NCBI RefSeq assembly: GCF_016903815.1
Contig: NZ_CP069973.1
Source: Escherichia coli
GTDB lineage: Bacteria > Pseudomonadota > Gammaproteobacteria > Enterobacterales > Enterobacteriaceae
DNA: 64,000 nt
Reading direction: 5' to 3' (one strand)
Shown here: positions 1 to 64,000 of the stretch, one piece after another
Layout: each line of letters starts with the position of its first letter
Position numbering within the stretch: the first letter of the stretch is position 1
Position numbers and translations under genes: made by a program
The notes under the pieces: generated by a model
Database searches by the model: none
Told to the model about the DNA's origin: nothing
Seen by the model: the letters and a program-made list of their open reading frames with translations, nothing else

Positions 1-577
1 GCCGTTTGAAGGCGATAACGAGAGTCGGCTGGCAGTGCGCCCTTATCCGCATCAGCTGGAAGAATGGGTAGAATTGAAAAACGGTGAACGCTGCTTGTTC
101 CGCCCGATTTTGCCAGAAGATGAGCCACAACTTCAGCAATTCATTTCGCGAGTCACCAAAGAAGATCTTTATTACCGCTACTTTAGCGAGATCAACGAAT
201 TTACCCATGAAGATTTAGCCAACATGACGCAGATCGACTACGATCGGGAAATGGCATTTGTAGCGGTACGACGTATTGATCAAACGGAAGAGATCCTTGG
301 CGTCACGCGTGCGATCTCCGACCCTGATAACATCGATGCCGAATTTGCCGTGCTGGTTCGCTCGGATCTCAAAGGGTTAGGCTTAGGTCGACGCTTAATG
401 GAAAAGTTGATTACCTATACGCGAGATCACGGACTGCAACGTCTGAATGGTATTACGATGCCAAACAATCGTGGCATGGTGGCGCTGGCCCGCAAGCTCG
501 GGTTTAACGTTGATATCCAGCTCGAAGAGGGGATCGTTGGGCTTACGCTAAATCTTGCCCAGCGCGAGGAATCATGA
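1..577 (+). CDS. patZ: protein lysine acetyltransferase, C-terminal GNAT domain (5'-partial, continues upstream of window)
   Basis: Open frame from window edge with no upstream stop; translation recognised as C-terminal acetyltransferase domain of YfiQ/PatZ; followed by pssA as in K-12. Confidence 0.8.
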   Translation, partial: PFEGDNESRLAVRPYPHQLEEWVELKNGERCLFRPILPEDEPQLQQFISRVTKEDLYYRYFSEINEFTHEDLANMTQIDYDREMAFVAVRRIDQTEEILGVTRAISDPDNIDAEFAVLVRSDLKGLGLGRRLMEKLITYTRDHGLQRLNGITMPNNRGMVALARKLGFNVDIQLEEGIVGLTLNLAQREES

Positions 578-690
578 GTAAGGTACTGGAAATGTTGACC
601 ACTTAATCGGGACTGGTGTTATTATTGCCCGCTTATGTCGTCTGCATTGCACAGAGGACCCTTCAATGAACAGAGAAGAAATGCACTGTG

Positions 691-2046
691 ATGTTGTCAA
701 AATTTAAGCGTAATAAACATCAACAACACCTTGCCCAACTACCCAAGATTTCTCAATCAGTTGATGATGTCGATTTCTTTTACGCTCCCGCCGACTTCCG
801 GGAGACGCTGCTGGAAAAAATAGCCAGCGCGAAGCAGCGCATTTGCATTGTCGCCCTGTATCTCGAACAGGATGACGGTGGCAAAGGCATTCTGAACGCG
901 TTGTATGAGGCTAAAAGGCAGCGTCCGGAACTGGATGTGCGGGTGCTGGTCGACTGGCATCGTGCACAACGTGGACGCATTGGCGCTGCGGCATCTAACA
1001 CTAACGCTGACTGGTACTGCCGCATGGCGCAGGAAAATCCGGGCGTAGATGTTCCGGTTTATGGCGTTCCAATCAATACCCGTGAAGCCCTTGGTGTTCT
1101 GCACTTTAAAGGCTTTATCATCGACGATAGCGTACTTTATAGCGGTGCCAGCCTGAACGATGTTTACCTGCATCAGCACGATAAATATCGCTACGACCGT
1201 TATCATCTTATCCGTAACCGTAAGATGTCAGACATTATGTTTGAATGGGTTACACAGAATATTATGAATGGCCGCGGCGTTAATCGTCTGGATGATGTTA
1301 ATCGGCCAAAAAGCCCGGAAATCAAGAACGATATTCGTCTGTTCCGCCAGGAGCTGCGTGATGCCGCTTATCATTTCCAGGGCGATGCCGACAACGATCA
1401 GCTTTCCGTAACGCCGTTGGTAGGTCTGGGGAAATCGAGTCTGTTGAACAAGACCATTTTCCATCTTATGCCTTGTGCCGAGCAGAAACTAACCATCTGC
1501 ACACCTTACTTCAACCTGCCAGCAATCCTTGTGCGCAATATTATCCAGTTGCTGCGCGAAGGGAAAAAGGTCGAAATTATTGTTGGTGATAAAACCGCGA
1601 ATGACTTCTACATTCCGGAAGATGAACCTTTCAAGATAATTGGCGCATTGCCTTATCTCTATGAGATCAATCTGCGTCGTTTCCTGAGCCGTTTGCAGTA
1701 TTACGTCAACACTGACCAGTTAGTGGTTCGGTTATGGAAAGATGACGACAACACCTATCACCTGAAAGGGATGTGGGTTGATGATAAGTGGATGTTGATC
1801 ACTGGTAATAACCTGAACCCGCGCGCCTGGCGTCTGGATCTGGAAAACGCTATTTTGATCCACGATCCGCAACTGGAGCTTGCGCCACAGCGAGAGAAAG
1901 AACTGGAGCTGATCCGCGAGCATACCACCATCGTTAAGCACTATCGCGACCTGCAAAGTATTGCCGATTATCCGGTGAAGGTTCGTAAACTCATCCGTCG
2001 TTTGCGCCGTATCCGCATCGACCGATTAATTAGCCGCATCCTGTAA
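691..2046 (+). CDS. pssA: phosphatidylserine synthase
   Basis: 451-aa product starting MLSKFKRNKHQQ from the ATG at 691 (track ORF begins 3 nt earlier at GTG); recognised PssA sequence. Confidence 0.9.
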   Translation: MLSKFKRNKHQQHLAQLPKISQSVDDVDFFYAPADFRETLLEKIASAKQRICIVALYLEQDDGGKGILNALYEAKRQRPELDVRVLVDWHRAQRGRIGAAASNTNADWYCRMAQENPGVDVPVYGVPINTREALGVLHFKGFIIDDSVLYSGASLNDVYLHQHDKYRYDRYHLIRNRKMSDIMFEWVTQNIMNGRGVNRLDDVNRPKSPEIKNDIRLFRQELRDAAYHFQGDADNDQLSVTPLVGLGKSSLLNKTIFHLMPCAEQKLTICTPYFNLPAILVRNIIQLLREGKKVEIIVGDKTANDFYIPEDEPFKIIGALPYLYEINLRRFLSRLQYYVNTDQLVVRLWKDDDNTYHLKGMWVDDKWMLITGNNLNPRAWRLDLENAILIHDPQLELAPQREKELELIREHTTIVKHYRDLQSIADYPVKVRKLIRRLRRIRIDRLISRIL

Positions 2047-2051
2047 TCACA

Positions 2052-2079
2052 ACCCCGTCCTGTACGGGGTTTGTTTTTT
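2052..2079 (+). terminator. rho-independent terminator after pssA
   Basis: Inverted repeat ACCCCGT/ACGGGGT followed by a T-run. Confidence 0.6.
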
Positions 2080-2091
2080 GGAGGCCACGTT

Positions 2092-2415
2092 TTGCGTATT
2101 CTTTTTGTCTGTTCGCTATTATTACTTTCTGGATGCAGCCATATGGCTAACGATAGCTGGAGCGGGCAGGATAAAGCTCAACACTTTATCGCCTCGGCGA
2201 TGCTTTCCGCCGCCGGAAATGAATATGCACAGCATCAGGGGATGAGTCGCGATCGCAGTGCCACTTTCGGGCTGATGTTCTCTGTTGGGCTGGGGGCGTC
2301 AAAAGAACTTTGGGATAGCCGCCCCGAGGGGAGCGGCTGGAGCTGGAAAGATTTTACCTGGGATGTCGCCGGTGCAACTACTGGCTATACCGTCTGGCAA
2401 CTGACCCGTCACTAA
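2092..2415 (+). CDS. yfiM: small lipoprotein YfiM
   Basis: Signal peptide with lipobox LLSGC; GGAGG 8 nt upstream of a TTG start; the track ORF start at 2071 lies inside the pssA terminator T-run, so the shorter start is preferred. Confidence 0.7.
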
Positions 2416-3710
2416 AGACGCATCCCCTTCCCTTTGCGATGTAGCATCAAAGAAACCAGAAACGCCACCACGGCCATCAAGGTCACATACCAGAAGAAGG
2501 CTGTTTCCATTCCTATTGATTTCAGCGACAACGCTACGTACTCCGCCGAACCACCAAATATAGCATTGGCGACCGCATATGACAGACCAACACCTAATGC
2601 ACGAACCTGTGCCGGGAACATCTCAGCCTTCAGTATTCCACTGATTGAAGTATAAAAACTCACGATCAGCAGGGCACACATCACCAGACCAAAAGCGGCA
2701 TAAGGCGAGGAAACGTTTTGCAATGCTGAGAGAATAGGAACGGTAAAAATGGCTGCCAGAGAACCGAAACATAACATTGAGGTACGACGACCAATCTTAT
2801 CCGACAGCGCGCCAATGAGTGGTTGAATAAGCATGAATACAAACAATGCGGCAGTCATAATGCCACTCGCCACGTTGGCATGCATTCCCGCAGTATTTAC
2901 CAGATACTTCTGCATATAAGTGGTGAAGGTATAGAAACAAAGGGAGCCCGCAGCGGTAAAACCGAGAACCATGATGAATGCACGGCGATTGCGCCATAAT
3001 CCTTTCAGAGATCCAGCTTCTTTTAAAGCGCGTGTTTCTTGTTGTGAAGTTTCATCTAACTGACGACGTAACCACAACGCCACAACAGCTAACACAGCTC
3101 CTAACGCGAAAGGAATACGCCATCCCCACTCTCTGAGTGCAGCGTCTTCCATGGTGTGTTGTAAAACCACGACAACCAGTAGAGCTAGCAGTTGCCCGCC
3201 GATCAACGTCACATACTGAAATGATGCGTAAAAACCTTTGCGCCCTTCAACGGCAACTTCACTCATATAGGTGGCGCTGGTGCCATATTCTCCGCCAACG
3301 GATAATCCCTGGAATAAACGAGCAAGAAGCAATAATGCCGGAGCCCAGGTACCGATTGTTTCGTAGCCTGGCAAACAGGCGATAACCAGTGAGCCGAAAC
3401 ACATCATACACACCGATAACAGCATCGATTTTTTGCGACCATGTTTATCGGCTATGCGGCCAAATAGCCAACCGCCTATTGGGCGCATCAGAAATCCCGC
3501 AGCAAAAACACCTGCTGTTTGCAGTAGTTGAGTCGTCGTGTTCCCGGAAGGGAAGAAGATGTGAGCGAAGTAGAGTGAACAGAACGAGTAGACATAGAAA
3601 TCGAACCACTCGACCAGATTACCTGAAGAGGCCCCCACAATTGCCCAAATGCGGCGACGAGTATCACTACTTGTCAGTTTGCTGTCTGCCGTTACAGTAC
3701 TTTCAGCCAT
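2412..3710 (-). CDS. kgtP: alpha-ketoglutarate permease (MFS transporter)
   Basis: 432-aa product starting [11 protein letters not shown]; track ORF extends 34 codons further upstream, probably non-coding. Confidence 0.9.
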
Positions 3711-3985
3711 GCCATTATGTCTCCTGCCGTAATCCGATGCTTTTGTCGGTCGCTTTTGTTTATTTCTTTTGGTAAAGAAAATGTTATACATTTGTTGCAT
3801 ATCATCATGCAACCTTAACCACGAATTTAGTTAGCAGGAAAATGGTTATTGAGGAGCTTAAGGATAAATTTCTGGTAAGGAGGACACGTATGGAGGTGGG
3901 CAAGTTGGGGAAGCCGTATTCGCTGGCGTATGTGGAGGAATAAGCTGCCCCCTATCGTGCCTGCGTAAGCTAGATAAGACGCGCC

Positions 3986-4741
<756 letters not shown>

Positions 4742-4845
4742 ATCAGCATACTTGTCCTTAGCCTTCTGCAGTGACAGCTGGTAGTACAGCGTGCTTCTGG
4801 CCAGCCCTGCAGCCTTTAACAGATCAGACTGGCAGTGTCCGCACC

Positions 4846-5376
4846 TCAGGCTCCGGATGACTTTCGTTTTTTCTCCAGCTCCTGGCGCTTTTTTTCCAGG
4901 AGATGCTCCTGCATGGCTTTCAGATATGCATTTTCTGCGCGAAGATAACGCAGCTCATTCTTCATCTCTTCCGGCGTCATGTTTGCCTCGTTTTCATGGG
5001 TATCATCAGAACGGGTCATGCATTTCTCCTTCCTGCGCCTGATAAAGGCCTCATTACCAGATTTGCGGTAGCCTTTTATCCAGTTTTTAACCGTGTTGTG
5101 GCTGGGAATGTTAAACCGGGCAGCTACCCGGGGTAGAGACTCAGAATGCCCGAGAGCATAAAGAACCACGCAAAGTTTATCTTCAGGAGAATAGCTACGC
5201 CTGTGTCTGCAATCCAGTGCCCGAGGACCGTGAAGAAGAAAAAGATTAATCCAGTGTGAGAGGCTGGTGTGAGAAAGTTGAAAGAGTTTTGCCGTAGAAA
5301 TGATGCCTGCATGACCAGCCAGGTAATGATTTACAGCGGCAAGTTTTACTTCAAATGAATGTTTCATAAACTGCAC
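4846..5376 (-). CDS. IS3-family transposase orfA (HTH DNA-binding part, leucine-zipper-like C-terminus)
   Basis: ORF inside the IS; 3' end carries A AAA AAC slippery heptamer (about 4868..4875) typical of IS3-family frameshifting. Confidence 0.8.
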   Translation of the reverse strand: MQFMKHSFEVKLAAVNHYLAGHAGIISTAKLFQLSHTSLSHWINLFLLHGPRALDCRHRRSYSPEDKLCVVLYALGHSESLPRVAARFNIPSHNTVKNWIKGYRKSGNEAFIRRRKEKCMTRSDDTHENEANMTPEEMKNELRYLRAENAYLKAMQEHLLEKKRQELEKKRKSSGA

Positions 5377-5449
5377 CTTCAGATGTCAGATTATGTCCAA
5401 CATTTGGGGTGCAGTTCAGCCAGCGTCGCATCCGGCATTTTTTTCACCA

Positions 5450-5482
5450 ACGCAAAAAGGCCATCCTGACGGATGGCCTTTC
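5450..5482 (-). terminator. rrn operon terminator
   Basis: Minus-strand hairpin AAGGCCATCC-GTCA-GGATGGCCTT followed by T-rich tract, immediately after the 5S gene. Confidence 0.6.
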
Positions 5483-5492
5483 GCTTAATTTG

Positions 5493-5612
5493 ATGCCTGG
5501 CAGTTCCCTACTCTCGCATGGGGAGACCCCACACTACCATCGGCGCTACGGCGTTTCACTTCTGAGTTCGGCATGGGGTCAGGTGGGACCACCGCGCTAA
5601 GGCCGCCAGGCA
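5493..5612 (-). rRNA. rrfG: 5S ribosomal RNA
   Basis: 120-nt reverse-complement match to the enterobacterial 5S rRNA sequence; operon identity (rrnG) inferred from kgtP/clpB synteny. Confidence 0.95.
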
Positions 5613-5704
5613 AATTCTGTTTCATCAGACCGCTTCTGCGTTCTGATTTAATCTGTATCAGGCTGAAAATCTTCTCTCATCCGCCAAAACATCTTCGGCG
5701 TTGT

Positions 5705-8609
<2,905 letters not shown>

Positions 8610-8802
8610 TCACAACCCGAAGATGTTTCTTTCGATTCATCATCGTGTTGCGAAAATTTGAGAGACTCACGAACAACTTTCGTTGTTCAGTGTTTCAATT
8701 TTCAGCTTGATCCAGATTTTTAAAGAGCAAATATCTCAAACGTCACCCGAAGATGAGTTTTGAGATATTAAGGCAGGTGACTTTCACTCACAAACCAGCA
8801 AG

Positions 8803-8878
8803 TGGCGTCCCCTAGGGGATTCGAACCCCTGTTACCGCCGTGAAAGGGCGGTGTCCTGGGCCTCTAGACGAAGGGGAC
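8803..8878 (-). tRNA. gltW: tRNA-Glu (UUC) in 16S-23S spacer
   Basis: Reverse complement of GTCCCCTTCGTCTAGAGGCCCAGGACACCGCCCTTTCACGGCGGTAACAGGGGTTCGAATCCCCTAGGGGACGCCA. Confidence 0.95.
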
Positions 8879-8963
8879 GTATCAGTCTGCTTCGCAAGAC
8901 GCCTTGCTTTTCACTTTCTATCAGACAATCTGTGTGAGCACTGCAAAGCACAGTTCTTTAAGG

Positions 8964-10505
<1,542 letters not shown>

Positions 10506-10686
10506 AAAAGTTTGATGCTCAAAGAATTAAACTTCGTAATGAATTACGTGTTCACTCTTGAGACTTGGTATTCATTTTTCGTCTTGCGACGTTAAGAATC
10601 CGTATCTTCGAGTGCCCACACAGATTGTCTGATAAATTGTTAAAGAGCAGTGCCGCTTCGCTTTTTCTCAGCGGCGCGGGGTGTGC

Positions 10687-10714
10687 ATAATACGCTTCCC
10701 CGCTACAGAGTCAA
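10687..10714 (-). promoter_or_regulatory. rrn P2 promoter
   Basis: Minus strand -35 TTGACT, 16-nt spacer, -10 TATTAT. Confidence 0.6.
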
Positions 10715-10804
10715 GCATTTTTTTGCTTTTCTCTGTTGAGATTCTCAGGAGAACCTCGCTGACCCGGCGGCGTGCTTGCCGTTGTTCCGTGTCAGTGGTG
10801 GCGC

Positions 10805-10832
10805 ATTATAGGGAGTTATTCCGGCCTGACAA
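10805..10832 (-). promoter_or_regulatory. rrn P1 promoter, with A+T-rich UP/Fis region further upstream (about 10833..10920)
   Basis: Minus strand -35 TTGTCA, 16-nt spacer, -10 TATAAT followed by GC-rich discriminator (GCGCCACC). Confidence 0.7.
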
Positions 10833-10947
10833 GCGAAAAATATAAAAACTTTATCGTTCGCTCATTTTTCAGGCAAAACATCTTAAATATAGTCTTTTCC
10901 GTCTAACTTATAGACAAAAACGAGCCCCGAAGGGCTCGTTTTATCAT

Positions 10948-13521
10948 TTACTGGACGGCGACAATCCGGTCTTCATTAACTTCCAGGCGAATCACTTTAC
11001 CCGGAACCAATTCACCAGACAGTATTTGCTGTGCCAGCGGGTTTTCAATCTGCTGCTGAATTGCACGTTTCAGAGGACGTGCGCCATAGACCGGATCGTA
11101 ACCGTTCTCGCTCAGCAGTTTCAGCGCCTCGTCAGAAATGTGGATTTCATAACCACGTTCTTCCAGACGTTTATACAGACGTTTCAACTGAATCTGCGCA
11201 ATCGACGCAATGTGCTGTTCACCCAGCGGATGGAAGACCACCACTTCATCGATACGGTTAATGAATTCCGGACGGAAGTTATGGCTAACCACACCGAGCA
11301 CCAGCTCTTTCATGTGCGCATAATCCAGTTCACCGAAGCGTTCCTGAATCAGATCGGAACCGAGGTTAGAGGTCATAATGACGACCGTATTACGGAAGTC
11401 GACCGTTCTCCCCTGCCCGTCAGTCAGACGCCCATCATCCAGTACCTGCAACAGAATGTTGAAGACATCCGGATGCGCTTTTTCCACTTCATCCAGCAGG
11501 ATAACGGAATACGGACGACGACGCACAGCTTCGGTCAGGTAGCCACCTTCTTCATAACCAACATATCCCGGAGGCGCACCAACCAGACGAGACACCGAAT
11601 GTTTCTCCATAAACTCGGACATATCGATACGGACCATCGCCTCGTCGCTATCAAACATAAAGTTCGCCAGCGCCTTACAAAGCTCAGTTTTCCCCACACC
11701 CGTTGGGCCGAGGAACAGGAATGAACCAATCGGGCGATTTGGATCCGCCAGCCCCGCACGGCTACGACGAATAGCGTTAGATACCGCATCAACCGCTTCG
11801 TTCTGACCAATAACGCGATGGTGCAGCTCTTGCTCCATACGCAGCAGTTTTTCGCGCTCGCTTTCCATCATGCGAGAAACCGGAATCCCCGTCCAACGCG
11901 CCAGCACTTCAGCAATTTCGGCGTCGGTCACTTTATTACGCAACAGACGCATAGTTTTGCCTTCGAGCTGCGTTGCGGCTTCCAGTTGCTTTTCCAGTTC
12001 CGGGATTTTGCCGTATTGCAGTTCAGACATCCGCGCCAGGTCACCCACACGGCGAGCCTGTTCAATAGCGATTTTCGCCTGTTCCAGTTCCGCTTTAATG
12101 GTCTGTGTACCAGAAAGCGATGCTTTCTCTGCTTTCCACTCTTCTTCTAACTCGGAGTACTGACGTTCTTTGTCGCTCAGTTCTTCGTTGAGCATATCCA
12201 GGCGTTTTTTACTGGCTTCATCAGACTCTTTCATTAACGCCTGTTGTTCCAGTTTGAGCTGGATAATACGACGATCGAGTCGGTCGAGTTCTTCTGGTTT
12301 TGAGTCAATCTGCATACGAATGCTGGATGCTGCTTCATCGATCAGGTCGATGGCTTTATCCGGCAGCTGACGGTCAGCAATGTAGCGATGAGACAACGTC
12401 GCCGCTGCAACAATTGCCGGGTCAGTAATTTGCACATGGTGGTGCAGTTCGTAACGTTCTTTTAAGCCACGCAGAATAGCAATGGTGTCTTCAACAGAAG
12501 GCTCGGCAACAAACACTTTCTGGAAACGACGTTCCAGCGCAGCATCTTTTTCGATGTACTGGCGATATTCGTCAAGCGTCGTGGCACCTACGCAGTGCAA
12601 TTCACCACGCGCCAGCGCCGGTTTCAGCATGTTTCCGGCGTCCATTGCGCCATCGGCTTTACCCGCGCCGACCATGGTATGTAATTCGTCGATAAACAGG
12701 ATGACGTTGCCTTCCTGTTTGGCAAGATCGTTAAGCACGCCTTTTAAACGTTCTTCAAACTCACCGCGATATTTCGCCCCAGCCACCAGCGCGCCCATAT
12801 CCAGCGCCAGTACGCGGCGGCCTTTCAACCCTTCCGGCACTTCGCCGTTGATAATACGCTGCGCCAGACCTTCAACGATGGCAGTTTTACCGACGCCGGG
12901 TTCACCAATCAGTACTGGGTTATTTTTAGTACGACGTTGCAGCACCTGAATGGTACGGCGAATTTCTTCATCACGACCAATCACCGGATCGAGTTTGCCC
13001 TGTTCGGCTCGTTCGGTAAGGTCGATGGTATATTTTTTCAAAGCCTGACGTTGGTCTTCAGCACCTTGATCGTTCACGCTTTCACCTCCACGCATTTGTT
13101 CAATCGCTTGAGTAATGTTGGCGGTGGTCGCCCCTGCTGCTTTCAGGATGTCGGCCAGCGTGCCGCGAGACTCAAGTGCCGCCAGAACGAACAGTTCTGA
13201 CGAGATAAAGTTATCACCACGTTTTTGCGCCAGCTTGTCGCAAAGATTAAGAACGCGCACCAGATCCTGTGATGGCTGGACATCACCACCAGTACCTTCA
13301 ACCTGCGGTAAACGATTTAATGCCTGATTGATATCTGTGCGCAACTGGCCAGCATTTATGCCAGCGGATGTTAATAAAGGACTAACCGAACCCCCTTCCT
13401 GATTCAGCAGGGCGCTCATTAAATGAAGTGGTTCGATAAATTGGTTGTCGTGCCCGAGTGCAAGTGATTGGGCATCGGCAAGAGCAAGCTGGAATTTATT
13501 AGTAAGACGATCCAGACGCAT
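10948..13521 (-). CDS. clpB: ATP-dependent disaggregase chaperone ClpB
   Basis: 857-aa product starting [11 protein letters not shown]; two AAA+ modules with Walker A motifs ([16 protein letters not shown]). Confidence 0.95.
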
Positions 13522-13560
13522 AACTCCTCCCATAACGGATCAAAGTTGCTACTGGAGATT

Positions 13561-13588
13561 AAATGAGGTCATCCCTCAATTATTCAAG
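13561..13588 (-). promoter_or_regulatory. candidate sigma-32 heat-shock promoter of clpB
   Basis: Minus strand CTTGAA, 14 nt, CCTCATTT upstream of clpB start. Confidence 0.5.
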
Positions 13589-13650
13589 GTTATTGACCAG
13601 ATTAATGTGAAAAGAAAATCACGCGTACCGGATCGTCTTGATTCTTTAGG

Positions 13651-14382
13651 TTATATCAGCCAAATGAAACTTGCCATACGACCAGTGGTCTTGTCGCGAC
13701 GATAAGAGAAGAAAGTCTCATTTTCCGTATATGTACAACGGTTGCCGCCGAAAATTTGTTCGACACCGACGTTCGCCAGACGCTGCCGGGCAAGGAGATA
13801 AATATCCGCCAGATACTTATCACCATGCTGAATGAAAGCTGTACTCGCTTTGGCGTCTACTGCCATAAACGCCTCGCGAACCTCCGCCCCCACTTCAAAC
13901 GCGCGTGGACCAATTGCCGGCCCTAACCAGGCGAGAATATTTTCCGGATTATCAGCAAAACAGGAAACCGTCTCTTCCAGCACGCCTGCGCACAGTCCAC
14001 GCCAGCCAGCATGAGCGGCGGCGACTTCCGTTCCCGCTCGATTGCAAAACAGCACGGGGAGGCAGTCGGCAGTCATCACTGCGCAAACCGTGCCCGGCGT
14101 GTTGCTATAAGAGGCATCTGCTCGTTTTGAGGCATAAGGTTCGCCAGTAAGCTTAAGCACATCTTTGCCGTGTACCTGCTCAAGCCAGACCGGTTTTGAA
14201 GGCAAATGGCCCGCAGCAAAAAGTCGCTTGCGATTCTCCTCAACGTGATCCGGGTTATCGCCACAATGGGCACCGAGGTTGAGCGAGTCATACGGGGGCA
14301 AGCTCACGCCGCCGATACGAGTGGAGCTACAGGCCGCAACACCTTTTGGCAGCGGCCACTGCGGGACAATCAGCTTACTCAT
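13651..14382 (-). CDS. yfiH: purine nucleoside phosphorylase / laccase-domain protein YfiH (PgeF)
   Basis: 243-aa ORF, recognised YfiH-family sequence, overlaps rluD stop as in K-12. Confidence 0.85.
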   Translation of the reverse strand: MSKLIVPQWPLPKGVAACSSTRIGGVSLPPYDSLNLGAHCGDNPDHVEENRKRLFAAGHLPSKPVWLEQVHGKDVLKLTGEPYASKRADASYSNTPGTVCAVMTADCLPVLFCNRAGTEVAAAHAGWRGLCAGVLEETVSCFADNPENILAWLGPAIGPRAFEVGAEVREAFMAVDAKASTAFIQHGDKYLADIYLLARQRLANVGVEQIFGGNRCTYTENETFFSYRRDKTTGRMASFIWLI

Positions 14383-15359
14383 AACCAGTCCACTTCATCC
14401 TTATGCTCTTCGAAATCGGCGCGCATCACCTCAATCAGCTCCACCATATCTTGTGGAATAGGCGCATGCCATTCCATTTCGATGCCGGAGATCGGGTGAT
14501 AAAGACGCAGCATGGTTGCATGAAGCGCCTGGCGGTCAAACTTACGCAGCGTGGAGATAAACGCTTCCGAAGCACCTTTTGGCGGACGCGGACGGCCACC
14601 ATAAACCGGATCGCCCACCAGCGGATGAGTGATATGGGCCATATGCACGCGGATCTGGTGCGTACGTCCGGTTTCCAGACGCAACCGCAGACGCGTGTGC
14701 ACACGGAAGTGTTCCATGATGCGATAGTGAGTGACCGCCGGTTTACCCATCGGATGCACCGCCATGTGAGTACGTTTGGTCGGGTGGCGGCTGATTGGTT
14801 CATCTACTGTACCGCCAGCGGTCATATGACCAATTGCCACCGCTTCATACTCACGAGTAATTTCACGCCGTTGCAAAGATTCGACTAAACGCGTCTGAGC
14901 CGGAACGGTTTTTGCCACAACCATCAGGCCGGTGGTGTCTTTATCCAGACGATGGACGATGCCCGCACGCGGTACATCGGCAATGGGCGGATAGTAATGA
15001 AGCAACGCATTCAATACCGTACCATCCGGGTTACCCGCGCCAGGATGTACCACCAGGTCGCGTGGTTTATTAATGACGATGATATCTTCATCTTCATAGA
15101 CGATATCCAGCGGGATATCCTGCGGTTCAAAACGCGCTTCTTCTTCAATCTCAGCGTTGATGGCCACCTGCTCGCCACCCAATACTTTTTCTTTCGGCTT
15201 ATCACAAACTTTGCCGTTAACCAGCACGCGCTGGTCGAGGATCCATTCTTTTATTCGCGAACGTGAATAATCCGGGAACATTTCGGCCAAAGCCTGATCT
15301 AAGCGTTGACCGAGTTGGTTTTCGGACACCGTTGCAGTGAGCTGTACTCGTTGTGCCAT
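14379..15359 (-). CDS. rluD: 23S rRNA pseudouridine synthase D
   Basis: 326-aa product with S4 domain and RluA-family catalytic core (HRLDKDTTGLM). Confidence 0.9.
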   Translation of the reverse strand: MAQRVQLTATVSENQLGQRLDQALAEMFPDYSRSRIKEWILDQRVLVNGKVCDKPKEKVLGGEQVAINAEIEEEARFEPQDIPLDIVYEDEDIIVINKPRDLVVHPGAGNPDGTVLNALLHYYPPIADVPRAGIVHRLDKDTTGLMVVAKTVPAQTRLVESLQRREITREYEAVAIGHMTAGGTVDEPISRHPTKRTHMAVHPMGKPAVTHYRIMEHFRVHTRLRLRLETGRTHQIRVHMAHITHPLVGDPVYGGRPRPPKGASEAFISTLRKFDRQALHATMLRLYHPISGIEMEWHAPIPQDMVELIEVMRADFEEHKDEVDWL

Positions 15360-15493
15360 ATATACTGCTTCTTCGTTTATCGTTGGGGTTTTACGGCTTT
15401 GCCGTTTAATATAGTGTGCTATTGTAGCTGGTCTTAACCGGGAGCAGGAACAGAGAATCTCCCGTATTACATTTTGAGGAAAGTCAAAACGTC

Positions 15494-16231
15494 ATGACGC
15501 GCATGAAATATCTGGTGGCAGCCGCCACACTAAGCCTGTTTTTGGCGGGTTGCTCGGGGTCAAAGGAAGAAGTACCTGATAATCCGCCAAATGAAATTTA
15601 CGCGACTGCACAACAAAAGCTGCAGGACGGTAACTGGAGACAGGCAATAACGCAACTGGAAGCGTTAGATAATCGCTATCCGTTTGGTCCATATTCGCAG
15701 CAGGTGCAGCTGGATCTCATCTACGCCTACTATAAAAACGCCGATTTGCCGTTAGCGCAGGCTGCCATCGATCGTTTTATTCGCCTTAACCCGACCCATC
15801 CGAATATCGATTATGTCATGTACATGCGTGGCCTGACCAATATGGCGCTGGATGACAGTGCGCTGCAAGGGTTCTTTGGCGTTGACCGTAGCGATCGCGA
15901 TCCTCAACATGCTCGAGCTGCGTTTAGTGACTTTTCCAAACTGGTGCGCGGCTATCCGAACAGTCAGTACACCACCGATGCCACCAAACGTCTGGTATTC
16001 CTGAAAGATCGTCTGGCGAAATATGAATACTCCGTGGCCAAGTACTATACAGAACGTGGCGCATGGGTTGCCGTCGTTAACCGCGTAGAAGGCATGTTGC
16101 GCGACTACCCGGATACCCAGGCTACGCGTGATGCGCTGCCGCTAATGGAAAATGCATACCGTCAGATGCAGATGAATGCGCAAGCTGAAAAAGTAGCGAA
16201 AATCATCGCCGCAAACAGCAGCAATACATAA
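15494..16231 (+). CDS. bamD: outer membrane protein assembly factor BamD (lipoprotein, TPR)
   Basis: 245-aa product with lipobox LAGCSG; recognised BamD/YfiO sequence. Confidence 0.9.
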
Positions 16232-16246
16232 CAGAAATCTGAAACA

Positions 16247-16276
16247 CAAAACGGCAGCCCTTGAGCTGCCGTTTTT
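16247..16276 (+). terminator. rho-independent terminator after bamD
   Basis: Hairpin ACGGCAGC…GCTGCCGT followed by T7. Confidence 0.55.
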
Positions 16277-16447
16277 TTATTCTGTTAGTTGTGAAACTGA
16301 AGCGATTTAGTCACTATCGATCTCATCAAATATGGCTCGCTTTGAGATATTCCTCAAGTAAAAAAACACCTCTTCCTGCGATTTCTCACAAAAAAACTTC
16401 GTTGACAAAAAGTGACAAAATTATGAGATTTCCATCACACATTTTGA

Positions 16448-16843
<396 letters not shown>

Positions 16844-16866
16844 TCCTTTATATTGAGTGTATCGCC

Positions 16867-16890
16867 AACGCGCCTTCGGGCGCGTTTTTT
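16867..16890 (+). terminator. rho-independent terminator after raiA
   Basis: AACGCGCC-TTCG-GGCGCGTT followed by T6. Confidence 0.65.
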
Positions 16891-16946
16891 GTTGACAGCG
16901 TGAAAACAGTACGGGTACTGTACTGAAGTCACTTAAGGAAACAAAC

Positions 16947-16994
16947 ATGAAACACACACCGTTTTTCTTCGCATTCTTTTTTACCTTCCCCTGA
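16947..16994 (+). CDS. pheL: pheA leader peptide (Phe-rich, MKHTPFFFAFFFTFP)
   Basis: 15-codon ORF with 7 Phe codons followed by terminator hairpin; classic attenuation layout. Confidence 0.85.
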   Translation: MKHTPFFFAFFFTFP

Positions 16995-17040
16995 ATGGGA
17001 GGCGTTTCGTCGTGTGAAACAGAATGCGAAGACGAACAAT

Positions 17041-17070
17041 AAGGCCTCCCAAATCGGGGGGCCTTTTTTA
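17041..17070 (+). terminator. pheA attenuator terminator
   Basis: GC-rich hairpin (AGGCCTCCC…GGGGGGCCT) followed by T6 between pheL and pheA. Confidence 0.7.
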
Positions 17071-17092
17071 TTGATAACAAAAAGGCAACACT

Positions 17093-18253
17093 ATGACATC
17101 GGAAAATCCATTACTGGCGCTGCGAGAGAAAATCAGCGCGCTGGATGAAAAATTATTAGCATTACTGGCAGAGCGGCGCGAACTGGCCGTCGAGGTGGGA
17201 AAAGCCAAACTGCTCTCGCATCGCCAGGTACGTGATATTGATCGTGAACGCGATTTACTGGAAAGATTAATTACGCTCGGTAAAGCGCACCATCTGGACG
17301 CCCATTACATTACTCGCCTGTTCCAGCTCATCATTGAAGATTCCGTATTAACTCAGCAGGCTTTGCTCCAGCAACATCTCAATAAAATTAATCCGTACTC
17401 AGCACGCATCGCTTTTCTCGGCCCCAAAGGTTCTTATTCCCATCTTGCGGCGCGCCAGTATGCTGCCCGTCACTTTGAGCAATTCATTGAAAGTGGCTGC
17501 GCCAAATTTGCCGATATTTTTAATCAGGTGGAAACCGGCCAGGCCGACTATGCCGTCGTACCGATTGAAAATACCAGCTCCGGTGCCATAAATGACGTTT
17601 ACGATCTGCTGCAACATACCAGTTTGTCGATTGTTGGCGAGATGACGTTAACTATCGACCATTGTTTGTTGGTCTCCGGCACTACTGATTTATCCACCAT
17701 CAATACGGTCTACAGCCATCCGCAGCCATTCCAGCAATGCAGCAAATTCCTTAATCGTTATCCGCACTGGAAGATTGAATATACCGAAAGTACGTCTGCG
17801 GCAATGGAAAAGGTTGCACAGGCAAAATCACCGCATGTTGCTGCGTTGGGAAGCGAAGCTGGCGGCACTTTGTACGGTTTGCAGGTACTGGAGCGTATTG
17901 AAGCGAATCAGCGACAAAACTTCACCCGATTTGTGGTGTTGGCACGTAAAGCCATTAACGTGTCTGACCAGGTTCCAGCGAAAACGACGTTGTTAATGGC
18001 GACCGGGCAACAAGCTGGTGCGCTGGTTGAAGCGTTGCTGGTACTGCGCAACCACAATCTGATTATGACCCGTCTGGAGTCACGCCCGATTCACGGTAAT
18101 CCATGGGAAGAGATGTTTTATCTGGATATTCAGGCCAATCTTGAATCAGCGGAAATGCAAAAAGCATTGAAAGAGTTAGGGGACATCACCCGTTCGATGA
18201 AGGTATTGGGCTGTTACCCAAGTGAGAACGTAGTGCCTGTTGATCCAACCTGA
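17093..18253 (+). CDS. pheA: bifunctional chorismate mutase / prephenate dehydratase
   Basis: 386-aa product, recognised PheA sequence. Confidence 0.95.
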
Positions 18254-18260
18254 TGAAAAG

Positions 18261-18288
18261 GTGCCGGATGATGTGAATCACCCGGCAC
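18261..18288. terminator. candidate bidirectional terminator between convergent pheA and tyrA
   Basis: Inverted repeat GTGCCGG…CCGGCAC in convergent intergenic region. Confidence 0.45.
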
Positions 18289-18295
18289 TGGATTA

Positions 18296-19417
18296 TTAGT
18301 GGCGGTTGTCATTCGCCTGACGCAATAACACGCGGCTTTCACTCTGAAAACGCTGTGCGTAATCGCCGAACCAGTGCTCCACCTTGCGGAAACTGTCAAT
18401 AAACGCCTGCTTATCGCCCTGCTCCAGCAACTCAATCGCCTCGCCGAAACGCTTATAGTAACGTTTGATTAACGCCAGATTACGCTCTGACGACATAATA
18501 ATGTCGGCATAAAGCTGCGGATCCTGAGCAAACAGTCGCCCAACCATCGCCAGTTCAAGGCGGTAAATCGGCGAAGAGAGCGCCAGAAGTTGCTCAAGCT
18601 GAACATTTTCTTCTGCCAGGTGCAGCCCATAAGCAAAAGTAGCAAAGTGGCGCAGAGCCTGAATAAACGCCATATTCTGATCGTGCTCGACAGCGCTAAT
18701 ACGATGCAGCCGAGCGCCCCAGACCTGAATTTGCTCCAGAAACCATTGGTATGCTTCCGGCTTACGTCCATCACACCAGACCACAACTTGCTTTGCCAGG
18801 CTACCGCTGTCCGGACCGAACATCGGGTGTAGCCCCAGCACCGGACCATCATGCGCCGCCAGCATGGCCTGTAATGGCCCATTTTTCACTGATGCCAGAT
18901 CGACCAGAATACAATCTTTCGGTAAAGGCGGTAATTTGCCGATAACTTGCTCAGTAACGTGGATTGGCACACTAACAATCACCATTCCGGCATCGGCAAC
19001 AATATCAGCCGCTCGATCCCAGTCATGTTGCTCCAGAATCCGCACCTGATAACCCGATAGTGTCAGCATCTTCTCGAACAGGCGTCCCATCTGACCGCCA
19101 CCGCCGACGATAACCACCGGACGCAGTGACGGACAAAGTGTTTTAAATCCTTTGTCATTTTCACTGGAGTAAGATTCACGCATCACCCGACGCAAAACAT
19201 CCTCAATCAGATCTGGCGGTACACCCAGAGCTTCCGCCTCTGCACGACGCGAGGCCAACATAGATGCCTCGCGCTCCGGCACATAAATAGGCAGTCCAAA
19301 GCGGCTTTTCACCTCGCCCACTTCAGCAACCAGTTCCAGACGCTTCGCTAATAAATTCAGCAGCGCTTTATCGACTTCATCAATTTGATCGCGTAATGCG
19401 GTCAACTCAGCAACCAT
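18296..19417 (-). CDS. tyrA: bifunctional chorismate mutase / prephenate dehydrogenase
   Basis: 373-aa product, recognised TyrA sequence. Confidence 0.95.
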
Positions 19418-19427
19418 AATAAACCTC

Positions 19428-20498
19428 TTAAGCCACGCGAGCCGTCAGCTGCCCGTTCAGATCCTGATGAATTTCACGCAGCAAGGCATCGGTCATTTCC
19501 CAACTAATGCAGGCATCGGTTACGGATACACCGTATTTCATTTCACTGCGCGGTTGCTCGGAAGACTGATTGCCCTCGTGGATATTACTTTCGATCATCA
19601 GACCAATAATTGAGCGATTGCCATCTTTGATTTGAGCAACCACGGATTCTGCCACCGCAGGCTGACGGCGATAATCTTTATTGGAATTACCGTGGCTGCA
19701 ATCTACCATCAGAGACGGGCGCAGTCCCGCCTGTTCCATCTCTTTTTCACATTGCGCAACATCCGCAGGGCTATAGTTCGGCGCTTTACCACCGCGCAGG
19801 ATCACATGCCCGTCCGGATTCCCCTGAGTTTGTAGCAACGCCACCTGCCCTGCCTGGTTAATGCCAACAAAACGGTGCGGCTGGGCGGCGGCGCGCATAG
19901 CGTTAATTGCTGTTGCCAGACTGCCGTCGGTGCCGTTTTTAAAACCAACCGGCATGGAAAGCCCGGAGGCCATTTCACGGTGAGTTTGCGATTCCGTTGT
20001 ACGAGCACCAATTGCTGACCAGCTAAACAGATCGCCCAGGTATTGCGGGCTATTTGGATCTAACGCTTCCGTCGCCAGTGGCAGTCCCATATTCACCAGC
20101 TCAAGCAGCAATTTACGCGCGATCTGCAGCCCGGCTTCTACATCAAAAGAGCCATCCATATGGGGATCGTTAATCAACCCTTTCCAACCGACAGTGGTAC
20201 GGGGTTTTTCAAAATAGACGCGCATTACCAGATAGAGGCTATCGCTGACCTCTGCGGCAAGGGCTTTAAATCGACGAGCATATTCCAGAGCAGTTTCCGG
20301 ATCATGAATGGAACAAGGACCACATACTACCAACAGACGAGGATCGCGCCCGGCGATAATATCTGAAATGGTTTTACGCGAGTCAGCAATCTGGGCTTCT
20401 TGTTGCAGGCTTAATGGAAAAGCGGCCTTCAGTTGTTCCGGAGTCATTAAAACCTGTTCGTCGGTAATATGTACGTTATTCAGCGCGTCTTTTTGCAT
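19428..20498 (-). CDS. aroF: Tyr-sensitive DAHP synthase
   Basis: 356-aa product starting [11 protein letters not shown]; track ORF is extended 23 codons upstream. Confidence 0.9.
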
Positions 20499-20592
20499 GA
20501 TGGCGATCCTGTTTATGCTCGTTTGCGATAGTTGATCCTCAGCGAGGATGACGTAACGATAACACATAAAGTAAAGTTTTCAATCCATATTT

Positions 20593-20662
20593 CGTACATT
20601 TTTATTTACACAAGCAATTTATTCGCGCTTTTGACGCTTATTTTCGTACAAATAAATTTACA
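20593..20662 (-). promoter_or_regulatory. aroF promoter region with TyrR boxes
   Basis: Two copies of TGTAAA-N6-TGTACG (reverse complement of CGTACATTTTTATTTACA and CGTACAAATAAATTTACA) upstream of aroF. Confidence 0.6.
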
Positions 20663-20707
20663 CCTCCTTTAAAAACAATCCGCTATGCTTTGAAAAAGGA
20701 GAAAGAA

Positions 20708-21073
20708 ATGATGAAAAAGTTTATTGCCCCCTTGTTGGCTTTACTGGTTAGCGGATGTCAGATTGATCCTTATACTCACGCGCCAACCTTGACCAGCACC
20801 GACTGGTATGATGTCGGTATGGAAGATGCGATATCGGGCAGCACCATAAAAGATGACGATGCATTTAGCGATTCACAGGCGGATCGCGGTCTATACCTTA
20901 AAGGATATGCCGAAGGACAAAAGAAAACTTGTCAGACCGATTTTACTTATGCCCGAGGACTTTCCGGTAAAAGCTTTCCTGCCAGCTGCAACAATGTTGA
21001 AAATGCCAGCCAACTGCATGAAGTATGGCAAAAAGGGGCTGATGAAAATGCCAGCACAATACGATTAAATTAA
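20708..21073 (+). CDS. yfiL: lipoprotein YfiL
   Basis: Signal peptide with lipobox LVSGC; start chosen at MMKKF, track start is 6 codons upstream. Confidence 0.7.
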   Translation: MMKKFIAPLLALLVSGCQIDPYTHAPTLTSTDWYDVGMEDAISGSTIKDDDAFSDSQADRGLYLKGYAEGQKKTCQTDFTYARGLSGKSFPASCNNVENASQLHEVWQKGADENASTIRLN

Positions 21074-21222
21074 TTAAACCCCCGCAAATAAATTAAGCAT
21101 GAGATTTTGCTCATTGTGTTTTATTTCTCACATTGATGACGACCGCATGAAAGAATGATATTTTAATGAGCATTCTGAAAAAATATCGATGCATTTCGAG
21201 CGAAGATGGTGAGGATCCCTGA

Positions 21223-21741
21223 ATGCGTTTTTCTCACCGACTGTTCTTACTGCTGATTCTCCTGCTGACGGGAGCACCAATACTCGCTCAGGAACCTTCT
21301 GACGTTGCGAAAAACGTGCGTATGATGGTTTCCGGTATTGTCAGTTACACCCGCTGGCCTGCGCTATCAGGGCCACCAAAGTTATGTATCTTTTCATCTT
21401 CACGTTTTAGTACCGCCCTACAAGAGAATGCCGCGACATCTTTGCCTTATCTGCCTGTCATCATTCACACTCAACAAGAGGCGATGATTTCAGGCTGCAA
21501 TGGTTTTTATTTTGGCAACGAGTCACCGACATTCCAGATGGAATTAACCGAACAATATCCGTCAAGGGCGTTATTATTAATTGCCGAACAAAATACCGAG
21601 TGCATTATTGGTAGCGCCTTTTGTCTGATCATCCACAATAATGACGTCAGATTTGCCGTAAACCTGGATGCCTTATCGCGTAGCGGAGTAAAGGTCAACC
21701 CGGATGTCTTAATGCTCGCACGGAAGAAAAATGATGGATAA
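21223..21741 (+). CDS. yfiR: periplasmic regulator of diguanylate cyclase YfiN
   Basis: 172-aa product with signal peptide; yfiR-yfiN-yfiB operon layout. Confidence 0.85.
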
Positions 21742-22957
21742 CGATAATTCTCTTAATAAGCGCCCCACGTTTAAAAGAGCATTACGCAACATCAGTATGA
21801 CCAGCATATTTATCACTATGATGCTGATCTGGTTGCTGCTTTCCGTGACCTCGGTGCTGACCCTGAAACAGTACGCGCAAAAAAACCTGGCACTGACAGC
21901 AGCAACAATGACTTACAGTCTGGAAGCAGCGGTCGTTTTTGCCGATGGCTCTGCAGCAACTGAAACACTGGCAGCGCTGGGGCAGCAAGGCCAATTTTCA
22001 ACTGCAGAAGTGCGTGATAAGCAGCAAAATATTCTGGCATCCTGGCATTACACCCGTAAGGATCCAGGCGATACTTTCAGTAATTTCATAAGCCACTGGC
22101 TCTTCCCTGCCCCCATCGTTCAGCCGATTCGTCACAATGGTGAAACCATTGGCGAAGTTCGCTTAACCGCTCGCGACAGTTCAATCAGCCATTTCATCTG
22201 GTTTTCGCTCGCTGTCCTGACCGCCTGCATTCTGCTGGCATCAGGCATCGCAATTACCCTCACCCGCCATTTGCACAAGGGTCTGGTTGAAGCGTTAAAA
22301 AACATCACCGATGTCGTACATGATGTGCGTTCCAACCGCAATTTTTCCCGACGAGTTTCGGAAGAACGTATCGCAGAGTTTCACCGCTTCGCTCTCGACT
22401 TCAACAGTCTGCTGGATGAAATGGAAGAGTGGCAGCTTCGTTTACAGGCCAAAAATGCGCAGCTTCTACGTACCGCACTACATGACCCATTAACCGGGCT
22501 GGCTAACCGCGCAGCGTTTCGTAGCGGTATCAACACGTTGATGAACAGTTCCGATGCCCGAAAAACGTCGGCGTTACTATTTCTTGATGGCGATAATTTC
22601 AAATATATCAATGATACCTGGGGTCATGCGACGGGCGATAGAGTCTTGATTGAAATCGCAAAACGGTTAGCTGAATTTGGCGGGCTGCAACATAAAGCAT
22701 ACCGCCTGGGCGGCGATGAATTCGCGATGGTGCTCTATGATGTACAGTCGGAATCTGAAGTGCAGCAGATATGCTCAGCACTGACACAAATCTTTAATCG
22801 CCCGTTTGATCTTCATAATGGCCATCAGACCACCATGACATTAAGCATTGGTTACGCAATGACCATTGCGCACGCTTCTGCGGAAAAATTACAAGAGCTG
22901 GCCGATCACAATATGTATCAGGCCAAACACCAGCGTGCCGAAAAGCTGGTGAGATAA
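21731..22957 (+). CDS. dgcN: diguanylate cyclase (membrane, HAMP + GGDEF)
   Basis: 408-aa product with TM segments and GGDEF-type motif ([10 protein letters not shown]). Confidence 0.85.
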
Positions 22958-22972
22958 CAAGGATATATCGAT

Positions 22973-23455
22973 ATGATAAAGCACCTGGTAGCACCCCTGA
23001 TTTTCACCTCGCTAGTACTGACTGGCTGCCAGTCCCCTCAGGGAAAGTTTACTCCTGAGCAAGTCGTCGCTATGCAATCTTATGGATTTACTGAATCCGC
23101 CGGCGACTGGTCGCTGGGCTTATCAGATGCCATTCTGTTCGCAAAAAATGACTACAAATTGCTCCCGGAAAGCCAGCAACAGATCCAAACCATGGCAGCC
23201 AAATTGGCCTCGACAGGGCTAACACATGCCCGTATGGATGGACACACCGATAACTATGGTGAAGACAGTTACAACGAAGGCTTATCATTGAAACGGGCGA
23301 ATGTCGTGGCCGATGCATGGGCTATGGGTGGAAAAATTCCACGCAGCAATCTCACCACACAGGGTTTAGGAAAAAAATATCCCATAGCCAGTAACAAGAC
23401 CGCCCAGGGCCGCGCCGAGAACCGCCGCGTCGCAGTGGTGATTACAACCCCTTAA
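22973..23455 (+). CDS. yfiB: OmpA-family outer membrane lipoprotein YfiB
   Basis: 160-aa product, lipobox LTGC, OmpA-like C-terminal domain. Confidence 0.85.
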   Translation: MIKHLVAPLIFTSLVLTGCQSPQGKFTPEQVVAMQSYGFTESAGDWSLGLSDAILFAKNDYKLLPESQQQIQTMAAKLASTGLTHARMDGHTDNYGEDSYNEGLSLKRANVVADAWAMGGKIPRSNLTTQGLGKKYPIASNKTAQGRAENRRVAVVITTP

Positions 23456-23472
23456 AACACGAGCAAACAGAC

Positions 23473-23501
23473 AAAAAAAGGGCCAGCCAATTGGCCAGCC
23501 C
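23473..23501 (-). terminator. orphaned native terminator of the rplS operon, separated from rplS by the prophage
   Basis: Minus strand GGGCTGGCC-AATT-GGCTGGCCC (9-bp stem with 2 G-U pairs) followed by T7; lies immediately bacterial-side of attL. Confidence 0.6.
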
Positions 23502-23533
23502 TTCTTAACAGGATGTCGCTTAAGCGAAATCTT

Positions 23534-23546
23534 AGTTAAGACGCTC
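23534..23546. repeat. attL core (AGTTAAGACGCTC)
   Basis: Identical 13-mer to attR; reverse complement encodes E-R-L-N-stop, a displaced copy of the rplS 3' end. Confidence 0.7.
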
Positions 23547-23627
23547 CTATTAACACCCCGCAACAAACAAACGCTTACCATATAAAACAATTAGTTAAAG
23601 TAATTTTTAATGCAATGAATTGCAGTG

Positions 23628-24677
23628 TTATGCAACCTCTGCCGCCATATTGTCGCCAACATACAGCGATAACGGATTAAGGGTTACAGCTTGTTCAAGG
23701 TGGTCAGGAGCAAAGTGTGCATACTTCATTGTTTCTCGAATATTGGCATGCCCGAGAATTTTCTGCAGTACCAGTATATTCCCGCCGTTCATCATAAAAT
23801 GCGCACCAAAAGTATGACGCAAAACGTGCGTCTTCTGCCCTTCCGTCAATTCAATATTCGTTAGTTTGAGCATCTTCTTAAACTCCTGATAGCAGGGTTT
23901 AAACATTCTGCCTTGACGTACGGACAACTCGTCGTACAGCCATTTAGGAATAGGAACTGTGCGATTCTTCTTACCTTTGGTTTTGGTGAACGTCAGTTTA
24001 TATGGAGAAAGTTGAGGGCGGGTCAATCTCTCCGCTTCCCCCCATCGAGCGCCGGTTGCAAGGCACACCTTAACAATCATGGTGAGGTCTTCTTTGCCGT
24101 ATTGCTCGCAGGCTCGAAACAGCTCCGGGAGCTGAGACAAAGTTAGCCAGGACATTTCTTTCTCAGCCTCTTTGAATACTCGGATCCCATCAAGTGGATT
24201 GGGTAGGCTCCACTCCCCTAACCGGCGGAGCTCATTAAACACTGCTTCTAGGTATTGTTGTTCGCGATTGACGGTTATAGGTTTGGCGATCCATTTCGAG
24301 GGGTCTTTATGATAACCGTTGTCTATTTCACCACGTAATCGACGGTCACGATAATGAGCCCAGTCTTTCGCGGTAAGGCGAGATGCAATCGGGTCACCAA
24401 GCCCATTACATACGATTTGAAGCTTTGCTAACCTCGACTTACTGGCGACTAACGCTTGACCGTGCAAATTGTGCCAAAGCTGAATAATCTCGCTTAAGCG
24501 TCGGCGGTCTTCTTTCTTGCCAAGCCACGGCTTATCTTCACTCTCGCTTTTGGTAAATGCTTCGAATGCCTCGGCCTCACCTTTGGTATTGAATTGCCGA
24601 CGTATACGCCGCCCTTCTCGACCATTTGGATAGAGCTCGCATAACCATTTGCCATTTTTTTGCTTACTTACAGTCAT
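23628..24677 (-). CDS. int: tyrosine site-specific integrase
   Basis: 349-aa product with R…HxxR…Y catalytic signature (VLRHTFGAHF, MKYAH); adjacent to attL. Confidence 0.9.
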   Translation of the reverse strand: MTVSKQKNGKWLCELYPNGREGRRIRRQFNTKGEAEAFEAFTKSESEDKPWLGKKEDRRRLSEIIQLWHNLHGQALVASKSRLAKLQIVCNGLGDPIASRLTAKDWAHYRDRRLRGEIDNGYHKDPSKWIAKPITVNREQQYLEAVFNELRRLGEWSLPNPLDGIRVFKEAEKEMSWLTLSQLPELFRACEQYGKEDLTMIVKVCLATGARWGEAERLTRPQLSPYKLTFTKTKGKKNRTVPIPKWLYDELSVRQGRMFKPCYQEFKKMLKLTNIELTEGQKTHVLRHTFGAHFMMNGGNILVLQKILGHANIRETMKYAHFAPDHLEQAVTLNPLSLYVGDNMAAEVA

Positions 24678-24699
24678 AATGTCACCGAGGCAACTCTAA

Positions 24700-25038
24700 T
24701 TATTCGCAAAGTGCTGTTGCGGCATCCATTACAGGATCCAAAGGAATTTTTACACCTGCATACTCTGGACTGTCTTTCCAAACAGCATCAATATTGCTCC
24801 CCTCAAGCTTTCCAGACTTTACTCCATCAATAGCAAAACCATTTAATGGGTATCGGTCATCAGTTGCTTTGTCGTATACAAAGGCATACTTACCGTTAAC
24901 GCAAGACACCGTAGCTTTTTCAAAAGTTAACGGCCAATCCTCACCAAACTTAGCGCCATCTAAATCCTGTGTTTTTTCAGCGGCTAAGGAGCCAAAAGAA
25001 AAGGTAAGAAGCATAGCTAAAAAGAGTTTACGTTTCAT
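24700..25038 (-). CDS. small secreted/periplasmic protein of unknown function (moron between cI and int)
   Basis: Start chosen at MKRKLFLAMLLTFSFGSLAA (cleavable signal peptide); two Cys residues; no recognised domain. Confidence 0.55.
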   Translation of the reverse strand: MKRKLFLAMLLTFSFGSLAAEKTQDLDGAKFGEDWPLTFEKATVSCVNGKYAFVYDKATDDRYPLNGFAIDGVKSGKLEGSNIDAVWKDSPEYAGVKIPLDPVMDAATALCE

Positions 25039-25046
25039 AATTTCCC

Positions 25047-25907
25047 TTATACGTGTTTTTCCAATGTGAAAACTACAACCCCGGCAGGCGTAATGTCGGT
25101 AATGTTGCATTCAAACTCAGCAGACTTATTTGACAACCTGACTTTTCCACCAGGTAAACGAATTACATCAAAAACATCAAGAGCGCCGTCGATATCAATT
25201 AACCAGCGACCATTACTTATATTCGAAGCAGAACAGTCGACAAGCCAAGAGGCAGCTACACCGTCAACAAAAATCAATTCCCCTGAGTTAGAAGGAATCA
25301 TTGAGGGGTCAGGATGCCACGTTCCTGCATCCTTAAGCTCACCAGATTCAAGACGAGATTTTTTAATAGAAAAACCAGATGTGACATCTTCCCTGTTAGC
25401 TCGCATTTGCCCCTTGCCTGTTGCTAACCATTCCAGTGACGTATCGGTATCAAGAGCGCATGTAACAACAACATCACCAGGGAAAAAATCTCGCCTTACC
25501 CATGTGCTAATTGTGCCAGAGGAAATGCCGAGCAAATCACCGAGCTCCTTTTGCATGGTAAAGCCATACGCATCAAGAATCCTACGCAAAACGGTTTTAC
25601 CACCATTCGTCATAATCTCGTCATAAAGCTCTTTGCCTTTTAACTTGCAACTGGCTCGCTCGTGATTTGCATTTGCAAGCTCTCCATTTACAAGCCAATT
25701 GATATCAGCTCCCGTGTCAAGACAACACCTAACTATGACATTGCCAGGTATTGCATCACGCTGAACCCAGCCGCTAACGCTGTGTTTAGCGATACCTAGC
25801 AGGTCAGCCAAATCCTTTTGCATCTTGACCCCATAGGCTGACATTAAGCGTTCCAATACGCCGTTCGTTGCACTAACACGCCACTGAACATCAAGCTCAG
25901 AACTCAT
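25047..25907 (-). CDS. CI-like immunity repressor with tandem duplicated N-terminal HTH domains
   Basis: Two homologous segments (…RLMSAYGVKMQKDLADLLGIAKHSVSGWVQRDAIPGNVIVRCCLDTGADINWLVNGE and …RILDAYGFTMQKELGDLLGISSGTISTWVRRDFFPGDVVVTCALDTDTSLEWLATGKG) resembling the 186/P2 CI DNA-binding domain, plus a C-terminal domain; divergent from the early operon. Confidence 0.75.
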   Translation of the reverse strand: MSSELDVQWRVSATNGVLERLMSAYGVKMQKDLADLLGIAKHSVSGWVQRDAIPGNVIVRCCLDTGADINWLVNGELANANHERASCKLKGKELYDEIMTNGGKTVLRRILDAYGFTMQKELGDLLGISSGTISTWVRRDFFPGDVVVTCALDTDTSLEWLATGKGQMRANREDVTSGFSIKKSRLESGELKDAGTWHPDPSMIPSNSGELIFVDGVAASWLVDCSASNISNGRWLIDIDGALDVFDVIRLPGGKVRLSNKSAEFECNITDITPAGVVVFTLEKHV

Positions 25908-25936
25908 AAAACCCCCTACAGATAATTTTATGGGTG

Positions 25937-25965
25937 TTTACAGAAAACTTTTTACGATCTATAGT
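25937..25965 (+). promoter_or_regulatory. candidate early lytic promoter (pR-like)
   Basis: -35 TTTACA, 17-nt spacer, -10 TATAGT in the cI/apl divergent intergenic region. Confidence 0.45.
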
Positions 25966-26028
25966 GGCATTCATCGACCAAGATGCACACCACTGCACTA
26001 CATTTCAAACAACAGGAGATAATGCGAT

Positions 26029-26400
26029 ATGTCAGATGCAAAATCAATCTCGACGCACGACTCGCAAAACTCACAAAATCAAACTGTGCTGCTAAATCCA
26101 ACACAGTTTGATGCCATCGTTACCGCCATGCTGCCAGCTCTACAGACAATGATTCGCTCCGCTATGTCAGACACGATGACTGTGAAAGACTTCGCCGCTA
26201 CTCGCGGTGTTAGCGAGCGTCTGGTCTGGCAATGGCTCGATGAGGGAGTCCTTCTCAAAGCTCCGACCAAAGACTTTTCCAACAAAGAGGAAGCTGCTAA
26301 ACGAAGCCGAACCCTCGTAAACGTAAAAGCATGGCGCGATAAGCTGACTCAACAAGCGATTGATTGTCGCTACATCGACCAGCGCACCGCTCTTAACTGA
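26029..26400 (+). CDS. Apl/Cox-like excisionase-regulator (HTH)
   Basis: First gene of early operon, AGGAG SD; HTH-like segment VKDFAATRGVSERLVWQWL; role assigned by position. Confidence 0.5.
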   Translation: MSDAKSISTHDSQNSQNQTVLLNPTQFDAIVTAMLPALQTMIRSAMSDTMTVKDFAATRGVSERLVWQWLDEGVLLKAPTKDFSNKEEAAKRSRTLVNVKAWRDKLTQQAIDCRYIDQRTALN

Positions 26401-26432
26401 ATTTGATTATGCAAGTTAGAGGGAATTTAACC

Positions 26433-26942
26433 ATGTTTGATTTTCAGGTTTCCAAACATCCCCACTATGACGAAGCATGCCGCATTTTCGCACAGCGTCA
26501 CAACATGGCGAAGCTGGCCGAGCGTGCAGGTATGAACGTTCAAACGTTACGTAACAAGCTCAACCCGGAACAGCCTCACCAGTTCACGCCGTCTGAATTG
26601 TGGCTGCTGACTGACCTGACCGAAGACTCAACCCTCATTGATGGTTTTTTAGCGCAGATTCACTGCCTACCATGCGTGCCGGTTAATGAGTTGGCTAAAG
26701 ACAAATTGCAGTCTTATGTCATGCGCGCAATGCGTGAACTCGGCGAACTGGCGAGCGGCGCGGTATCTGATGAACGTCTGACCATTGCCCGTAAGCACAA
26801 CATGATTGAAAGCGTTAACTCCGGCATTCGCATGTTGTCATTGTCGGCTCTGGCGCTGCATGCACGTCTGCAGACTAATCCAGCTATGTCGAGCGTGGTC
26901 GATACCATGAGCGGTATTGGCGCATCGTTTGGTCTGATTTGA
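26433..26942 (+). CDS. cII: CII-like lysogeny establishment regulator (phage 186 type)
   Basis: 169-aa product starting MFDFQVSKHPHYDEACR, recognised as 186 CII-like. Confidence 0.8.
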   Translation: MFDFQVSKHPHYDEACRIFAQRHNMAKLAERAGMNVQTLRNKLNPEQPHQFTPSELWLLTDLTEDSTLIDGFLAQIHCLPCVPVNELAKDKLQSYVMRAMRELGELASGAVSDERLTIARKHNMIESVNSGIRMLSLSALALHARLQTNPAMSSVVDTMSGIGASFGLI

Positions 26943-26943
26943 G

Positions 26944-27150
26944 GTGCGTATGCTGAAAAGTGAACCGTCATTCGCATCTCTGCTCGTTAAGCAAAGCCCC
27001 GGCATGCACTACGGCCACGGCTGGATCGCAGGTAAGGACGGCAAGCGCTGGCACCCGAGCCACTCGCAGGCTGATTTACTGGCTGGCCTCTCTACTCAAA
27101 AGCGGGGGGGATCATGGCTATCGAAGCTGTTTCCGCGACTGTTCCGCTAA
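26944..27150 (+). CDS. hypothetical early protein
   Basis: ORF in early operon, start codon overlaps cII stop; no recognised motif. Confidence 0.4.
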   Translation: MRMLKSEPSFASLLVKQSPGMHYGHGWIAGKDGKRWHPSHSQADLLAGLSTQKRGGSWLSKLFPRLFR

Positions 27151-27452
27151 AAGCGGGTGAACGTCTGGCCGGTCTCAATCATGTTGCCGAATTGCGCGCG
27201 AGATATTGGGGCGATAGCTGGAAAGAGGTTGAACGTTTTGTCGATGATATGCGCGATAAACGTGACCCACAATTTGAAGAAAATAATCGGGCGCTGGCCG
27301 CTATTTTCTTTCTGGCAAAAATACCGGCGGCTCGTCATGAACTCGAATTAAGTGAGCTGACTACTGACGAGAAAAAGGCGCTTATTACAGCGATGAATCA
27401 TTTTCGTGCAGTAGTGAGCTTATTTCCCAAACGGCTAACCATGCCGAATTAA
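27114..27452 (+). CDS. hypothetical early protein
   Basis: 112-aa ORF in early operon. Confidence 0.5.
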   Translation: MAIEAVSATVPLKAGERLAGLNHVAELRARYWGDSWKEVERFVDDMRDKRDPQFEENNRALAAIFFLAKIPAARHELELSELTTDEKKALITAMNHFRAVVSLFPKRLTMPN

Positions 27453-27519
27453 TCCAAACAGAAATTTAATGGCGTAAACCCGCCGGGCATCTTATTGCCC
27501 GAAATCAGGAGAGTTAATT

Positions 27520-27747
27520 ATGCGTAATACCGAAATCCGTAGTTTTAACACTGATAGCGATGCGCTGGCCGTATTGCTGACCGATGCAAAAAAAGAAGAG
27601 CGTAAAGACCGCGCGCTCGCTGTTTCCATCCGCCTTGAGGCGCTGGCTATCCATATTACCAGAGAGGGAATGAGCGGCACCGAAGCTGCCGAACTGCTGC
27701 GCCGTGAAGCAACCCGCTTTGAGAATGAATCACAGGAGCTGCACTAA
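27520..27747 (+). CDS. hypothetical early protein
   Basis: 75-aa ORF with SD, immediately upstream of the TraR-like gene. Confidence 0.5.
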   Translation: MRNTEIRSFNTDSDALAVLLTDAKKEERKDRALAVSIRLEALAIHITREGMSGTEAAELLRREATRFENESQELH

Positions 27748-27968
27748 TGGCCGACGCAATGGATTTAGCACAACTGCGCGAGCAGGAAGACCGCGAACGC
27801 CACATCAGCAACGCACGCACCCGTATCGCTGCACCTTCCCGTTTTCTTTGCGAGGAATGTGACGCACCAATCCCGGAAGCTCGCCGCATTGCGATTCCGG
27901 GCGTGGCTTTTTGCGTAACCTGCCAGCAAATCGTAGAGCTAAAAAACAAACACTATCGGGGGGTATAA
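27747..27968 (+). CDS. TraR/DksA-family C4 zinc-finger protein
   Basis: CEECDAPIP…N17…CVTCQ motif. Confidence 0.7.
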   Translation: MADAMDLAQLREQEDRERHISNARTRIAAPSRFLCEECDAPIPEARRIAIPGVAFCVTCQQIVELKNKHYRGV

Positions 27969-27969
27969 A

Positions 27970-30192
27970 TTGGCTGTTCAATTCGCTTATCCGTGGAACG
28001 TCCCACGGTCGGCAATCTCCAGCCCATACCTTACTTATGAGCAACAGCATCGCCGCGACCGTATGTTCGCGGCTTTGCTGCATGCAAAAAAGGTGCTTTC
28101 TCTCCAGCCCGACTGCGTGCGGTTAGATGTTTATCGCACTGCTGCGGTGCTGGAGCAAAATCAGGGTAGTCAACGAGCCAATGCATTTTTAATCAGCTTC
28201 TGCAAAAAGGCATTGCCGCGTCTTGAACTGGTCGCAAAAAAATACGAATGCGCTGGTATCAACAGCAAGGTATCAACCGCTGTTTTTGGAAGTCATTTTG
28301 ATACTCAGCAAATGCAATATCTGTCGTCACGCATGGTTAATATGGTCGCCCGATATAACCGTCTCCCGGACATGTCGCGCGCTGATGTTGACCTGTTGGC
28401 CGCTGATATTGCTAATTTCATTCGTGGTGAACTTGCCAACATTAATGACCACGGATTCGGCGAGCTTAAAACGCTGTACACCTGGTATATTCGTGCTGGC
28501 TTTATTTCCCTCCAATTCAACGTTATCCCACCACATTGGGAGCGGGTTGAAAAAAAATATGTCGGTGCGGATGAAATCGCACCGGCTATCGCCAAAATGT
28601 TTAACGATGGGTGGTGGCGCGGTCGTTTGCGCCGTGTAGCAGCTACGTGGCGCGAACACCTGCAAATTGCAGTCGGCAACGTCAGTAAGAAAAAAAACAC
28701 TTACGCGAGTAAAAACTGCGTGACTGACTGGCGTGAACAAAAGCGCCGCACTCGTGAATTTCTCAAAGGTCTGGATCTCGAAGACGAAGACGGCAACCGT
28801 ATCAGCCTAATTGAAAAATATGATGGCTCAGTTGCTAACCCTGCGATTCGCCGCTGTGAGCTCATGACCCGCATTCGTGGGTTTGAAAACATCTGTAATG
28901 AGCTCGGTTATGTCGGTGAGTTTTACACTCTAACCGCGCCGTCAAAATATCACGCCACGACTAAAGCCGGTTACCGTAACAGCAAATGGAGCGGTGCCAG
29001 CCCGGCTGACACGCAAAACTATCTAACCGGTATCTGGGCGCGTATCCGTGCCAAACTACATCGGGAAGATGTCCGTATTTTCGGTATTCGTGTCGCCGAG
29101 CCCCATCACGACGGCACTCCACACTGGCACATGCTGATGTTCATGCTGCCGGAAGATGTTGAATATGTTCGCTCCATCGTCCGTAAATACGCATGGAAAG
29201 AAGACCGCCACGAACTGAAAAGCGATAAATCCAAAAAAGCACGTTTCCACGCGGAGTCCATTGACCCGGAGAAAGGCAGCGCAACCGGCTATGTTGCTAA
29301 ATACATTTCAAAAAATATCGACGGTTATGCTCTCGATGGTGAAACCGATGATGAAAGCGGTGAGCTGCTGAAAGAGACAGCCCCCGCCGTTTCAGCATGG
29401 GCTGCGCGCTGGCACATCCGTCAGTTTCAGTTTATTGGTGGTGCGCCGGTGACGGTTTACCGTGAGTTGCGTCGCCTCGCTGATACCGAAACCGCGCACG
29501 GTCTGAGCGTTGAGTTTGCCGCCGTCCATGATGCCGCCGACGCTGGTGACTGGGCTGGTTATGTTAATGCTCAGGGTGGGCCGTTTGTCCGTCGCGATGA
29601 TTTACAGGTGCGCACACTGTATGAACCGCGTACCGAGCTTAATCAGTACGGTGAGGAAACGGTATGTATTAAGGGGGTCTACGATTCCTCCATAGGTGCA
29701 GGAAGCCCGATTTTAACCCGGCTCACTCAGTGGAAGATTGTTCCGAAGCGTGCTGTTGATTTGGCCGTTGACCTTCAGGACGGCAAAGCCGTCCCTCGGA
29801 GTTCTGTCAATAACTGTACGGGAAGCGAAAGCGATCCACCGATACTGGATTTAACAAAACCACTGAGTCGGCGTGAAAGACGAGAATTGACCAACCGACT
29901 CAGGAAGCAAAAGCCAGCAGCACGGCGAAAATTCATCCACGGAACGGATGAGCAAAACGCAGCTATAGCTAAAACTATCGATGAGATACATCTGACAACC
30001 GGCATTAATATCAGCCGGGGCGAAGCCCTGCACCTGATGGCCGGTGGTAAAAGTTGTTTTGATGGTAAATGGCTACGCGGAACGGCCAAAGGAGAAATAT
30101 TTTCCGCAGCACCATCGCATGAAGCTAAAGCTCGGAAAATCCTTAATCGTGTTGCGGCGATGGCTGAAGCATCAAAACCAATACATGAGTAA
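27970..30192 (+). CDS. replication initiation endonuclease (P2 gpA-like rolling-circle Rep)
   Basis: 740-aa product with HxH metal motif (HWHMLMF) and active-site Tyr context (YVAKYISK). Confidence 0.9.
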   Translation: MAVQFAYPWNVPRSAISSPYLTYEQQHRRDRMFAALLHAKKVLSLQPDCVRLDVYRTAAVLEQNQGSQRANAFLISFCKKALPRLELVAKKYECAGINSKVSTAVFGSHFDTQQMQYLSSRMVNMVARYNRLPDMSRADVDLLAADIANFIRGELANINDHGFGELKTLYTWYIRAGFISLQFNVIPPHWERVEKKYVGADEIAPAIAKMFNDGWWRGRLRRVAATWREHLQIAVGNVSKKKNTYASKNCVTDWREQKRRTREFLKGLDLEDEDGNRISLIEKYDGSVANPAIRRCELMTRIRGFENICNELGYVGEFYTLTAPSKYHATTKAGYRNSKWSGASPADTQNYLTGIWARIRAKLHREDVRIFGIRVAEPHHDGTPHWHMLMFMLPEDVEYVRSIVRKYAWKEDRHELKSDKSKKARFHAESIDPEKGSATGYVAKYISKNIDGYALDGETDDESGELLKETAPAVSAWAARWHIRQFQFIGGAPVTVYRELRRLADTETAHGLSVEFAAVHDAADAGDWAGYVNAQGGPFVRRDDLQVRTLYEPRTELNQYGEETVCIKGVYDSSIGAGSPILTRLTQWKIVPKRAVDLAVDLQDGKAVPRSSVNNCTGSESDPPILDLTKPLSRRERRELTNRLRKQKPAARRKFIHGTDEQNAAIAKTIDEIHLTTGINISRGEALHLMAGGKSCFDGKWLRGTAKGEIFSAAPSHEAKARKILNRVAAMAEASKPIHE

Positions 30193-30266
30193 TTCATATC
30201 CATATCATGCACATACAGCAATCGCTCTATTCGTTTTTTTTCTTCCCATCTTTTGCCAATACGTGC

Positions 30267-30286
30267 TACTGTATAAATATACAGTA
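30267..30286 (+). promoter_or_regulatory. LexA operator (SOS box) upstream of tum/dinI-like pair
   Basis: TACTGTATAAATATACAGTA, near-perfect CTGT-N8-ACAG palindrome, followed by GGGAGGG SD and ATG at 30306. Confidence 0.75.
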
Positions 30287-30305
30287 ACCCTATGGGAGGG
30301 ACTTC

Positions 30306-30488
30306 ATGGTTGGCGAACATTTCAGCCGAACGCAGCAAAAGTGGGCTTGTGTGCAATTTATTGCCGAGGTATCTCTGATTGCAAACTGCAAGCCATCAGA
30401 CTTAAAGCTCGCGCTCACTCTCATTGCAGACCTAGCAAACAGCGAAAATAACGAAACCGAAGATGATAATTTTTATAAGGCTGATTAG
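30306..30488 (+). CDS. small protein, candidate Tum-like antirepressor module
   Basis: 60-aa ORF directly downstream of the LexA box; function inferred from position only. Confidence 0.45.
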   Translation: MVGEHFSRTQQKWACVQFIAEVSLIANCKPSDLKLALTLIADLANSENNETEDDNFYKAD

Positions 30489-30491
30489 ATT

Positions 30492-30722
30492 ATGAGAATC
30501 AATATCACGTTGGATAAAGAGCAAAAATTAGGGCAACAGATCATTGATGCTTTTCAAAATGAAATAACACATCGAGTACAATGCGTTTTTCCTGCAACAA
30601 AAGTTAACGTTAAGAAAGGGTCAATGACTGGTGTAGAGGCTATCGGATTCGATAAAGAGGCGGACAGAGAAACATTAGGCAGCATATTACAAGAGATTTG
30701 GGAAGACGATAGCTGGCGTTAA
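30492..30722 (+). CDS. DinI-family protein
   Basis: 76-aa product with DinI-like C-terminus (…LGSILQEIWEDDSWR). Confidence 0.75.
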   Translation: MRINITLDKEQKLGQQIIDAFQNEITHRVQCVFPATKVNVKKGSMTGVEAIGFDKEADRETLGSILQEIWEDDSWR

Positions 30723-30761
30723 ACATAATAACCGTGCTGGCGCAAAAACTAGCTTTTTGCG

Positions 30762-30795
30762 TCGGCGGGGTTGAGTAACGAGCCCACGAGGCTTA
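30762..30795 (+). repeat. direct repeat copy 1 (GGCGGGGTTGAGTAACGAGCCCACGAGGC)
   Basis: About 80 percent identical to copy 2 at 31165..31198; follows a hairpin. Confidence 0.5.
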
Positions 30796-30921
30796 AGTCC
30801 TGCCTTTCAAAATTTCTCAATGTGCTATTGATGACACGCCCATGATTAATGAGGCATGACCTGAGATGGTTTTATAGTGGCGTTTTGACGGCACTGATTA
30901 AAATTCATTGAGGGTGATAAT

Positions 30922-31131
30922 ATGCATCGACTACCAGGTGAAATACCGCAACACAAAACTAAAAGCATCAAACTGATGGCCATCGTTCATCGTTTGCAGC
31001 AGATAATGGTCAATGAGAATTTGACACCCGCAGAGCTGGTCGGGTGTGCCGAAATAGTCAGGGATAATTACGGCAAGCTGGATAGCATCAGCAGGTCGAA
31101 ACAATACGCACCACCACCACGTCGACGATAG
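30922..31131 (+). CDS. hypothetical small protein (69 aa)
   Basis: Good SD (GAGGGTGA) 6 nt upstream of ATG; flanked by the two direct repeats. Confidence 0.4.
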   Translation: MHRLPGEIPQHKTKSIKLMAIVHRLQQIMVNENLTPAELVGCAEIVRDNYGKLDSISRSKQYAPPPRRR

Positions 31132-31164
31132 CAAACGCCGCCGGTTCTGAAACTCGCTTTCAGT

Positions 31165-31198
31165 ACTGGCGGGGGTTGAACAACGAGCACCGCGAGGC
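31165..31198 (+). repeat. direct repeat copy 2 (GGCGGGGGTTGAACAACGAGCACCGCGAGGC)
   Basis: See copy 1; lies in the convergent gap between the 69-aa ORF and the 313-aa gene. Confidence 0.5.
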
Positions 31199-31205
31199 GT
31201 TAGCA

Positions 31206-32147
31206 TTAATTTATTTTTAATGAATGGTAATCTCGTGAGTTGACCGAAGATTTGAGATAACTGCAATCATTAACCGACAGTATTGCCGCTAATAGGCGAC
31301 ATACCAGTGCCTGCATTTGCAGCAATATATCGTTACCATATTGACTGTTGTTAACACTTGAGAAACCAAGCGGTTGACCAAAAAAAATAGCCTCATGAAA
31401 ATTATCATTGCGGATGCCAGAAATGTTTTTTTTACCTGACACCCATGTGGGGATTGATAACCCATAAATTTTGCACATCCACTTTAATCGCTTGTAATGA
31501 TTTGGCGGTTTTTTATCAGGAGCCTTGTCATGCTCAGCCCACGACAAAGCAAAGCACCCATCAAGTGCCATGTAAAGGTACTGGAATTTTTCAAAAGAAA
31601 GGTATTGTGGGTTTTGAGATAAGAATAGTGCATGCACCACTGCCGCAATTCTTTTGGGGGAGTGCGCATCCTTATGTTTGCCATTTATATAATTAAGAGC
31701 CAGTTCTATGACTTCTTTTTCAGAGCATCCAACGAGAATAAAGTCGGTTAACTTAGTGGGCTTGATAGTGGTTGCATCTAAAAAACCAGCGTCAGTGGTT
31801 GTCAATCTTATTCCCTTGAAAAAAGAAAGGCACCACACAATAAAGTTGAGAGTTTCTAACGAGGATGTATTTTTTAATTTTAGTGTGTGCGTTTTGGGCA
31901 TACTGAATACTCGGTGACTATAAGGCATTGTGGATATGCCACCATTAAGGTTATATACATCTTGGTTTCCAGGGTATATCCAACCTTTCACAACGTTTTT
32001 ATCATTATTAACACGCTCCACTTTCTCATTGAGACCAGGTAAAGTAAGCAAAGAAAATTGTTCAGTCTCAATGTTAACTTCTACTGGATAGTATCCAAAC
32101 TCCGACATAATCTCATTGGGTTGCTGTTCGTCAACTTCACCTTGCAT
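31206..32147 (-). CDS. accessory protein (313 aa) with Rx4H motif; candidate HEPN-like abortive-infection protein
   Basis: A+T-rich ORF in the region between replication gene A and cos; motif GIRNDNFHEA (R-x4-H); no other recognised domain. Confidence 0.65.
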   Translation of the reverse strand: MQGEVDEQQPNEIMSEFGYYPVEVNIETEQFSLLTLPGLNEKVERVNNDKNVVKGWIYPGNQDVYNLNGGISTMPYSHRVFSMPKTHTLKLKNTSSLETLNFIVWCLSFFKGIRLTTTDAGFLDATTIKPTKLTDFILVGCSEKEVIELALNYINGKHKDAHSPKRIAAVVHALFLSQNPQYLSFEKFQYLYMALDGCFALSWAEHDKAPDKKPPNHYKRLKWMCKIYGLSIPTWVSGKKNISGIRNDNFHEAIFFGQPLGFSSVNNSQYGNDILLQMQALVCRLLAAILSVNDCSYLKSSVNSRDYHSLKIN

Positions 32148-32384
32148 ATCTTTCTCCGTTCAAAAATAGGCTCGATAATTATCGAGAGGCTATCATGTTT
32201 GGAAAGAATCAATGTCCGTAATTTTTGTAAATTTAAGGTGATTTATCAATAAATAAGCTGTGCATGCAACAGGTGCATGGTTCTGCATGCGCCGGGGTTA
32301 CCCGTTTTGTACGTGCGCCGCAAGAGCTGGCGGGGATCCAGAGTGGTCATGCAACTGCATTAAAACCGCCCCATAAAGCGGGCA

Positions 32385-32403
32385 GGCGTGGCGGGGAAAG
32401 CAT
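32385..32403. other. candidate cos site (cohesive end)
   Basis: GGCGTGGCGGGGAAAGCAT closely resembles my recollection of the P2 cohesive end (GGCGAGGCGGGGAAAGCAC); embedded in a GC-rich non-coding stretch near Q. Confidence 0.55.
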
Positions 32404-32622
32404 TGCGCGCCAGCAGTGATGCGTAATAATAAAAATTATCCTCTGAGCGCGTCGTGATGGCGCTGTCGTGGTCGCTGCTGGTTCGTTGGTGGTCGGGTGT
32501 GTTCGTGCGCGTGAGACGCATCTGATGCGTGATGGTGGTGTGCATGGAAAAGCCACCAGGAGCAGCGGCTTTACAGGAGTGGCAGGATTCAAACTGCTAA
32601 TTATGTTTCTACTATGATTAAA

Positions 32623-33627
32623 CTAATTTACATGTATGTAGAGTTCACCGTCGCCAGACCAATCGGGACACTCTAAAACAAGCCCAAACTGCTTGAATAT
32701 TTCATCAATGATTATTGTTATCTCCCGAAAATCACCAAAACCTGTAATGTGCTGGTCATTAAACTTCCCATAAAGATTCTGAAAAGCAATGCCTAATTCT
32801 GATAATTGATATCTTATCTTTGAGTTGGATAGTGTAAGGGATAGCTTTGGATCGTATTCTTTAATATTGATGTTTAGAGAATGGACATAACCCATCGCAT
32901 AAGCATAAGAGTTGATGATTAGCCTGATACGTTTTTTTACTTCGAGATACATGTCATTCAGAGAAATATTACCGTACTTATAACCCCAGATGAGTTTTTC
33001 AATCTCGTCAGATACTTCATTTACAACAGTGTCAAGATTCTCTAAAAATAAATCGATAGTTTCTTGAGGGGCAGACCCCGAAGACATGTAATTAGCGAGA
33101 TATTCAGACCATGCACGCGTGGCTGAGATAAGAAGCGCGCTACCATACTCGTTGACTGTAAAGTTTTGGGCTAAGCATGTTAGTAAGTTTTTTTCATGTA
33201 CGTGCACTAATTCATGGTGAATGCGATGGATGACTGCGAGGTATCCTTCTTCTTTCAGTTTTAAGAAGCTACCATCATTGAAAAGCTCAACAAAAAAATC
33301 AATCGATAGCACAAGGGTATATTCTTCACATAGCCCATCATTGCCAATTTTTGTTACTAACTGCCCGACGGCTGCGCCCTGTTTGCTATTGGTAAATGAA
33401 CTAGGGGATTTGTGTTGGTAAGAGGATGTTACCTTTTGAAGAGCTTCACTGAAGTTATAGGAAACAATCACGCATTTTAATTTGGAGATATCAAGATTGA
33501 GATTTTTTGTTAAAGCTCGGATAGCTTCTAGTGTGAAATTACCGATATTATTTGCTTCTTGCTCAGTAGCGAAACCTTCGAGGGTTATTTTAAAATCAGT
33601 TTCCAAAATATTAATCTCCGCGCCCAT
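32623..33627 (-). CDS. accessory protein (334 aa) with HExxH motif; candidate zincin-like metallopeptidase
   Basis: A+T-rich ORF between cos and portal gene Q; motif HRIHHELVHVHE with Glu about 23 residues downstream. Confidence 0.65.
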   Translation of the reverse strand: MGAEINILETDFKITLEGFATEQEANNIGNFTLEAIRALTKNLNLDISKLKCVIVSYNFSEALQKVTSSYQHKSPSSFTNSKQGAAVGQLVTKIGNDGLCEEYTLVLSIDFFVELFNDGSFLKLKEEGYLAVIHRIHHELVHVHEKNLLTCLAQNFTVNEYGSALLISATRAWSEYLANYMSSGSAPQETIDLFLENLDTVVNEVSDEIEKLIWGYKYGNISLNDMYLEVKKRIRLIINSYAYAMGYVHSLNINIKEYDPKLSLTLSNSKIRYQLSELGIAFQNLYGKFNDQHITGFGDFREITIIIDEIFKQFGLVLECPDWSGDGELYIHVN

Positions 33628-33704
33628 TGTTTTGATATTCGATGCACTATAGCTTTCGCAGATTGCATCTTCAATAATGAGCGCAGAGATTGTGGCGGCC
33701 TAAG

Positions 33705-34751
33705 TTATTCTGGGTTGTCGAGGGTGTACTCTTTGAATCTGATGACCTCCATGCCGAGCCAGTCATTTACCTCCCTGAACCGGTCCTGTAGCGGCGACAG
33801 CTCGTTGCGCACAAATACCTTTGCCACCTTCTCAACATCACCGAGTGAACCGATATTCTCGGGCTTGCCGCCCATGAGCTGGAACGGTACGCGGTGCGCG
33901 TCCATCAGATCGGCGGCACTGGCCTTCTTGATGTTGAAAAAGTCATCCTTTGTGGCGACCTCGCTCAGTGGCACGATTTTGATGCCGTCCGGTTTTCCGC
34001 CGGGAGCGTAGAAAAACAGGTTCTTAAAGTTGCCGAGCCCTTTTGAGTTGCGCATCGCCTCGCGCAGCGATTCGACGTCGGTCGCGCTCTGCGCCGGGTC
34101 AGTCACATACATGATGTAACCCGCGTGCGCGCCGTTCTGATAATACTTGCGGCGGAACAGCGTCGCGGATTCATTCAGCCAGGCGGAATTTAGCGCGCTG
34201 AGATATTCGGGCAGGCCGTAAATCTCCTGATTAATGTCGGGCTCCAGCAGGTGAAACACGGTATCAGGCGCGAACTCGTGCGGCTGGGTGAAGTTTTCCA
34301 CAAACCAGAAAATCGAATCGTCGACTCCGCGTCGGGTGTATTTGGCTGGCGAGGCCAGCAGTTTGATTAACTGGCCGGTGACGCTGTGGCGCTGCTCAAG
34401 AAAGGCGTTACCGAACACCAGATAATCGAGCGCAAAGCGGCTGAAATCCTGACGGGATAACAACGGGTGCGGAATGTAGGTGCTCGCGAGCACGTTACGC
34501 TTAACATAAATTGGCGAGCTGTGATGCACGGCAGAGCGCAGGCTCTTTGCCAGCCCTGAGAAGCTGACCGGCGGCTCGTACCATTTGCCGTTACTGATGC
34601 ACTCGACGTAATCCAGAATGTCGCGCTTATCGAGCACCGGCACCGGCTCGCCGAAGGTGAACGCTGTCGTTTTTGGCGGTGCGCTGGCGGTCAGTTGTTG
34701 TGGTTTGCTGGCCTTTTGTGCGTTGGCTTTACGGGATTTTTGTTTACCCAT
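33705..34751 (-). CDS. portal protein (P2 gpQ-like)
   Basis: 348-aa product, size and position match P2 Q; adjacent to terminase. Confidence 0.9.
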   Translation of the reverse strand: MGKQKSRKANAQKASKPQQLTASAPPKTTAFTFGEPVPVLDKRDILDYVECISNGKWYEPPVSFSGLAKSLRSAVHHSSPIYVKRNVLASTYIPHPLLSRQDFSRFALDYLVFGNAFLEQRHSVTGQLIKLLASPAKYTRRGVDDSIFWFVENFTQPHEFAPDTVFHLLEPDINQEIYGLPEYLSALNSAWLNESATLFRRKYYQNGAHAGYIMYVTDPAQSATDVESLREAMRNSKGLGNFKNLFFYAPGGKPDGIKIVPLSEVATKDDFFNIKKASAADLMDAHRVPFQLMGGKPENIGSLGDVEKVAKVFVRNELSPLQDRFREVNDWLGMEVIRFKEYTLDNPE

Positions 34752-34752
34752 T

Positions 34753-36522
34753 TTAGTTGAACTCCAGAATAGATTTAGGCTGCATGCCGCTACCGGCAGA
34801 AAGCGGTTCGTTTAACAGGGCGTGCATGGTCGCCCATGCGATATCGGCGTGGCTGGCTTCCTCGGTGCGGCTGGCCTCATAGGTGGCGCTGCGCCCGCTG
34901 CTGGTCATGGTTTTGCGGATGGACATAAACGACTGCGTGACGTCGGTTGCTCCGGCGTCGTACTCCAGACAGCCACGGCGAATGGTGTCTTTCGCCTTGA
35001 GTACCATTGCGGTTTTCATTTCAGGTGTGTAACGGATGCCGCGTGCCGCCGGGTAAAATGAGCGCACCAGCTGGAACACGCCGAGACCGAGGCCGGTTGC
35101 GTCAATGCCGATGTATTCGACGTTGTATTTCTCGGTCAGCTTGCGGATGCCCTCTGCCTGTGCTGCAAAATCCATGCCCTTCCACTGGTGGCGCTCCAGC
35201 ATGCGGAACTTGCCACCAGAGACCACCGGCGGCGCGAGCACGACGCACCCGGCACTGTCGCCGGTGTGTGACGGGTCGTAGCCAATCCAGACAGGACGAG
35301 AGCCGAACGGATGGTCGGCGAACGGGGCAAAGTCCTCCCATTCCTCCATTACATCGACCATGCAGCGCTGCAGCTCCTCGAACGGGAATACCGACGCTTT
35401 ATCGTCGACAAACTCGCACATAAACAGGTTCTTAAAGTCCTCATCACTGTTTTCGCGTTTGAGCTGGTCGAGGTCGAACAGGGTGCAGCCACCCGCAAGG
35501 GCGTCCTCAATGGTGACAATCTGCCGCCACTGGCCATCGTCGCAGAGCTGGCCACCGGCGAGCGCGCTGTGACTGATGTCGATTTCGATGCGGTCGGCAA
35601 TCCGGCTGCGCCCCTTGTTGAACAGCTCGCCAGACCAGAAGGGGTAAGCGCCGTGCGCCAGCGTGGAAGGTGTCGAAAAATAGGTCGAGCGCAGGTGCTT
35701 TTGCGAGGCCATGCCCGAGGCGACTTTGCGCAGTTTCTGAAAATTCGGGATCCAGAATATTTCATCGACATACAGATCGCCGTTATGGCTCTGCGCGGTG
35801 TTGGAATTGGTACCGAGAAAAATCAGTTTTGCGCCGTTGTTACCGATGACAATCGGGTCGCCAGTCAGGTCAACGTCGACCAGTCGCGCAAACTGGATGA
35901 TGTATTCGCGGAACACGTAAGCCTGCGTTTTACTGGCTGATAAAAATATCTGGTTATGGCCGGTTTTGAGTGCGCGCAGCAGTGCCTCGCGGGAGAAATA
36001 GAATGTCGCGCCAATCTGGCGGGATTTGAGAATGTCACGAATACGGTGCTCCAGTCCTGCGCGGTACCACTGCAACTGGTACTCGAAAGACTGGTCGAAA
36101 AATAATTCCTCTAGTTTATCGATAGCCTCGTCGCTGAAAAAATTCTTTTTCGGCTTTTTGCGCTCCCCTTTGTTGCGGTTGGCGACGTTGGGGTTAAGGT
36201 CGGCTTCGTTGCCGGTCTGGCTGTAGCGGTTGACTCGCGCCAACCGTTCAATCTGCCGTCCGAGCAGGTCAATCTCTTTGAAATCACCCCCTGTCTTTTG
36301 CGGCTTGGCGATGAGCTGAATCAGCCTAGCCTCAAGGCTGCTTTCAACGCGGGAAATCGGCGCGATGCCGTCCCAGCCGTCACGCTGCTTCCAGCTCTGC
36401 ACGGTCGGGCGCTTGACCTGCAGCATTTCGGCAATCTGTGGCACGGAAAAACCCTGCCAGTAAAGCAGCGATGCCTGCCGTCGCGGGTCATGCAACAAGG
36501 TTGTATCGGTGGAAATGGTCAT
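34753..36522 (-). CDS. terminase large (ATPase) subunit (P2 gpP-like)
   Basis: 589-aa product; divergent from capsid operon. Confidence 0.9.
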   Translation of the reverse strand: MTISTDTTLLHDPRRQASLLYWQGFSVPQIAEMLQVKRPTVQSWKQRDGWDGIAPISRVESSLEARLIQLIAKPQKTGGDFKEIDLLGRQIERLARVNRYSQTGNEADLNPNVANRNKGERKKPKKNFFSDEAIDKLEELFFDQSFEYQLQWYRAGLEHRIRDILKSRQIGATFYFSREALLRALKTGHNQIFLSASKTQAYVFREYIIQFARLVDVDLTGDPIVIGNNGAKLIFLGTNSNTAQSHNGDLYVDEIFWIPNFQKLRKVASGMASQKHLRSTYFSTPSTLAHGAYPFWSGELFNKGRSRIADRIEIDISHSALAGGQLCDDGQWRQIVTIEDALAGGCTLFDLDQLKRENSDEDFKNLFMCEFVDDKASVFPFEELQRCMVDVMEEWEDFAPFADHPFGSRPVWIGYDPSHTGDSAGCVVLAPPVVSGGKFRMLERHQWKGMDFAAQAEGIRKLTEKYNVEYIGIDATGLGLGVFQLVRSFYPAARGIRYTPEMKTAMVLKAKDTIRRGCLEYDAGATDVTQSFMSIRKTMTSSGRSATYEASRTEEASHADIAWATMHALLNEPLSAGSGMQPKSILEFN

Positions 36523-36687
36523 TGATGCCTCGCCGTAGTGGATTCAGGGCAAGGCTACTTAATGGCCGTCAGTGATTCGCTAAGGTGCTGTTGTGTGGGC
36601 GGTTGTCCAGTCGTCATTGGTGGTCTGGCGTGTCCTGAGTCTGGAAACTGGCGGTGACCAGTAACCTCAACCTCAGGACTCCTGACA

Positions 36688-37542
36688 ATGGCAAAAAAAG
36701 TCTCAAAATTCTTTCGCATCGGCGTCGAGGGTGACACCTGCGACGGCCGCATTATCAGCGGCAACGATATTCAGGAAATGGCCGAATCGTTTGACCCTCG
36801 CGTCTACGGTTGCCGCATTAACCTTGAGCATATTCGCGGTCTCTTTCCTGATGGCGACTTCAAACGCTTAGGCGATGTGGTTGAACTGAAAGCTGAAATA
36901 ATTGACGACGATTCTGCGCTTAACGGCAAATGGGCGTTGTTCGCCAGAATCACCCCAACCGACGACCTGATTGCGATGAATAAAAAATTGCAGAAGGTCT
37001 ACACCTCAATGGAAATTCAGCCGAATTTTGCCAATACCGGCAAATGCTACCTCGTCGGCCTTGCTGTCACCGATGACCCGGCGAGCCTCGGCACTGAATA
37101 CCTCGAATTCTGCCGCAACGCGAAGCACAACCCTCTGCAGCGCTTTAAGGCCAACCCTGAAAACGTCTTTTCCGCTGCCACGCTGGCCGAACTGGAATTT
37201 GAAGACGTTCCCGATACGGTGCTAAACAGCCTGGCAGATAAGGTGAAAGCCATTTTCAGCCGTAAGCAGGTCAGCGACGATGCGCGCCTGAATGATGTGC
37301 ATGAAGCGGTGACCACCGTCAGCGAGCATGTGCAGACCAACCTCACTGCGCAGGATAAGCGTCTTTCCGCTATGGAAGCCGCGCTTACCACCTTTAAACA
37401 GGAACTGACCGGCAAGATTGAAGAAACCAGCCAGGCATTTTCCGCCCTGAAAGCCACCCTCGACAAAACCGAAAGTTTCAGCCAGCCGCGACGCACGAAA
37501 GCCAGCGGCGGTGGTGGCGATGAGCTGCTGACCGACTGCTGA
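36688..37542 (+). CDS. capsid scaffolding protein (P2 gpO-like)
   Basis: 284-aa product, position and size. Confidence 0.85.
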   Translation: MAKKVSKFFRIGVEGDTCDGRIISGNDIQEMAESFDPRVYGCRINLEHIRGLFPDGDFKRLGDVVELKAEIIDDDSALNGKWALFARITPTDDLIAMNKKLQKVYTSMEIQPNFANTGKCYLVGLAVTDDPASLGTEYLEFCRNAKHNPLQRFKANPENVFSAATLAELEFEDVPDTVLNSLADKVKAIFSRKQVSDDARLNDVHEAVTTVSEHVQTNLTAQDKRLSAMEAALTTFKQELTGKIEETSQAFSALKATLDKTESFSQPRRTKASGGGGDELLTDC

Positions 37543-37618
37543 TAAACCGCAGACCAGAAACCGGGCGGTAACTCCGCCCGATGCAGTGACTAACCGATAA
37601 ATTCAAACAGGAAATACT

Positions 37619-38686
37619 ATGCGCCCGGAAACCCGTTTTAAGTTCAATGCCTATCTGACCCGCGTCGCTGAGCTGAACGGCATCAGCACTGATGACGTCA
37701 GTAAAAAATTCACCGTCGAGCCGTCCGTCACGCAAACGCTGATGAACAAAGTGCAGGAGTCATCCGCGTTTCTGCAGACGATTAACATTCTGCCGGTCGC
37801 AGAAATGAAGGGTGAGAAAATCGGCGTCGGTGTGACCGGTACTATCGCCAGCACGACCGACACCTCGGGCGATGATGAGCGTAAGACCGCAGACTTCACC
37901 GCGCTTGAGTCCAACAAGTACGAGTGCGACCAGATTAACTTTGACTTCCATCTGAAATATAAAACCCTCGACCTGTGGGCGCGTTTTCAGGACTTTCAGC
38001 GCCGCATCCGTGACGCCATTGTTAAGCGTCAGGCGCTCGATTTCATCATGGCCGGTTTTAACGGTACCACCCGCGCCGCCACCTCTGACCGCACCAAAAA
38101 TCCGATGCTGCAGGATGTAGCCATCGGCTGGCTGCAGAAATACCGCAACGAAGCCCCGACGCGTGTGATGAGCAATATCACCGATGCTGACGGTAAGGTC
38201 GTTTCGGCAGTGATTCGCGTCGGTAAAAACGGCGACTATGAGAACCTCGACGCGCTGGTGATGGATGCTACCAACAACCTGATTGACGAGGTTTATCAGG
38301 ATGACCCGAAACTCGTTGCCATCGTTGGCCGTAAGCTGCTGGCCGACAAATATTTCCCACTGGTGAACAAGCCGCAAGAAAACAGCGAAGCGCTCGCGGC
38401 AGATATCATCATCAGCCAGAAGCGAATCGGCAACCTGCCTGCTGTGCGTGTGCCGTACTTCCCGGCGAATGCCGTGTTAGTGACAACGCTGGAAAACCTC
38501 TCTATCTATTTCATGGATGAGAGCCACCGCCGCAGCATTGATGAAAACCCGAAAAAAGACCGCGTGGAAAACTACGAGTCAATGAATATCGACTATGTGG
38601 TCGAGGCGTATGCCGCCGGGTGTCTGCTGGAAAACATCACCCTGGGCGATTTCACCGCACCTGCAGCACCGGAAAGCGGAGAGTAA
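37619..38686 (+). CDS. major capsid protein (P2 gpN-like)
   Basis: 355-aa product, position and size. Confidence 0.9.
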   Translation: MRPETRFKFNAYLTRVAELNGISTDDVSKKFTVEPSVTQTLMNKVQESSAFLQTINILPVAEMKGEKIGVGVTGTIASTTDTSGDDERKTADFTALESNKYECDQINFDFHLKYKTLDLWARFQDFQRRIRDAIVKRQALDFIMAGFNGTTRAATSDRTKNPMLQDVAIGWLQKYRNEAPTRVMSNITDADGKVVSAVIRVGKNGDYENLDALVMDATNNLIDEVYQDDPKLVAIVGRKLLADKYFPLVNKPQENSEALAADIIISQKRIGNLPAVRVPYFPANAVLVTTLENLSIYFMDESHRRSIDENPKKDRVENYESMNIDYVVEAYAAGCLLENITLGDFTAPAAPESGE

Positions 38687-38690
38687 GCCC

Positions 38691-39440
38691 ATGACGAGCC
38701 CCGCACAGCGTCACATGATGCGGGTCTCGGCCTCTCAAGCCGCGCAGCGGGAACAAGCCCCGCTGCGCCATGCAACCGCCTACGAGCAGATGCTGGTAAA
38801 GCTGGCCGATGACCGCCGCACGTTGAAAACCATCCGTTCAAACGAACTGAAAGCCGCGAAAAAGCGTGAGCTGCTGCCGTTCTATGCGCCGTGGGTCGCC
38901 GGTGTGCTGGCTGATGGCCGTGGTGCGCAGGATGACATTCTGATGACAGTCATGCTGTGGCGTCTCGATGCCGGTGATATCGCTGGCGCGCTGGAAATTG
39001 CGCCATACGCGCTGAAGCACGGCCTCACCTCTGACTATCGCCGCACGCCACCTTACATGCTGGTTGAGGAGGTGGCGATTGCCGCGCTGCGCCTGCGCGA
39101 TGCCGGTGAGCCTGTCGACCTCGCATTACTGCTGACCACCCTTAGCCTGACCGACGGCGCTGACGTTCCCGATATGGTGCGCGCTCGACTGCATAAGGTG
39201 ACCGGTCTAACCCTGCGCGATGCCGGTCAGAGCGCCGAAGCACTGGCACAGTTTCAGCGCGCGATGCAGCTCGACCGCAATGCCGGTGTGCGCAAAGAGA
39301 TTGAGCGACTGGAGCGGGCATTGAAGCCTAAGCCCGATGCCGCGCCCCGTAAAACGACTAAACCGCGCACGCGCAAACCTGCCACCAAACCGGCGGCAAA
39401 GCGCGGGCGTCCACCAAAGGCGGTAAAAACCGCCGGTTAA
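38691..39440 (+). CDS. terminase small/endonuclease subunit (P2 gpM-like)
   Basis: Start chosen at MTSPAQRHMM after N stop; track ORF extended upstream in overlap with N. Confidence 0.8.
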   Translation: MTSPAQRHMMRVSASQAAQREQAPLRHATAYEQMLVKLADDRRTLKTIRSNELKAAKKRELLPFYAPWVAGVLADGRGAQDDILMTVMLWRLDAGDIAGALEIAPYALKHGLTSDYRRTPPYMLVEEVAIAALRLRDAGEPVDLALLLTTLSLTDGADVPDMVRARLHKVTGLTLRDAGQSAEALAQFQRAMQLDRNAGVRKEIERLERALKPKPDAAPRKTTKPRTRKPATKPAAKRGRPPKAVKTAG

Positions 39441-39533
39441 CTGAACGCTCCCCGAGCCGGGCGGCACGCCGGTCAAAGCGGGTTTTGACCCTGACGGCGA
39501 CCGGCGTCCACCGCCCAACCTAATGAGGTTGTC

Positions 39534-40043
39534 ATGACGACAGTAATACTGAATCAGCCCGACGAACCGCAGGACGTACCGGGCGTGGTGATTCCCGCAC
39601 CGGAGACGGGCGACGCAGTGATTAAAAACACGTTCTTTTTCCCTGATGTGGATCCGAAGCGGGTGCGCGAGCTGATGCGCCTTGAGCAGACGGTTTCCGA
39701 TGCGCGCCTGCGCAACGCCATCAAGACCGGCATGGCGGAAACCAATGCGGAGCTTTACGACTACCGGCTGCGCCAGATTGCCGCAGGGTTTAAGACACTG
39801 GCCGACGTGCCTGACGCCGAGGAAATCGACGGCGAGAATGTGCGCGTTTTCCACTACCTCAGCGCCGTGACGGCGATGGCGACCGCCACCCTGTATGAGC
39901 GTTATCGCGGGGTTGAGGCCACCGGCAAGGGTGACAAAAAAGCCGACAGCGTCGAAACCACCATTGATGACCTGTGGCGGGATATGCGCTGGTCGGTCTC
40001 GCGCCTGCAGGATAAGCCGCGCTGTATCGTGGGTCAGCTCTGA
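39534..40043 (+). CDS. head completion/stabilization protein (P2 gpL-like)
   Basis: 169-aa product, position and size. Confidence 0.8.
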   Translation: MTTVILNQPDEPQDVPGVVIPAPETGDAVIKNTFFFPDVDPKRVRELMRLEQTVSDARLRNAIKTGMAETNAELYDYRLRQIAAGFKTLADVPDAEEIDGENVRVFHYLSAVTAMATATLYERYRGVEATGKGDKKADSVETTIDDLWRDMRWSVSRLQDKPRCIVGQL

Positions 40044-40246
40044 TGAAAGTCTACGCGATGCAGGGCGACACCATCGACGCGCTTTGCGCCCGGTATTACG
40101 GGCGCACTGAGGGCGTGGTCGAGGCGGTGCTGCAGGCTAATCCCGGTCTGTCTGAGCTGGGCGTCATTCTGCCGCATGGCACGGCAATTGACCTGCCCGA
40201 CGTGGCATCGTCACCCGTAACAGAAACTATCAACCTTTGGGAGTAA
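40043..40246 (+). CDS. tail protein X (P2 gpX-like)
   Basis: 67-aa ORF, start overlaps L stop. Confidence 0.7.
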   Translation: MKVYAMQGDTIDALCARYYGRTEGVVEAVLQANPGLSELGVILPHGTAIDLPDVASSPVTETINLWE

Positions 40247-40249
40247 ACC

Positions 40250-40546
40250 ATGACAGAAGGGGAAAAAGGCGTCCTGTCACTGTTTGTGATTGGCGTGATG
40301 ATTGTTGTCGGAAAAGTGCTGGCGGGTGGTGAGCCCATTACCCCGCGCCTGTTTATCGGCCGCATGCTGCTCGGCGGTTTTGTTTCAATGGTCGCCGGTG
40401 TTGTTCTGGTGCAGTTTCCAGATATGTCACTGCCTGCCGTTTGTGGGATTGGATCCATGCTCGGCATTGCAGGTTATCAGGTGGTGGAAATCGCCATTCA
40501 GCGCCGCTTTAAGTCACAAAAGGGGGATAGCGATGCCGGTCATTAA
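40250..40546 (+). CDS. holin (P2 gpY-like)
   Basis: 98-aa product with hydrophobic TM segments and charged C-terminus. Confidence 0.75.
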   Translation: MTEGEKGVLSLFVIGVMIVVGKVLAGGEPITPRLFIGRMLLGGFVSMVAGVVLVQFPDMSLPAVCGIGSMLGIAGYQVVEIAIQRRFKSQKGDSDAGH

Positions 40547-41030
40547 TACTCACCAGAATATCGCCGCGTTTCTGGACATGCTGGCCTATTCCGAAGGGAC
40601 GGCGACGCATCCGCTGACGAAAAATCGTGGTTACGACGTCATTGTCACTGGCATTGATGGCAAGCCGGAAATTTTCACCGACTACACCGATCACCCTTTC
40701 GCACATGGCAGACCAGCGAAAGTGTTTAATCGACGCGGCGAAAAATCCACGGCATCAGGGCGTTACCAGCAGCTTTATCTCTACTGGCCGCACTATCAGA
40801 AACAGCTCGCATTGCCTGATTTCAGCCCGTTGTCGCAGGACAAACTTGCGATTCAGTTAATCCGGGAGCGCGGTGCCATTGAGGATATTAAAGCGGGGCG
40901 TATTGAGCGAGCAATTTCACGTTGCCGCAATATATGGGCGTCGCTGCCGGGTGCAGGTTACGGCCAGCGTGAGCACAGCCTCGACAAACTGGTCACTGTG
41001 TGGCGCACGGCTGGCGGGGTGATGGCATGA
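40533..41030 (+). CDS. endolysin (P2 gpK-like lysozyme)
   Basis: Start at MPVINTHQNIAAFLDMLAYSEGT; the track ORF 40302..41030 has a spurious N-terminal extension overlapping the holin. Confidence 0.85.
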   Translation: MPVINTHQNIAAFLDMLAYSEGTATHPLTKNRGYDVIVTGIDGKPEIFTDYTDHPFAHGRPAKVFNRRGEKSTASGRYQQLYLYWPHYQKQLALPDFSPLSQDKLAIQLIRERGAIEDIKAGRIERAISRCRNIWASLPGAGYGQREHSLDKLVTVWRTAGGVMA

Positions 41031-41440
41031 AAATCCTGATAACGCTGCTGGTGCTGGCCGTGCTCGGGCTGCTGTGGTTGCGCCATGAGAACGGCAATTT
41101 ATCCCGCTCCTTTGAGACGGCAAACCGCGTCGCAAGCGAACAAAAGACGACGATTGGAATGCTGAAAAATCAGCTCAGTGTTGCCGGTCAGCTTGCCCGA
41201 CGTAATGAATCCGCGCAGGTGGAACTGCGCGAGCAGCTCGCAAAGGCCAGCGCAGAGGCCAGCCGCCGTGAGCAGACGATAACGAGGTTACTTAATGAAA
41301 ATGAAGCCTTTCGCCGCTGGTATAACGCTGCTTTGCCTGATGTTGTGCGTCGGCTGCACACCCGCACCGCCTGTGCCAGTGCCGGTGATTGTGGTCAGCG
41401 GATGCCCGAGGGTGAGCCTTTGTCCGATGCCGGGAAGTGA
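41027..41440 (+). CDS. LysB-like spanin (Rz-type, inner-membrane component)
   Basis: Start at MKILITLLVLAVLGLLWL (N-terminal TM helix), coiled-coil-like remainder. Confidence 0.7.
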   Translation: MKILITLLVLAVLGLLWLRHENGNLSRSFETANRVASEQKTTIGMLKNQLSVAGQLARRNESAQVELREQLAKASAEASRREQTITRLLNENEAFRRWYNAALPDVVRRLHTRTACASAGDCGQRMPEGEPLSDAGK

Positions 41441-41585
41441 CCCGAAAACCAATGGTGACCTGAGCGCAGATATCCGCCGTCTTGAGGGCGCGCTGACCGC
41501 CTGCGCGCTGCAGGTTAAAACCGTCAAACACTGTCAGGATGAACTCGATGCAGAAGCACAAAAGCCTGCGCAAAGCGCTGATTAA
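41295..41585 (+). CDS. LysC-like spanin (Rz1-type lipoprotein), out of frame within and beyond lysB
   Basis: Signal peptide with lipobox LCVGC, Pro-rich; overlaps lysB in another frame. Confidence 0.6.
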   Translation: MKMKPFAAGITLLCLMLCVGCTPAPPVPVPVIVVSGCPRVSLCPMPGSDPKTNGDLSADIRRLEGALTACALQVKTVKHCQDELDAEAQKPAQSAD

Positions 41586-42015
41586 CGCCGTGCCGCAGCT
41601 CCGAAATAATCCCGATATGCTGCGCCTTTTTGCCGACAACGGCCATACCGATTCCCGACTGGCGAGCTCGCTGTCGTTTGAAAAGGTGTACGTGCTTAAC
41701 GTGGTGGTGACCGACTTCACCGGTGACCTTGATTTGATATTCGTGCCGGTGCAGGCGTGGCTGCGTGAACATCAGCCGGACATTATGACCACCGACGACG
41801 GGCGGGAAAAAGGATTCACCTGGATTATTGATATCAATAACGACGATTCGCTCGATATCAGTATCAGCCTGAGGCTCACCGAGCGCACGCTCGTCAAAGA
41901 GGTCGACGGCGCGCTGCACGTCAGCTATGCCCCTGAGCAGCCACTGCCTGAGCCGGTGACGCGCCCGGTCGAGCTGTACGTTAACGGCGAACTGGTGAGT
42001 AAGTGGGATGAGTGA
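41539..42015 (+). CDS. tail completion protein R
   Basis: 158-aa product, recognised P2 R-like sequence. Confidence 0.85.
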   Translation: MNSMQKHKSLRKALINAVPQLRNNPDMLRLFADNGHTDSRLASSLSFEKVYVLNVVVTDFTGDLDLIFVPVQAWLREHQPDIMTTDDGREKGFTWIIDINNDDSLDISISLRLTERTLVKEVDGALHVSYAPEQPLPEPVTRPVELYVNGELVSKWDE

Positions 42016-42463
42016 ATTAACCGCGCTGCAGGAACGCCTTGCCGGTCTGATTGCCAGCCTGTCACCGGCGGCACGTCGGCAAATGGCGGTTGAGGTTGCG
42101 AAAAAGCTGCGTACCAGTCAGCAACAGCGTATCAAGCGCCAGCAGGCACCCGACGGCACCCCGTATGCGGCACGAAAGCGCCAGCCGGTGCGGAGCAAGA
42201 AAGGTCGGATTAAACGTGAAATGTTCGCCAAACTGCGCACCAGTCGCTTTATGAAAGCCAAAGGCAGCGACAGTGCGGCGGTGGTGGAGTTTACCGGCAA
42301 GGTGCAGCGCATGGCGCGGGTGCATCAGTACGGCCTAAAAGACCGGCCAAACCGCAACAGCCGGGATGTGCAGTACGAGGCGCGACCGTTGCTCGGATAC
42401 TCTTCATCAGACTTACAAAAAGTTGAGAGTTTAATTATGGATGCTTTATGTCAACGCCATTGA
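42008..42463 (+). CDS. tail completion protein S
   Basis: 151-aa product, position and size. Confidence 0.85.
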   Translation: MSELTALQERLAGLIASLSPAARRQMAVEVAKKLRTSQQQRIKRQQAPDGTPYAARKRQPVRSKKGRIKREMFAKLRTSRFMKAKGSDSAAVVEFTGKVQRMARVHQYGLKDRPNRNSRDVQYEARPLLGYSSSDLQKVESLIMDALCQRH

Positions 42464-42519
42464 CTTTGGATTCGCTGAGAATTATTATATAACTCAGCGA
42501 TAGAGGTGGACTGGTGTCT

Positions 42520-42563
42520 AGGTGGGCGTGCCCACTGAGTTGGGTTCGATTCCCTAACCTCGT
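42520..42563 (+). other. tRNA 3'-end-like fragment (T-arm-like GGGTTCGATTCCC), not a complete tRNA
   Basis: T-loop consensus TTCGATT with flanking G/C stem; upstream part cannot be folded into a cloverleaf. Confidence 0.3.
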
Positions 42564-43390
42564 ATTATTCCTCTCGATATTTTTATTGCTGGGTTTTCCT
42601 TTCTTATTTCATTTTTAATTTGCTCATCACAAATTAAATAATCTATGTTTTTTGCTTTAACAAGTTCTTTAACGCTAATGTTAATTGAATTTAATAGATT
42701 TGCATTCCGCATGTTAGCCCCTTCATAAGTAACGGATTTAAAATCACATCCTTTTAATATGCAGCTTTTCATTTCGCTATCTGTAAAATACCCCCCTTCA
42801 AAACTGCAGTTTTCGAAAGTGACATTTTGAAAACATGTATTAAATGCCTTAATATTTCTTAGCTTGCAGTTTTTGAATTTAACACTCTTAACTCTATTGC
42901 CTGTAATATTTAGAGCTTGAATTGTGCAATTATCGAAAGAACAATCTCTAATGTATGATTCGCTCATATTCAAGCCGGTTAAGTCAGCGTCTTTAAAATG
43001 TAAATATTTGATAGTGGACATTTTATCAAGTTCAATCCTTGGAACTTGAATGTTATATATTCCTTTAGCATTTAACTGACGTATGATTTTTATCTTCATA
43101 ATATTCAGTTCTGCAGAAGAATGCTTTGCCAGATTTTCAAGATCTTCAATTAGTTCGTGAATAGCATCTTTATTTTGCCTTTTATTTTCAAAATAGTAAA
43201 GAATCACACCCAAAACAAGAAAGTCTAAAATTGAAGAATTTGCATTAACAAGAAAATTCTCCATGAATTTTGAGTTGTAGTTATCATTATAAACAGACAA
43301 CCCTACTATAAGCCCGGAGTATAAAAAAAAGATACCTATAATATATTTCATATTGCTTATTGTACGCCTAAAAGATGAAGTTCTTTTCAT
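42554..43390 (-). CDS. membrane-anchored pentapeptide-repeat protein (accessory/moron)
   Basis: Very A+T-rich ORF; start chosen at MKRTSSF (AGGT 5 nt upstream); two N-terminal hydrophobic segments, then tandem 5-residue repeats (…DADLTGLNMSESYIRDCSFDNCTIQALNITGN…). Confidence 0.7.
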   Translation of the reverse strand: MKRTSSFRRTISNMKYIIGIFFLYSGLIVGLSVYNDNYNSKFMENFLVNANSSILDFLVLGVILYYFENKRQNKDAIHELIEDLENLAKHSSAELNIMKIKIIRQLNAKGIYNIQVPRIELDKMSTIKYLHFKDADLTGLNMSESYIRDCSFDNCTIQALNITGNRVKSVKFKNCKLRNIKAFNTCFQNVTFENCSFEGGYFTDSEMKSCILKGCDFKSVTYEGANMRNANLLNSINISVKELVKAKNIDYLICDEQIKNEIRKENPAIKISRGIIRG

Positions 43391-43462
43391 TACTACCTGC
43401 CATATGTTTTGTGTGATTTTCGAATGAGTCAACACTCAAATGATACATGAATGCACACCGAA

Positions 43463-43480
43463 TTGTGTAGAAGAGCATAC
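43463..43480 (+). promoter_or_regulatory. candidate Ogr-dependent late promoter element for V (TGT-N12-ACA)
   Basis: TGTGTAGAAGAGCATACA about 50 bp upstream of V start. Confidence 0.45.
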
Positions 43481-43527
43481 AGCTGAATCGTTTTGCTCTT
43501 GGCTTTAACAATCGGCATTCTTTGTTC

Positions 43528-44163
43528 ATGAACACATTAAACACCATTCAAGAGTTAGCACGTGCCATTCGCAACCTCATCCGCTCAGGCGTGGTGACTG
43601 AGGTCGATACTGTGCAGGGGCTGTGCCGCGTACAAAGCGGCGGGATCCAGACTACATGGCTGAACTGGCTGACCACCCGCGCCGGTCGTTCGCGGACGTG
43701 GTGGGCTCCCTCGGTCGGTGAGCAGGTTCTGCTGCTGGCAATCGGTGGCGAGCTTGATACCGCTTTCGTGCTGCCGGGTATTTTCTCCGACGATAACCCC
43801 GCCCCGTCTGCCTCGGCGGATGCGTGGCATGTGGCTTTCCCTGATGGTGCGGTCATTGAGTACGAGCCCGAAACCGGCGCGCTGACGGTCAGCGGCATAA
43901 AAACGGCCGACGTGACGGCATCGGAGTCCATCACCGCAACCGTACCGCTGGTACTGGTGAAAGCCTCGACCAGTATCACCCTCGACACCCCGGAGGTGAT
44001 TTGCACCAATAAGCTAACGACGGCGACGCTTGAGGTGCAGAAAGGCGGCAAGATGAGCGGCAATATCGAACATACCGGCGGGTCACTGTCGTCTAATGGC
44101 AAGGTACTCCACACCCATAAACACCCGGGCGACAGCGGCGGGCAAACGGGGGCACCGTTATGA
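43528..44163 (+). CDS. baseplate spike/assembly protein V
   Basis: 211-aa product from the ATG at MNTLNTIQELARA; recognised P2 V-like sequence. Confidence 0.85.
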   Translation: MNTLNTIQELARAIRNLIRSGVVTEVDTVQGLCRVQSGGIQTTWLNWLTTRAGRSRTWWAPSVGEQVLLLAIGGELDTAFVLPGIFSDDNPAPSASADAWHVAFPDGAVIEYEPETGALTVSGIKTADVTASESITATVPLVLVKASTSITLDTPEVICTNKLTTATLEVQKGGKMSGNIEHTGGSLSSNGKVLHTHKHPGDSGGQTGAPL

Positions 44164-44507
44164 CGGCGCGCTATCAGGGGATGAACCGAAATACCGGCCT
44201 TGGCATCAGCGATACCGAGCATATCAGCCAGAGCATGCGCGATATTCTGCTGACGCCGGTCGGCTCGCGGGTGATGCGTCGTGAATATGGCTCGCTTCTG
44301 TCGGCGCTGATTGATATGCCGCAAAACCCGGCGCTCAGGCTGCAAATTATGGTGGCTTGCTATTCGGCTATCCAGAAGTGGGAACCGCGCATCAGGCTTA
44401 CATCCATCAGCTTTGAGGCCGGCGACGCTGGCGAGATGTATGTCGATATTACCGGGATGCGTACCGATACCGGTGCGTCAGTTTCAACCACTGTTTCACT
44501 GAGTTAA
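44160..44507 (+). CDS. baseplate protein W (gp25-like)
   Basis: 115-aa product, position and size. Confidence 0.85.
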   Translation: MTARYQGMNRNTGLGISDTEHISQSMRDILLTPVGSRVMRREYGSLLSALIDMPQNPALRLQIMVACYSAIQKWEPRIRLTSISFEAGDAGEMYVDITGMRTDTGASVSTTVSLS

Positions 44508-44513
44508 ATAACT

Positions 44514-45422
44514 ATGGCAACCGTTGACCTGAGTCAGTTACCCGTTCCCGATGTGGTTGAGGAACTGGACTATGAAACCATCCTTGCGGAACGCAAAGCG
44601 ACGCTGATATCGCTCTATCCAGAAGACCAGCAGGAGGCCATTGCCCGGACGCTCACACTTGAGTCAGAGCCGGTTGTTAAGCTGCTGCAGGAAAACGCCT
44701 ACCGTGAAGTTATCTGGCGTCAGCGGGTGAACGAAGCCGCACAGGCGGTGACGCTGGCCTACTCCGCCGGTAACGACCTCGACGTCGTAGCCGGGAACAA
44801 TAATACCGAACGCCTGACCATCACCCCGGCGGATGATACCACCATCCCGCCGACACCTGCCGTTATGGAATCTGATACCGACCTGCGACTGCGCACGCAA
44901 CAGGCGTTTGAGGGATTGAGCGTGGCGGGTCCGGTCGGTGCATATGAGTATCACGGCCGCAGCGCCGACGGGCGGGTCGCTGACGTTTCGGTCGCCAGCC
45001 CGTCGCCAGCCTGCGTGACGATTACCGTGCTATCGCGTGAGGGGGACGGCACTGCCAGCCCTGAGCTACTGGCGATTGTTGATAAAGCGCTGAACGCCGA
45101 AGATGTGCGCCCGGTAGCTGACCGGGTGACCGTCCAGTCAGCCGAGATTGTGCCGTACCAGATTGACGCGACGATCTATGTTTACCCCGGCCCCGAATCT
45201 GAACCCATCAGGCAGGCGTCAGAGCAGAAGCTGCAGAGCTACATCAGCGCGCAGCACCGCCTCGGGCGTGATATCCGTCTGTCAGCCATTTATGCGGCGC
45301 TGCATGTTGAGGGGGTGCAGCGTGTCGAGCTGACATCACCGCAGGCCGACATAGTGCTGAGTAAGTCGCAGGCGTCGAACTGTACCGAGTACCAGATAAC
45401 TATCGGGGGCTCAGATGAATGA
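44514..45422 (+). CDS. baseplate protein J
   Basis: 302-aa product, position and size. Confidence 0.85.
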   Translation: MATVDLSQLPVPDVVEELDYETILAERKATLISLYPEDQQEAIARTLTLESEPVVKLLQENAYREVIWRQRVNEAAQAVTLAYSAGNDLDVVAGNNNTERLTITPADDTTIPPTPAVMESDTDLRLRTQQAFEGLSVAGPVGAYEYHGRSADGRVADVSVASPSPACVTITVLSREGDGTASPELLAIVDKALNAEDVRPVADRVTVQSAEIVPYQIDATIYVYPGPESEPIRQASEQKLQSYISAQHRLGRDIRLSAIYAALHVEGVQRVELTSPQADIVLSKSQASNCTEYQITIGGSDE

Positions 45423-46023
45423 CCGGCTATTACCCGTTGGCTCGTCGCCGCTGGAGGTCGCCGCCGCCGCTGCGTTCTCTGAGATTCAGCGCGTGCCGGT
45501 ACCGCTGCGCACCCTGTGGAACTGGCGCACCTGCCCGGTAAAGCTGCTGCCGTATCTGGCGTGGGCGCTGTCGGTCGACAGGTGGGATGAGAAATGGCCG
45601 GAGGCGACAAAGCGCAGCGTCTGCGCGTCCTCGTTTTTCGTCCATCAGCACAAAGGCACCATCAGCGCATTGCGTCGGGTCGTCGAGCCGCTCGGCTTTC
45701 TGATTGAGGTGCGCGAGTGGTGGCAACTCGACGAGGAGCCAGGCACATTCCGCCTCGTTGTTGGCGTCCTCGACAGCGGCATCACTGACGAAATGTATCA
45801 GGAGCTTGAGCGCCTGATTGAAGACGCCAAACCGGCAAGTCGCCACCTGACCGGGCTGGCTATCAGTCTGAGCTCGACCGGCGAACTGTATGTCGGCGCG
45901 GGATGCTATCACGGCGACGCGCTGACTGTTTACCCCTACACCCCCGAGGAGATTGTCGTCGGCGGTGAATATTACCCGGCCTCGGCCATCCATTTGATTG
46001 ATAATCTGAGAGTGAACGCATGA
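45415..46023 (+). CDS. baseplate/tail protein I
   Basis: 202-aa product, position. Confidence 0.8.
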   Translation: MNDRLLPVGSSPLEVAAAAAFSEIQRVPVPLRTLWNWRTCPVKLLPYLAWALSVDRWDEKWPEATKRSVCASSFFVHQHKGTISALRRVVEPLGFLIEVREWWQLDEEPGTFRLVVGVLDSGITDEMYQELERLIEDAKPASRHLTGLAISLSSTGELYVGAGCYHGDALTVYPYTPEEIVVGGEYYPASAIHLIDNLRVNA

Positions 46024-46994
46024 CCGCAAAATATTTTGCCATTCTGACCAATCAGGGCGCGGCGCGGCTGGCGAACGCGGCGGCACTCGGTACCAAACTC
46101 AACCTGACGCAGATGGCCGTCGGTGATGCGAATGGTACGTTGCCGACCCCTGACCCGGCGCAGACGAAGCTCATTAACCAGAAACGCATCGCGCCGCTGA
46201 ACCTGCTGACCGTTGACCCGGCCAATACCAGTCAGATTATCGCGGAACAGATTATTCCCGAGAATGAAGGTGGTTTCTGGATCCGCGAGATTGGTCTCTA
46301 TGACGATGATGGTATTCTGATTGCCGTGGCGAACTGTCCGGAGACCTACAAGCCACAACTGCAGGAGGGAAGCGGTCGCACGCAGACCATTCGCATGATT
46401 CTGATTGTGTCGAGCACATCGGCAATCACCCTGAAAATCGACCCGGCAGTCGTGCTGGCAACGCGCCAGTATGTCGACGACAAGATTATCGAGGTGAAAG
46501 GATATGCTGATGACCTGATGAAAAAACATGTTGAGGCCGCCAATCCACACAAGCAGTACCCGTTAATCGCTAATGCTCTGAAAGAAATGGTTGACGCGGG
46601 ACTGGCCGGCGACGTTCTTAAAAACCTTGGTTTGGGAGAAGCGGCAAAACGGAATGTAGGTAACGGGCAAAACCAAATTCCGGATATGGCGGCGTTTGCC
46701 AGTTCACTTTCATCAACGGGTTTTCAAAAACTCCCTTCAGGTCTGATTATTCAGTGGGGTATTGTCAGTGGAGCATCAAACTATACGGTGACTTACCCGG
46801 TAACATTCCCAAATCGTTCACTTGCGCTGTTGGCTGTGCCACATACAACGTCGGTGGCTGGTATATCTGCAATGGGCATAGCGAACTGTTCTGATATCAG
46901 CAAATCACAGTTCTATATAATTGTTGGCGGTATATCTCAGGGAGAAATTGTCAAATATGAAAGGTCCTGTTTTTGGGTAGCAATCGGTGTATAG
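46020..46994 (+). CDS. tail fibre protein H (constant N-terminus plus currently expressed variable C-terminus)
   Basis: 324-aa ORF; C-terminal third begins at the crossover repeat and has a diverged homologue on the minus strand. Confidence 0.8.
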   Translation: MTAKYFAILTNQGAARLANAAALGTKLNLTQMAVGDANGTLPTPDPAQTKLINQKRIAPLNLLTVDPANTSQIIAEQIIPENEGGFWIREIGLYDDDGILIAVANCPETYKPQLQEGSGRTQTIRMILIVSSTSAITLKIDPAVVLATRQYVDDKIIEVKGYADDLMKKHVEAANPHKQYPLIANALKEMVDAGLAGDVLKNLGLGEAAKRNVGNGQNQIPDMAAFASSLSSTGFQKLPSGLIIQWGIVSGASNYTVTYPVTFPNRSLALLAVPHTTSVAGISAMGIANCSDISKSQFYIIVGGISQGEIVKYERSCFWVAIGV

Positions 46995-47002
46995 GTATAT
47001 CT

Positions 47003-47398
47003 ATGATTTATTTCTCAAAATCGACTAATGGTTTTTTCTTTGATGGTATAAACAGCGACATGCCTGCTGACATTGTTGAGATAAGTACAGACTTATACAA
47101 TGAATTAATTGCCGGACAGCAGGAAGGGGGGAAATTAATCACGTCAGATGAAAATGGTTTACCGGTACTGAAATCTCCGGCGATTGATTATGTCGCACGT
47201 GCGGAAAATCAGCGAATGCAGTTACTTGCTCATGCCGATAATGTCACAGCTGACTGGCGAGTGGAATTAATGCTTGGTGATATCAGCAGTACAGATAAAG
47301 AAAAACTATCCGCCTGGATGAACTACAAAAAAGAAGTAAAAGCCGTCGACACTTCGACGGCTCCTGAGATTAGCTGGCCTGAGTTACCGGAGGCGTAG
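47003..47398 (+). CDS. tail fibre assembly chaperone (G), current orientation
   Basis: Start chosen at MIYFSKSTNGFFF after H stop. Confidence 0.7.
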   Translation: MIYFSKSTNGFFFDGINSDMPADIVEISTDLYNELIAGQQEGGKLITSDENGLPVLKSPAIDYVARAENQRMQLLAHADNVTADWRVELMLGDISSTDKEKLSAWMNYKKEVKAVDTSTAPEISWPELPEA

Positions 47399-47813
47399 GC
47401 CATTCAATATCTGGCGCACTGGAAGTATTGACCTGTTCCAGTGCGTCCAGGTAATCCAGCCACAAATTATATTGCGCCAGTTCGTCACCGTTCAGACGAC
47501 CAATAGCTGCTTTACCGGGCCATTGCTTACTGTTCATGTAGTCGTTTGCCTGGTTGATTTTTTTCTGCTTTTCGGCGTTCGCAGCTTCCACTTCTTCATC
47601 GTGACTTAACGGTGGTAAATCCACCCATACAGGCTGCCCATTTTCATCAGCGCCGCGGGTTTGCCCTTCTGGTGGCATTCCTGAATATGTGAGAAAAACG
47701 TCATCAGAAACACCTACTAAGTCATCTGGCCAGGTGTTGGCTGCTATGTACAGCGACTTCATTTCTTCAGGGTAAAAACCTAGAGTTGATGGAGAAAAAT
47801 AATAAAGAGTCAT
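47370..47813 (-). CDS. alternative tail fibre assembly chaperone (G')
   Basis: 147-aa ORF convergent with G; shares C-terminal motif (…SAPDIEWPTPP vs …TAPEISWPELP). Confidence 0.7.
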   Translation of the reverse strand: MTLYYFSPSTLGFYPEEMKSLYIAANTWPDDLVGVSDDVFLTYSGMPPEGQTRGADENGQPVWVDLPPLSHDEEVEAANAEKQKKINQANDYMNSKQWPGKAAIGRLNGDELAQYNLWLDYLDALEQVNTSSAPDIEWPTPPVTQAS

Positions 47814-47814
47814 A

Positions 47815-48165
47815 TCAGCTTCCTATTGCGAACCAGCGAAAGACATAAACCCCAGATGTTGCATCACAGCGCATCAGGAAATTTGTTTTTGTAAAACTTC
47901 CTGCCGCTCCCGCAATAACCTTTCCACCACCATTGTCGTAAGAGACTACAACCTGATGGCAAATGTTCGGAAAAGAAACCGAGAAGTTAATTGCATTTCC
48001 CGTATTACCTGTCGCACCCACTCCGGCTGTTGCTGATCCCCATTGAATGATTAAGCCGCTAGGTAGTTTTTGATATCCAGCAGCACCCGTTACAGACAAA
48101 AATGAATTTATATCTGGAATCTGGTTTTCCCCTGTTCCGACATCCCGTTTCGCTGCTTCTCCCAA
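47815..48165 (-). CDS. alternative tail fibre C-terminal segment (H'), silent in this orientation
   Basis: Homologous to H C-terminus (GEAAKR.VG.G.NQIPD…YQKLPSGLIIQWG); has no promoter or start of its own. Confidence 0.6.
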   Translation of the reverse strand: MGEAAKRDVGTGENQIPDINSFLSVTGAAGYQKLPSGLIIQWGSATAGVGATGNTGNAINFSVSFPNICHQVVVSYDNGGGKVIAGAAGSFTKTNFLMRCDATSGVYVFRWFAIGS

Positions 48166-48236
48166 ACCAACCTTTTAGAAAATGCAGATATTCCGTTCAG
48201 CTGGCATGTTTCCGACTTTTTACCGGGTTATTTCTC

Positions 48237-48483
48237 ATGTTTATCGGTTATGTACGTGTATCAACAAATGACCAGAACACCGCATTACAGCGAAATGAAC
48301 TGGAGTGCGCAGGATGTGAGCTGATTTTCGAAGATAAAATCAGCGGCAAAACATCAATCAGACTGGCCGGGGCTAAAGAGGTTACTCAGAACCTTGTCAG
48401 AGGGCGATACGCTTGTGGTCTGGAAACTGGATCGCCTCGGGTATCTCAACGCTATACAAACAATTTCCCGCATCCGTTGCTGA
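48237..48483 (+). pseudogene. Hin/Gin/Pin-family serine DNA invertase, frameshifted and 3'-truncated remnant
   Basis: N-terminus MFIGYVRVSTNDQNTALQRNELECAGCELIFEDKISGK matches the invertase catalytic region; homology continues in another frame (…PGLKRLLRTLSEGDTLVVWKLDRLG) after an A4 run at 48349..48352, then is lost before a stop at 48481. Confidence 0.75.
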
Positions 48484-48581
48484 TGTCTCAATGTGTCAGA
48501 CATCGCCCAACACTGACAAATAGCCCCTCAACAGACCAGCCAGGACAATAACACTTGCCCACTAACCACGGAGTTAACCGG

Positions 48582-49760
48582 ATGAGTGATTTTCACCACG
48601 GCGTGCAGGTGCTTGAGATTAACGACGGCACCCGCGTCATTTCCACTGTTGCAACCGCAATTGTCGGCATGGTCTGCACGGCCAGCGATGCGGATGCCGA
48701 GACATTCCCCCTCAACGAACCGGTATTGATTACCAATGTGCAGAGCGCCATTGCAAAAGCCGGTAAAAAAGGCACGTTGTCTGCCTCCCTGCAGGCTATC
48801 GCCGACCAGTCAAAACCCGTCACAGTTGTCGTGCGTGTTGCCGAAGGTACCGGAGAAGACGCCGAAGCGCAGACCATTTCCAATATCATCGGCGGCACGG
48901 ATGAGAACGGTAAATATACCGGCATCAAGGCGCTGTTGACTGCCGAAGCAGTCACCGGCGTTAAGCCGCGCATTCTCGGCGTGCCGGGTCTCGATACCAA
49001 AGAGGTCGCAGTCGCACTTGCTTCGGTCTGTATCAGCCTGCGCGCGTTTGGTTATGTCAGCGCATGGGGTTGTAAAACCATTTCCGAGGCGATGGCCTAT
49101 CGCGAGAATTTCAGCCAGCGCGAGCTGATGGTCATCTGGCCTGATTTCCTTGCATGGGATACCACCACAAACGCCACCGCACCGGCATACGCAACTGCGC
49201 GCGCACTCGGCCTGCGTGCCTATATCGACCAGACCGTCGGCTGGCACAAAACCCTGTCTAACGTCGGCGTGCAGGGTGTTACCGGCATCAGTGCGTCAGT
49301 GTTTTGGGATTTGCAGGCATCCGGCACCGATGCTGATCTGCTCAACGAGGCCGGGGTCACGACACTGGTGCGTAAGGATGGCTTCCGCTTTTGGGGTAAC
49401 CGCACCTGCTCTGATGACCCGCTTTTCCTGTTTGAGAACTACACCCGCACCGCGCAGGTGCTGGCCGACACGATGGCCGAGGCGCACATGTGGGCGGTCG
49501 ATAAGCCCATCACCGCATCACTTATCCGTGACATTGTCGACGGCATTAACGCCAAATTCCGCGAGCTGAAATCAAACGGCTACATCGTGGACGGTGAATG
49601 CTGGTTCGACGAGGAATCGAACGATAAGGAAACCCTCAAGGCCGGGAAACTGTATATCGACTACGACTATACACCGGTTCCACCACTGGAAAGCCTAACC
49701 CTGCGCCAGCGTATCACCGATAAATATCTGGTGGATCTGGCCGAATCGGTCAACAGCTAA
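48582..49760 (+). CDS. tail sheath protein FI
   Basis: Start at MSDFHHGVQVLEINDGTRV; recognised P2 FI-like sequence. Confidence 0.9.
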   Translation: MSDFHHGVQVLEINDGTRVISTVATAIVGMVCTASDADAETFPLNEPVLITNVQSAIAKAGKKGTLSASLQAIADQSKPVTVVVRVAEGTGEDAEAQTISNIIGGTDENGKYTGIKALLTAEAVTGVKPRILGVPGLDTKEVAVALASVCISLRAFGYVSAWGCKTISEAMAYRENFSQRELMVIWPDFLAWDTTTNATAPAYATARALGLRAYIDQTVGWHKTLSNVGVQGVTGISASVFWDLQASGTDADLLNEAGVTTLVRKDGFRFWGNRTCSDDPLFLFENYTRTAQVLADTMAEAHMWAVDKPITASLIRDIVDGINAKFRELKSNGYIVDGECWFDEESNDKETLKAGKLYIDYDYTPVPPLESLTLRQRITDKYLVDLAESVNS

Positions 49761-49775
49761 GGAGCCTGAAACAAC

Positions 49776-50294
49776 ATGGCACTACCCCGCAAACTTAAAT
49801 ATCTGAACATGTTCAATGACGGCCTTAGCTACATGGGCGTTGTGGAATCCGTGACGCTGCCGAAGCTGACCCGCAAGCTCGAAAACTATCGCGGCGGCGG
49901 CATGAATGGCGCGGCGGCGATTGACCTTGGTCTCGACGATGATGCGCTCACCGTCGAATGGTCTGTCGGTGGCCTGCCTGATGTGGCGCTGTGGGCGCAG
50001 TACGCCGCGCCGGGTGCTGACGCTGTGCCGTTGCGTTTTGCTGGCTCTTACCAACGTGACGACACTGGCGAAATCGTGGCGGTCGAGGTGGTCATGCGTG
50101 GCCGTCATAAAGAAATCGACGGCGGCGAGAATAAGCAGGGTGAAAACACCTCGACCAAACTGTCGACCGTATGCACCTATTACCGCCTCACGATTGATGG
50201 TAGCGACGTCATCGAAATCGACACCGTCAACATGGTTGAGAAGGTGAACGGCGTCGACCGTCTGGAACAGCACCGCCGCGCAATCGGGCTGTAA
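49776..50294 (+). CDS. tail tube protein FII
   Basis: 172-aa product, position and size. Confidence 0.9.
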   Translation: MALPRKLKYLNMFNDGLSYMGVVESVTLPKLTRKLENYRGGGMNGAAAIDLGLDDDALTVEWSVGGLPDVALWAQYAAPGADAVPLRFAGSYQRDDTGEIVAVEVVMRGRHKEIDGGENKQGENTSTKLSTVCTYYRLTIDGSDVIEIDTVNMVEKVNGVDRLEQHRRAIGL

Positions 50295-50357
50295 TTCCCT
50301 GACCGGTCAGCACTGCTGGCCGGTTATTAATCCCCATTCAGAGCAGAGAAAAACATC

Positions 50358-50693
50358 ATGGCAAAAGCACCACGTAAAACCGCTGAATTTGTTGATATGG
50401 CTGGCAATGAAATTGACACCGTAAACCCGAACGTCGTGACCCTCGACAAGCCGATTAAGCGCGCCGGTCAGACGATTGATAAAGTCACACTGATTGAGCC
50501 GAACGCCGGTACCCTGCGCGGTGTCAGTCTGGCAGCGGTGGCGCAGTCCGAAGTCGATGCGCTGATTAAGGTATTGCCACGCATGACCTACCCCGCGCTT
50601 ACGGCGCAGGAGCTTACCGCAATGAACCTGCCCGATATGCTGTCGTTGGCCGCTAAGGTGATTGGTTTTTTGTCACCGGCTTCGGCGGAGTAG
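50358..50693 (+). CDS. tail assembly chaperone E
   Basis: 111-aa ORF upstream of tape measure gene. Confidence 0.8.
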   Translation: MAKAPRKTAEFVDMAGNEIDTVNPNVVTLDKPIKRAGQTIDKVTLIEPNAGTLRGVSLAAVAQSEVDALIKVLPRMTYPALTAQELTAMNLPDMLSLAAKVIGFLSPASAE

Positions 50694-50845
50694 ATTTCCC
50701 GCCCGACCTGTCGACCGATGACCTGATGGCGGATATCGCGGTGATATTCCACTGGCCGCTATCAGATCTCTATTCCCTGAGCCTGACCGAGCTCATCACA
50801 TGGCGCGAAAAGGCGCTGCAGCGTAGCGGACACCACAATGAGTAA
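50358..50845 (+). CDS. tail assembly chaperone E+E' (predicted -1 frameshift product)
   Basis: Slippery TTTTTTG at 50665..50671 near 3' end of E; the -1 frame stays open to 50845, overlapping the T start. Confidence 0.55.
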
Positions 50846-53282
50846 TAACCTGAGACTTGAGGTTTTGCTGAAAGCGGTCGACCAGGCGACCCGACCGCTT
50901 AAATCCATCCAGACCGCGAGTAAAACCCTGTCGGGCGATATTCGCGACACACAAAAAGGGCTGCGTGACCTGAACGGGCAGGCCGCGAAAATCGACGGCT
51001 TTCGCAAAACCAGCGCTCAACTGGCCGTAACCGGCCAGTCGCTGGAGAAGGCAAAGCGCGAGGCTGAAGCGCTTGCCACGCAATTCAAAAATACTGAGCG
51101 CCCGACGCGAGCGCAGGCACAGGTGCTCGAATCCGCAAAACGTGCCGCCGAGGGGCTGCAGGTTAAATACAACAGCCTCACCGAGTCGGTTAAACGCCAG
51201 CAACGCGAGCTGGGTGCCGCCGGTATCAATACCCGCAATCTGGCAAACGATGAGCGGGGGCTTAAAACACGTATCAGCGAGACGACGGCGCAGCTCAACC
51301 GGCAGCGTGAAGCATTGGCGAAGGTCAGCGCACAGCAGGCGCACCTAAACCGAGTGAAAGAGCGATATAAATCGGGTAAGGAGCTTGCCGGTAACATGGC
51401 CGCTGCAGGTGCTGCCGGGGTCGGTATTGCGACAGCGGGAACGATGGCCGGGGTTAAATTGCTGATGCCCGGTTATGACTTTGCGCAAAAAAACTCCGAG
51501 CTGCAGGCTGTGCTCGGGGTCGATAAGCAGTCGCCAGAAATGCAGGCGTTACGCAAACAGGCGCGCCAGCTCGGTGACAATACAGCCGCTTCTGCTGATG
51601 ATGCAGCCAGTGCGCAGATTATCATTGCAAAAGGTGGTGGTGATGCGGCGGCTATAGCGGCCATGACACCTGTGACTCTCAACCTGTCGCTTGCAAACAA
51701 AAAAACAATGGAGGAAAACGCGCAACTGTTGATGGGGACAAAAGCCGCCTTTCAACTTTCTAATGACGCGGCTGCGCATATCGGTGATGTTCTTTCAACC
51801 ACGATGAACAAAACCACCGCTGATTTTCAGGGACTAAGTGACTCATTAAGTTACCTTGCCCCTGTTGCGAAAAATGCTGGGGTGAGTCTTGAACAGGCGG
51901 CGGCGATTACCGGCACACTTCATGATAATAACATCAGGGGGTCAATGGCTGGGACTGGCGGCGCTGCTGTTATAACGAGACTACAGGCACCCACAGGCAA
52001 AGCATACGATGCTCTCAAAGAGCTGGGAGTTAAAACCTCAGACAGCAAAGGCAATACGCGCCCGCTATTTACCATCCTGAAAGAAATGCAGGCCAGTTTT
52101 AAGCGCAACAATCTTGGTACCTCACAAAAGGCCGAGTACGTGAAAACGATATTCGGCGAGGAGGCTATGAAGTCTGCAAGTGTCCTTATGGCGGCAGCGG
52201 CAAGCGGAAAACTCGATAAGCTAACTGCCACGATAAAGGATTCAGACGGTAAAACAGAGGAGCTGGTCAAGGTTATGCAGGATAACCTCGGCGGCGACTT
52301 CAAGGAGTTCCAGTCAGCATATGAGGCGGTCGGCACTGACCTCTATGACCAGCAAGATAGCTCATTGCGTCAGCTAACTCAGACAGCAACACGGTATGTG
52401 CTAAAGCTTGATGACTGGATCAAAGACAACAAGGAGTTAGCGGAAACTATCGGCATCATCGCCGGTGGTGCGCTGGCGCTGATTGGTATCATCGGCGGCA
52501 TTGGTCTCGTTGCGTGGCCGGTTGTCATGGGGATTAATGCAATTATCGCCGCTGCTGGCGTGCTGGGTACGGTCTTTACTGTCGTCGGTAGTGCCATTGC
52601 GACAGCGCTCGGTGCGATTACCTGGCCGATAGTGGCCGTCGGTGCGGCGATTGTGGCGGGGGCGCTACTCATCCGTAAATATTGGGAGCCCATCAGCGCA
52701 TTTTTCTCGGGAGTGATTGAAGGCATCATGAGTGCCTTTGCCCCAGTCGGGGAAATGTTAGCTCCACTGGCTCCCATTTTTGATGGTCTCGGCGAGAAAC
52801 TGCGCGGCGTCTGGCAGTGGTTTAAAGACCTGATAGCACCGGTTAAGGCCACACAGGAAACGCTTGATAGCTGCAAAAATGTCGGCGTCATATTTGGTCA
52901 GGCACTGGCCTCTGCCTTGATGGCTCCGCTCAATGTTTTTAACAAGCTGCGCAGCGGTGTCGACTGGCTTCTCGAAAAGCTCGGCATCATCAACAAAGAG
53001 TCGGACAGCCTCGACCAGACCGCCGCCAAAACCAATGCCGCCACACAGGGTAATTCCTACATCCCGGCAACCAGCACATATGGCGGCTATCAGGCTTATC
53101 AGCCAGTTACCGCACCGGCGGGGCGCTCTTACATTGACCAGAGCAAAAGCGAATACAACATCAATCTGCCGGGAGGTGTTGCGCCGGGGCATCAGCTTGA
53201 CAGACAACTACGCGACACGCTCGAACAGATTGAGCGCGATAAACGCGCCCGCCAGCGTGCCAACATGACCCACGACTATTGA
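50838..53282 (+). CDS. tail tape measure protein T
   Basis: 814-aa product, coiled-coil-rich N-terminus, Gly/Ala-rich TM-like segment. Confidence 0.9.
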   Translation: MSNNLRLEVLLKAVDQATRPLKSIQTASKTLSGDIRDTQKGLRDLNGQAAKIDGFRKTSAQLAVTGQSLEKAKREAEALATQFKNTERPTRAQAQVLESAKRAAEGLQVKYNSLTESVKRQQRELGAAGINTRNLANDERGLKTRISETTAQLNRQREALAKVSAQQAHLNRVKERYKSGKELAGNMAAAGAAGVGIATAGTMAGVKLLMPGYDFAQKNSELQAVLGVDKQSPEMQALRKQARQLGDNTAASADDAASAQIIIAKGGGDAAAIAAMTPVTLNLSLANKKTMEENAQLLMGTKAAFQLSNDAAAHIGDVLSTTMNKTTADFQGLSDSLSYLAPVAKNAGVSLEQAAAITGTLHDNNIRGSMAGTGGAAVITRLQAPTGKAYDALKELGVKTSDSKGNTRPLFTILKEMQASFKRNNLGTSQKAEYVKTIFGEEAMKSASVLMAAAASGKLDKLTATIKDSDGKTEELVKVMQDNLGGDFKEFQSAYEAVGTDLYDQQDSSLRQLTQTATRYVLKLDDWIKDNKELAETIGIIAGGALALIGIIGGIGLVAWPVVMGINAIIAAAGVLGTVFTVVGSAIATALGAITWPIVAVGAAIVAGALLIRKYWEPISAFFSGVIEGIMSAFAPVGEMLAPLAPIFDGLGEKLRGVWQWFKDLIAPVKATQETLDSCKNVGVIFGQALASALMAPLNVFNKLRSGVDWLLEKLGIINKESDSLDQTAAKTNAATQGNSYIPATSTYGGYQAYQPVTAPAGRSYIDQSKSEYNINLPGGVAPGHQLDRQLRDTLEQIERDKRARQRANMTHDY

Positions 53283-53295
53283 GGGGGATTAAACG

Positions 53296-53781
53296 ATGAT
53301 GCTTGCTCTCGGAATGTTTGTGTTTGAACTTCGCACCCTGCCTTACCAGTCGATGCAGCATTCGAAAGATTATCGCTGGGTGTCCAATGACCGGGTGGGT
53401 AAACCACCTGCCTATCAGTTTCTTGGCGAGGGGGAAACCTCTATACAGCTTGCTGGTACGCTATACCCCGCTATCACTGGCGGTTGGATCTCACTAAAGG
53501 CTGTAGAGGTGATGGCCAATGAAGGCAGAGCGTGGCCGTTGATAGAGGGAACCGGAAATATCCTCGGGATGTATATCGTCGATAAAGTATCGACTACACG
53601 CACCGAGTTTTTCAGTGATGGTGCGGCCAGAAAGATTGATTTCACGCTTTCGCTAAAACGGGTTGATGAATCGCTGACAGAGATGTTTGGTGACCTGAAT
53701 AAACAGGCCAGTGAGCTTCTCGGCTCTGCCGGTAATTTGACAGATAAACTGCAGGGTATGCCCGGAGGTTTCACTGCATGA
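53296..53781 (+). CDS. tail protein U
   Basis: 161-aa product, position. Confidence 0.8.
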   Translation: MMLALGMFVFELRTLPYQSMQHSKDYRWVSNDRVGKPPAYQFLGEGETSIQLAGTLYPAITGGWISLKAVEVMANEGRAWPLIEGTGNILGMYIVDKVSTTRTEFFSDGAARKIDFTLSLKRVDESLTEMFGDLNKQASELLGSAGNLTDKLQGMPGGFTA

Positions 53782-54947
53782 TAACGGGGATGGCAATTGA
53801 CGCCGGTGCCAGCCTTGCACCGGCATTTATGTTGACGCTGAACAGCCAGGACATTACCAGCAATTTTAGTGACCGATTGATTTCTCTCACCATGACCGAT
53901 AACCGGGGTTTTGAGGCTGACCAGCTCGATATTGAGCTTGATGATACCGACGGGAAAGTTGAGTTACCCCTGCGCGGGGCAGTGCTGACGCTGTGGCTTG
54001 GCTGGCAGGGCTCGGCGTTGCTGAATAAGGGGGATTTTACGGTCGATGAGATTGAGCACCGGGGAGCGCCTGACACCCTGACCATCCGGGCGCGCAGCGC
54101 GGACTTTCGCGGCACGCTAAATTCCAGGCGTGAAGAGTCATGGCATGACACCACCATCGGAGAACTGGTCAGCACCATCGCAAAACGCAATAAACTGACG
54201 GCCAGTGTCGCTGATTCACTGAAAAAAATCCCGGTACCGCATATCGACCAGTCGCAGGAGTCCGACGCGGTGTTTCTGACCCGGCTAGCTGACCGAAACG
54301 GAGCTGCGGTGTCAGTGAAAGCGGGGAAATTGCTGTTTCTGAAAGCCGGTAGTGCGATGACGGCCAGCGGCAGACCCATCCCGCAAATGACGCTGCCCCG
54401 TAGCAATGGTGACCGTCATCAATTTGCTATTGCCGACCGTGGGGCTTATACCGGCGTAACGGCAAAATGGTTGCACACCAAAGACCCGAAGCCGCAAAAG
54501 CAAAAAGTGACGCTGAAACGCCAGCCAAAAGAGAAACACCTACGCGCACTGGAGCACCCGAAAGCAAAGCCTGTCAGCAAAAAGACAAAGGCCAAAAAAG
54601 AGCAGGAGGCTCGCGAGGGTGAGTATATGGCCGGTGAAGCCGATAACGTGCTGGCGCTGACAACGGTCTACGCATCAAAGGCGCAGGCGATGCGTGCCGC
54701 TCAGGCTAAGTGGGATAAACTGCAGCGAGGCGTTGCGGAGTTTTCAATCACACTGGCGCTAGGGCGAGCGGATTTATTTCCTGAGACGCCTGTACGTGTG
54801 TCGGGCTTTAAGCGCGTAATAGACGAACAGGTATGGTTAATCAGTAAAGTAACTCACATTCTGAATAATAGTGGCTTCACGACGGGGTTAGAGCTTGAGG
54901 TTAAGCTATCTGATATAGAGTACAGCTCAGAGGAAAGCGAAATATAA
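53778..54947 (+). CDS. tail protein D (late control D)
   Basis: 389-aa product, position and size. Confidence 0.85.
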   Translation: MITGMAIDAGASLAPAFMLTLNSQDITSNFSDRLISLTMTDNRGFEADQLDIELDDTDGKVELPLRGAVLTLWLGWQGSALLNKGDFTVDEIEHRGAPDTLTIRARSADFRGTLNSRREESWHDTTIGELVSTIAKRNKLTASVADSLKKIPVPHIDQSQESDAVFLTRLADRNGAAVSVKAGKLLFLKAGSAMTASGRPIPQMTLPRSNGDRHQFAIADRGAYTGVTAKWLHTKDPKPQKQKVTLKRQPKEKHLRALEHPKAKPVSKKTKAKKEQEAREGEYMAGEADNVLALTTVYASKAQAMRAAQAKWDKLQRGVAEFSITLALGRADLFPETPVRVSGFKRVIDEQVWLISKVTHILNNSGFTTGLELEVKLSDIEYSSEESEI

Positions 54948-55022
54948 AAAAGCAAATCATAACTTGCAAATGCAATTTTAGAGTTTATTATTCCCTCAAA
55001 CGCGCCAGCAGGGGGAAAAATT

Positions 55023-55241
55023 ATGATGCACTGCCCGTTATGCCAAAACGCCGCACATGCTCGTACTAGCCGGTACCTTAGCACCGAAACGAAAGAACGT
55101 TATCACCAATGCCAGAACATAAATTGCGGATGTACATTTATCACTTTTGAGACGCTATCAAGATTCATTGTGAAACCGGGCACTGTTGATCCTGCTCCGC
55201 CACATCCCATCAGAAACCAACAACAGCAACTTTGGCTTTGA
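55023..55241 (+). CDS. ogr: late gene transcriptional activator Ogr (zinc finger)
   Basis: 72-aa product MMHCPLCQNAAHARTSRY…HQCQNINCGCTFIT, recognised Ogr/Delta family. Confidence 0.85.
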   Translation: MMHCPLCQNAAHARTSRYLSTETKERYHQCQNINCGCTFITFETLSRFIVKPGTVDPAPPHPIRNQQQQLWL

Positions 55242-55264
55242 ACCTGCTTCGGCAGGTTTTTTAT
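55241..55264 (+). terminator. rho-independent terminator after ogr
   Basis: AACCTGC-TTCG-GCAGGTT followed by T6. Confidence 0.7.
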
Positions 55265-55315
55265 ATCTGTCGCCATCGCGCCAATCTCTGCCGCCAATTT
55301 GCCGCCACCACCAAT

Positions 55316-55345
55316 GAAAAAGGGGTTAGCAATTCGCTAACCCCT
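55316..55345 (-). terminator. phage-borne palindromic terminator now positioned downstream of rplS
   Basis: Perfect 10-bp stem AGGGGTTAGC/GCTAACCCCT with 5-nt loop; T-tract on the minus strand; about 40 bp beyond the rplS stop. Confidence 0.6.
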
Positions 55346-55384
55346 TGTTTCATAACACGCTTTGGATGTAGCGCGAATACGTTA

Positions 55385-55735
<351 letters not shown>

Positions 55736-55773
55736 TTAATCTCTTATCCTGGGTAAACTGATATCTCGGGGGC

Positions 55774-56541
55774 TTACGCCATCCCATCATGTTTATGTTG
55801 CTGTTGTGCGTGTTCCGTTTTGAACTCCGCCAGCAACCTTGCTTGCTCTTCAGTCAGAGCCAGGTTTTCCAGAAGTTCAGGTCTTCTAAGCCAGGTACGG
55901 CCCAGCGACTGTTTCAAACGCCAGCGACGTATCTCGGCATGGTTGCCCGACAGTAACACTGACGGAACTTCCATCCCTTCTAACACCTCAGGCCGCGTAT
56001 AGTGCGGGCAATCCAGCAATCCTTCAGCAAAGGAATCTTCCGTTGCCGAGGCTTCATGTCCCAGTACTCCCGGAATAAACCGGGAAACGGAGTCAATCAG
56101 CGTCATTGCTGGTAACTCACCACCACTGAGAACGTAATCGCCGATTGACCATTCTTCGTCAATTTCGGTTTGGATCACGCGCTCATCTATACCTTCGTAG
56201 CGACCGCACACCAGAATCAATTTTTGATTCGTTGCCAGTTCGCTGACGCCCGCTTGATCAAGCTTGCGTCCCTGTGGTGACAGATAAATCACCTTTGCGC
56301 CTTCACCCGCCGCGGCTTTTGCTGCATGAATGGCGTCCCGCAAAGGTTGCACCATCATTAACATCCCCGGTCCGCCGCCGTAAGGACGATCGTCCACGGT
56401 ACGGTGCCGGTCATGCGTGAAGTCGCGAGGACTCCAGCTCTGGATGCTCAGCAGGCCATTTTTAACTGCCCGGCCAGTTACCCCGTAATCGGTAATTGCG
56501 CGGAACATTTCAGGAAACAGGCTAATTATGCCAATCCACAT
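55774..56541 (-). CDS. trmD: tRNA (guanine37-N1)-methyltransferase
   Basis: 255-aa product, recognised TrmD sequence. Confidence 0.95.
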
Positions 56542-56571
56542 AGCGCCGTCTTTTACCGTTTATCCGGTGGT

Positions 56572-57120
56572 TTAAAAACCAGGATCCCAATCTACTTCGA
56601 TTGAACGAGTAGTGAGATCGACTTTCTTGATAACCTGCCCATCGAGGAACGGTACGAGACGTTCCTTGATACCAAACGCATCTTTCAGGTTTGCCTTAAT
56701 GACGAGAACATCATTAGATCCGGTTTCCATCATATCGACGACTTTACCGAGATCGTAGCCTTCAGTGGTTACTACCTGGCAGCCCATCAGGTCTTTCCAG
56801 TAGTAGTCACCCTCTTCAAGCTGAGGCAGCTGCGATGAATCCACGACAATTTCACAATTCGTCAGTAGGTTCGCCGCATCACGATCGTCAACGCCTTTCA
56901 GCTTGATGATCATGTCCTGATTGTGGTGCTTCCAGCTTTCCAGCTGGACTTGCTGCCACTGACCCGCCTTCTGGATAAACCAGGGCTGATAGTCAAAAAT
57001 GCTTTCGGCGTCTTCGGTGGAAGAAAACACTCTGAGCCACCCACGAATACCGTAAGACGAACCCATTTTTCCCAAAACGATGGGATCAACAGGTGCTTGC
57101 GCGGTGAGTTGTTTGCTCAT
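56572..57120 (-). CDS. rimM: ribosome maturation factor RimM
   Basis: Start chosen at [13 protein letters not shown] (track ORF 3 codons longer). Confidence 0.9.
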
Positions 57121-57138
57121 CATGACCACCGTGACAGA

Positions 57139-57465
<327 letters not shown>

Positions 57466-57635
57466 TTACTCATTTTTGCGGAAATTGCAATCAACAGTTG
57501 CTAACTCTGCTGTAAAAGGCCGTCGGCGGTGCAGCCAGTTTGGTGCCGGAGTGCGCGCAGTCACCGGAGCGTACACGCAGTACGTGAGGATGACGAGCAC
57601 ACCCCGGTGCCAAAATGGCAAACAAGCCAGGCCGA

Positions 57636-58997
57636 TTAGCGACCAGGAAATCCCGGCGGCATCATCCCTTTCATGCTTCTCATCATCTTCGCCATTCCGC
57701 CCTTCTTCATTTTCTTCATCATGCGCTGCATGTCGTCGAACTGCTTCAGAAGGCGGTTAACGTCCTGTACCTGCATCCCGCAACCGGCGGCGATACGACG
57801 CTTACGTGAACCTTTGATGATTTCTGGCTTAGCGCGCTCTTTCATCGTCATTGAGTTGATGATGGCTTCCATACGCACCAGCACTTTATCGTCCATCTGC
57901 GACTTGACGTTATCCGGGATCTGCCCCATGCCCGGCAGTTTGCCCATCAAGCTGGCCATGCCGCCCATATTTTTCATCTGCCGCAGCTGCTCAAGGAAGT
58001 CGTTGAGATCGAAGCCGTCGCCTTTTTTCAGCTTGCTGGCTAATTTCTCTGCCTGCGCGCGGTCAACTTTGCTTTCGATATCTTCGATCAGCGACAGTAC
58101 GTCGCCCATGCCGAGAATACGCGACGCGATGCGGTCCGGATGGAACGGCTCCAGCGTCTCAGTTTTCTCGCCAACACCGAGGAACTTGATCGGTTTGCCA
58201 GTGATGTGACGAATAGAGAGCGCCGCACCGCCGCGGGCATCGCCGTCCACTTTGGTCAACACTACGCCGGTAAGCGGTAACGCTTCATTAAATGCTTTTG
58301 CCGTATTGGCCGCATCCTGACCGGTCATGGCGTCAACCACAAACAGGGTTTCAACCGGGTTAATCGACGCATGGACTTGTTTGATCTCGTCCATCATCGC
58401 TTCGTCAACGTGCAGACGACCAGCGGTATCCACCAGCAGCACGTCGTAGAATTTCAGTTTGGCTTCTTTCAACGCCGCGTTAACAATATCAACCGGCTTC
58501 TGACCAACATCAGAAGGGAAGAAATCAACGCCCACCTGCTCAGCCAGCGTCTCAAGCTGTTTGATTGCCGCCGGGCGATAGACGTCGGCAGAAACCACCA
58601 GCACTTTCTTCTTGTGCTTCTCGCGCAGGAACTTACCGAGTTTACCAACGCTGGTTGTTTTACCGGCACCTTGCAGGCCTGCCATCAGCACGACCGCAGG
58701 CGGTTGCGCAGCCAGGTTCAGGGTCTGGTTCTCTTCGCCCATCGCCGCAACCAGTTCGTTACGGACGATTTTGACGAACTCCTGCCCCGGCGTCAGGCTC
58801 TTATTAACTTCATGACCAACCGCTTTCTCTTTTACGCGATTGATAAACTCACGCACTACCGGCAGAGCGACGTCCGCCTCCAGCAGCGCCATGCGCACTT
58901 CGCGCAGCGTATCTTTTACGTTGTCTTCAGTGAGGCGTCCACGGCCACTGATATTGCGCAGCGTGCGCGACAAACGATCGGTTAAATTATCAAACAT
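57636..58997 (-). CDS. ffh: signal recognition particle protein Ffh
   Basis: 453-aa product with GTPase motifs (GLQGAGKTT, DTAGR) and Met-rich C-terminal M domain. Confidence 0.95.
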   Translation of the reverse strand: MFDNLTDRLSRTLRNISGRGRLTEDNVKDTLREVRMALLEADVALPVVREFINRVKEKAVGHEVNKSLTPGQEFVKIVRNELVAAMGEENQTLNLAAQPPAVVLMAGLQGAGKTTSVGKLGKFLREKHKKKVLVVSADVYRPAAIKQLETLAEQVGVDFFPSDVGQKPVDIVNAALKEAKLKFYDVLLVDTAGRLHVDEAMMDEIKQVHASINPVETLFVVDAMTGQDAANTAKAFNEALPLTGVVLTKVDGDARGGAALSIRHITGKPIKFLGVGEKTETLEPFHPDRIASRILGMGDVLSLIEDIESKVDRAQAEKLASKLKKGDGFDLNDFLEQLRQMKNMGGMASLMGKLPGMGQIPDNVKSQMDDKVLVRMEAIINSMTMKERAKPEIIKGSRKRRIAAGCGMQVQDVNRLLKQFDDMQRMMKKMKKGGMAKMMRSMKGMMPPGFPGR

Positions 58998-59163
58998 TGT
59001 CTCTCGCCTGGGGTGGAAACGGTTGGCCGCAATCGCGACACATCATCAGTATTTTGCCGCAGTATAACATGAAGGCGTCTTTGTTGTTATGCAACGGTTG
59101 GAGCAGCGTTCACCTGACGCTATACTGCTTCTCTTTCTTATTGCTCAAACTGTCGACATCACT

Positions 59164-59955
59164 ATGCCCGTTTTTGCTCTGCTCGCGCTTGTCGCCTACT
59201 CCGTCAGTCTTGCGCTGATTGTTCCCGGTCTGCTGCAAAAAAACGGCGGCTGGCGGCGCATGGCTATTATTTCTGCGGTCATTGCGCTGGTCTGCCACGC
59301 AATCGCTCTGGAAGCCCGCATCCTGCCCGACGGTGATAGCGGACAAAACCTCAGCCTGCTGAACGTTGGTTCATTGGTCAGTTTGATGATCTGTACGGTA
59401 ATGACCATTGTGGCTTCTCGCAATCGTGGCTGGTTGCTGCTACCCATTGTCTATGCCTTTGCGCTTATCAACCTGGCGCTGGCGACCTTCATGCCCAATG
59501 AATACATCACTCATCTGGAAGCAACGCCTGGGATGCTGGTGCACATTGGCTTATCGCTCTTTTCCTATGCCACGCTGATTATCGCCGCCCTGTACGCGCT
59601 GCAACTGGCGTGGATTGATTACCAACTGAAGAACAAGAAGCTGGCGTTTAACCAGGAAATGCCGCCATTAATGAGTATCGAGCGTAAAATGTTCCACATC
59701 ACGCAGATTGGCGTGGTGCTGCTAACGCTCACGCTTTGCACTGGCCTGTTCTACATGCACAACTTATTTAGCATGGAAAATATCGACAAGGCCGTGCTCT
59801 CTATCGTGGCGTGGTTTGTCTATATTGTGCTGCTGTGGGGACATTATCATGAAGGATGGCGTGGACGTCGCGTCGTCTGGTTTAACGTTGCGGGTGCAGT
59901 CATTCTGACACTGGCCTACTTCGGCAGCCGAATTGTCCAGCAGTTAATCAGCTAA
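59164..59955 (+). CDS. ypjD: inner membrane protein YpjD (cytochrome c assembly family)
   Basis: Polytopic membrane ORF; start chosen at internal Met (MPVFALLALV); start uncertain. Confidence 0.75.
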   Translation: MPVFALLALVAYSVSLALIVPGLLQKNGGWRRMAIISAVIALVCHAIALEARILPDGDSGQNLSLLNVGSLVSLMICTVMTIVASRNRGWLLLPIVYAFALINLALATFMPNEYITHLEATPGMLVHIGLSLFSYATLIIAALYALQLAWIDYQLKNKKLAFNQEMPPLMSIERKMFHITQIGVVLLTLTLCTGLFYMHNLFSMENIDKAVLSIVAWFVYIVLLWGHYHEGWRGRRVVWFNVAGAVILTLAYFGSRIVQQLIS

Positions 59956-59999
59956 ACCCAGAAAAGGAGTTTCCCCTGGAACACATTTCTACTACTACG

Positions 60000-61262
60000 T
60001 TGATCATTATTCTGATCATCATGGTGGTCATTTCAGCCTATTTTTCCGGGTCCGAAACCGGAATGATGACCCTCAACCGCTATCGTCTGCGACATATGGC
60101 GAAACAGGGTAATCGCTCGGCCAAGCGCGTCGAAAAATTGCTGCGTAAGCCAGACCGCCTGATAAGCCTGGTATTAATCGGCAATAACCTGGTCAATATT
60201 CTTGCCTCCGCGCTCGGCACTATTGTTGGGATGCGTTTGTACGGCGATGCGGGCGTGGCAATTGCGACTGGTGTGCTGACTTTTGTCGTACTGGTTTTTG
60301 CTGAGGTATTGCCGAAAACCATTGCCGCGCTGTACCCGGAAAAAGTCGCTTATCCGAGTAGTTTTCTGCTGGCTCCGCTGCAAATTTTGATGATGCCGCT
60401 GGTCTGGTTGCTGAATGCTATCACCCGTATGCTGATGCGCATGATGGGTATCAAAACCGATATCGTGGTTAGCGGCTCTTTGAGCAAAGAAGAGTTGCGC
60501 ACTATCGTGCATGAGTCGCGCTCACAAATTTCCCGTCGCAATCAGGATATGCTGCTGTCTGTGCTCGATCTGGAAAAGATGACCGTTGATGACATCATGG
60601 TGCCGCGCAGTGAAATTATCGGTATTGATATCAACGATGACTGGAAATCGATTCTGCGCCAACTATCCCACTCACCTCACGGGCGCATCGTGCTCTACCG
60701 TGATTCGCTGGACGACGCCATCAGTATGCTGCGAGTACGTGAAGCCTGGCGGTTGATGTCGGAGAAAAAAGAGTTCACCAAAGAAACCATGCTGCGCGCC
60801 GCGGACGAGATCTATTTTGTCCCGGAAGGTACGCCCCTCAGCACGCAGTTGGTGAAGTTTCAGCGCAACAAAAAGAAAGTCGGCCTGGTCGTCAACGAAT
60901 ATGGAGACATTCAGGGGCTGGTGACGGTTGAAGATATTCTGGAAGAGATAGTTGGTGATTTCACCACGTCGATGTCGCCAACACTTGCCGAAGAAGTCAC
61001 TCCGCAAAACGACGGTTCGGTGATTATTGATGGCACTGCCAACGTGCGGGAAATCAACAAAGCCTTTAACTGGCATCTACCGGAAGATGATGCCCGCACG
61101 GTTAATGGCGTCATTCTTGAGGCACTGGAAGAGATCCCTGTCGCAGGCACCCGCGTGCGTATTGGCGAGTACGATATTGATATTCTCGACGTACAGGACA
61201 ATATGATTAAGCAGGTAAAAGTTTTTCCTGTGAAACCGCTGCGCGAGAGTGTGGCGGAGTAA
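60000..61262 (+). CDS. yfjD: CNNM/CorC-family membrane protein with CBS pair and CorC_HlyC domains
   Basis: 420-aa ORF; frame is open further upstream so the true start may be a non-ATG codon a few codons earlier. Confidence 0.8.
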   Translation: MIIILIIMVVISAYFSGSETGMMTLNRYRLRHMAKQGNRSAKRVEKLLRKPDRLISLVLIGNNLVNILASALGTIVGMRLYGDAGVAIATGVLTFVVLVFAEVLPKTIAALYPEKVAYPSSFLLAPLQILMMPLVWLLNAITRMLMRMMGIKTDIVVSGSLSKEELRTIVHESRSQISRRNQDMLLSVLDLEKMTVDDIMVPRSEIIGIDINDDWKSILRQLSHSPHGRIVLYRDSLDDAISMLRVREAWRLMSEKKEFTKETMLRAADEIYFVPEGTPLSTQLVKFQRNKKKVGLVVNEYGDIQGLVTVEDILEEIVGDFTTSMSPTLAEEVTPQNDGSVIIDGTANVREINKAFNWHLPEDDARTVNGVILEALEEIPVAGTRVRIGEYDIDILDVQDNMIKQVKVFPVKPLRESVAE

Positions 61263-61269
61263 CGAAAAC

Positions 61270-61293
61270 GGCCCTGCATTCGCATGCAGGGCC
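61270..61293. terminator. bidirectional terminator between convergent yfjD and grpE
   Basis: GGCCCTGCAT-TCGC-ATGCAGGGCC perfect 10-bp stem. Confidence 0.6.
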
Positions 61294-61316
61294 GTGAATT
61301 ATTACGAAAACAGAAA

Positions 61317-61943
<627 letters not shown>

Positions 61944-61955
61944 CTAACTTCGCTT

Positions 61956-61984
61956 ATTATGGGGATCAGTTTCAGGGTTTCAAG
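61956..61984 (-). promoter_or_regulatory. sigma-32 heat-shock promoter of grpE
   Basis: Minus strand CTTGAAA, 13 nt, CCCCATAAT. Confidence 0.65.
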
Positions 61985-62032
61985 GGAAGCACTCACATTG
62001 TCATCAATCTTCGCAACAAGGACCTCGGAAAA

Positions 62033-62911
62033 ATGAATAATCATTTCAAGTGTATTGGCATTGTGGGACACCCACGGCACCCCACTGCACTGACAACACA
62101 TGAAATGCTCTACCGCTGGCTGTACACAAAAGGTTACGAGGTCATCGTTGAGCAGCAAATCGCTCACGAACTGCAACTGAAGAATGTGAAAACTGGCACG
62201 CTCGCGGAGATTGGGCAACTGGCTGATCTCGCGGTAGTCGTTGGTGGCGACGGTAATATGCTGGGCGCGGCACGCACACTCGCCCGTTACGATATTAAAG
62301 TTATTGGAATCAACCGTGGCAACCTGGGTTTCCTGACCGACCTTGATCCCGATAACGCCCAGCAACAATTAGCCGATGTGCTGGAAGGCCACTACATCAG
62401 CGAGAAACGTTTTTTGCTGGAAGCGCAAGTTTGTCAGCAAGATTGCCAGAAACGCATCAGCACGGCGATTAACGAAGTGGTACTTCATCCTGGCAAAGTG
62501 GCGCATATGATTGAGTTCGAAGTGTATATCGACGAGATCTTTGCGTTTTCTCAGCGTTCTGATGGCCTGATTATTTCGACGCCAACAGGCTCCACCGCCT
62601 ATTCCCTCTCTGCGGGCGGTCCTATTCTGACACCCTCTCTGGATGCGATTACCCTGGTGCCCATGTTCCCGCATACGTTGTCAGCGCGACCGCTGGTGAT
62701 AAACAGCAGCAGCACGATCCGTCTGCGTTTTTCGCATCGCCGTAACGACCTGGAAATCAGTTGCGACAGCCAGATAGCACTGCCGATTCAGGAAGGTGAA
62801 GATGTCCTGATTCGTCGCTGTGATTACCATCTGAATCTGATTCATCCGAAAGATTACAGTTATTTCAATACATTAAGCACCAAGCTCGGCTGGTCAAAAA
62901 AATTATTCTAA
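62033..62911 (+). CDS. nadK: NAD kinase
   Basis: 292-aa product with GGDGN motif. Confidence 0.95.
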
Positions 62912-62930
62912 TTTTACGCCAGCCTCTTTA

Positions 62931-62968
62931 CTGTATATAAAACCAGTTTATACTGTACACAATAACAG
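62931..62968 (+). promoter_or_regulatory. recN promoter with two LexA operators (SOS boxes)
   Basis: CTGTATATAAAACCAG (62931..62946) and CTGTACACAATAACAG (62953..62968) just upstream of the recN ATG. Confidence 0.75.
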
Positions 62969-62996
62969 TAATGGTTTTTCATACAGGAAAACAACT

Positions 62997-64000
62997 ATGT
63001 TGGCACAACTGACCATCAGCAACTTTGCTATCGTTCGTGAGCTTGAGATTGATTTTCATAGCGGCATGACCGTAATAACTGGCGAGACCGGCGCGGGTAA
63101 ATCTATTGCAATAGATGCCCTCGGCCTTTGTCTCGGTGGTCGCGCTGAAGCCGACATGGTGCGTACCGGCGCTGCTCGTGCCGACCTGTGCGCCCGTTTT
63201 TCTCTGAAAGATACGCCAGCGGCCCTGCGCTGGCTGGAAGAAAACCAGCTTGAAGACGGTCATGAATGTTTGCTTCGTCGCGTAATCAGTAGCGATGGTC
63301 GCTCACGAGGTTTTATCAACGGTACAGCTGTTCCTCTGTCACAACTTCGCGAACTGGGCCAGTTGTTGATTCAGATCCATGGTCAGCACGCCCATCAGTT
63401 ACTCACCAAACCCGAGCACCAAAAATTCCTGCTTGATGGCTATGCCAATGAAACCTCTCTGCTCCAGGAAATGACCGCACGTTATCAGTTGTGGCATCAA
63501 AGCTGCCGTGACCTCGCACATCATCAACAGTTAAGTCAGGAACGCGCCGCCCGTGCGGAACTGCTGCAATACCAATTAAAAGAACTTAACGAATTTAATC
63601 CGCAGCCCGGAGAGTTTGAGCAAATCGACGAAGAGTACAAACGTCTGGCGAACAGCGGTCAATTGCTGACTACCAGCCAGAATGCATTGGCAGTAATGGC
63701 CGACGGTGAAGACGCAAACCTGCAAAGTCAGCTTTACACGGCTAAACAACTGGTGAGCGAATTGATTGGCATGGACAGCAAACTGTCCGGCGTACTTGAT
63801 ATGCTGGAAGAAGCTACCATCCAGATTGCTGAAGCCAGCGATGAACTGCGCCACTACTGCGATCGTCTGGATCTCGATCCCAACCGACTGTTTGAACTTG
63901 AACAGCGCATCTCAAAACAGATTTCGCTGGCACGTAAACATCACGTCAGCCCTGAGGCATTGCCACAGTATTACCAGTCGCTACTGGAAGAACAGCAGCA
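62997..64000 (+). CDS. recN: DNA repair protein RecN (3'-partial, runs off window end)
   Basis: Start [20 protein letters not shown] with Walker A GETGAGKS; frame open to the window edge. Confidence 0.9.

Follow-up and report, generated by a model that had tools for sequence, protein, structure and literature searches.

A YebY-like (DUF2511) gene between cI and int in a PSP3-type prophage of Escherichia coli

INTRODUCTION

Genes that are co-transcribed with a phage repressor are expressed in every lysogenic cell, and it is there that phages place traits that change the host. The rexAB genes of lambda, for example, are accessory genes co-transcribed with the phage repressor. In phage 186, the annotated lysogenic operon (record U32222) is composed of cI, int, and orf69, and is transcribed from the promoters pL and pE. 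In this phage, cI (22433–23011) abuts and overlaps int (21423–22433) with nothing between them, in agreement with the view, taken in a first-pass annotation of the DNA studied here, that the repressor gene normally lies next to int in P2-type genomes.

The gene described herein is a phage copy of a host protein family, DUF2511, which was recently tied to copper import and to the copper-dependent activation of the mar antibiotic-resistance operon and, via MlbQ, also to immunity against a peptide antibiotic. YebY of Escherichia coli (b1839, PDB 7N0J) is encoded by the third gene of the yobA-yebZ-yebY (AZY) copper-import operon. It was found experimentally to be periplasmic, and a disulfide between Cys48 and Cys113 is seen in its crystal structure (PMC8689200). 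When co-expressed with YebZ, YebY lowers the YebZ-dependent accumulation of copper; it also contributes to NDH-2 activity, and it binds copper weakly and only when reduced, the native oxidised protein barely binding the metal (PMC8689200, PMC11923076). MlbQ (PDB 2MVO/6QFP), involved in the self-resistance of Microbispora to NAI-107, is a lipoprotein with a long unstructured linker that is encoded together with ABC transporters in a lantibiotic cluster, and it has been proposed to give resistance by binding the lantibiotic NAI-107 (PMC8689200, PMC11923076).

The presence of a DUF2511 gene between a phage CI repressor and a recombinase has already been noted (Hadley et al. 2021, PMC8689200); the gene, its family, and its genomic context are already on record. 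Literature searches on gp28 of phage PSP3, on its accessions, on phage 613R3, and on periplasmic proteins of P2-like phages turned up no functional data. What we add here is that linkage to the repressor holds throughout the PSP3 group and extends to distant P2-like phages, and that the yebY-like gene co-evolves with cI under purifying selection.

RESULTS AND DISCUSSION

Coding sequence and predicted product

The window, which is the whole stretch of 64,000 nucleotides of E. coli DNA that was analysed, contains the yebY-like ORF and the associated features that are collected in Table 1. From the ORF listing and its translation, the product is a protein of 112 aa (MKRKLFLAMLLTFSFGSLAAEKTQ...ALCE), and RefSeq/PGAP annotates it with the same length as a "DUF2511 domain-containing protein" (WP_000823621.1, E. 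coli strain 222). The mechanical open frame is longer (24700..25110, 136 aa), the annotated start being an internal ATG at 25038. This longer reading was rejected, as its extra part runs into the 3' end of cI and is not open in many relatives, and as it would place the beginning of the signal peptide at M25. An antisense ORF (24794–25069, plus strand, 91 aa) was treated as spurious, because it is the minus-strand frame that has the Pfam match and is under purifying selection. The yebY-like ORF is a real gene and not a chance ORF, as indicated by the Pfam match, by a dN/dS of 0.08–0.25 (purifying selection, from pairs with unsaturated dS), and by 340 homologous clusters at E<=1e-3 among 1.84 billion 50%-identity cluster representatives, only one of which is more than 50% identical to the query.

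Table 1. Position of the yebY-like gene, its neighbours, and the predicted signals in the window
Feature	Position	Strand	Description and basis
yebY-like gene (DUF2511; orthologue of PSP3 gp28/orf28)	24700..25038	-	112-aa precursor; stop TAA 24700–24702
Predicted Sec signal peptide, residues 1–19, MKRKLFLAMLLTFSFGSLA	24982..25038	-	Charge/hydrophobicity profile, -3/-1 rule
Mature domain with C46 and C111 (precursor numbering)	24703..24981	-	93 aa, ~10.1 kDa, pI ~4.4
cI, immunity repressor	25047..25907	-	286 aa; Pfam PF07022 x2 + PF16452; 98% identical to PSP3 CI; first cistron
int, P2/186-type tyrosine integrase	23628..24677	-	349 aa; Pfam Int_N + Phage_integrase; PHROG 1; third cistron
Shine-Dalgarno-like TAAGG	25045..25049	-	Overlaps cI stop TAA (25047–25049); 6–7 nt before ATG; read directly from sequence
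pR-like sigma-70 promoter (TTTACA, 17 nt, TATAGT), predicted	25937..25965	+	Faces apl-like gene; consensus scan 10/12; position analogous to 186 pR
Candidate pL (TTGATT, 17 nt, CATTAT)	26020..26048	-	8/12, below scan threshold; read by eye
Candidate pE, CII-activated establishment promoter, predicted	26398..26460	-	Homology with 186 positions 23400–23462
Strong hairpin and T-run	23475..23506	-	14-bp stem, 7 GC pairs; terminator scan; downstream of int, beyond att core
att core candidate AGTTAAGACGCTC, 13-bp direct repeat	23534..23546 and 55387–55399		Longest exact repeat between int-proximal flank and far end

The first-pass annotation had described an ORF of 112 aa with a signal peptide and two cysteines, and the translation and sequence heuristics lead to the same description, export being predicted. 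The three regions of an export signal, a feature of the DUF2511 family, are recognised by these heuristics: an n-region with three positive charges (K2 R3 K4), a hydrophobic core of 14 residues (L5–L18, 11-residue Kyte-Doolittle mean up to 2.35), and a c-region ending in S-L-A/A. The cut is predicted between A19 and A20, after S17-L18-A19, and relatives show the canonical A-S-A/A-E-K. In the AF2 model (pLDDT 90.3, input alignment of 101 sequences), residues 1–20 have a pLDDT of 58–64, while the remainder is at 90 or above. There are exactly two cysteines, C46 and C111, and residues 1–45 have none; since the signal peptide is without a cysteine, the protein is not a lipoprotein.

The identity of the product was established by a match to Pfam PF10709 (DUF2511/YebY) at 63.7 bits, against a gathering cut-off of 21 (E=2.1e-17, profile positions 5–87 of 87). 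PHROG 2950, of "unknown function", covers the protein over its entire length (1–112 of 112), and a phmmer search of the PDB retrieved E. coli YebY (7N0J, E=3.7e-7); NCBIfam has no model for it. The AF2 model has the YebY/MlbQ fold, in which helices pack against a four-stranded antiparallel sheet. Cys48 and Cys113 of YebY are the aligned counterparts of C46 and C111, and in the family alignment of 101 sequences C46 does not vary, while at least 90% of the members have C111. The HMM match, the cysteines, the fold, and the export signal thus all place the protein in the DUF2511/YebY family, and the gene is not the anonymous moron that the first-pass annotation had taken it for: the domain search finds the known YebY/MlbQ family, and the ORF is the orthologue of PSP3 gp28.

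The likeness to gp28 (orf28, NP_958085.1) is close. The two proteins are 97% identical, both have 112 aa, and both genes are between cI and int with a two-HTH CI upstream. The copy of phage vB_EcoM-613R3 is 100% identical to the window protein. The window copy is the E. coli prophage allele of the PSP3 gp28 group, with no difference of substance. Orthologues of this group (PHROG 2950) are found in SEN1, Midge, SW9, SI22, RCIP0057, and vB_EcoM-613R3, and members of the group are annotated as "DUF2511 domain-containing protein", "putative periplasmic protein" (in phage Midge), or "hypothetical protein".

The likeness to the two characterised relatives is more distant. E. coli YebY and the phage protein share 33% identity over 83 residues, which is below the similarity expected for orthologues, and two family-typical residues that are seen in the phage protein, W87 and G67, are replaced by Q and D in E. 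coli YebY. The neighbours also differ, as the phage gene is in a lysogenic operon with cI and int, not next to copC/copD or yobA-yebZ as in the AZY operon. Unlike MlbQ, the phage protein has no lipobox, and neither lantibiotic nor ABC-transporter genes are its neighbours.

Searches aimed at function gave little. None of the families among the 5,027 defence models of PADLOC-DB v2 matched the protein at E<=0.01, no similar fold was found among the BFVD viral proteins at E<=0.001, and family members of greater length carried no informative domain fusions, the long "hits" P0051 and P0096 having no DUF2511 match in Pfam. A variation was observed in one cluster representative that is 94% identical to the window protein (P0001), which ends in ...ALWE instead of ...ALCE, so that the C-terminal cysteine of the disulfide is replaced by Trp; either a sequencing variant or a naturally occurring allele that lacks the disulfide could account for this.

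Organization of the predicted lysogenic operon

The genes cI, yebY-like, and int are all on the minus strand, with gaps of 8 nt between cI and yebY-like and of 22 nt between yebY-like and int, and the placement of the ORF between the repressor gene and int, on the same strand, is as first annotated. Because cI overlaps int in 186, the yebY-like ORF fills a slot that is empty in the reference genome. The overlap of the Shine-Dalgarno-like motif with the stop codon of cI suggests that translation of the yebY-like gene may be coupled to that of cI.

In consensus-based scans of the minus strand from 24678 to 25907, no promoter-like or terminator-like site was found, and because the scans depend on consensus sequences we take the absence of such sites between cI and int as moderate evidence. 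A moron in the strict sense would have its own promoter and terminator, neither of which was detected in this interval around the gaps of 8 and 22 nt. The other marks of a moron, atypical composition and patchy presence, were observed: the gene is AT-rich, with a GC content of 41% and a GC3 of 31%, versus 51.6% for the prophage, and it occurs in 7 phages.

Signals that could drive the operon were found upstream of cI. The candidate pL has the same geometry as pL of 186, with the -10 just left of the ATG of the apl-like gene and the -35 inside that gene, and by analogy it would serve cI, yebY-like, and int as their maintenance promoter. Further upstream, positions 26432–26500 of the window are ~91% identical to positions 23434–23502 of 186, which contain the annotated CII site and part of pE. 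At the other end, the hairpin located beyond the att core is where the lysogenic transcript of the integrated prophage probably ends, at a terminator shared with the host gene yfiB.

Based on these data, co-transcription with the repressor, anticipated in the first-pass annotation, is almost certain as far as sequence can tell, given the short gaps, the lack of predicted promoters and terminators between the genes, the overlap of the cI stop with the Shine-Dalgarno motif, and the operon annotated in 186. The fuller scheme is probable: by analogy with 186, the yebY-like gene would share its transcripts with cI, starting at pL in the lysogen and at a CII-activated pE during establishment, and would be translated from the Shine-Dalgarno sequence that overlaps the cI stop. 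We infer expression in the lysogen from the polycistronic spacing, the absence of a predicted promoter or terminator between the genes, the pR-like promoter and the weak candidate pL upstream, the pL/pE operon annotation of 186, and the likeness of the cII/pE region. The expression logic would be the same as that of lambda rexAB and of orf69 in the cI-int-orf69 operon of 186, namely a non-essential gene riding the lysogenic transcript.

Taken with the analysis of the product, it is nearly beyond doubt that the ORF is the middle cistron of a lysogenic operon of cI, yebY-like, and int in a PSP3-type (Eganvirus, 186-like) prophage, and that it encodes an acidic protein of ~10 kDa, a predicted Sec substrate from which a signal peptide of 19 residues would be removed and which would have the YebY/MlbQ alpha/beta fold, with a C46–C111 disulfide, in the periplasm.

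Two neighbours of the gene deserve a comment. The CI repressor (25047–25907) has a tandem pair of Phage_CI_repr HTH domains and, after them, a single Phage_CI_C domain, while CI of 186 (192 aa) has only one HTH; the two-HTH form recurs among relatives at 280–291 aa. For PSP3 CI, Nilsson et al. 2011 (PMC3448106) mentioned no more than a "longer C-terminal domain". A CI with a built-in HTH duplication may read its operators differently from CI of 186. The gene at the Apl/Cox position (26029–26400, plus strand) encodes 123 aa and belongs to no Pfam family, with a match to PHROG 3554 and a weak one to the Cox-like PHROG 575; its PSP3 counterpart was classed by Nilsson et al. 2011 as a singleton that does not resemble other Cox/Apl proteins.

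Distribution and conserved position

A copy of the gene was detectable in 10 of the 50,697 phage records examined (7 phages), all of them PSP3-like, and in 42 of the 5,426 complete E. coli genomes (0.8%). The chromosomal yebY is present in 5,425 of the same 5,426 genomes, so E. coli lysogens carry both genes. The DUF2511 gene is missing from 186, P2, the Klebsiella phage 4LV2017, and most Eganvirus records. These counts, together with its absence from 186, indicate that it does not encode a phage core protein; homology to such a protein would have spoken against the first-pass proposal. Its carriers are PSP3-type prophages of E. coli, Salmonella, and Klebsiella, as well as related prophages in further enterobacteria.

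Where the gene occurs, its position is constant. In IMG/VR, using the phage-clade alignment as query, we retrieved 61 loci (46–100% identity), and in all 61 the order is cI, DUF2511, int on one strand. The six nearest clusters with a readable context (31–57% identity) are all in lysogeny regions of P2-like phages, with different repressors upstream. P0019 (57%), P0020 (37%), and P0024 (32%) are downstream of a two-HTH CI, P0021 (34%) is downstream of a one-HTH CI of the 186 type, and P0023 (36%) is downstream of a small HTH repressor. P0025 (31%) belongs to a P2-like phage and is at the cut end of its contig, the upstream gene not being on the contig.

The slot itself varies in its contents. 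In 186 there is nothing in it, in the PSP3 group it contains DUF2511, either alone or along with a bPH/SHOCT gene, and in 4LV2017 it contains a gene of 349 aa. Four of the 61 IMG/VR loci have an extra bPH_3/GRAM+SHOCT gene between DUF2511 and int. Proteins of this kind, cytoplasmic and of 166–170 aa, were observed between the DUF2511 gene and int in the loci L007 (5168–5668), L008 (6362–6862), L011 (5475–5975), and L060–L063 (~4350–4862); they have no PADLOC match, and the gene is a second cargo gene in the lysogenic-operon slot. In 4LV2017 (locus L090, 3864–4913), the protein of 349 aa is unrelated to DUF2511 and has no Pfam or PADLOC match. Because of this gene, and of orf69 after int in 186, the cI-int junction appears to act as a variable cargo site in 186-like phages. 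An obligatory link between the two-HTH CI and DUF2511 was considered and rejected, since 4LV2017 and its relatives have a CI of two-HTH length and a different slot gene, that of 349 aa.

These observations bear on the idea that the protein serves the phage's own life cycle, for example during establishment, when it would be made from pE along with Int, or in the timing of envelope or lysis events after induction. Its inferred co-transcription with int and cI, the expression at infection that pE would bring, and the single position kept in every relative examined are what such a role would predict. A periplasmic protein, however, cannot contact the cytoplasmic machinery of integration and repression, and 186, P2, and 4LV2017 manage without the gene. 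Moreover, PSP3-type relatives and 4LV2017 have additional or different genes in the slot, as is typical of cargo and not of a core function, and we consider a life-cycle role very improbable.

The second cargo gene is a lead, and only that, for a different reading, in which the phage protein, like MlbQ, would bind a specific antimicrobial peptide or bacteriocin in the periplasm and shield the lysogen from competitors. Bacterial PH-domain proteins of Bacillus (YdbST) are linked to resistance to antimicrobial compounds, and it is in the cI-int slot of some relatives that a bPH_3/GRAM+SHOCT protein also occurs. However, neither a lipobox nor a membrane anchor is present in the phage protein, genes for ABC transporters or bacteriocins were not found nearby, lantibiotics do not normally reach the enterobacterial periplasm, and no candidate ligand is known. 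Peptide immunity of the MlbQ kind is accordingly improbable, although less so than a part in the life cycle.

Composition, selection, and divergence

Two features of the phage proteins point to sustained selection. Besides the low dN/dS, 40 of the 112 positions are invariant in phage proteins that span 62–100% identity. The possibility that the gene is a hitch-hiker without present function, or is silent in the lysogen, would fit with the lack of a known phenotype, with its occurrence in only 0.8% of the complete E. coli genomes, and with the Trp that takes the place of the C-terminal cysteine in P0001. On the other hand, dN/dS is clearly less than 1, the 61 loci at 46–100% identity all have an intact frame in a fixed position, as do relatives further down to ~30%, C46 does not vary in the family and at least 90% of its members have C111, and the signal peptide is kept within the phage clade. 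There is, in our view, only a slight chance that the gene is without present function or is silent in the lysogen.

Across phages, the divergence of DUF2511 tracks that of cI and not that of int, from which it follows that the yebY-like gene belongs to the immunity module. Between SW9 and the window, for example, int is 99% identical, while cI and DUF2511 are 70% and 71% identical. The same contrast was observed for the loci L022 (SW9) and L002, in which int is 99% identical to that of the window and cI and DUF2511 only ~65–71%; this implies recombination between the immunity and integration modules, with the breakpoint within the DUF2511 gene or just beyond it. Judging from these comparisons, the yebY-like gene is a long-standing cistron of the immunity module, its place kept down to ~30% identity, and not a recent insertion. 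The first-pass view of a moron inserted between repressor and int does not agree with this, nor with the lack of a detectable promoter or terminator of its own.

The phage-context proteins are near the query in a rough NJ tree, where YebY of K-12 is on a separate branch. A recent capture of the host yebY was rejected for this reason, the phage clade being separate and the identity only 33%. A further observation concerns the loci L011 and L012 (CP134152.1, 1–6000), in which a degraded prophage, with a truncated integrase, a two-HTH cI, DUF2511 (P0020), and bPH/SHOCT, is directly downstream of a chromosomal copC-copD-yebY operon. A local duplication from the AZY operon was rejected here, since the two DUF2511 copies are only 32% identical; for the same reason, the arrangement looks like a shared integration site.

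The kinship with YebY raises the possibility of a modulator of the copper pathway. [quoted passage not shown] The behaviour of YebY itself, when co-expressed with YebZ, is the precedent. Several points weigh against it: the identity to E. coli YebY (33%) is no higher than to unrelated family members (27–37%), the phage-context proteins group apart from K-12 YebY in the rough NJ tree, about half of the DUF2511 family is unlinked to copC/copD (PMC8689200), native oxidised YebY barely binds copper, and the lysogen has its own yebY, so that a second copy would be redundant. The copy in the prophage remnant of L011/L012, as well, is only 32% identical to the YebY of the adjoining AZY operon. We regard the copper reading as unlikely, although it is the chief rival of the envelope role proposed below.

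Possible role at the envelope

The reading that we prefer, although tentatively and as one that may well prove wrong, is that the phage protein is a non-enzymatic periplasmic binder that would guard the envelope of the lysogen, through exclusion or immunity. A more conservative statement is that it is probably a small binder in the periplasm, produced along with the repressor. On the fuller reading, whatever arrives from outside at the periplasmic face of the inner membrane would be sequestered or blocked; possible targets would be the penetration or DNA-delivery component of a superinfecting phage, or a membrane-targeting toxin. The proposal was made because the characterised relatives, MlbQ and YebY, are extracytoplasmic and act without catalysis, because repressor-linked cargo typically has such a role, and because the link with the repressor is kept across very different P2-like phages. 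The roles suggested in the first-pass annotation, lysogenic conversion or surface exclusion, are likewise plausible.

There is a precedent in T4, whose Spackle is a small periplasmic protein that blocks superinfecting phage, and which is near the phage protein in size and compartment. Neither Spackle, nor lambda rexAB, nor orf69 of 186 has a sequence or fold relationship to the YebY-like protein, and the likeness does not go beyond position and logic. The majority of known exclusion proteins are lipoproteins or are located in the membrane, and the phage protein, unlike them, is soluble, which argues against an exclusion role. Against such a role are also the strong purifying selection and the large invariant surface, which would not be predicted by a fast arms race. 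The envelope-protection reading as a whole is further weakened by the absence of a PADLOC match, of a BFVD fold match, of informative fusions, and of a function in the literature.

More broadly, YebY-like proteins could be an old class of repressor-linked cargo of P2-like phages, kept downstream of three repressor architectures to ~30% identity, and acting as soluble periplasmic exclusion or immunity factors or as constitutive modulators of the entry of copper into the host, and hence of mar-dependent antibiotic tolerance; we put this forward as a conjecture that is possible but doubtful. If the exclusion/immunity or the copper-modulator reading were true, it would give the DUF2511 fold a new function and would be a new type of lysogenic conversion in the Enterobacteriaceae. 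A phage-related function would be the first for the DUF2511 family; otherwise, this is one more conserved phage gene.

Other features of the prophage

The prophage spans ~23.5–55.4 kb of the window, between yfiB and rplS, while 186 inserts at a tRNA gene. The right copy of the att core candidate overlaps the 3' end of rplS, and ~0.07 matches of this kind would be expected by chance. At the DNA level, the region 23400–26500 is 100% identical to Escherichia phage vB_EcoM-613R3 and 87–90% identical to the Salmonella phages PSP3 and SEN1.

Other accessory genes were also observed in the prophage. Between the DinI-like gene and the portal gene, two minus-strand genes (31209–32147 and 32626–33606) encode hypothetical proteins of 313 and 327 aa, neither of which matches Pfam or PADLOC. 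A third minus-strand gene (42557–43390), in the interval that separates the virion-morphogenesis and baseplate V genes, encodes a pentapeptide-repeat protein of 278 aa, whose only PADLOC match, a weak one (E=0.0027), is to an RT-associated SLATT model.

Follow-up and report, generated by a model that had tools for sequence, protein, structure and literature searches.

The open reading frame at 25,047–25,907 (minus strand) of the 64-kb window, by which we mean the whole stretch of DNA analysed, opens with an ATG and encodes a 286-aa protein, the immunity repressor CI. Comparison with known phages assigned it to a 186-like prophage of the PSP3 type (Eganvirus): the protein is 100% identical to CI of phage vB_EcoM-613R3 and 98.3% identical, with five amino acid differences and equal length, to CI of Salmonella phage PSP3 (AAN08403, GenBank AY135486), so that its sequence was in essence already known. 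The gene order, int-DUF2511-cI / orf30-cII-fil...A-tumA-tumB, is that of PSP3, with cI as the first gene of a leftward lysogenic operon that ends in the integrase gene (23,628–24,677, minus strand; identified by ORF, Pfam and PSP3 comparison) and that faces a rightward early operon containing cII. The first early gene (26,029–26,400, plus strand), identified as an ORF and by PSP3 comparison, is the homologue of PSP3 orf30 and by position an Apl/Cox analogue; it had no Pfam match, and PSP3 orf30 has been described as a singleton Cox/Apl analogue (PMC3448106). It is followed by a cII homologue (26,433–26,942, plus strand; PF06892), whose start was taken from the 510-nt PSP3 orf31. Further right, a perfect LexA box (CTGTATAAATATACAG, 30,269–30,284; four matches in the window versus 0.7 expected) lies 22 bp upstream of tumA (30,306–30,488, plus strand), a candidate SOS-controlled antirepressor of CI whose product is identical to PSP3 TumA at 59 of 60 residues; PSP3 TumA carries antirepressor activity (PMC3121763, citing personal communication). 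Two cargo ORFs of the window gave nothing with PADLOC or Pfam.

The original prediction, that this ORF holds two homologous HTH segments followed by a single C-terminal domain, was borne out. Pfam placed PF07022 (Phage_CI_repr) in two separate stretches of the protein (E = 1.3e-52 for the whole protein) and PF16452 (Phage_CI_C) only once, at residues 180–274 (E = 1.3e-20). A BLOSUM62 self-alignment of residues 1–95 against residues 96–286 scored 183, compared with 27.7 ± 4.9 and a maximum of 55 in 500 shuffles, and the copies share 47% identity across 66 aligned columns. AlphaFold2 folded the monomer as three separate domains, namely a bundle of five helices for each HTH and a C-terminal domain rich in beta structure. 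The linkers between them, at residues 78–90 (pLDDT <50) and 169–177, were modelled with low confidence. Since Pfam, self-alignment and AlphaFold2 agree, the HTH duplication is real and far above chance. The resulting layout, HTH1-linker-HTH2-linker-CTD on the minus strand, comprises HTH1 (residues 15–77; 25,677–25,865), which is the variable N-terminal copy and, from its identity, entropy, dN/dS and covariation with the repeats at the early promoter pR, the proposed determinant of immunity specificity; linker 1 (residues 78–101; 25,605–25,676), delimited by pLDDT and variable except for the stretch ELANAN; HTH2 (residues 102–166; 25,410–25,604), the near-invariant copy, equivalent by position to the N-terminal domain of 186 CI; and the C-terminal oligomerisation domain or CTD (residues 183–286; 25,050–25,361), assigned by PF16452 and by Foldseek similarity to the 186 CI CTD 14-mer (PDB 2FKD; TM 0.90, rmsd 1.6 Å). 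The structure of 186 CI (PDB 2FJR) aligned colinearly with residues 105–279. HTH2 plus CTD is thus shown to be the colinear counterpart of the entire 186 CI, and HTH1 to be an extra N-terminal copy.

The two copies are conserved to different degrees. HTH1 had a dN/dS ratio of 0.146, HTH2 one of 0.036 and the CTD one of 0.119, with dS saturated in all three domains (~1.5–1.7; about 1.66 in HTH2). These ratios indicate that purifying selection acts on both HTH copies and that both are functional. HTH1 had a mean pairwise identity of 0.61 and an entropy of 1.01 among 47 relatives, with most of the variation in helices 2–3; the corresponding values for HTH2 were 0.89 and 0.30, an almost complete invariance despite saturated synonymous sites. 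In a phylogeny, HTH2 grouped with genuine single-HTH CIs (bootstrap 94/100). HTH1 was in frame in 84 related loci, down to about 35% HTH1 identity, and it is retained throughout the PSP3-type CI clade, where a single origin is plausible, if weakly supported.

These data also bear on where translation starts. The original prediction had correctly pointed to an internal Met near residue 99 (M99) and had proposed it as a possible true start, with the upstream part as a separate or fused product. The working repressor would then be HTH2 plus CTD, and the HTH1 part could be a product of its own, what is left of a fusion, or an extra isoform. HTH2 plus CTD alone does equal a full 186-type CI, and in one relative (L089) two stop codons divide the HTH1 and HTH2+CTD parts into two ORFs that share a frame; evolution can thus yield separate products, though not in the present prophage. 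Ten of 61 distinct relatives, however, have Leu in place of M99, HTH1 is selected and kept in frame as described above, the HTH1 type follows the pR repeats (see below), and no good Shine-Dalgarno sequence was found before M99 in the cI sequence, as against a G-rich, Shine-Dalgarno-like run (GGGGG) 4–9 nt 5' of the first ATG. An internal start for the working repressor is accordingly very improbable. This evidence shows CI to be a single chain of 286 aa whose translation begins at the first ATG; a minor internal isoform from M99 might still be produced.

A candidate early lytic promoter pR (-35 TTTACA, 17-nt spacer, -10 TATAGT; 25,937–25,965, plus strand; 10/12 consensus match) was the only sigma-70-like match in 24,600–26,500, and its position relative to the cI start is that of 186 pR. 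In the search for operator repeats beside cI that the original prediction had suggested, two direct 13-bp repeats 22 bp apart (family D4, plus strand) were found over this promoter: putative operator O1 (TACAGAAAACTTT, 25,939–25,951), which overlaps the -35 and spacer, and putative operator O2 (TACAGATAATTTT, 25,917–25,929), which lies 5' of the -35. O1 and O2 were the sole perfect matches to the repeat in the 64-kb window, where a search for further copies of TACAGAWAAYTTT with up to two mismatches returned only chance-level matches besides these two; a weaker copy, CTACAGACAAT, lies at 26,140–26,150. No third repeat was found in the pR region (186 has three operators there).

Among the relatives we distinguished at least six HTH1 recognition-helix types, each with its own repeat pair beside the pR -35. 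The spacing is 22 bp here, 21 bp in two other types and 18 bp in one; the repeats lack a clear common symmetry, being direct, asymmetric 13–15-bp units in three types (A, B and D), whereas types E and F have palindromes. The DNA flanking the repeats is near-identical among types, and the switch region of heteroimmune relatives differs only in the 55 bp that bear them, a segment that covaries with HTH1 helices 2–3 while HTH2 stays unchanged. This covariation argues against a reading in which HTH2 would bind all operators, as the 186 HTH does, and HTH1 would be an accessory acting away from pR, for example in superinfection exclusion or in anti-antirepressor specificity. HTH2 does occupy the ancestral position in the 2FJR alignment, and repeats containing TGCA sit between pR and a putative pL; we nevertheless regard this reading as quite improbable. 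Copies of the variable repeats at FL- or FR-like positions (named after the distal CI sites flanking the 186 switch) were sought by k-mer sharing between the pR region and its flanks in eight representative loci, and no consistent positions emerged. The conservation of a 65-bp block right of pR was rejected as a sign of an HTH2 site, the adjacent orf30 coding DNA being equally conserved, synonymous sites included.

A second, invariant class of candidate sites shares the palindrome TTGCA-N2-TGCAA. The first, FL-like site (GATTTGCATTTGCAAGCT, 25,664–25,681) has the exact core and lies inside cI, 226–243 nt past the ATG, in the DNA for the end of HTH1 and for linker 1, where it encodes ELANAN. 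Of 84 related loci, 74 carry it with no more than one mismatch in the core; it occurs with every HTH1 type and is also kept in the very divergent locus L212. Its synonymous codons are frozen (CTT in 48/48, GCA in 51/52, AAT in 47/47 and GCA in 38/41; background usage 0.29 for GCA and 0.33 for CTT) and the neighbouring codons vary; in the Midge type, the palindrome stands in a different codon phase. The second, FR-like site (AATTTGATTATGCAAGTT, 26,400–26,417) combines one good half-site with one degenerate half-site in the orf30-cII spacer, the position of 186 FR (apl-cII spacer). Its sequence is identical at -499 to -507 in HTH1 types A–D, better palindromes occur in other types, and it is kept in types A–F. 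The DNA right of pR is, however, near-identical in all HTH1 types, synonymous sites included, and conservation there therefore says little, which weakens the FR argument; the FL argument is not weakened, because dS in cI is saturated. Measured from the pR repeats, the FL-like site is 263 bp to the left and the FR-like site 473 bp to the right. The third palindrome (AACTTGCAAATGCAATTT, 54,961–54,978; a 17/18 match to the pR operator of the relative L087) covers the likely -35 of the promoter of pag, an ogr/B homologue (PF04606, Ogr_Delta), in the D-pag spacer; it occurs with an exact core in the same place in all four phage-form relatives (types A, B and C). Across the 64-kb window the 18-mer that lies beside the gene of the single-HTH CI P0163 (see below) matched three times, against 0.47 expected, at the FL-like, FR-like and pag-promoter positions, with exact cores at only two of the three (FL-like and pag; simulated expectation 0.22, P(≥2) ~0.017).

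The domain that would read this palindrome may be recognised from single-HTH relatives. P0163, a CI with one HTH, shares 79% identity with HTH2 and has nearly the same recognition helix; next to its gene a perfect AACTTGCAAATGCAAGTT fills the spacer of a divergent TTGACA-17-TAGATT promoter; in L089, an exact palindrome lies 35 bp past cI, a second hint of the link. A scan of IMG/VR with ACTTGCANNTGCAAGT gave mostly chance matches, and a CI beside the site only in the L087 family. One single-HTH lineage (the L087 family), together with the L089 hint, thus suggests that HTH2 is the reader of TTGCA-N2-TGCAA.

HTH2 could instead owe its invariance to docking: it would bind a conserved partner, for example TumA, the CTD or a neighbouring subunit, and read DNA incidentally or not at all, with another conserved factor reading the palindromes. 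For a domain that reads DNA, its dN/dS of 0.036 is tighter than usual, PSP3 and the present prophage have TumA proteins that are 98% conserved, and in 186 the binding of Tum to CI keeps CI from its operators (PMC3121763). HTH2 has, on the other hand, retained a complete HTH fold and the residues conserved in the family, the domains closest to it serve single-HTH CIs as their only means of binding DNA, the palindrome beside such a CI lies within the core of the divergent promoter, a classical operator position, and no other conserved regulator is known at the 186 FL, FR and pB positions; a docking role in place of DNA reading therefore seems unlikely to us. The two domains might also form a single-chain pseudo-dimer on adjacent half-sites, each operator consisting of a variable and a constant half. 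The direct, asymmetric repeats of types A, B and D, spaced 21–22 bp, and the long, flexible inter-HTH linker of the AlphaFold2 model would suit such an arrangement; the model itself gave no confident inter-domain arrangement (pTM 0.39) and therefore neither supports nor excludes it. Yet no constant pR half-site exists across HTH1 types in spite of the invariant HTH2, the operators of types E and F form good palindromes, as suits two identical domains, and TTGCA-N2-TGCAA is itself symmetric and present in a phage whose CI has only an HTH2-type domain. The suggestion in the original prediction that both HTHs of one chain serve one operator thus found little support, the pR repeats being variable and the distal palindrome invariant, and we hold the pseudo-dimer to be distinctly unlikely.

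The reading we favour, with a probability of roughly 0.53 that stems from comparative sequence data, is that HTH1 sets immunity at pR and HTH2 reads the conserved distal and late-gene palindromes, so that the two copies would split the DNA-reading done by one HTH in 186. HTH1, which appears to change jointly with the pR repeats in heteroimmune relatives, would bind the two phage-specific repeats 22 bp apart over pR and thereby set immunity; HTH2 would bind the invariant palindrome in cI, in the orf30-cII spacer and at the promoter of the late activator pag. The CTD presumably builds a 186-like multimer, through which pR-bound and distal sites would be joined by looping and the late genes kept off. 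Induction would be expected to proceed via the LexA-controlled antirepressor TumA and not by RecA-mediated cleavage. With the tasks so divided between HTH1 and HTH2, immunity would be free to diversify without rewiring long-range control. A broader version, in which duplication produced an outer, fast-evolving HTH for immunity and an inner, frozen HTH for clade-wide looping and late-gene sites, one of them inside cI, and in which the same tandem architecture evolved independently in at least two or three CI lineages, is held more tentatively, at a little under even odds.

Comparison with 186 supports membership in its family and marks the differences. The HTH and CTD of 186 CI (2FJR, 2FKD) are homologous to those of the present CI; 186 cI likewise heads a cI-int operon facing pR, with cII, fil and tum as neighbours; and at 186 pR, neighbouring operators are separated by about two turns of the helix (PMC3675496), a spacing that the two putative operators here may match, although 186 has three. 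The candidate distal sites lie at the same relative positions as FL, FR and the late-activator-promoter sites of 186. In 186, FL, FR and the late promoter pB, which has two CI operators, share one site type, ATTCAC-N5-GTGAAT (186 GenBank annotation), in place of TTGCA-N2-TGCAA, and no copy of it was found in the annotated 186 pR operator region; as stated in PMC1904263, which cites Shearwin et al. 2002, 186 CI recognises two types of inverted repeat. Thus 186 CI handles two kinds of site with 192 aa and one HTH, whereas the present CI has 286 aa with a variable and an invariant HTH and departs from the canonical layout (one HTH, linker, CTD, ~190 aa); 186 Apl is also unrelated to its analogue here. 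Homology thus places the present CI in the 186-type family, of which its architecture makes it a variant. The modelled conservation of the CTD fold with 2FKD is compatible with a wheel of seven dimers. Lambda CI and LexA have an S24 peptidase CTD with a self-cleavage site; the present CI had no Pfam match to Peptidase_S24 (PF00717) at E ≤ 0.01, and its CTD fold resembled theirs only distantly (E 1e-6 to 1e-3).

Two HTH units per polypeptide, each reading its own DNA, are found in the AraC/MarA family, in the DNA-binding regions of Tc1/mariner transposases and in engineered single-chain repressors. In those proteins, the units read adjacent parts of one site; in the present CI, unlike in AraC-like proteins, the evidence points to two separate site classes, and the units are recent paralogues on a multimerisation domain. 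P2-like phages have a sister type of switch, whose immunity repressor is C; that of P2 binds two direct repeats at the early promoter, with a spacing of 22 bp. P2-like operators contain two direct repeats with variable spacing (PMC1904268), and P2 C, of ~100 aa, cannot be aligned with CI and lacks the C-terminal wheel domain (PMC3448106). The spacing shared with the present pR is an analogy only, and the earlier label of a 186/P2-type domain is loose, since P2 C belongs to an unrelated repressor family.

Tandem HTHs are not confined to the PSP3 type: among 150 CI representatives, 56 were hth-ctd and 12–13 hth-hth-ctd, and such proteins arose independently at least twice. The Klebsiella Elveevirus 4LV2017-type CI (L004, 313 aa) and a third group (P0177, P0224 and P0231), which forms its own clade (bootstrap 100/100), have the same Pfam families in the order HTH-HTH-CTD, but only ~32% overall identity to the present CI. 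Their own two copies are 52–68% identical to each other, versus 35–41% to either copy here (measured for the Elveevirus type), and their tandem HTHs are independent duplications.

A full-text literature search found no description of the duplicated HTH of PSP3-type CI. What appears to be new here is the colinearity of HTH2 plus CTD with 186 CI, the joint change of HTH1 and pR, and the invariant palindrome at putative FL, FR and pag positions; the PSP3-type clade appears to have separated two site readings onto two domains. If so, exchange of HTH1 among PSP3, Midge and SW9 would be expected to switch immunity and leave pag control untouched, and the arrangement would help to explain how heteroimmune P2-like phages diversify while a shared regulatory architecture is kept. 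The wheel model would also need rethinking, with 28 DNA-binding domains per particle and not 14. PSP3 CI, the same family member with the same neighbours, is annotated in its record only as 'immunity repressor', and its length has been ascribed to a longer C-terminal domain and not to a second HTH (PMC3448106). Database entries of ~280 aa named 'phage repressor protein CI' are likewise tandem-HTH proteins and not long-CTD CIs; of 5426 complete E. coli genomes, 123 contain such an entry, as do many genomes of Klebsiella, Enterobacter, Salmonella and Pantoea.

The cI gene (25047..25907, minus strand) is an ORF encoding 286 aa from an ATG start, with a Shine-Dalgarno-like GGGGG 4-9 nt before this first ATG. 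A tandem duplication of the helix-turn-helix (HTH) domain ahead of one C-terminal domain (CTD), proposed earlier from the sequence, was borne out by three approaches that agreed: Pfam placed PF07022 (Phage_CI_repr) in two separate stretches of CI and PF16452 (Phage_CI_C) in one; the self-alignment put forward as a check (residues 1-95 against the remainder) scored 183, far above shuffled sequences (27.7 ± 4.9); and an AlphaFold2 model contained three well-folded domains and two low-confidence linkers between them, with no defined inter-domain packing (pTM 0.39). The N-terminal copy (HTH1) and the second copy (HTH2) were 47% identical. CI matched that of Escherichia phage vB_EcoM-613R3 at 100% identity and that of Salmonella phage PSP3 (Eganvirus), whose record labels it immunity repressor, at 98.3%. 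The PSP3-type sequence is thus already known, public since the PSP3 deposit and with both domains marked by Pfam. We found no description of the HTH duplication in the searchable literature, and the sole paper commenting on the extra length of PSP3 CI put it down to a longer C-terminal domain (PMC3448106). CI of coliphage 186 (PDB 2FJR) aligned colinearly in sequence with residues 105-279 (E 1e-21), and its CTD (2FKD) superposed on the modelled CTD (TM 0.90, rmsd 1.6 Å); therefore, HTH2 and the CTD correspond to the whole of 186 CI, and HTH1 with its linker is an N-terminal addition.

Among 5.8 billion proteins searched, 731 relatives of CI were retrieved. The best 120 of these 731 were mostly 276-290 aa long, with a few truncated entries and identity down to 58%, and came from Escherichia, Salmonella, Klebsiella, Enterobacter, Citrobacter, Cronobacter, Pantoea, Brenneria and other genera. 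In a set of 84 loci, the majority from IMG/VR, to which the window and three phage records were added, the HTH1 reading frame was unbroken. Nei-Gojobori dN/dS was 0.146 for HTH1, 0.036 for HTH2 and 0.119 for the CTD, at a dS of about 1.5-1.7 for all three alike, and both HTH copies are under selection. In 10 of 61 distinct sequences, Leu stood in place of internal Met99, at which the original prediction had alternatively placed the true start. Translation from Met99 would leave HTH2 and the CTD, the counterpart of 186 CI; given the intact frame, the dN/dS and the Met99 replacements, this alternative is not supported, and it is extremely improbable that the working repressor arises in this way. 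A minor isoform may come from the internal start.

The two copies were unequally conserved among 47 diverse tandem-HTH relatives. HTH2 was near-invariant (mean pairwise identity 0.89, column entropy 0.30), its recognition helix SSGTISTWVRRDFFPGD included; HTH1 reached 0.61 and 1.01, with variation mostly in helices 2-3. Synonymous sites of HTH2 were saturated, so its constancy reflects selection on the protein and not recent shared ancestry. A protein partner such as TumA could have frozen HTH2 through such selection, a reading that we consider unlikely; it fits less well the pairing of a variable HTH1 with variable pR repeats and of an invariant HTH2 with invariant palindromes.

The sole sigma-70-like promoter in the region, candidate pR (TTTACA-17-TATAGT, 25937-25965, plus strand), has the same position as the early lytic promoter pR of 186. 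Mapping of operator repeats near the cI start, also proposed beforehand, yielded two 13-bp direct repeats as candidate operators, TACAGATAATTTT at 25917 upstream and TACAGAAAACTTT at 25939, overlapping the -35 element, with a spacing of 22 bp and no other perfect copies in the window. The switch regions of relatives differed only in the 55 bp adjoining the cI ATG, and these differences followed the HTH1 type: Midge-type loci carried AAATCGAAAATGAGT and AAATCGATTTTGAGT (spacing 21 bp), the L035 type two copies of TTAATTTTG (21 bp), the SW9 type two copies of ATT[T/C]TTGTTG (18 bp), and the L084 type AATCGCAAATGCGATT, a perfect palindrome, and a second AATCGC 21 bp further. Phages with the HTH1 helix AKHSVSGWVQRD had TACAG[A/G]nAAyTTTT in common, despite only ~64% overall identity. 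As with the PSP3-type repeats, the 186 pR operators lie two helical turns apart (PMC3675496). This co-change suggests that HTH1 reads the pR repeats and sets immunity. That HTH2, equivalent to the HTH of 186 CI, is the sole DNA reader is very improbable, as it accounts less well for repeats that change with HTH1.

Between pR and a putative pL, TGCAC occurs twice, 10 bp apart (25984-25998); TGCA-N6-TGCA was retained, with a variable spacer, even in the very divergent loci L210, L212 and L084, and the pair may serve as a weak CI (HTH2) site, as an Apl-analogue site or as part of pL. The candidate weak pL (TTGATT-17-CATTAT, 26018-26046, minus strand), facing pR, scored below the promoter-scan threshold. 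The putative pR and pL start sites are ~40 bp apart; those of 186 are 62 bp apart.

For HTH2, an HTH-domain profile was run against 1.84 billion representative proteins, and the domains were placed in a neighbour-joining tree. PSP3-type HTH2s formed one clade (bootstrap 94/100) that also included genuine single-HTH CIs. P0163, a single-HTH CI of 196 aa, was 79% identical to HTH2, with recognition helix SSGTISTWVRRNYFPGD; its gene, on contig L087, is divergent from a TTGACA-17-TAGATT promoter whose spacer is filled by the perfect palindrome AACTTGCAAATGCAAGTT. A window scan with this 18-mer (≤3 mismatches) gave three matches versus 0.47 expected: at 54961-54978 (one mismatch), in the spacer between D and pag, the late activator gene, over the likely pag -35; at 25664-25681, inside cI, 226-243 nt past the ATG; and at 26400-26417, in the orf30-cII spacer. 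These positions are equivalent to those of the 186 pB operators, FL and FR, respectively. Of the three sites, just the first two had the exact core TTGCA-N2-TGCAA (simulated expectation 0.22, P(≥2) ~0.017).

The FL-like site was present with ≤1 core mismatch in 74 of the 84 loci, with every HTH1 type represented, and was retained in the very divergent L212 (HTH1 only 35% identical). Its codons, L77-A78-N79-A80, were nearly fixed (CTT 48/48, GCA 51/52, AAT 47/47, GCA 38/41) against gene-wide usage of 0.33 for CTT and 0.29 for GCA, and the nearby codons L72, V73, T74, G75, L89 and G91 varied freely in the same sequences. Midge-type loci had the palindrome 8-9 nt away, in a different codon phase. 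Each of the four phage-form loci with pag, which cover types A, B and C, had an exact palindrome at the pag promoter. The FR-like site kept its position in types A-F; in the window, just one of its half-sites is good. The palindrome is conserved at the DNA level whatever the HTH1 type, and the invariant site set matches invariant HTH2, not variable HTH1. A CI acting as a single-chain pseudo-dimer on every operator would make use of both copies; it is unlikely, fitting less well a variable HTH1 with variable pR repeats beside an invariant HTH2 with invariant palindromes.

In the mechanism that we propose, HTH1 would bind the pR repeats and HTH2 the palindromes, the CTD would assemble a 186-like multimer, and looping would join pR to FL and FR, with pag kept off. 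Upon SOS induction, CI would be inactivated by TumA (PMC3121763). In 186, FL, FR and pB have ATTCAC-N5-GTGAAT in common, of which no copy lies within the annotated pR operator region, and a passage of PMC1904263 citing Shearwin et al. 2002 states that 186 CI recognises two types of inverted repeat. The PSP3 clade resembles a subfunctionalised form of this two-site-type arrangement.

Among the best 150 representatives at 50% identity, 56 were HTH-CTD and 12-13 full HTH-HTH-CTD proteins, others carrying two, three or four HTH copies. In the 313-aa Klebsiella Elveevirus-type CI, the HTH copies were 62% identical to each other and only 35-41% identical to the PSP3-type copies, and a third tandem-HTH group (P0177, P0224 and P0231) formed a separate clade (bootstrap 100/100). 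Tandem HTH CIs therefore have at least two independent origins, and probably three. The Elveevirus-type gene (L004:2420-3361, Klebsiella phage Kp4860-7) has a ~45-aa linker between HTH copies and is followed by a 349-aa ORF, versus a DUF2511 gene in the window prophage. One locus (L089:2713-3570, ENA NODE_824_length_29786) is a split or decaying form, in which two stop codons in the linker part an HTH1-like 69-aa ORF from an HTH2-CTD 189-aa ORF in the same frame; its cI stop is followed, 35 bp on, by an exact TTGCATATGCAA palindrome.

The DNA around cI is a PSP3-type prophage, extending from about 23.6 kb to 55.3 kb in the window; its flanks appear to be an OmpA-family lipoprotein gene on the left (22973-23455) and, on the right, rplS (55385-55732), encoding ribosomal protein L19. 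Of 5426 complete E. coli genomes, 123 had the same 1.9-kb region around cI. Leftward, in the lysogenic operon, a DUF2511 lipoprotein-like gene (24700-25038) lies between cI and int (23628..24677, same direction as cI); PSP3, Midge and SW9 have it as well, and it is likely a lysogenic-conversion gene. Rightward follow the PSP3 orf30 homologue, cII (PF06892), the A replicase, tumA and tumB, with D and pag (Ogr_Delta) at the distal end. The 186 tum gene corresponds here to two genes, a split also reported for PSP3 and Fels-2: tumA, whose 60-aa product shares 98% identity with PSP3 TumA, and tumB, encoding a DinI-family protein. A perfect LexA box, CTGTATAAATATACAG (30269-30284), stands 22 bp upstream of tumA, and the stretch from this box through tumB spans 30269-30722. 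Two ORFs on the minus strand, of 313 aa (31206-32147) and 334 aa (32623-33627), had no match in Pfam or PADLOC; their place, after the tum region and before the late genes, is the one that holds variable cargo and defence genes in P2-like phages. The orf30 homologue (26029-26400), the first early gene, at the Apl/Cox position, had no Pfam match and has been termed a singleton (PMC3448106); the phage Midge record notes an HHpred likeness to a Mesorhizobium R7A DNA-binding protein. Within this gene, at 26078-26112, lies a 14-nt inverted repeat, ATCAAACTGTGCTG / CAACACAGTTTGAT, 93% complementary with a 7-nt gap.

Follow-up and report, generated by a model that had tools for sequence, protein, structure and literature searches.

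A sequence resembling the LexA operator lies in front of two small, consecutive ORFs in a P2-like prophage of Escherichia coli (RefSeq assembly GCF_016903815.1, contig NZ_CP069973.1). This raises the question whether the two genes form the switch through which the prophage responds to DNA damage and, if so, which of their products would act on the prophage repressor. The window, i.e. the whole stretch of 64,000 nucleotides, was analysed. The reading preferred here, to which we assign a probability of about 0.85, is that the genes, tumA and tumB, constitute the DNA-damage switch (SOS operon) of a PSP3-type P2-like prophage, with TumA as antirepressor of the repressor CI.

The prophage spans about 23.6-55.2 kb of the window, from the integrase gene (23628-24677, minus strand) to ogr (~55.2 kb), and is inserted between the host genes yfiB/dgcN and rplS. 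Its integrity was judged from the gene complement only: no gene of the P2-like set, from int through ogr, is missing or interrupted. Convincing att direct repeats of at least 18 nt were not found at the prophage flanks. The immunity repressor gene cI (25047..25907, minus strand) encodes a protein of 286 aa, which is 98% identical to CI of Salmonella phage PSP3 and is the presumed target of TumA. Pfam assigned two Phage_CI_repr domains (tandem HTH) and one Phage_CI_C domain to this protein; an S24 peptidase domain was absent in the same search. CI of coliphage 186 aligns with 32% identity over residues 106-279 of the window CI.

The early lytic and lysogeny-establishment genes are located on the plus strand (26029..27150) and comprise an apl-like gene (26029-26400; 78% identical to PSP3 gp30), cII (26433-26942; Pfam Phage_CP76; 97% identical to CII of 186 and 80% to that of PSP3) and fil (26950-27150; 95% identical to Fil of PSP3 and 86% to that of 186). 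The early region further holds B, orf80 and a TraR-like gene, and a gp28-like protein of the window is 97% identical to PSP3 gp28. The replication gene A (27970..30192, plus strand) belongs to the P2 gpA family (Pfam Phage_GPA, E=2.4e-130) and shows synteny with 186 and PSP3, in both of which gene A is likewise directly upstream of the SOS operon.

For the assignment to a phage lineage, a C/Cox early region without an SOS operon was taken to define the P2 type, and CI/Apl/CII/Fil together with a tum operon to define the 186 lineage. In the window, cII, Fil, the apl-like gene and tumA/tumB are all present. Because CII is 97% identical to that of 186 and Fil is present, sequence comparison supports an assignment of the prophage to the 186 lineage (genus Eganvirus), of PSP3 type, rather than to the P2 type. 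The preliminary description had placed the prophage closer to 186 than to P2. The lineage stands, yet the closest relative is PSP3 and not 186 itself: CI and TumA are 98% identical to their PSP3 counterparts, against 32% for CI of 186. The best matches of the whole region were PSP3, SEN1, SW9 and SI22, all of them Eganvirus or relatives. However, cII and TumB are nearer to 186, and on these identities the prophage reads as a PSP3/186 mosaic, in which immunity and antirepressor of PSP3 type occur together with a cII and a DinI module resembling those of 186.

The 1.1-kb region around the module is 100% identical to GenBank record ON470592 ('Escherichia phage vB_EcoM-613R3'), which is an in-silico prophage extraction from a clinical isolate and includes host flanks. 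In this record, the 60-aa ORF already bears the label 'UV induction of prophage', and the ORF after it is called 'DNA-damage-inducible protein I'. The module was identical or near-identical in 26 complete E. coli genomes.

The putative LexA operator (SOS box) is TACTGTATAAATATACAGTA at 30267-30286 (no strand assigned), which overlaps the -10 hexamer of the promoter discussed below. It lies 75 nt past the stop codon of gene A and is identical to the box of PSP3. Compared to the 20-mer LexA consensus TACTGTATATATATACAGTA, a single mismatch was found, at one central position, and the tumA ATG begins 19 nt past the box, so that the near-consensus operator originally proposed in front of a 60-aa ORF was confirmed. 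When up to three mismatches to the 20-mer consensus were allowed, TACTGTATAAATATACAGTA was the only match in the 64-kb window, and none of 100 dinucleotide-preserving shuffles yielded any match. The core CTGT-N8-ACAG was observed four times in the window versus 0.7 expected. Another such core, with a second box-like sequence beside it, is located at 62953-62968, 29 nt upstream of host recN (NCBIfam NF008121, 622 bits). Since recN is a classic SOS gene, this occurrence serves as a built-in positive control.

Related loci were retrieved from IMG/VR with the DinI module (80 loci), a sample which is biased towards relatives of the window TumB. An exact CTGT-N8-ACAG was present in 77/80 of these loci at a fixed spacing from the DinI-domain start, i.e. 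at -223 to -233 or at -246, and 3/80 had no exact match. As the box is kept at fixed distance in 77 of the 80, the box at 30267-30286 is no chance feature.

The p95-type promoter (30243..30272, plus strand) consists of a -35 hexamer TTCCCA (30243-30248), an 18-nt spacer and a -10 hexamer TACTGT (30267-30272). It was assigned through alignment to the annotated 186 promoter p95 (TTCACA-18 nt-TACTGT; -10 within the LexA box), with which it aligns column for column. A generic sigma-70 scan did not call this promoter, since its hexamers are weak. In a DNA alignment of the window, PSP3 and 186, hardly any position differs in the promoter, in the operator or at the 5' end of the DinI-coding part. From this arrangement, the box at 30267-30286 is predicted to be an operator of the LexA regulon, placed such that bound LexA would occlude the promoter.

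The first gene of the module, tumA (30306..30488, plus strand), encodes the predicted CI antirepressor of 60 aa and is preceded by a Shine-Dalgarno sequence GGGAGGG at 30294-30300. Its stop codon, TAG at 30486-30488, separates it from the DinI-like ORF. The protein is 98% identical to TumA of PSP3 (59/60 residues). The TumA family consists of stand-alone proteins of ~60 aa from Enterobacteriaceae (208 clusters), some of which are named TumA in UniRef. The window protein is a member of phrog_1993 (E=1.1e-31), a PHROG annotated as 'unknown function'; searches of Pfam, NCBIfam, PADLOC and PDB gave no match for TumA. Among related loci, 67/103 nucleotide differences in tumA fall on third codon positions, and 23 of the 60 protein columns are invariant in 43 sequences. 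Judged by these substitution patterns, tumA is under coding selection. AlphaFold2 predicted a two-helix hairpin (helices 8-25 and 30-50) with a mean pLDDT of 71.5.

The relationship between TumA and the N-terminus of 186 Tum is a distant one. Default BLASTP gave no alignment between TumA and 186 Tum. An HMM of the TumA family showed weak similarity to Tum residues 15-49 (12.7 bits, E=0.01); this score exceeds the maximum of 7.0 bits obtained in 2000 shuffles of the Tum segment as well as the scores of all 773 other ORFs of the window. When family alignments of TumA and of the Tum N-terminus were compared using hhalign, the probability was only 77.7% (P=1.9e-5) over 32 colinear columns. TumA residues 16-47 align with the N-terminal core of 186 Tum (residues 14-45), and the N-modules are ~34% identical over 32-41 residues. 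Taken together, these comparisons are best read as remote homology, since the HMM and hhalign results coincide with a shared position behind a homologous promoter and operator.

The second gene, tumB (30492..30722, plus strand), starts after a gap of 3 nt and encodes a DinI-family protein of 76 aa, which is recognizable by Pfam, by PDB 1GHH and by homology to 186 Tum. TumB matches Pfam PF06183 (DinI) with E=1.7e-17 and 63.9 bits (gathering threshold 24.2), over positions 2-62 of the 63-position profile. Its alignment with E. coli DinI (PDB 1GHH, E=4.5e-8) extends from one end of the protein to the other. The C-terminal acidic helix of DinI is kept, with ILQEIWEDDSW against ILQETWESADDW. The score for the NCBIfam DinI equivalog NF007893 is 51.4 bits and thus below the cut-off of 111; therefore, TumB is considered DinI-like and no orthologue of the chromosomal DinI. 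TumB is 70% identical to residues 71-146 of 186 Tum over 76 residues (E=8e-42) and 47% identical to PSP3 TumB. In the alignment with 186, the ATG of tumB lines up with the internal GTG from which the shortest truncated Tum is made.

A terminator-like hairpin with a T-run (30736..30763, plus strand) is located 3' of tumB, at the position of the partial terminator t95a of 186. Further downstream, an ORF of 69 aa (30922..31131, plus strand) is 90% identical to PSP3 gp37 and belongs to phrog_11386 (function unknown in PHROG). It shares orientation and position with orf97 of 186 but has no similarity to it, and it may be a distal gene of the SOS operon which is reached by read-through. An Rfam scan of 29800-31400 detected no RNA family, and PADLOC and Pfam gave no match for the cargo ORFs downstream of the operon.

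According to the annotation of 186, LexA represses tum, a LexA box overlaps the -10 of p95, and the gene product inhibits DNA binding of CI; Tum is described as a LexA-repressed CI antirepressor (Shearwin et al. 1998, as cited in PMC3121763). According to Lemire et al. 2011 (PMC3121763), the second half of Tum is DinI-like. Like 186 tum, the module of the window has a DinI-like part and is preceded by a p95-type promoter and a LexA box, which are homologous to those of 186 and occupy the corresponding position past gene A. However, Tum of 186 is a single fused polypeptide of 146 aa with a linker of ~12 extra codons, whereas the window has two genes, and the cognate CI of 186 is a short single-HTH protein of 192 aa, in contrast to the 286-aa double-HTH CI of the window. 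The truncated Tum from the internal GTG start is annotated in 186 as 'modulates SOS induction'; thus, the DinI part is already made separately in 186, and split phages make this arrangement permanent.

A split tum has been described before. In the annotation of PSP3 (AY135486), tumA is 'similar to 5' end 186 tum; UV induction of prophage' and tumB is 'similar to dinI and 3' end of 186 tum'. Lemire et al. report that tum is split by a stop codon in Fels-2 and PSP3 (PMC3121763), in the case of Fels-2 with reference to Bunny, Liu & Roth 2002 as cited there, and attributes the antirepressor activity to the upstream gene of PSP3, citing a personal communication and hence second-hand. The window has the sequence features of the PSP3-type split operon, i.e. 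a box after gene A, TumA, a DinI gene and a long CI, and the gene order of PSP3 (gene A, LexA box, 60-aa tumA, 3-nt gap, DinI-like tumB, gp37 homologue) is the same. It differs from PSP3 in TumB (47% identity), in cII (80% identity) and in the host, which is E. coli. A search of a phage collection with TumA recovered no Fels-2-like phage at E<=1e-3; therefore, the upstream gene of Fels-2 probably belongs to another N-module family.

The preliminary description had referred to a LexA-repressed tum gene in 186 with an antirepressor product and a DinI-like C-terminal part, and had proposed that the two parts are separate genes in the window, the second of them being of the DinI family. The 186 annotation agrees with the former (LexA box over the p95 -10, inhibition of CI, 70% identity of Tum 71-146 to the DinI-like ORF), and the latter is borne out by the TAG at 30486-30488, by the annotated tumA/tumB pair of PSP3, by PF06183 (E=1.7e-17) and by the full-length alignment with 1GHH.

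Experimental data for a split system are available for the prophage DuoHS of E. coli HS. Mitomycin C no longer induced DuoHS when tum was deleted in frame or when the host carried lexA(Ind-) (Phollow study, PMC12055606). Which gene had been deleted was identified from the supplement of that study (locus tag ECHS_RS04495, primer NHR28) and the HS genome: it is a 62-aa ORF behind the LexA box TACTGTAAATATAAACAGTG. A separate DinI-like gene, ECHS_RS04500, is located 10 nt downstream and was left intact in the deletion. Hence, what was published as DuoHS 'tum' represents the first gene of a split pair, an identification added by the present work, and the upstream small gene alone is required in this split system. 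Like the module of the window, the pair is positioned behind a LexA box directly after a replication endonuclease gene. Unlike the window, it has a gap of 10 nt instead of 3 nt, and its CI is short (189 aa). No significant sequence similarity was found between DuoHS Tum and the window TumA; only the motif C-x6/7-LAL-x-[LW][IV][AS][DE][LI] aligns. The DinI-like protein of DuoHS is 78% identical to TumB of PSP3 but only 41% to that of the window. Because Tum is dissimilar and the CI type is different, DuoHS supports the architecture and the logic of the switch and not the TumA family specifically.

The Gifsy prophages offer a further comparison. They carry a dinI homologue and a small antirepressor (GfoA/GftA) in one LexA-controlled operon (PMC3121763); the gene order is reversed compared to the window, with dinI first. 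Non-polar deletions of the Gifsy dinI homologues had no effect on induction (PMC3121763).

Among the IMG/VR loci, two classes were distinguished. In the split class (20 loci), TumA has 60-63 aa, the gap is always 3 nt and the box is at -223 to -233. In the fused class (57 loci), the product always has 146 aa and the box is at -246. With the window and PSP3 counted, the 3-nt gap between tumA and tumB was invariant in 22/22 split loci, and ORF length was rated as invariant as well; with 186 counted, the length of fused Tum was 146 aa in 58/58. Wherever CI was captured, split loci had a long PSP3-type CI (18/18, in addition to the window and PSP3), and the best match for CI of fused loci was 186 CI (46/46, in addition to 186 itself), although the CI of three fused loci is only 41-43% identical to it. 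A stricter rule, that a split module always goes with a long double-HTH CI, was rejected, since DuoHS is split and has a short CI of 189 aa. It is, however, defensible from these comparisons that the family of the N-module tracks the family of CI, as expected for a protein which binds CI.

The DinI module behaves differently. In approximately 40 complete E. coli genomes, the match to the module is confined to nucleotides 1-342, which cover the promoter, tumA and 40 nt at the beginning of tumB; the sequences diverge thereafter. The same TumA (98-100% identical) is joined to a 186-like TumB in the window and to a different TumB in PSP3. By sequence, the DinI module is thus exchanged freely between loci. 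Within the PSP3 class, TumA sequences are at least 78% identical, whereas the first HTH domain of CI diverges down to 34%, with values of 34-56% identity in three of the loci, and is likely the immunity determinant.

Taken by analogy, the LexA box, TumA and CI of the window would act as their counterparts in the literature do. In the lysogen, LexA bound at 30267-30286, overlapping the p95-type -10, would silence tumA-tumB. Upon DNA damage, RecA would be activated and LexA would cleave itself, whereupon the p95-type promoter would be derepressed. The two-helix protein TumA would then bind the prophage CI, which would lose its binding to the operator; with CI released, the early lytic promoter would become active and the prophage would enter lytic growth. 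RecA-mediated autocleavage of CI was considered as a route of induction and rejected, since CI has no S24 peptidase domain, which leaves the antirepressor as the sole evident route. TumB would share its transcript with TumA, its translation probably being coupled to that of tumA over the gap of 3 nt, and would most likely modulate RecA filaments or SOS timing instead of acting on CI. On these grounds, we infer that the prophage is SOS-inducible.

Other readings of the module have to be weighed against this one. The module could be an SOS-inducible dinI 'moron' which modulates the host RecA, with the 60-aa ORF as a leader or accessory peptide and induction independent of it. Such a role would fit the missing matches of TumA in Pfam, NCBIfam, PADLOC and PDB and its PHROG of unknown function, and other prophages, e.g. 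Gifsy, commonly carry DinI-like genes preceded by LexA boxes (PMC3121763). However, an accessory peptide is difficult to reconcile with the strong conservation of TumA (23 invariant columns in 43 sequences) and its third-position substitution bias, with its co-variation with the CI family while tumB is freely exchanged, or with a core colinear with the functional N-terminus of 186 Tum. In addition, the upstream gene is credited with the antirepressor activity in PSP3 (PMC3121763) and is required in DuoHS (PMC12055606), and a CI without autocleavage domain needs some antirepressor. A moron of this kind is highly improbable. Hardly more credible, and still very unlikely, is a non-covalent Tum-like heterodimer of TumA and TumB, in which only the complex inactivates CI. 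Both parts do occur in one polypeptide of constant 146 aa in all 58 fused cases including 186, and a gap which is always 3 nt points to coupled synthesis in roughly stoichiometric amounts. Yet the same TumA is paired with TumBs which are only 47% identical (window versus PSP3), and with still other TumB variants in ~40 E. coli genomes, which is hard to reconcile with a co-evolved interface. Furthermore, the DinI part which 186 makes separately from the internal GTG carries the annotation of a modulator, not of the antirepressor, and the non-polar deletions of Gifsy dinI homologues left induction unaffected (PMC3121763).

The module could also be a relic, the prophage being defective or its operator or promoter being non-functional, so that DNA damage would evoke no response. 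The complete and uninterrupted gene set from int to ogr with all ORFs intact argues against decay, as do the identity or near-identity of the module in 26 complete E. coli genomes and a LexA box deviating from the consensus at 1/20 positions only. What remains in favour of a relic is that no att direct repeat of at least 18 nt was found and that the one 'phage' record of identical sequence is a prophage extracted in silico together with host flanks; we give this reading a very small chance. An SOS operon with TumA acting as CI antirepressor is accordingly retained as the preferred reading.

That tum can be split, that LexA controls it and that its two genes divide the work is already known (PSP3 annotation, PMC3121763). 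The discovery value is therefore little, as the arrangement has been published and the exact sequence has been deposited. What is added are the PSP3/186 mosaic of the module, the pattern of an N-module which follows CI and a DinI module which is reshuffled, and the colinearity of tumB with the internal start of 186. The modular pattern is a modest but testable addition. A further-reaching proposal is that antirepressor cassettes, strictly matched to CI (186-, PSP3- and DuoHS-type), and DinI cassettes are independently exchangeable, and that TumA could cross-induce heteroimmune PSP3-type prophages; we put this forward tentatively and regard it as rather doubtful. Cross-induction in polylysogens would be conceivable if TumA contacts the conserved second HTH or the C-terminal domain of CI, and would then represent antirepressor crosstalk as shown for Gifsy and Fels-1 phages.

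For practical purposes, the prophage should be treated as SOS-inducible, e.g. by fluoroquinolones, trimethoprim or mitomycin C. TumA still goes by 'hypothetical protein' in RefSeq and in the majority of phage records, and neither Pfam nor NCBIfam covers it; consequently, the inducibility of such prophages is systematically under-annotated.

The start of tumB, the DinI-family gene of the split module, was compared with its counterparts in Salmonella phage PSP3, which also carries separate tumA and tumB genes, and in coliphage 186, whose Tum is fused. Between the window and PSP3, near-identity extends across tumA and ~40 nt into tumB, and beyond this point identity drops to ~50%, which places a recombination junction at the 5' end of tumB (30492-30535). 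In about 40 E. coli genomes, the match to the module is confined to its nucleotides 1-342. PSP3, 186 and the window share the segment AATATCACGTTGGATAAAGA, which encodes N-I-T-L-D-K, without any difference; it may be the crossover site at which DinI modules are swapped. The tumB ATG (30492) is exactly colinear with the internal GTG of the shortest truncated Tum of 186 (position 1915 of L002, the phage 186 sequence), a product annotated 'modulates SOS induction'. Therefore, the DinI part is already expressed as a separate product in 186.

A further split pair is found in prophage DuoHS of E. coli HS, where tum and a DinI-like gene (ECHS_RS04495/RS04500) occupy positions 10620-11052 of the sequence L087. 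The experimentally validated DuoHS 'tum' is the upstream, 62-AA member of this pair; its RefSeq label (ECHS_RS04495) is 'hypothetical protein'. DuoHS 'tum' and the TumA of the window belong to separate sequence families, and the DinI-like protein of the DuoHS pair shares 78% identity with PSP3 TumB. Neither Pfam nor NCBIfam holds a model for small Tum-type antirepressors, which is an annotation gap.

In the search for LexA boxes, the positive control was the known SOS promoter of the host gene recN, with the tandem boxes TACTGTATATAAAACCAGTT and TACTGTACACAATAACAGTA (62930-62970) ahead of the gene; recN has its start at 62997 and is truncated by the end of the window.

The PSP3-type CI repressor (25047-25907, minus strand) consists of two Phage_CI_repr HTH domains in tandem (approximately residues 1-95 and 96-175) followed by the CI C-terminal domain. 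In the alignment with the 192-AA CI of 186, only the C-terminal domain and the second HTH find a counterpart. In a comparison of 17 distinct members of this CI class, the first HTH proved hypervariable, with identities ranging from 34% to 100% and 17 invariant columns out of 95, whereas the second is the most conserved domain, with 43 of 80 columns invariant. Judged from these sequences, this pattern suggests that immunity specificity is set by the extra N-terminal domain. Between int and cI lies a gene for a DUF2511 protein of 112 AA (24700-25038, minus strand), which has a hydrophobic, signal-like N-terminus and is 97% identical to PSP3 gp28. Since the gene is part of the lysogenic operon, it is probably expressed from the prophage.

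No direct repeats of ≥ 18 nt flanking the prophage were found between 23000 and 56000; hence, the att core must be shorter than 18 nt or imperfect. For two further features, positions were converted to window coordinates from the annotation of the identical record ON470592 (Escherichia phage vB_EcoM-613R3). According to this annotation, the genes for the baseplate and for tail completion have a 'YjcF' ORF (about 42554-43390) inserted among them. Tail-fibre assembly genes in opposite orientations are adjoined by a short fragment of a DNA invertase (about 48237-48551), an arrangement that may be the remnant of an invertible host-range segment.

The interval from the SOS operon to the portal gene is the moron position of P2-like phages, examples being old and tin in P2, and 186 carries orf97 there. 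In the window, it contains three cargo ORFs on the minus strand, opposite to the SOS operon, encoding 313 AA (31206-32147), 61 AA (32360-32545) and 334 AA (32623-33627). Searches of all three against Pfam and PADLOC gave no match, and the only PHROGs matched, phrog_5937 and phrog_11743, are labelled as of unknown function. These ORFs are possible candidates for uncharacterised anti-phage or lysogenic-conversion genes.

Follow-up and report, generated by a model that had tools for sequence, protein, structure and literature searches.

Candidate single-gene anti-phage cassettes on either side of cos in a 186-type P2-like prophage of Escherichia coli

Introduction

The interval between genes gpA and gpQ of P2-like phages, which flanks cos and is the position of the P2 old/tin region, has been described as a defence hotspot with high turnover, whose cargo comes as short cassettes of one or a few genes (Rousset et al. 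2022, PMC9122126). ApeA-type genes are part of its cargo, being tabulated there as HEPN_Apea entries for both P2 and P4 hotspots (PMC9122126). ApeA (Gao et al. 2020; bioRxiv 10.64898/2026.03.20.713152) is a single-gene system of ~600 aa (601) with an N-terminal domain and a C-terminal HEPN domain, whose active site has the form R-N-x3-H (RNKITH); the Arg of this motif is needed for defence (bioRxiv 10.64898/2026.03.20.713152).

HEPN RNases are also encoded by other prophages, i.e. HepS by Gifsy-1 (PMC13043305) and Tha by Staphylococcus aureus prophages (PMC11087260). Both cut RNA once they have sensed a structural protein of the infecting phage, and the carrier prophage escapes triggering (PMC13043305, PMC11087260). 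HepS is reported to be constitutively produced and to cleave tRNA anticodon loops; HepS-type proteins consist of a single HEPN domain, form tetramers and are activated by the tail-tip protein J (PMC13043305).

A protease-based counterpart is Lit of prophage e14 (MEROPS U49), a stand-alone HExxH protease of ~300 aa. A late protein of the phage switches Lit on, and cleavage of EF-Tu by Lit aborts infection. To our knowledge, protease-only defences are few, and Lit is the classic case.

Here we describe the corresponding interval of an E. coli prophage within a stretch of 64,000 nucleotides (hereafter the window) of contig NZ_CP069973.1 (NCBI RefSeq assembly GCF_016903815.1). A sequence-only reading had proposed that three ORFs in this interval form one candidate anti-phage or abortive-infection locus spanning cos.

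Results

Locus, borders and composition

The interval is a known cos-flanking accessory hotspot, from replication gene A to portal gene Q, of a P2-like prophage that can be assigned more precisely to the 186 type. Its genes and borders are as follows.

27970-30192: replication gene gpA
30269-30284, plus strand: LexA box with perfect consensus, CTGTATAAATATACAG, 22 bp upstream of the tum-like ORF
30306-30488, plus strand: tum-like ORF (phrog_1993; annotated 'UV induction of prophage' in ON470592)
30492-30722, plus strand: DinI-family ORF (phrog_189, E 6e-30; NCBIfam NF007893, E 1e-13, at 51 bits under the curated cut-off of 111)
30922-31131, plus strand: orf69, 69 aa (phrog_11386, full-length PHROG match, E 1.5e-47)
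31206-32147, minus strand: Orf313, 313 aa (phrog_5937; system #11 of Rousset et al. 2022)
32623-33627, minus strand: Orf334, 334 aa (phrog_11743; system #76 of Rousset et al. 2022)
33705-34751, minus strand: portal gene Q ('portal vertex protein GpQ'), homologue of 186 W and right border of the cargo region

The tum-like and DinI-family ORFs belong to the conserved genes of the 186 type and form the limit of the cargo region towards the replication genes. Matches to CTGT-N8-ACAG number four in the window against 0.7 expected, and the copy at 30269-30284 lies directly upstream of 30306-30488; by its sequence and position this box marks the putatively SOS-controlled left border of the region and is context rather than cargo. 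Escherichia phage vB_EcoM-613R3 (Peduoviridae) is 100% identical to the window over 3.8 kb and has the gene order A-tum-DinI-...-cos-...-Q-P.

All three ORFs lie where they had been read from the sequence and match PHROG families over their full lengths (E 1e-47 to 1e-197). Conservation of the ORFs across genera rules out chance ORFs in A+T-rich DNA; thus orf69, Orf313 and Orf334 are real genes, and the view that they have no structural or replication role holds. The claim that they are more A+T-rich than their flanks stands for Orf313 (GC 0.386, GC3 0.369) and Orf334 (GC 0.376, GC3 0.364), but not for orf69 (GC 0.481); the flanking phage genes have GC values of 0.559 (Q, GC3 0.713) and 0.569 (P). 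Since 1-kb windows across the whole window have a mean GC of 0.509 (sd 0.049), Orf313 and Orf334 are both ~2.5 sd low.

The spacer between the two large genes

The spacer at 32300-32600 is GC-rich (0.57), and the cos-like sequence noticed in it is identical to the annotated cos of phage 186.

32366-32385: conserved GC hairpin adjoining cos; on the minus strand a terminator-like stem followed by TTTTAAT
32385-32403: cos, the 19-nt cohesive-end sequence GGCGTGGCGGGGAAAGCAT, identical to phage 186 positions 1-19
32552-32566, minus strand: tW, the terminator of the late P-Q (186 V-W) operon, a terminator-like site running from 32566 to 32552

The cos sequence is present in nearly all related loci compared. 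Phage 186 positions 1 to ~190 are homologous to window positions 32385 to ~32580; in that phage only 176 bp separate cos from the portal stop codon, and tW occupies 164-187, with 8 bp between it and the W stop codon. In the window tW is kept downstream of Orf334, which places the insertion of Orf334 between the portal stop codon and tW. Together, tW and the cos hairpin separate Orf334 from Orf313 and may insulate one from the other. Read along the minus strand, Orf334 is left of cos, co-oriented with P and Q and 77 bp after the Q stop codon, and Orf313 is right of cos at a constant distance of ~256 bp. Promoter-like hexamers and a GGAG precede each of the two genes; promoter-like sites in the region as a whole are not enriched over shuffled sequence (12 versus 8.8 +/- 2.7).

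Distribution and independence of the three genes

In keeping with the sequence-only reading, which placed it where variable cargo accumulates, the interval is variable. The whole of it is found in one of 44 matching phage records and in 16 of 5426 complete E. coli genomes, among which Orf313 is present in 97 and Orf334 in 25. One related locus (L010) has Orf334 without Orf313, another (L011) has Orf313 without Orf334, and both genes occur on only two contigs among 58 IMG/VR loci. Neither family has a conserved partner gene.

The small gene orf69 has a conserved core (KLMAIVHRLQQIMVNENLTPxELVGCAEIVRDNY), and its substitutions fall mostly at third codon positions (e.g. 4/3/17 and 11/5/23). It is convergent with Orf313, occurs without it in L010 and L022 and is missing beside it in L032, L035, L038 and L050-L065. 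On this co-occurrence pattern across loci, orf69 was rejected as an antitoxin or partner of Orf313; it is a separate small conserved gene and an independent unit. The single island of the sequence-only reading is therefore not borne out: the three genes assort independently on either side of cos and are best explained as three independently acquired single-gene cassettes, not one system.

Prior catalogue and profile searches

The idea that the locus was possibly undescribed stands in part. The exact gene arrangement is already in Table S5A of Rousset et al., and both large proteins are single-gene systems (#11 and #76) in Table S5B (PMC9122126). In these tables, neither system carries a domain annotation or note, and both are absent from the tested constructs of Table S2, although #11 is listed as the eleventh most frequent P2-hotspot cassette, with 218 occurrences (PMC9122126). 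Our analysis adds (i) fold-level assignments, (ii) the placement of one cassette on each side of cos, (iii) the location of Orf334 inside the late-operon transcription unit and (iv) the fixed distance of Orf313 from cos.

The lack of a recognisable family by profile HMM is upheld, because scans of all three proteins against Pfam, PADLOC (including candidate families) and NCBIfam gave no family, nor did a Pfam scan of every member of the 37-, 34- and 60-sequence alignments. No phenotype for Orf313 or Orf334 was found in the literature searched. Peptide strings and accessions had no match in the supplements of DefensePredictor (Science 2026) and a 2026 P2/P4 preprint, a weak negative as these files may lack sequences.

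Orf313, a candidate HEPN RNase

Orf313 comprises an N-terminal alpha/beta domain (~residues 12-138) and a C-terminal domain (~143-298) whose predicted fold is an all-alpha HEPN helical bundle. Its motif R246-N-D-N-F-H251 reads RNxxxH in 37 of 37 homologues, and R246 and H251 are invariant in these sequences (45-88% identity), together with N247 and E252. The Rx4H noticed in the sequence is thus a genuine conserved catalytic signature. Fold and motif indicate that Orf313 is likely an RNA-cutting HEPN protein.

Profile searches with Orf313 were negative at low stringency: Pfam gave nothing at E<=10 for the query or at E<=0.1 for the 37 members, PADLOC, including its ApeA models, gave nothing at E<=1, and no meaningful hit came from a sequence-profile search of the PDB. 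A match of residues 243-283 to the N-terminus of E. coli NrdB (E ~0.009) covers a short 'FFGQP'-like stretch and was taken as chance. Nor is Orf313 the tested 'Putative HEPN' construct pFR103, which is a different protein, system #13 (DUF4209).

Orf313 resembles ApeA in being a single gene and in the R-N-x3-H form of the active site (RNDNFH). Their layouts, an N-terminal domain and a C-terminal HEPN domain with RNxxxH, look alike, but Orf313 is half as long (313 versus 601 aa). It has no match to Pfam HEPN_Apea (PF18739) or any PADLOC model even at permissive thresholds. The UniRef entry of one homologue (P0115) is named 'Apea-like HEPN', and a Pfam scan of that sequence returned nothing. HepS homologues are described as single-domain proteins of <250 aa with the catalytic His at ~residue 105 (PMC13043305); by this description, Orf313 differs by a further conserved domain at its N-terminus and by the location of its motif (residues 246-251), and its 313 aa in two domains exceed the 250-aa length cut-off of the HepS authors (PMC13043305).

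The gene has a GGAG Shine-Dalgarno sequence 7 nt before its ATG and an A+T-rich upstream region with candidate promoter elements.

32171-32249, minus strand: A+T-rich region upstream of Orf313 with sigma-70-like hexamer pairs (consensus matches)
32249-32221, minus strand: hexamer pair 1, TTGATA-17-AAAAAT (consensus match only)
32205-32178, minus strand: hexamer pair 2, TTTCCA-16-GATAAT (consensus match only)
32186-32171, minus strand: perfect 16-bp palindrome CTCGATAATTATCGAG, overlapping the second -10

Homologues of Orf313 are found in a Pseudomonas aeruginosa ICE, 3 kb from Gabija-like genes; in Acinetobacter, directly adjoining DUF4238, a validated P2-hotspot defence gene; as Tn7-like cargo; and as a moron in the head module of an unrelated phage. 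Of the homologue contexts seen for the two large proteins, two are uninformative, i.e. an Aeromonas homologue among housekeeping genes with an AlkZ-like neighbour and a Shewanella homologue near groESL.

Orf334, a candidate zincin

The RefSeq form of Orf334 has 327 aa and starts at a TTG at 33606, which is preceded by GGAG. A promoter-like sequence lies in the 77 bp that separate the Q stop codon from Orf334.

33646-33674, minus strand: TTGAAG-17-TATAGT (consensus match only)

In 60 homologues down to 16% identity, H138, E139 and H142 (H138-E-L-V-H142) are invariant, as is E175 of a WSEY motif 33 residues after H142; the position of E175 suggests that it is the third zinc ligand. The HExxH that had been singled out in this protein is accordingly, together with E175, a genuine conserved catalytic signature. 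The predicted structure has a zincin catalytic-domain fold of the soluble gluzincin-type Zn-metallopeptidase kind, and its best structural matches are true peptidases (M1 and thermolysin-type gluzincins). On this model, Orf334 is likely a zinc protease. Identity to gluzincin catalytic domains (M1 aminopeptidase, thermolysin M4, collagenase M9, lugdulysin M30) is 10-13%, and Orf334 differs from them in being compact (330 aa) without their accessory domains and in belonging to a family that resides on mobile elements and outside Pfam.

This family comprises at least 357 clusters at 50% identity, with a length of ~320 aa. Its 34- and 60-member sets have no Pfam match at E<=0.001 and only sub-threshold hints of Peptidase_Mx1, DUF4932 and M13; Orf334 itself has no match to Pfam peptidase families, Peptidase_U49 included. 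Lit is comparable in size and as a stand-alone HExxH protein, but homology to it was dropped: hhalign of the family profile with E. coli K-12 Lit gives a probability of 5.1% and aligns just 19 columns of the HExxH helix.

The family occurs as single-gene cargo of P2-like myoviruses, siphovirus prophages, CTX-like inoviruses and Tn7-like defence islands. For example, one homologue shares a Tn7-like island with an IetAS-like pair, SMODS+SLATT and a type I R-M system, another lies in an island with a type I R-M system, a VspR-family gene and a helicase, and others are cargo of CTX-like inoviruses and a siphovirus prophage.

Discussion

With Pfam, PADLOC and NCBIfam giving no match, the defence call rests on fold and guilt by association: we infer an anti-phage or abortive-infection role for the cassettes from their folds, their hotspot position and the neighbours of homologues elsewhere. 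The explanation that we favour, by a modest step above even chances, is a hotspot holding three single-gene cassettes, two of which encode anti-phage effectors, i.e. the HEPN RNase Orf313 and the zincin Orf334. Both proteins probably block rival phages.

The HepS/Tha scheme serves as a working model for Orf313 and Lit for Orf334. By analogy with ApeA, HepS, Tha and PrrC/RloC, the lysogen would produce Orf313 from the gene's own promoter and keep it as a latent dimer, the protein's conserved N-terminal domain would sense a cue from the infecting phage, and the HEPN site would then cleave tRNA or other RNA, so that translation and infection stop. Orf334 may act in a Lit-like manner as a stand-alone protease that cuts a host or phage protein when a rival phage is detected; its transcripts would come from a promoter of its own and, in addition, from late P-Q transcription that reads through. 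A more far-reaching proposal, to which we give somewhat less than even weight, is that Orf334 founds an unrecognised family of stand-alone zincin-protease anti-phage effectors, Lit-like on another scaffold, and that Orf313 is a compact HEPN sensor-effector of the ApeA-like kind whose sensor domain is new.

Position alone would also suit a role of Orf334, and possibly Orf313, in the phage's own lytic cycle, e.g. as a late protease against host proteins or host defence factors (counter-defence or takeover) that shares a transcript with portal and terminase. Orf334 points the same way as P and Q, begins 77 bp past the Q stop codon upstream of tW, and directly follows the portal gene even in the divergent P2-like contigs L021 and L023 (Q 33-34% identical). 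We nevertheless regard such a role as improbable, given that the gene is restricted to 25 of the 5426 E. coli genomes and missing from most 186/P2 relatives, phage 186 included, that it has homologues in non-phage defence islands, Tn7-like elements and inoviruses without a portal gene, and that its strongly deviant GC marks it as a moron.

The hotspot also carries non-defence cargo, e.g. partition systems and a cytolethal distending toxin (PMC9122126). The cassettes could be lysogenic-conversion, addiction or selfish cargo, such as a stress-responsive RNase toxin by which the prophage is stabilised, or a protease with a part in host physiology or virulence. This seems unlikely, because neither family has a conserved antitoxin-like partner, several homologues are embedded in clusters of known defence genes, and Orf313 and Orf334 are predicted, from a reading of their sequences only, to be cytoplasmic, with no signal peptide or hydrophobic stretch.

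The folds leave room for other chemistry, in that Orf334 might be a metal hydrolase other than a peptidase, and the HEPN domain of Orf313 a non-catalytic binding module. There is little probability in this, as the gluzincin triad HExxH+E is invariant across the whole Orf334 family and the best structural matches are true peptidases, and the RNxxxH of Orf313 is invariant across genera in the same form as the ApeA motif with its defence-essential Arg.

Least probable is a single anti-phage or abortive-infection locus that spans cos and comprises all three ORFs, e.g. a HEPN toxin under the control of the protease or of an orf69 antitoxin: the genes are adjacent, 16 complete E. coli genomes have stably inherited the combination (identity >=99.6%) and orf69 stands beside Orf313 in many loci, but each gene is found without the others in closely related phages, distant Orf313 and Orf334 homologues never co-occur and have no conserved partner, cos, tW and the hairpin lie between the genes, orf69 is convergent with Orf313, and the two large genes were curated as separate single-gene systems in the tables of Rousset et al. 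(PMC9122126).

The reading of Orf313 and Orf334 as separate anti-phage effectors leaves the view of prophage hotspots unchanged and is one further instance of a known phenomenon. A function for system #11 would fill a visible gap, that of a frequent P2-hotspot cassette still unannotated. Both proteins are small and partner-free, so that discovery of triggers and targets by escape mutants would be straightforward. If validated, they would add two single-protein immune effectors to the repertoire of E. coli and P2, i.e. a half-size HEPN sensor-nuclease and a protease-based effector from an uncurated zincin family.

Prophage identity and cargo genes

The prophage in the window belongs to the P2-like phages (Peduoviridae) and is of the 186 type. 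Escherichia phage vB_EcoM-613R3 is 100% identical to positions 30200-34000 and has the same gene order (i.e. cII-fil-B-...-A-tum-DinI-(cargo)-Q-P-O-N). The sequence-only reading had placed three ORFs between DinI and the portal gene Q, and their coordinates are borne out.

Features of the cargo region and late genes
30269-30284, LexA box CTGTATAAATATACAG, perfect consensus, 22 bp upstream of the tum-like ORF
30492-30722, DinI, bounding the three ORFs on one side
30922-31131, + strand, orf69
31206-32147, - strand, Orf313, putative HEPN-domain protein
32148-32403, spacer from cos to the Orf313 start, near-constant (∼256 bp) in most recovered P2/186-like contigs (loci L024-L065)
32171-32186, perfect 16-bp palindrome CTCGATAATTATCGAG
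32385-32403, cos GGCGTGGCGGGGAAAGCAT, in the GC-rich spacer, 19 nt matching the annotated phage 186 cos exactly
32623-33627, - strand, Orf334, putative zincin metallopeptidase
33705-34751, portal gene Q, bounding the three ORFs on the other side
42554-43435, - strand, 293-aa ORF, in the window's most A+T-rich kilobase (GC 0.32)

The LexA box fits an SOS-regulated tum/DinI pair, the situation in phage 186. In the window, tum and DinI are two separate ORFs, not one fused gene. Both large cargo genes are A+T-rich (GC 0.386 for Orf313 and 0.376 for Orf334; GC3 ∼0.365 in both) relative to Q (0.559) and P (0.569; GC3 of the two ∼0.71) and to a window mean of 0.509 (sd 0.049, 1-kb windows). A+T richness had been claimed for all three ORFs and does not extend to orf69 (GC 0.481). 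The initial observation of ORFs, composition of the two large genes and a GC-rich spacer with a cos-like sequence is otherwise confirmed, the latter being the same 19 nt as the phage 186 cos.

Organization around cos and tW

Beyond cos, homology to the left arm of 186 extends for ∼190 bp and takes in tW, the terminator of the late operon. In phage 186, 8 bp separate the portal stop codon from tW and 176 bp separate it from cos; relative to 186, ∼1.1 kb is inserted in the window between the portal stop (33705) and tW (32566-32552), consisting of a 77-bp gap with a promoter-like TTGAAG-17-TATAGT followed by Orf334. Orf334 therefore reads in the same direction as P and Q, and the three genes have a common terminator. 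An alternative Orf334 start (TTG at 33606, preceded by GGAG) gives a 327-aa product that agrees with the RefSeq call and with most homologues.

Orf313 is transcribed away from cos, with GGAG before its ATG, and is convergent with orf69. Upstream of it are ∼115 bp of A+T-rich sequence with two promoter-like hexamer pairs; the palindrome overlaps the best -10-like hexamer and could be an operator for some regulator. Two terminator-like hairpins (i.e. tW and a conserved hairpin abutting cos) separate Orf313 from Orf334. Promoter-like matches show no excess over shuffled sequence (12 versus 8.8 ± 2.7), and these expression signals are therefore only putative. Public 'hypothetical protein' CDSs of 51 and 61 aa over cos and its conserved flank (32264-32419, +; 32360-32545, -) are in all likelihood false gene calls, the packaging sequence here being non-coding.

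Three separate cassettes at an established hotspot

Of 5426 complete E. coli genomes, 97 contain Orf313-like DNA, 25 contain Orf334-like DNA and 16 contain the entire interval. Strain 1008S13 has the order A-tum-DinI-orf69-(other small ORF)-cos-Orf334-Q, while strain GD33, of true P2 type, has Orf313-cos-Q without Orf334. The two family alignments also retrieved 58 IMG/VR loci, onto which we mapped cos and the proteins of the window. In these loci Orf334 always lies directly after Q, even where Q is just 33-34% identical, and only two contigs carry Orf313 and Orf334 together; about half of the loci have orf69 next to Orf313, and orf69 is found without Orf313 as well. The Orf313 start lies ∼256 bp from cos in the great majority of recovered P2/186-like contigs, at 50-100% amino-acid identity, except in loci L060 and L061, which have more sequence in between. 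This near-constant distance implies that the cassette has a fixed border, right where the functional cos region ends. The small orf69 is a real gene, judging by its match to phrog_11386 (E 1.5e-47) and by substitutions that cluster at third codon positions. Each gene thus occurs without the others, and the single island or locus proposed at first is instead three independent cassettes.

The hotspot part of that proposal stands: in P2-like phages, the cos-proximal gpA-gpQ interval was identified as a hotspot for defence genes by Rousset et al. 2022 (PMC9122126), who reported 1,650 arrangements and 169 curated systems and found defence in three of eight additional systems tested and in old-tin. 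Their Table S5A holds this exact arrangement (WP_001622301 + WP_001622299 + WP_001622297 + DinI + ...), and Table S5B lists a 74%-identical Orf313 homologue (system #11; 218 occurrences, no Pfam, no note) and a protein identical to Orf334 (system #76; 51 occurrences). Neither protein is in their cloned constructs. Their tested 'Putative HEPN' was considered as Orf313 and rejected, being system #13 (DUF4209), a different protein. 'Possibly undescribed' is thus too strong for two enzymes already catalogued, although there without annotation or test. We found no paper describing either family, and neither protein in the supplements of DefensePredictor or of a 2026 preprint on P2/P4 repertoires. 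That preprint reports that 19% of P2-like elements lack recognizable defence genes and carry unknown genes at these loci, and that unknown P4-hotspot cassettes were defensive in six of eight tests.

A further candidate probably lies among the late genes. In the 293-aa ORF, an N-terminal membrane segment with a weak match to the SLATT models for DRT systems (PADLOC E 6e-5) precedes pentapeptide-like repeats. The ORFs on either side presumably resemble P2 late (tail/baseplate) genes, and 42554-43435 is probably a second cargo or defence hotspot.

Protein families and genomic contexts

No Pfam, PADLOC or NCBIfam model matches orf69, Orf313 or Orf334, or any member of the 37-, 34- and 60-sequence alignments, and PHROGs assigns all three to families of unknown function. 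The catalytic-looking motifs (Rx4H and HExxH) noticed earlier are genuine, and we consider the fold assignments of Orf313 and Orf334 highly probable. Over residues ∼243-283 the Orf313 family profile also shows a weak match to the very N-terminus of E. coli ribonucleotide reductase R2/NrdB (E ∼0.009, PDB); this match rests on an 'FFGQP'-like stretch and is probably due to chance.

Members of both families are carried singly as cargo, with no partner gene conserved. Orf313 homologues occur (i) in P. aeruginosa, on an ICE-like island and 3 kb away from a Gabija-like pair (OLD-TOPRIM ATPase and UvrD helicase); (ii) directly after a DUF4238 gene in Acinetobacter, DUF4238 being a P2-hotspot gene validated against T7 (PMC9122126); (iii) in a Tn7-like element of Stenotrophomonas; (iv) on the opposite strand within the head module of an unrelated phage; and (v) beside an AlkZ-like gene in Aeromonas. 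In the A. veronii loci L074-L076 (5684-7963) the AlkZ-like (PF06224) gene always precedes the homologue, the upstream flank differing in L075, and the two may form a two-gene module in this lineage.

Orf334 homologues occur on an island of Psychromonas that also encodes type I HsdR, an Xre/MbcA-type antitoxin, a VspR-family protein and a helicase; in a siphovirus prophage, within its moron region; in Shewanella, adjacent to NERD and cold-shock/Excalibur genes; and beside zot, DUF3653 and integrase genes in CTX-like filamentous prophages of marine Gammaproteobacteria (L073 and, from Vibrio harveyi, L082; both 7001-7972), an unusual carrier for a putative anti-phage gene. In a Tn7-like locus (L084, 1871-6964) the homologue lies between a type I restriction-modification system and a block made up of an AAA+ ATPase/S8-protease pair (IetAS-like) and SMODS+SLATT genes. 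IetAS is the seventh most common P2-hotspot cassette. Its presence in both settings suggests that the same cargo pool circulates between Tn7-like elements and P2-like phages.

Proposed roles

From the folds, motifs, positions and contexts observed here, we infer an activity, regulation, trigger, target and phenotype for the two large genes. Orf313 would be a stand-alone HEPN sensor-effector, which the lysogen would produce from the gene's own promoter in an inactive state. Its conserved N-terminal domain would detect a cue from the phage, and the activated protein would then cleave RNA and so arrest translation. Among the closest working models are the prophage HEPN RNases HepS (PMC13043305) and Tha (PMC11087260), which are activated by tail proteins of incoming phages.

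Orf334 may act much like Lit, as a cytoplasmic zinc protease cleaving a host or phage protein upon infection. The main alternative is a role in the lytic cycle or in counter-defence, kept alive by the expectation that Orf334, because it lies upstream of tW, is also transcribed with P and Q in the prophage's own late phase. On balance, we lean slightly towards both Orf313 and Orf334 being anti-phage effectors.

Follow-up and report, generated by a model that had tools for sequence, protein, structure and literature searches.

The locus described here raises the question of what two similar sequences are doing on either side of a single small gene in the right arm of a prophage, and why they stand where conserved phage genes give way to variable cargo. 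The prophage is a 186/PSP3-like peduovirus carried in an Escherichia coli contig. The window, by which we mean the whole 64-kb stretch of DNA that was analysed, also includes 23 kb of host DNA; its positions 30400-31300 are 100% identical to phage vB_EcoM-613R3. The original prediction, made from the sequence of the window, was of two direct repeats of about 30 bp, each following a hairpin, and it offered as readings the footprint of a cassette-style insertion or a repeated structured RNA or protein-binding element. Both repeats were located as quoted there, GGCGGGGTTGAGTAACGAGCCCACGAGGC at 30764-30792 and GGCGGGGGTTGAACAACGAGCACCGCGAGGC at 31168-31198. A degenerate 20-nt pattern derived from them has only two matches in the 64 kb, and none of 100 shuffled sequences contained at least two. 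The features of the region, in window positions, are the following.

23628-24677: prophage integrase gene int, the sole tyrosine recombinase seen
27970-30192: gpA
30267..30286, + strand: LexA box TACTGTATAAATATACAGTA, in an SOS promoter region of p95-like type 5' of the tumA-like gene
30306..30488, + strand: tumA-like ORF of 60 aa (phrog_1993, E=1e-31), with 97.7% DNA identity to PSP3 tumA/tumB
30492..30722, + strand: DinI-family (tumB-like) gene of 76 aa (Pfam DinI, E=1.7e-17; phrog_189)
30723..30797, + strand: element copy A (internal), covariance model R1 66.4 bits, E=1e-18; inverted repeat I3
30922..31131, + strand: orf69, 69 aa, PSP3 gp37 family (phrog_11386, E=1.5e-47), with its own Shine-Dalgarno sequence GAGGGTGATAAT before the ATG
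31127..31203, + strand: element copy B (terminal), covariance model R1 82 bits, E=2e-23; inverted repeat I2
31206..32147, - strand: cargo gene ORF313, convergent with the operon and homologous to P2-EC67 ORF313 (phrog_5937; wide homologue family)
32386..32404, + strand: GGCGTGGCGGGGAAAGCAT, presumed cos cohesive-end sequence of the 186 type, the right limit of the variable segment
between cos and the portal gene: ORF334, the second cargo gene
33705-34751: portal gene Q

The 30-bp repeats are the 3' parts of two copies of a structured element of about 75 nt, which we call E. The repeat pair is real, but the repeated unit measures some 75-80 nt and not 30 (30723-30800 and 31127-31206, with 79% column identity). 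The hairpins are real as well, but they do not simply precede the repeats, as the first 7-9 bases of each repeat lie inside the stem. Each copy contains a long inverted repeat with a loop of 5 nt, the arms being 30730-30748/30754-30772 and 31132-31152/31158-31178. The order of parts in E is a stop-like triplet, 1-3 nt, AAC, a hairpin of 18-20 bp, and a tail GGUUGAACAACGAGC-nnn-GCGAGGCGUUAG. In consensus form it has a variable 5' arm, the loop CUYGY, a variable 3' arm, GGUUGAACAACGAGC, 2-4 variable nt, and GCGAGGCGUUAG. The tail is about 30 nt long and single-stranded, and it includes a Shine-Dalgarno-like GAGG. Copy A consists of a vestigial stop-like TAATAA, AAC, the hairpin at 30730-30772 and a degenerate tail (GGTTGAGTAACGAGCCCACGAGGCTTAAG, 30769-30797). 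In copy B the TAG stop codon of orf69 stands 2 nt 5' of AAAC, followed by the hairpin at 31132-31178 and a canonical tail (GGTTGAACAACGAGCACCGCGAGGCGTTAG, 31174-31203).

Both copies lie on the sense strand of the LexA-controlled tumA-dinI operon, adjoining the cos-proximal variable region. The LexA box has a perfect match to CTGT-N8-ACAG at 30269-30284, and the homologous region of phage 186 is annotated p95/LexA. Given this box upstream, copies A and B should both be part of an SOS-induced transcript. In phage 186, E is inside the p95 transcript, 5' of the terminator t95b. The gene directly 5' of copy A is the DinI/tumB-like gene (30492..30722), and the single small gene bracketed by the two copies, as predicted, is orf69, a conserved phage gene (phrog_11386, PSP3 gp37). 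The stop codon of ORF313 is 2 nt past the end of copy B, in agreement with the predicted position of the repeats, where conserved phage genes meet variable cargo. We take the 19-nt sequence at 32386..32404 to be a P2/186-type cos; in 186 and PSP3 the homologous right end was read as well. In P2-like phages this variable region next to cos is known as the "TO region" or defence hotspot (Rousset et al. 2022, PMC9122126). Searches of Pfam, PADLOC and PDB gave no informative match for orf69, ORF313, ORF334 or the phrog_2100 protein (discussed below).

A covariance model (CM) built on 96 copies of E gave exactly two full matches in the 64-kb window, of 82 and 66 bits. A weak match at 19418-19451, in the host tyrA-aroF junction, was attributed to chance. 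At other phage loci the CM found one or two matches per locus, in every case in the same orientation as the gene upstream. Copy B is 94.5% identical to positions 30342-30413 of phage 186, which lie between orf97 and the annotated terminator t95b and are themselves unannotated. Using blastn, we found E in 96 phage records from Escherichia, Salmonella, Klebsiella, Yersinia, and Erwinia, and 120 IMG/VR loci fetched by a degenerate pattern yielded about 100 distinct copies. Because retrieval by pattern forces the presence of the tail, an independent set was seeded solely on phage DinI proteins. In that set 77 of the 80 loci have E, and in 74 it is directly behind the dinI stop codon. Being an old family that accompanies 77 of 80 phage dinI genes, E is not what one insertion event left behind.

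Among 5,426 complete E. coli genomes, 484 (about 9%) contain E, in one or two places each and always in P2-like prophages, and in none of the 484 has it been annotated as an RNA. Plasmid matches do not represent a separate habitat; they are P2-like prophages inside IncC plasmids. The element is present in Cartapus, whose gpA is 37% identical to that of the window, and a divergent copy (46 bits) in an Enterobacter prophage is found 3' of a tiny ORF behind gpA, abutting convergent cargo. The peduoviruses pro483 and SEN5 have gpA and lack E, so any role of E must be accessory; it is not a site essential to replication or packaging. A scan of 100,044 species with a 17-base pattern returned mostly chance matches, given a database of that size, and CM-confirmed copies came only from Citrobacter, Mixta, Pseudocitrobacter, Kluyvera, Escherichia, and one Enterobacteriaceae MAG. 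A 33-bit match in an Acetobacteraceae MAG was rejected, being inside a repetitive 1,857-aa ORF. In all of these searches E was found only in Enterobacterales peduoviruses, always at the same locus and in one or two copies per genome. The repeat is thus widespread in other P2-like prophages and constant in its locus, and it is not a motif scattered through phage genomes with no link to variable content. E appears to be undescribed and unnamed so far. Rfam 15 has no match at E even at an E-value of 10 (26000-36000 scanned), and the papers on the P2 hotspot that we consulted, including PMC9122126, deal with the variable genes and not with a structured boundary element.

The + strand of both window copies is predicted to fold as RNA at about -32 kcal/mol, with z near -3 (for copy A, -32.6 kcal/mol and z=-3.2). 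The - strands of copies A and B fold worse (-20 and -26 kcal/mol, with z of +0.45 and -1.5). The stems of the two copies differ by compensatory changes, GCGCAAAAA/UUUUUGCGU in one corresponding to GUUCUGAAA/UUUCAGUAC in the other. Over all 96 copies, double changes occur in 12 of the 18 stem pairs, across 280 cells, and none of 500 column shuffles reached the observed percentage of paired cells, number of double-change cells, or covariation score. Stem cells are paired in 90.7% of cases, and shifting the partners by 1-3 columns lowers this figure to 34-50%. The AAC/GUU pairing at the foot of the stem is present in 93-96 of the 96 copies, and the stem position next to this foot is mismatched in 70. 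Apart from one frequent mismatch (columns 11-51) the stem is almost uninterrupted, and it has no conserved bulges. Covariation in the hairpin stem is strong. The suggestion of a repeated structured element is borne out, and a chance repeat is not an adequate description.

The + strand is the more stable one in 83 of the 96 copies, and across the copies there are 162 G·U pairs versus 32 A·C. This excess of G·U over A·C indicates that the folded sense strand is under selection. Considering the strand asymmetry and the position of E, the simplest reading is that the selected fold is that of the mRNA; G·T pairs are tolerated in folded single-stranded DNA too. We considered a pseudoknot between loop and tail (CUCG with CGAG) and rejected it, as the two segments do not covary and, at two of the four positions, 15-24% of copies conflict with it. 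No complementary partner of the tail was found elsewhere in the prophage.

Upstream of E there is always an ORF on the same strand, with a stop codon 1-11 nt 5' of the stem. Five unrelated gene families occupy this position: DinI/TumB, orf69, 186 orf97, a family of 63-67 aa, and TumA. Where the true stop codon is further off, as for copy A of the window and 186 orf97, a vestigial TAA, TGA or TAG is still found 2 nt before the AAC. On the 3' side, homology between phages ends 0-2 nt past GUUAG and the sequence beyond is variable. What follows E is one of three things: a phrog_2100 ORF, cargo in either orientation, or, in 186, a canonical terminator and then cos. The phrog_2100 ORF (86-89 aa) has its ATG 2-3 nt after GUUAG and 8 nt after CGAGGC, and from this spacing the GAGG of the tail would be its Shine-Dalgarno sequence. 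The start of an ORF is found 2-3 nt past GUUAG in 17 of the 60 distinct terminal copies of the DinI-seeded set (about 28%) and at about 30 of the pattern-fetched loci. In 43 of the 60 the tail is conserved with no ORF to use the GAGG, among them copy B, which abuts a convergent gene, and the 186 copy, which has the terminator next to it. A plain ribosome-binding role is therefore insufficient to explain the conservation of the tail. The tail is not coding sequence either, since its spacer varies from 2 to 4 nt and a reading frame is not kept.

The most informative result of our analysis is the contrast between terminal copies, which border variable DNA, and internal copies, which like copy A of the window are followed by orf69. 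Mean hairpin energy is alike in the two groups (-25 to -28 kcal/mol). The tail motif CGAGGCGTTAG / CGAGGCGUUAG is kept in 53 of 55 distinct terminal sequences and in only 5 of 16 internal ones, and the full canonical tail in 38 of 55 and 0 of 16, respectively. The Fisher p of 4e-7 for the terminal/internal contrast is optimistic, as the sequences are related by descent and their independence is overstated; terminal and internal copies do share genomes, which amounts to a built-in control. Internal tails have GAGG changed to GAGA, or ACGAGC changed to ACUCGC, the latter being able to pair with GCGAG. Hairpin and tail are thus separable: the hairpin is kept behind every gene, the tail only at the junction.

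In the window, genes and elements are stacked as dinI+E (copy A) and then orf69+E (copy B), an arrangement that recurs in PSP3 and in 20 or more further loci. Two copies are present in 22 of the 80 DinI-seeded loci, with a spacing of 403-405 or 431 nt. A P2-type phage (L014) has the order orf69-E-orf97-E-cargo, and Wphi and P2-type phages have A-orf91-orf92(orf69-like)-E-cargo. Identical copies of E are joined to unrelated sequence that starts right after GTTAG, and one type of cargo can adjoin E in differing contexts. At one locus (L006) an E of the copy-2 type is fused directly to dinI, and the cargo is that of a two-copy locus (L011). To judge from its sequence, L006 looks like the product expected from recombination between the first and second copies of E in an L011-like phage. 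No Chi site was found in or near E within the prophage right arm. The idea of a cassette-style footprint holds as far as stacked units of gene and element are concerned, but not as an attC-like site or a one-off insertion. Variable cargo genes never have a copy of E of their own, and the 5' ends of the supposed cassettes, the orf69 and orf97 units, differ between contexts.

Integron attC sites resemble E in several respects. Both have an imperfect hairpin behind an ORF, a stop codon at the 5' edge, and stacked units of ORF and site; both have AAC...GTT at the stem base, with GTTGAAC of E fitting GTTRRRY, and variable content after the GTT motif. The defining features of attC are nevertheless missing from E. 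Its 5' heptamers (AGCAAAC, AAGAAAC, TGATAAC and others) are not RYYYAAC and do not pair with GAAC. An attC site recombines by its bottom strand, whereas in E the sense strand folds better (83/96). E has no conserved extrahelical bases, and it has a conserved 24-nt tail beyond the stem. One attC site is expected per cassette, whereas E occurs at most twice per phage and the cargo is without a site. Neither intI nor attI was found, and the only tyrosine recombinase in the window is the prophage int (23628-24677). With the sense strand as the folding strand, a role for the hairpin at the RNA level is indicated.

REP/BIME sequences, other 3' stabiliser hairpins, and lambda sib (the RNase III site behind int) are like E in forming a stable sense-strand hairpin after a stop codon. 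Such stop-adjacent stabiliser hairpins are expected to control the decay or translation of the upstream gene. E differs from them in that it is specific to phages and present in few copies, its stem is of fixed length, and both its loop (CUYG) and its 30-nt tail are conserved. A REP/BIME identity was rejected, because hundreds of dispersed copies, a palindrome of 35-40 nt, a GTAG foot and an RAYT would be expected and E is present in only one or two places per genome. The stem of 18-20 bp and the post-stop position would be compatible with an RNase III site of the lambda sib type. The RfaH ops element reads GGCGGTAGnnTG on the non-template strand, and its G5 and T6 are essential. It was also rejected: the tail has GGCGTTAG, a 7/8 match with T in place of G5, and there is no conservation of the downstream TG. 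The bottom strand of E has a weak likeness to the gpA nick site (186 ori, GCGCCCTCTCGGAGTTCTGTCAA). The likeness of the tail to cos (GCGAGGCG and P2 GGCGAGGCGGGG) was taken as a coincidence, as the 186-type cos differs (GGCGTGGCG) and the tail does not.

The nearest analogy to E in its logic may be the PeSL (promoter-early stem-loop) elements, reportedly described by Arbiol, Comeau and Krisch in 2010 as "mobile regulatory cassettes" of T4-type phages. These are also short repeated intergenic stem-loops with an expression signal, flanking small ORFs in a plastic part of the genome, and their direct copies can recombine, adding or removing the intervening ORF. The tail of E, however, is ribosome-binding-like, and E contains no sigma-70-like promoter. 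In addition, E has no more than two copies per genome, at one locus, and the variable cargo is not flanked by it on both sides.

We tentatively favour, with somewhat less than even confidence, an explanation in which E is an operon-end and intercistronic RNA module that is also a fixed homology patch for gene gain and loss. It builds on the family, anatomy, strand, covariation, position and terminal/internal contrast as observed, and from these we infer the functional steps. The hairpin would punctuate the polycistronic mRNA behind each small accessory gene (dinI/tumB, orf69, orf97, and others), where it could be a barrier to 3'-exonucleases or a processing site of the RNase III/E type, setting the stability or yield of the upstream gene. 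Since the hairpin is no more than 3 nt from the stop codon, we propose that ribosomes terminating there would have to unfold its lower half. The tail may be a portable ribosome-binding leader for any downstream gene. As the terminal tail is the same in most sampled phages, we propose that it is also a fixed homology patch, at the left-hand side of the cos-proximal variable region. Recombination between two direct copies of E would add or delete the intervening gene, and copy A may have become internal with loss of the canonical tail and retention of the hairpin.

The leading alternative to a ribosome-binding role is that the terminal tail is kept as a junction or anchor for the exchange of downstream DNA. 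E as a whole could then be a DNA-level recombination or capture site, a possible but rather doubtful explanation in which the tail, with or without an extruded or single-stranded hairpin, joins cos-proximal cargo and small gene modules. The site could be recognized by a site-specific enzyme or be a preferred anchor for homologous recombination, and E would exist mainly for exchange at the hotspot, in a cassette-like manner. The observations that could be caused by such a site are the end of homology between phages 0-2 nt after GTTAG, whatever comes next, the varied combinations and orders of the gene+E units, the conserved tail arms around a short variable spacer (nnn), and the relationship of L006 to L011, which resembles a deletion between two copies. 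Retention of the tail at the variable border and its internal loss fit selection on a junction rather than a general RNA function. A paper by Nilsson et al. from 2004 (Mol Biol Evol 21:1-13) is said, from its title, to deal with site-specific recombination at the P2 cos-proximal locus, and the junction may have been noted already. Compensatory changes and a 5:1 ratio of G·U over A·C, however, reflect selection on a sense-strand fold, for which a duplex DNA site has no need. The cargo is also without E, inspection of the right (cos) boundary revealed no second site, and the 5' junctions of the orf69 and orf97 modules differ by context. The tail lacks dyad symmetry, no recombinase is associated with it, and the candidate att core is unlike it; selection for evolvability alone would be a weak force for holding 30 nt constant. 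The RNA-module and junction or anchor readings are compatible and do not exclude each other. We think it unlikely that E is the core of an unrecognised peduovirus gene-capture system of integron- or PeSL-like logic, with its own site and an enzyme or dedicated route. If it were, small genes and defence cargo would be inserted and excised as units at the cos-proximal hotspot, and the presence of an intact site solely in the copy bordering variable DNA would be explained.

Two other roles have been considered for E, one in transcription and one in replication. The hairpin and tail could halt or pause RNA polymerase where the SOS/early operon ends, as an attenuator or terminator, insulating the convergent cargo and cos, with internal tails mutated so that transcription reaches orf69. 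E is at the expected operon end, it is the only hairpin between the convergent orf69 and ORF313 in the window, and internal tails have decayed, as a need for read-through would lead one to expect; phage 186 has a true partial terminator, t95a, between tum and orf97. We nevertheless regard this role as very unlikely. An intrinsic terminator requires a GC-rich hairpin and a U-tract, and the stem of E is followed by GGUUGAACAAC, with no U-tract. A terminator scan did not call the full stem in either copy, its sole call being a 5-bp sub-stem at 30736-30753 in copy A. The canonical t95b of 186 lies 45 nt downstream of E, and about 28% of terminal copies have a gene 2-3 nt past the tail that needs transcription through E. 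It is hardly credible that E is a single-stranded DNA element of rolling-circle replication, with the + strand used for lagging-strand priming or helicase loading for gpA/gpB. Its distance of 1-2 kb from the gpA origin and its strand-specific folding are what such an element might show, but pro483 and SEN5 have gpA and no E, the distances to ori and cos are very variable, E is duplicated together with accessory genes, and neither a CTG primase start nor another known ssi signature is present in it.

In enteric bacteria, genes for anti-phage defence have some of their main carriers in the P2-like prophages, and turnover at the cos-proximal hotspot of these prophages is very fast. That hotspot, the TO region, is the same locus as that of E, and the terminal E is its left edge in P2-, Wphi-, 186-, and PSP3-type phages. 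The left edge of a defence hotspot is marked by a precisely bounded, structurally conserved element, which is a landmark for automatic delimitation of the hotspot. With covariation across about 100 distinct sequences, E is a candidate new RNA family. It offers a handle on the post-transcriptional tuning of accessory SOS-operon genes (tum, dinI, and others), and on where and how the cargo of the hotspot is exchanged.

Genes of the phrog_2100 family (86-89 aa) begin 2-3 nt 3' of the tail of E, the hairpin element that brackets orf69 in the window, in the retrieved loci L004 and L248 and in about 30 further loci. The N-terminus reads M[GA]G[SK]D..YQVVYRG, the function is not annotated, and in phages with phrog_2100 behind E it is the final gene ahead of cos. 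Judged from the sequence, the GAGG of the E tail would serve the phrog_2100 start. The features discussed here are as follows.

L004 1635-1901: phrog_2100 gene, starting 2-3 nt past the E tail
L248 5321-5581: phrog_2100 gene, starting 2-3 nt past the E tail
Window 23534-23546 and 55387-55399: 13-nt exact direct repeat AGTTAAGACGCTC, flanks partly similar
Window 30267-30286: perfect LexA box TACTGTATAAATATACAGTA, just 5' of the tumA-like gene
Window 31206-32147, minus strand: ORF313 (cargo), phrog_5937, homologue of P2-EC67 ORF313
Window 32386-32404: cos cohesive-end sequence GGCGTGGCGGGGAAAGCAT, 186 type
Window 32623-33627, minus strand: 334-aa ORF, phrog_11743, between cos and portal gene Q

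Internal copies of E, those before orf69, in L002 (1595-1620), L011, L053 and L029 have in common the variant ACGAGC to ACUCGC, which makes a 5-bp hairpin, CUCGC-nnn-GCGAG; this hairpin is predicted to mask their GAGG. In Wphi (L125, 3127-3507), the annotated orf92 continues into an orf69-like reading frame, which a frameshift interrupts; this is either a pseudogene or a sequencing error in the record. Covariance-model matches of 12-33 bits in an Acetobacteraceae MAG (L143, 5645-8310) were rejected as false positives: a 1,857-aa ORF there encodes repeats of a LINEQREALE-type motif, and the matches coincide with these repeats.

We take GGCGTGGCGGGGAAAGCAT to be the 19-nt cos end of the 186 type. 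The E tail and the P2-type cos end (GGCGAGGCGGGG) have GCGAGGCG in common, a likeness that is probably coincidental. On the far side of cos is a second variable slot, occupied in the window by the 334-aa ORF, which had no match in Pfam or PADLOC, and at the equivalent position in L004 by a 422-aa ORF. The repeat AGTTAAGACGCTC is a candidate attL/attR core; if it is the att core, the prophage would be about 31.9 kb long and inserted downstream of yfiB.

ORF313 belongs to a large, single-gene family with members from Enterobacterales, Aeromonas, Pseudomonas and Acinetobacter, and had no match in Pfam or PADLOC. One UniRef entry gives it the name "Apea-like HEPN domain-containing protein", and ORF313 is a candidate unclassified defence gene. 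In a P2-type phage (L014, 1705-2750), two copies of E, 967 nt apart, flank a homologue of 186 orf97, which is annotated in the 186 record with "expression from plasmid blocks 186 infection". A reverse-transcriptase cargo gene lies directly 3' of E in a P2-like prophage that looks complete (L246, IncC plasmid NZ_CP021835.1, 1-12074) and is integrated in conjugative IncC plasmids of about 200 kb from Klebsiella, E. coli, Enterobacter, Citrobacter and Providencia.

Because a perfect LexA box precedes the tumA-like gene, the entire tumA-dinI-E-orf69-E unit should be induced in the SOS response.
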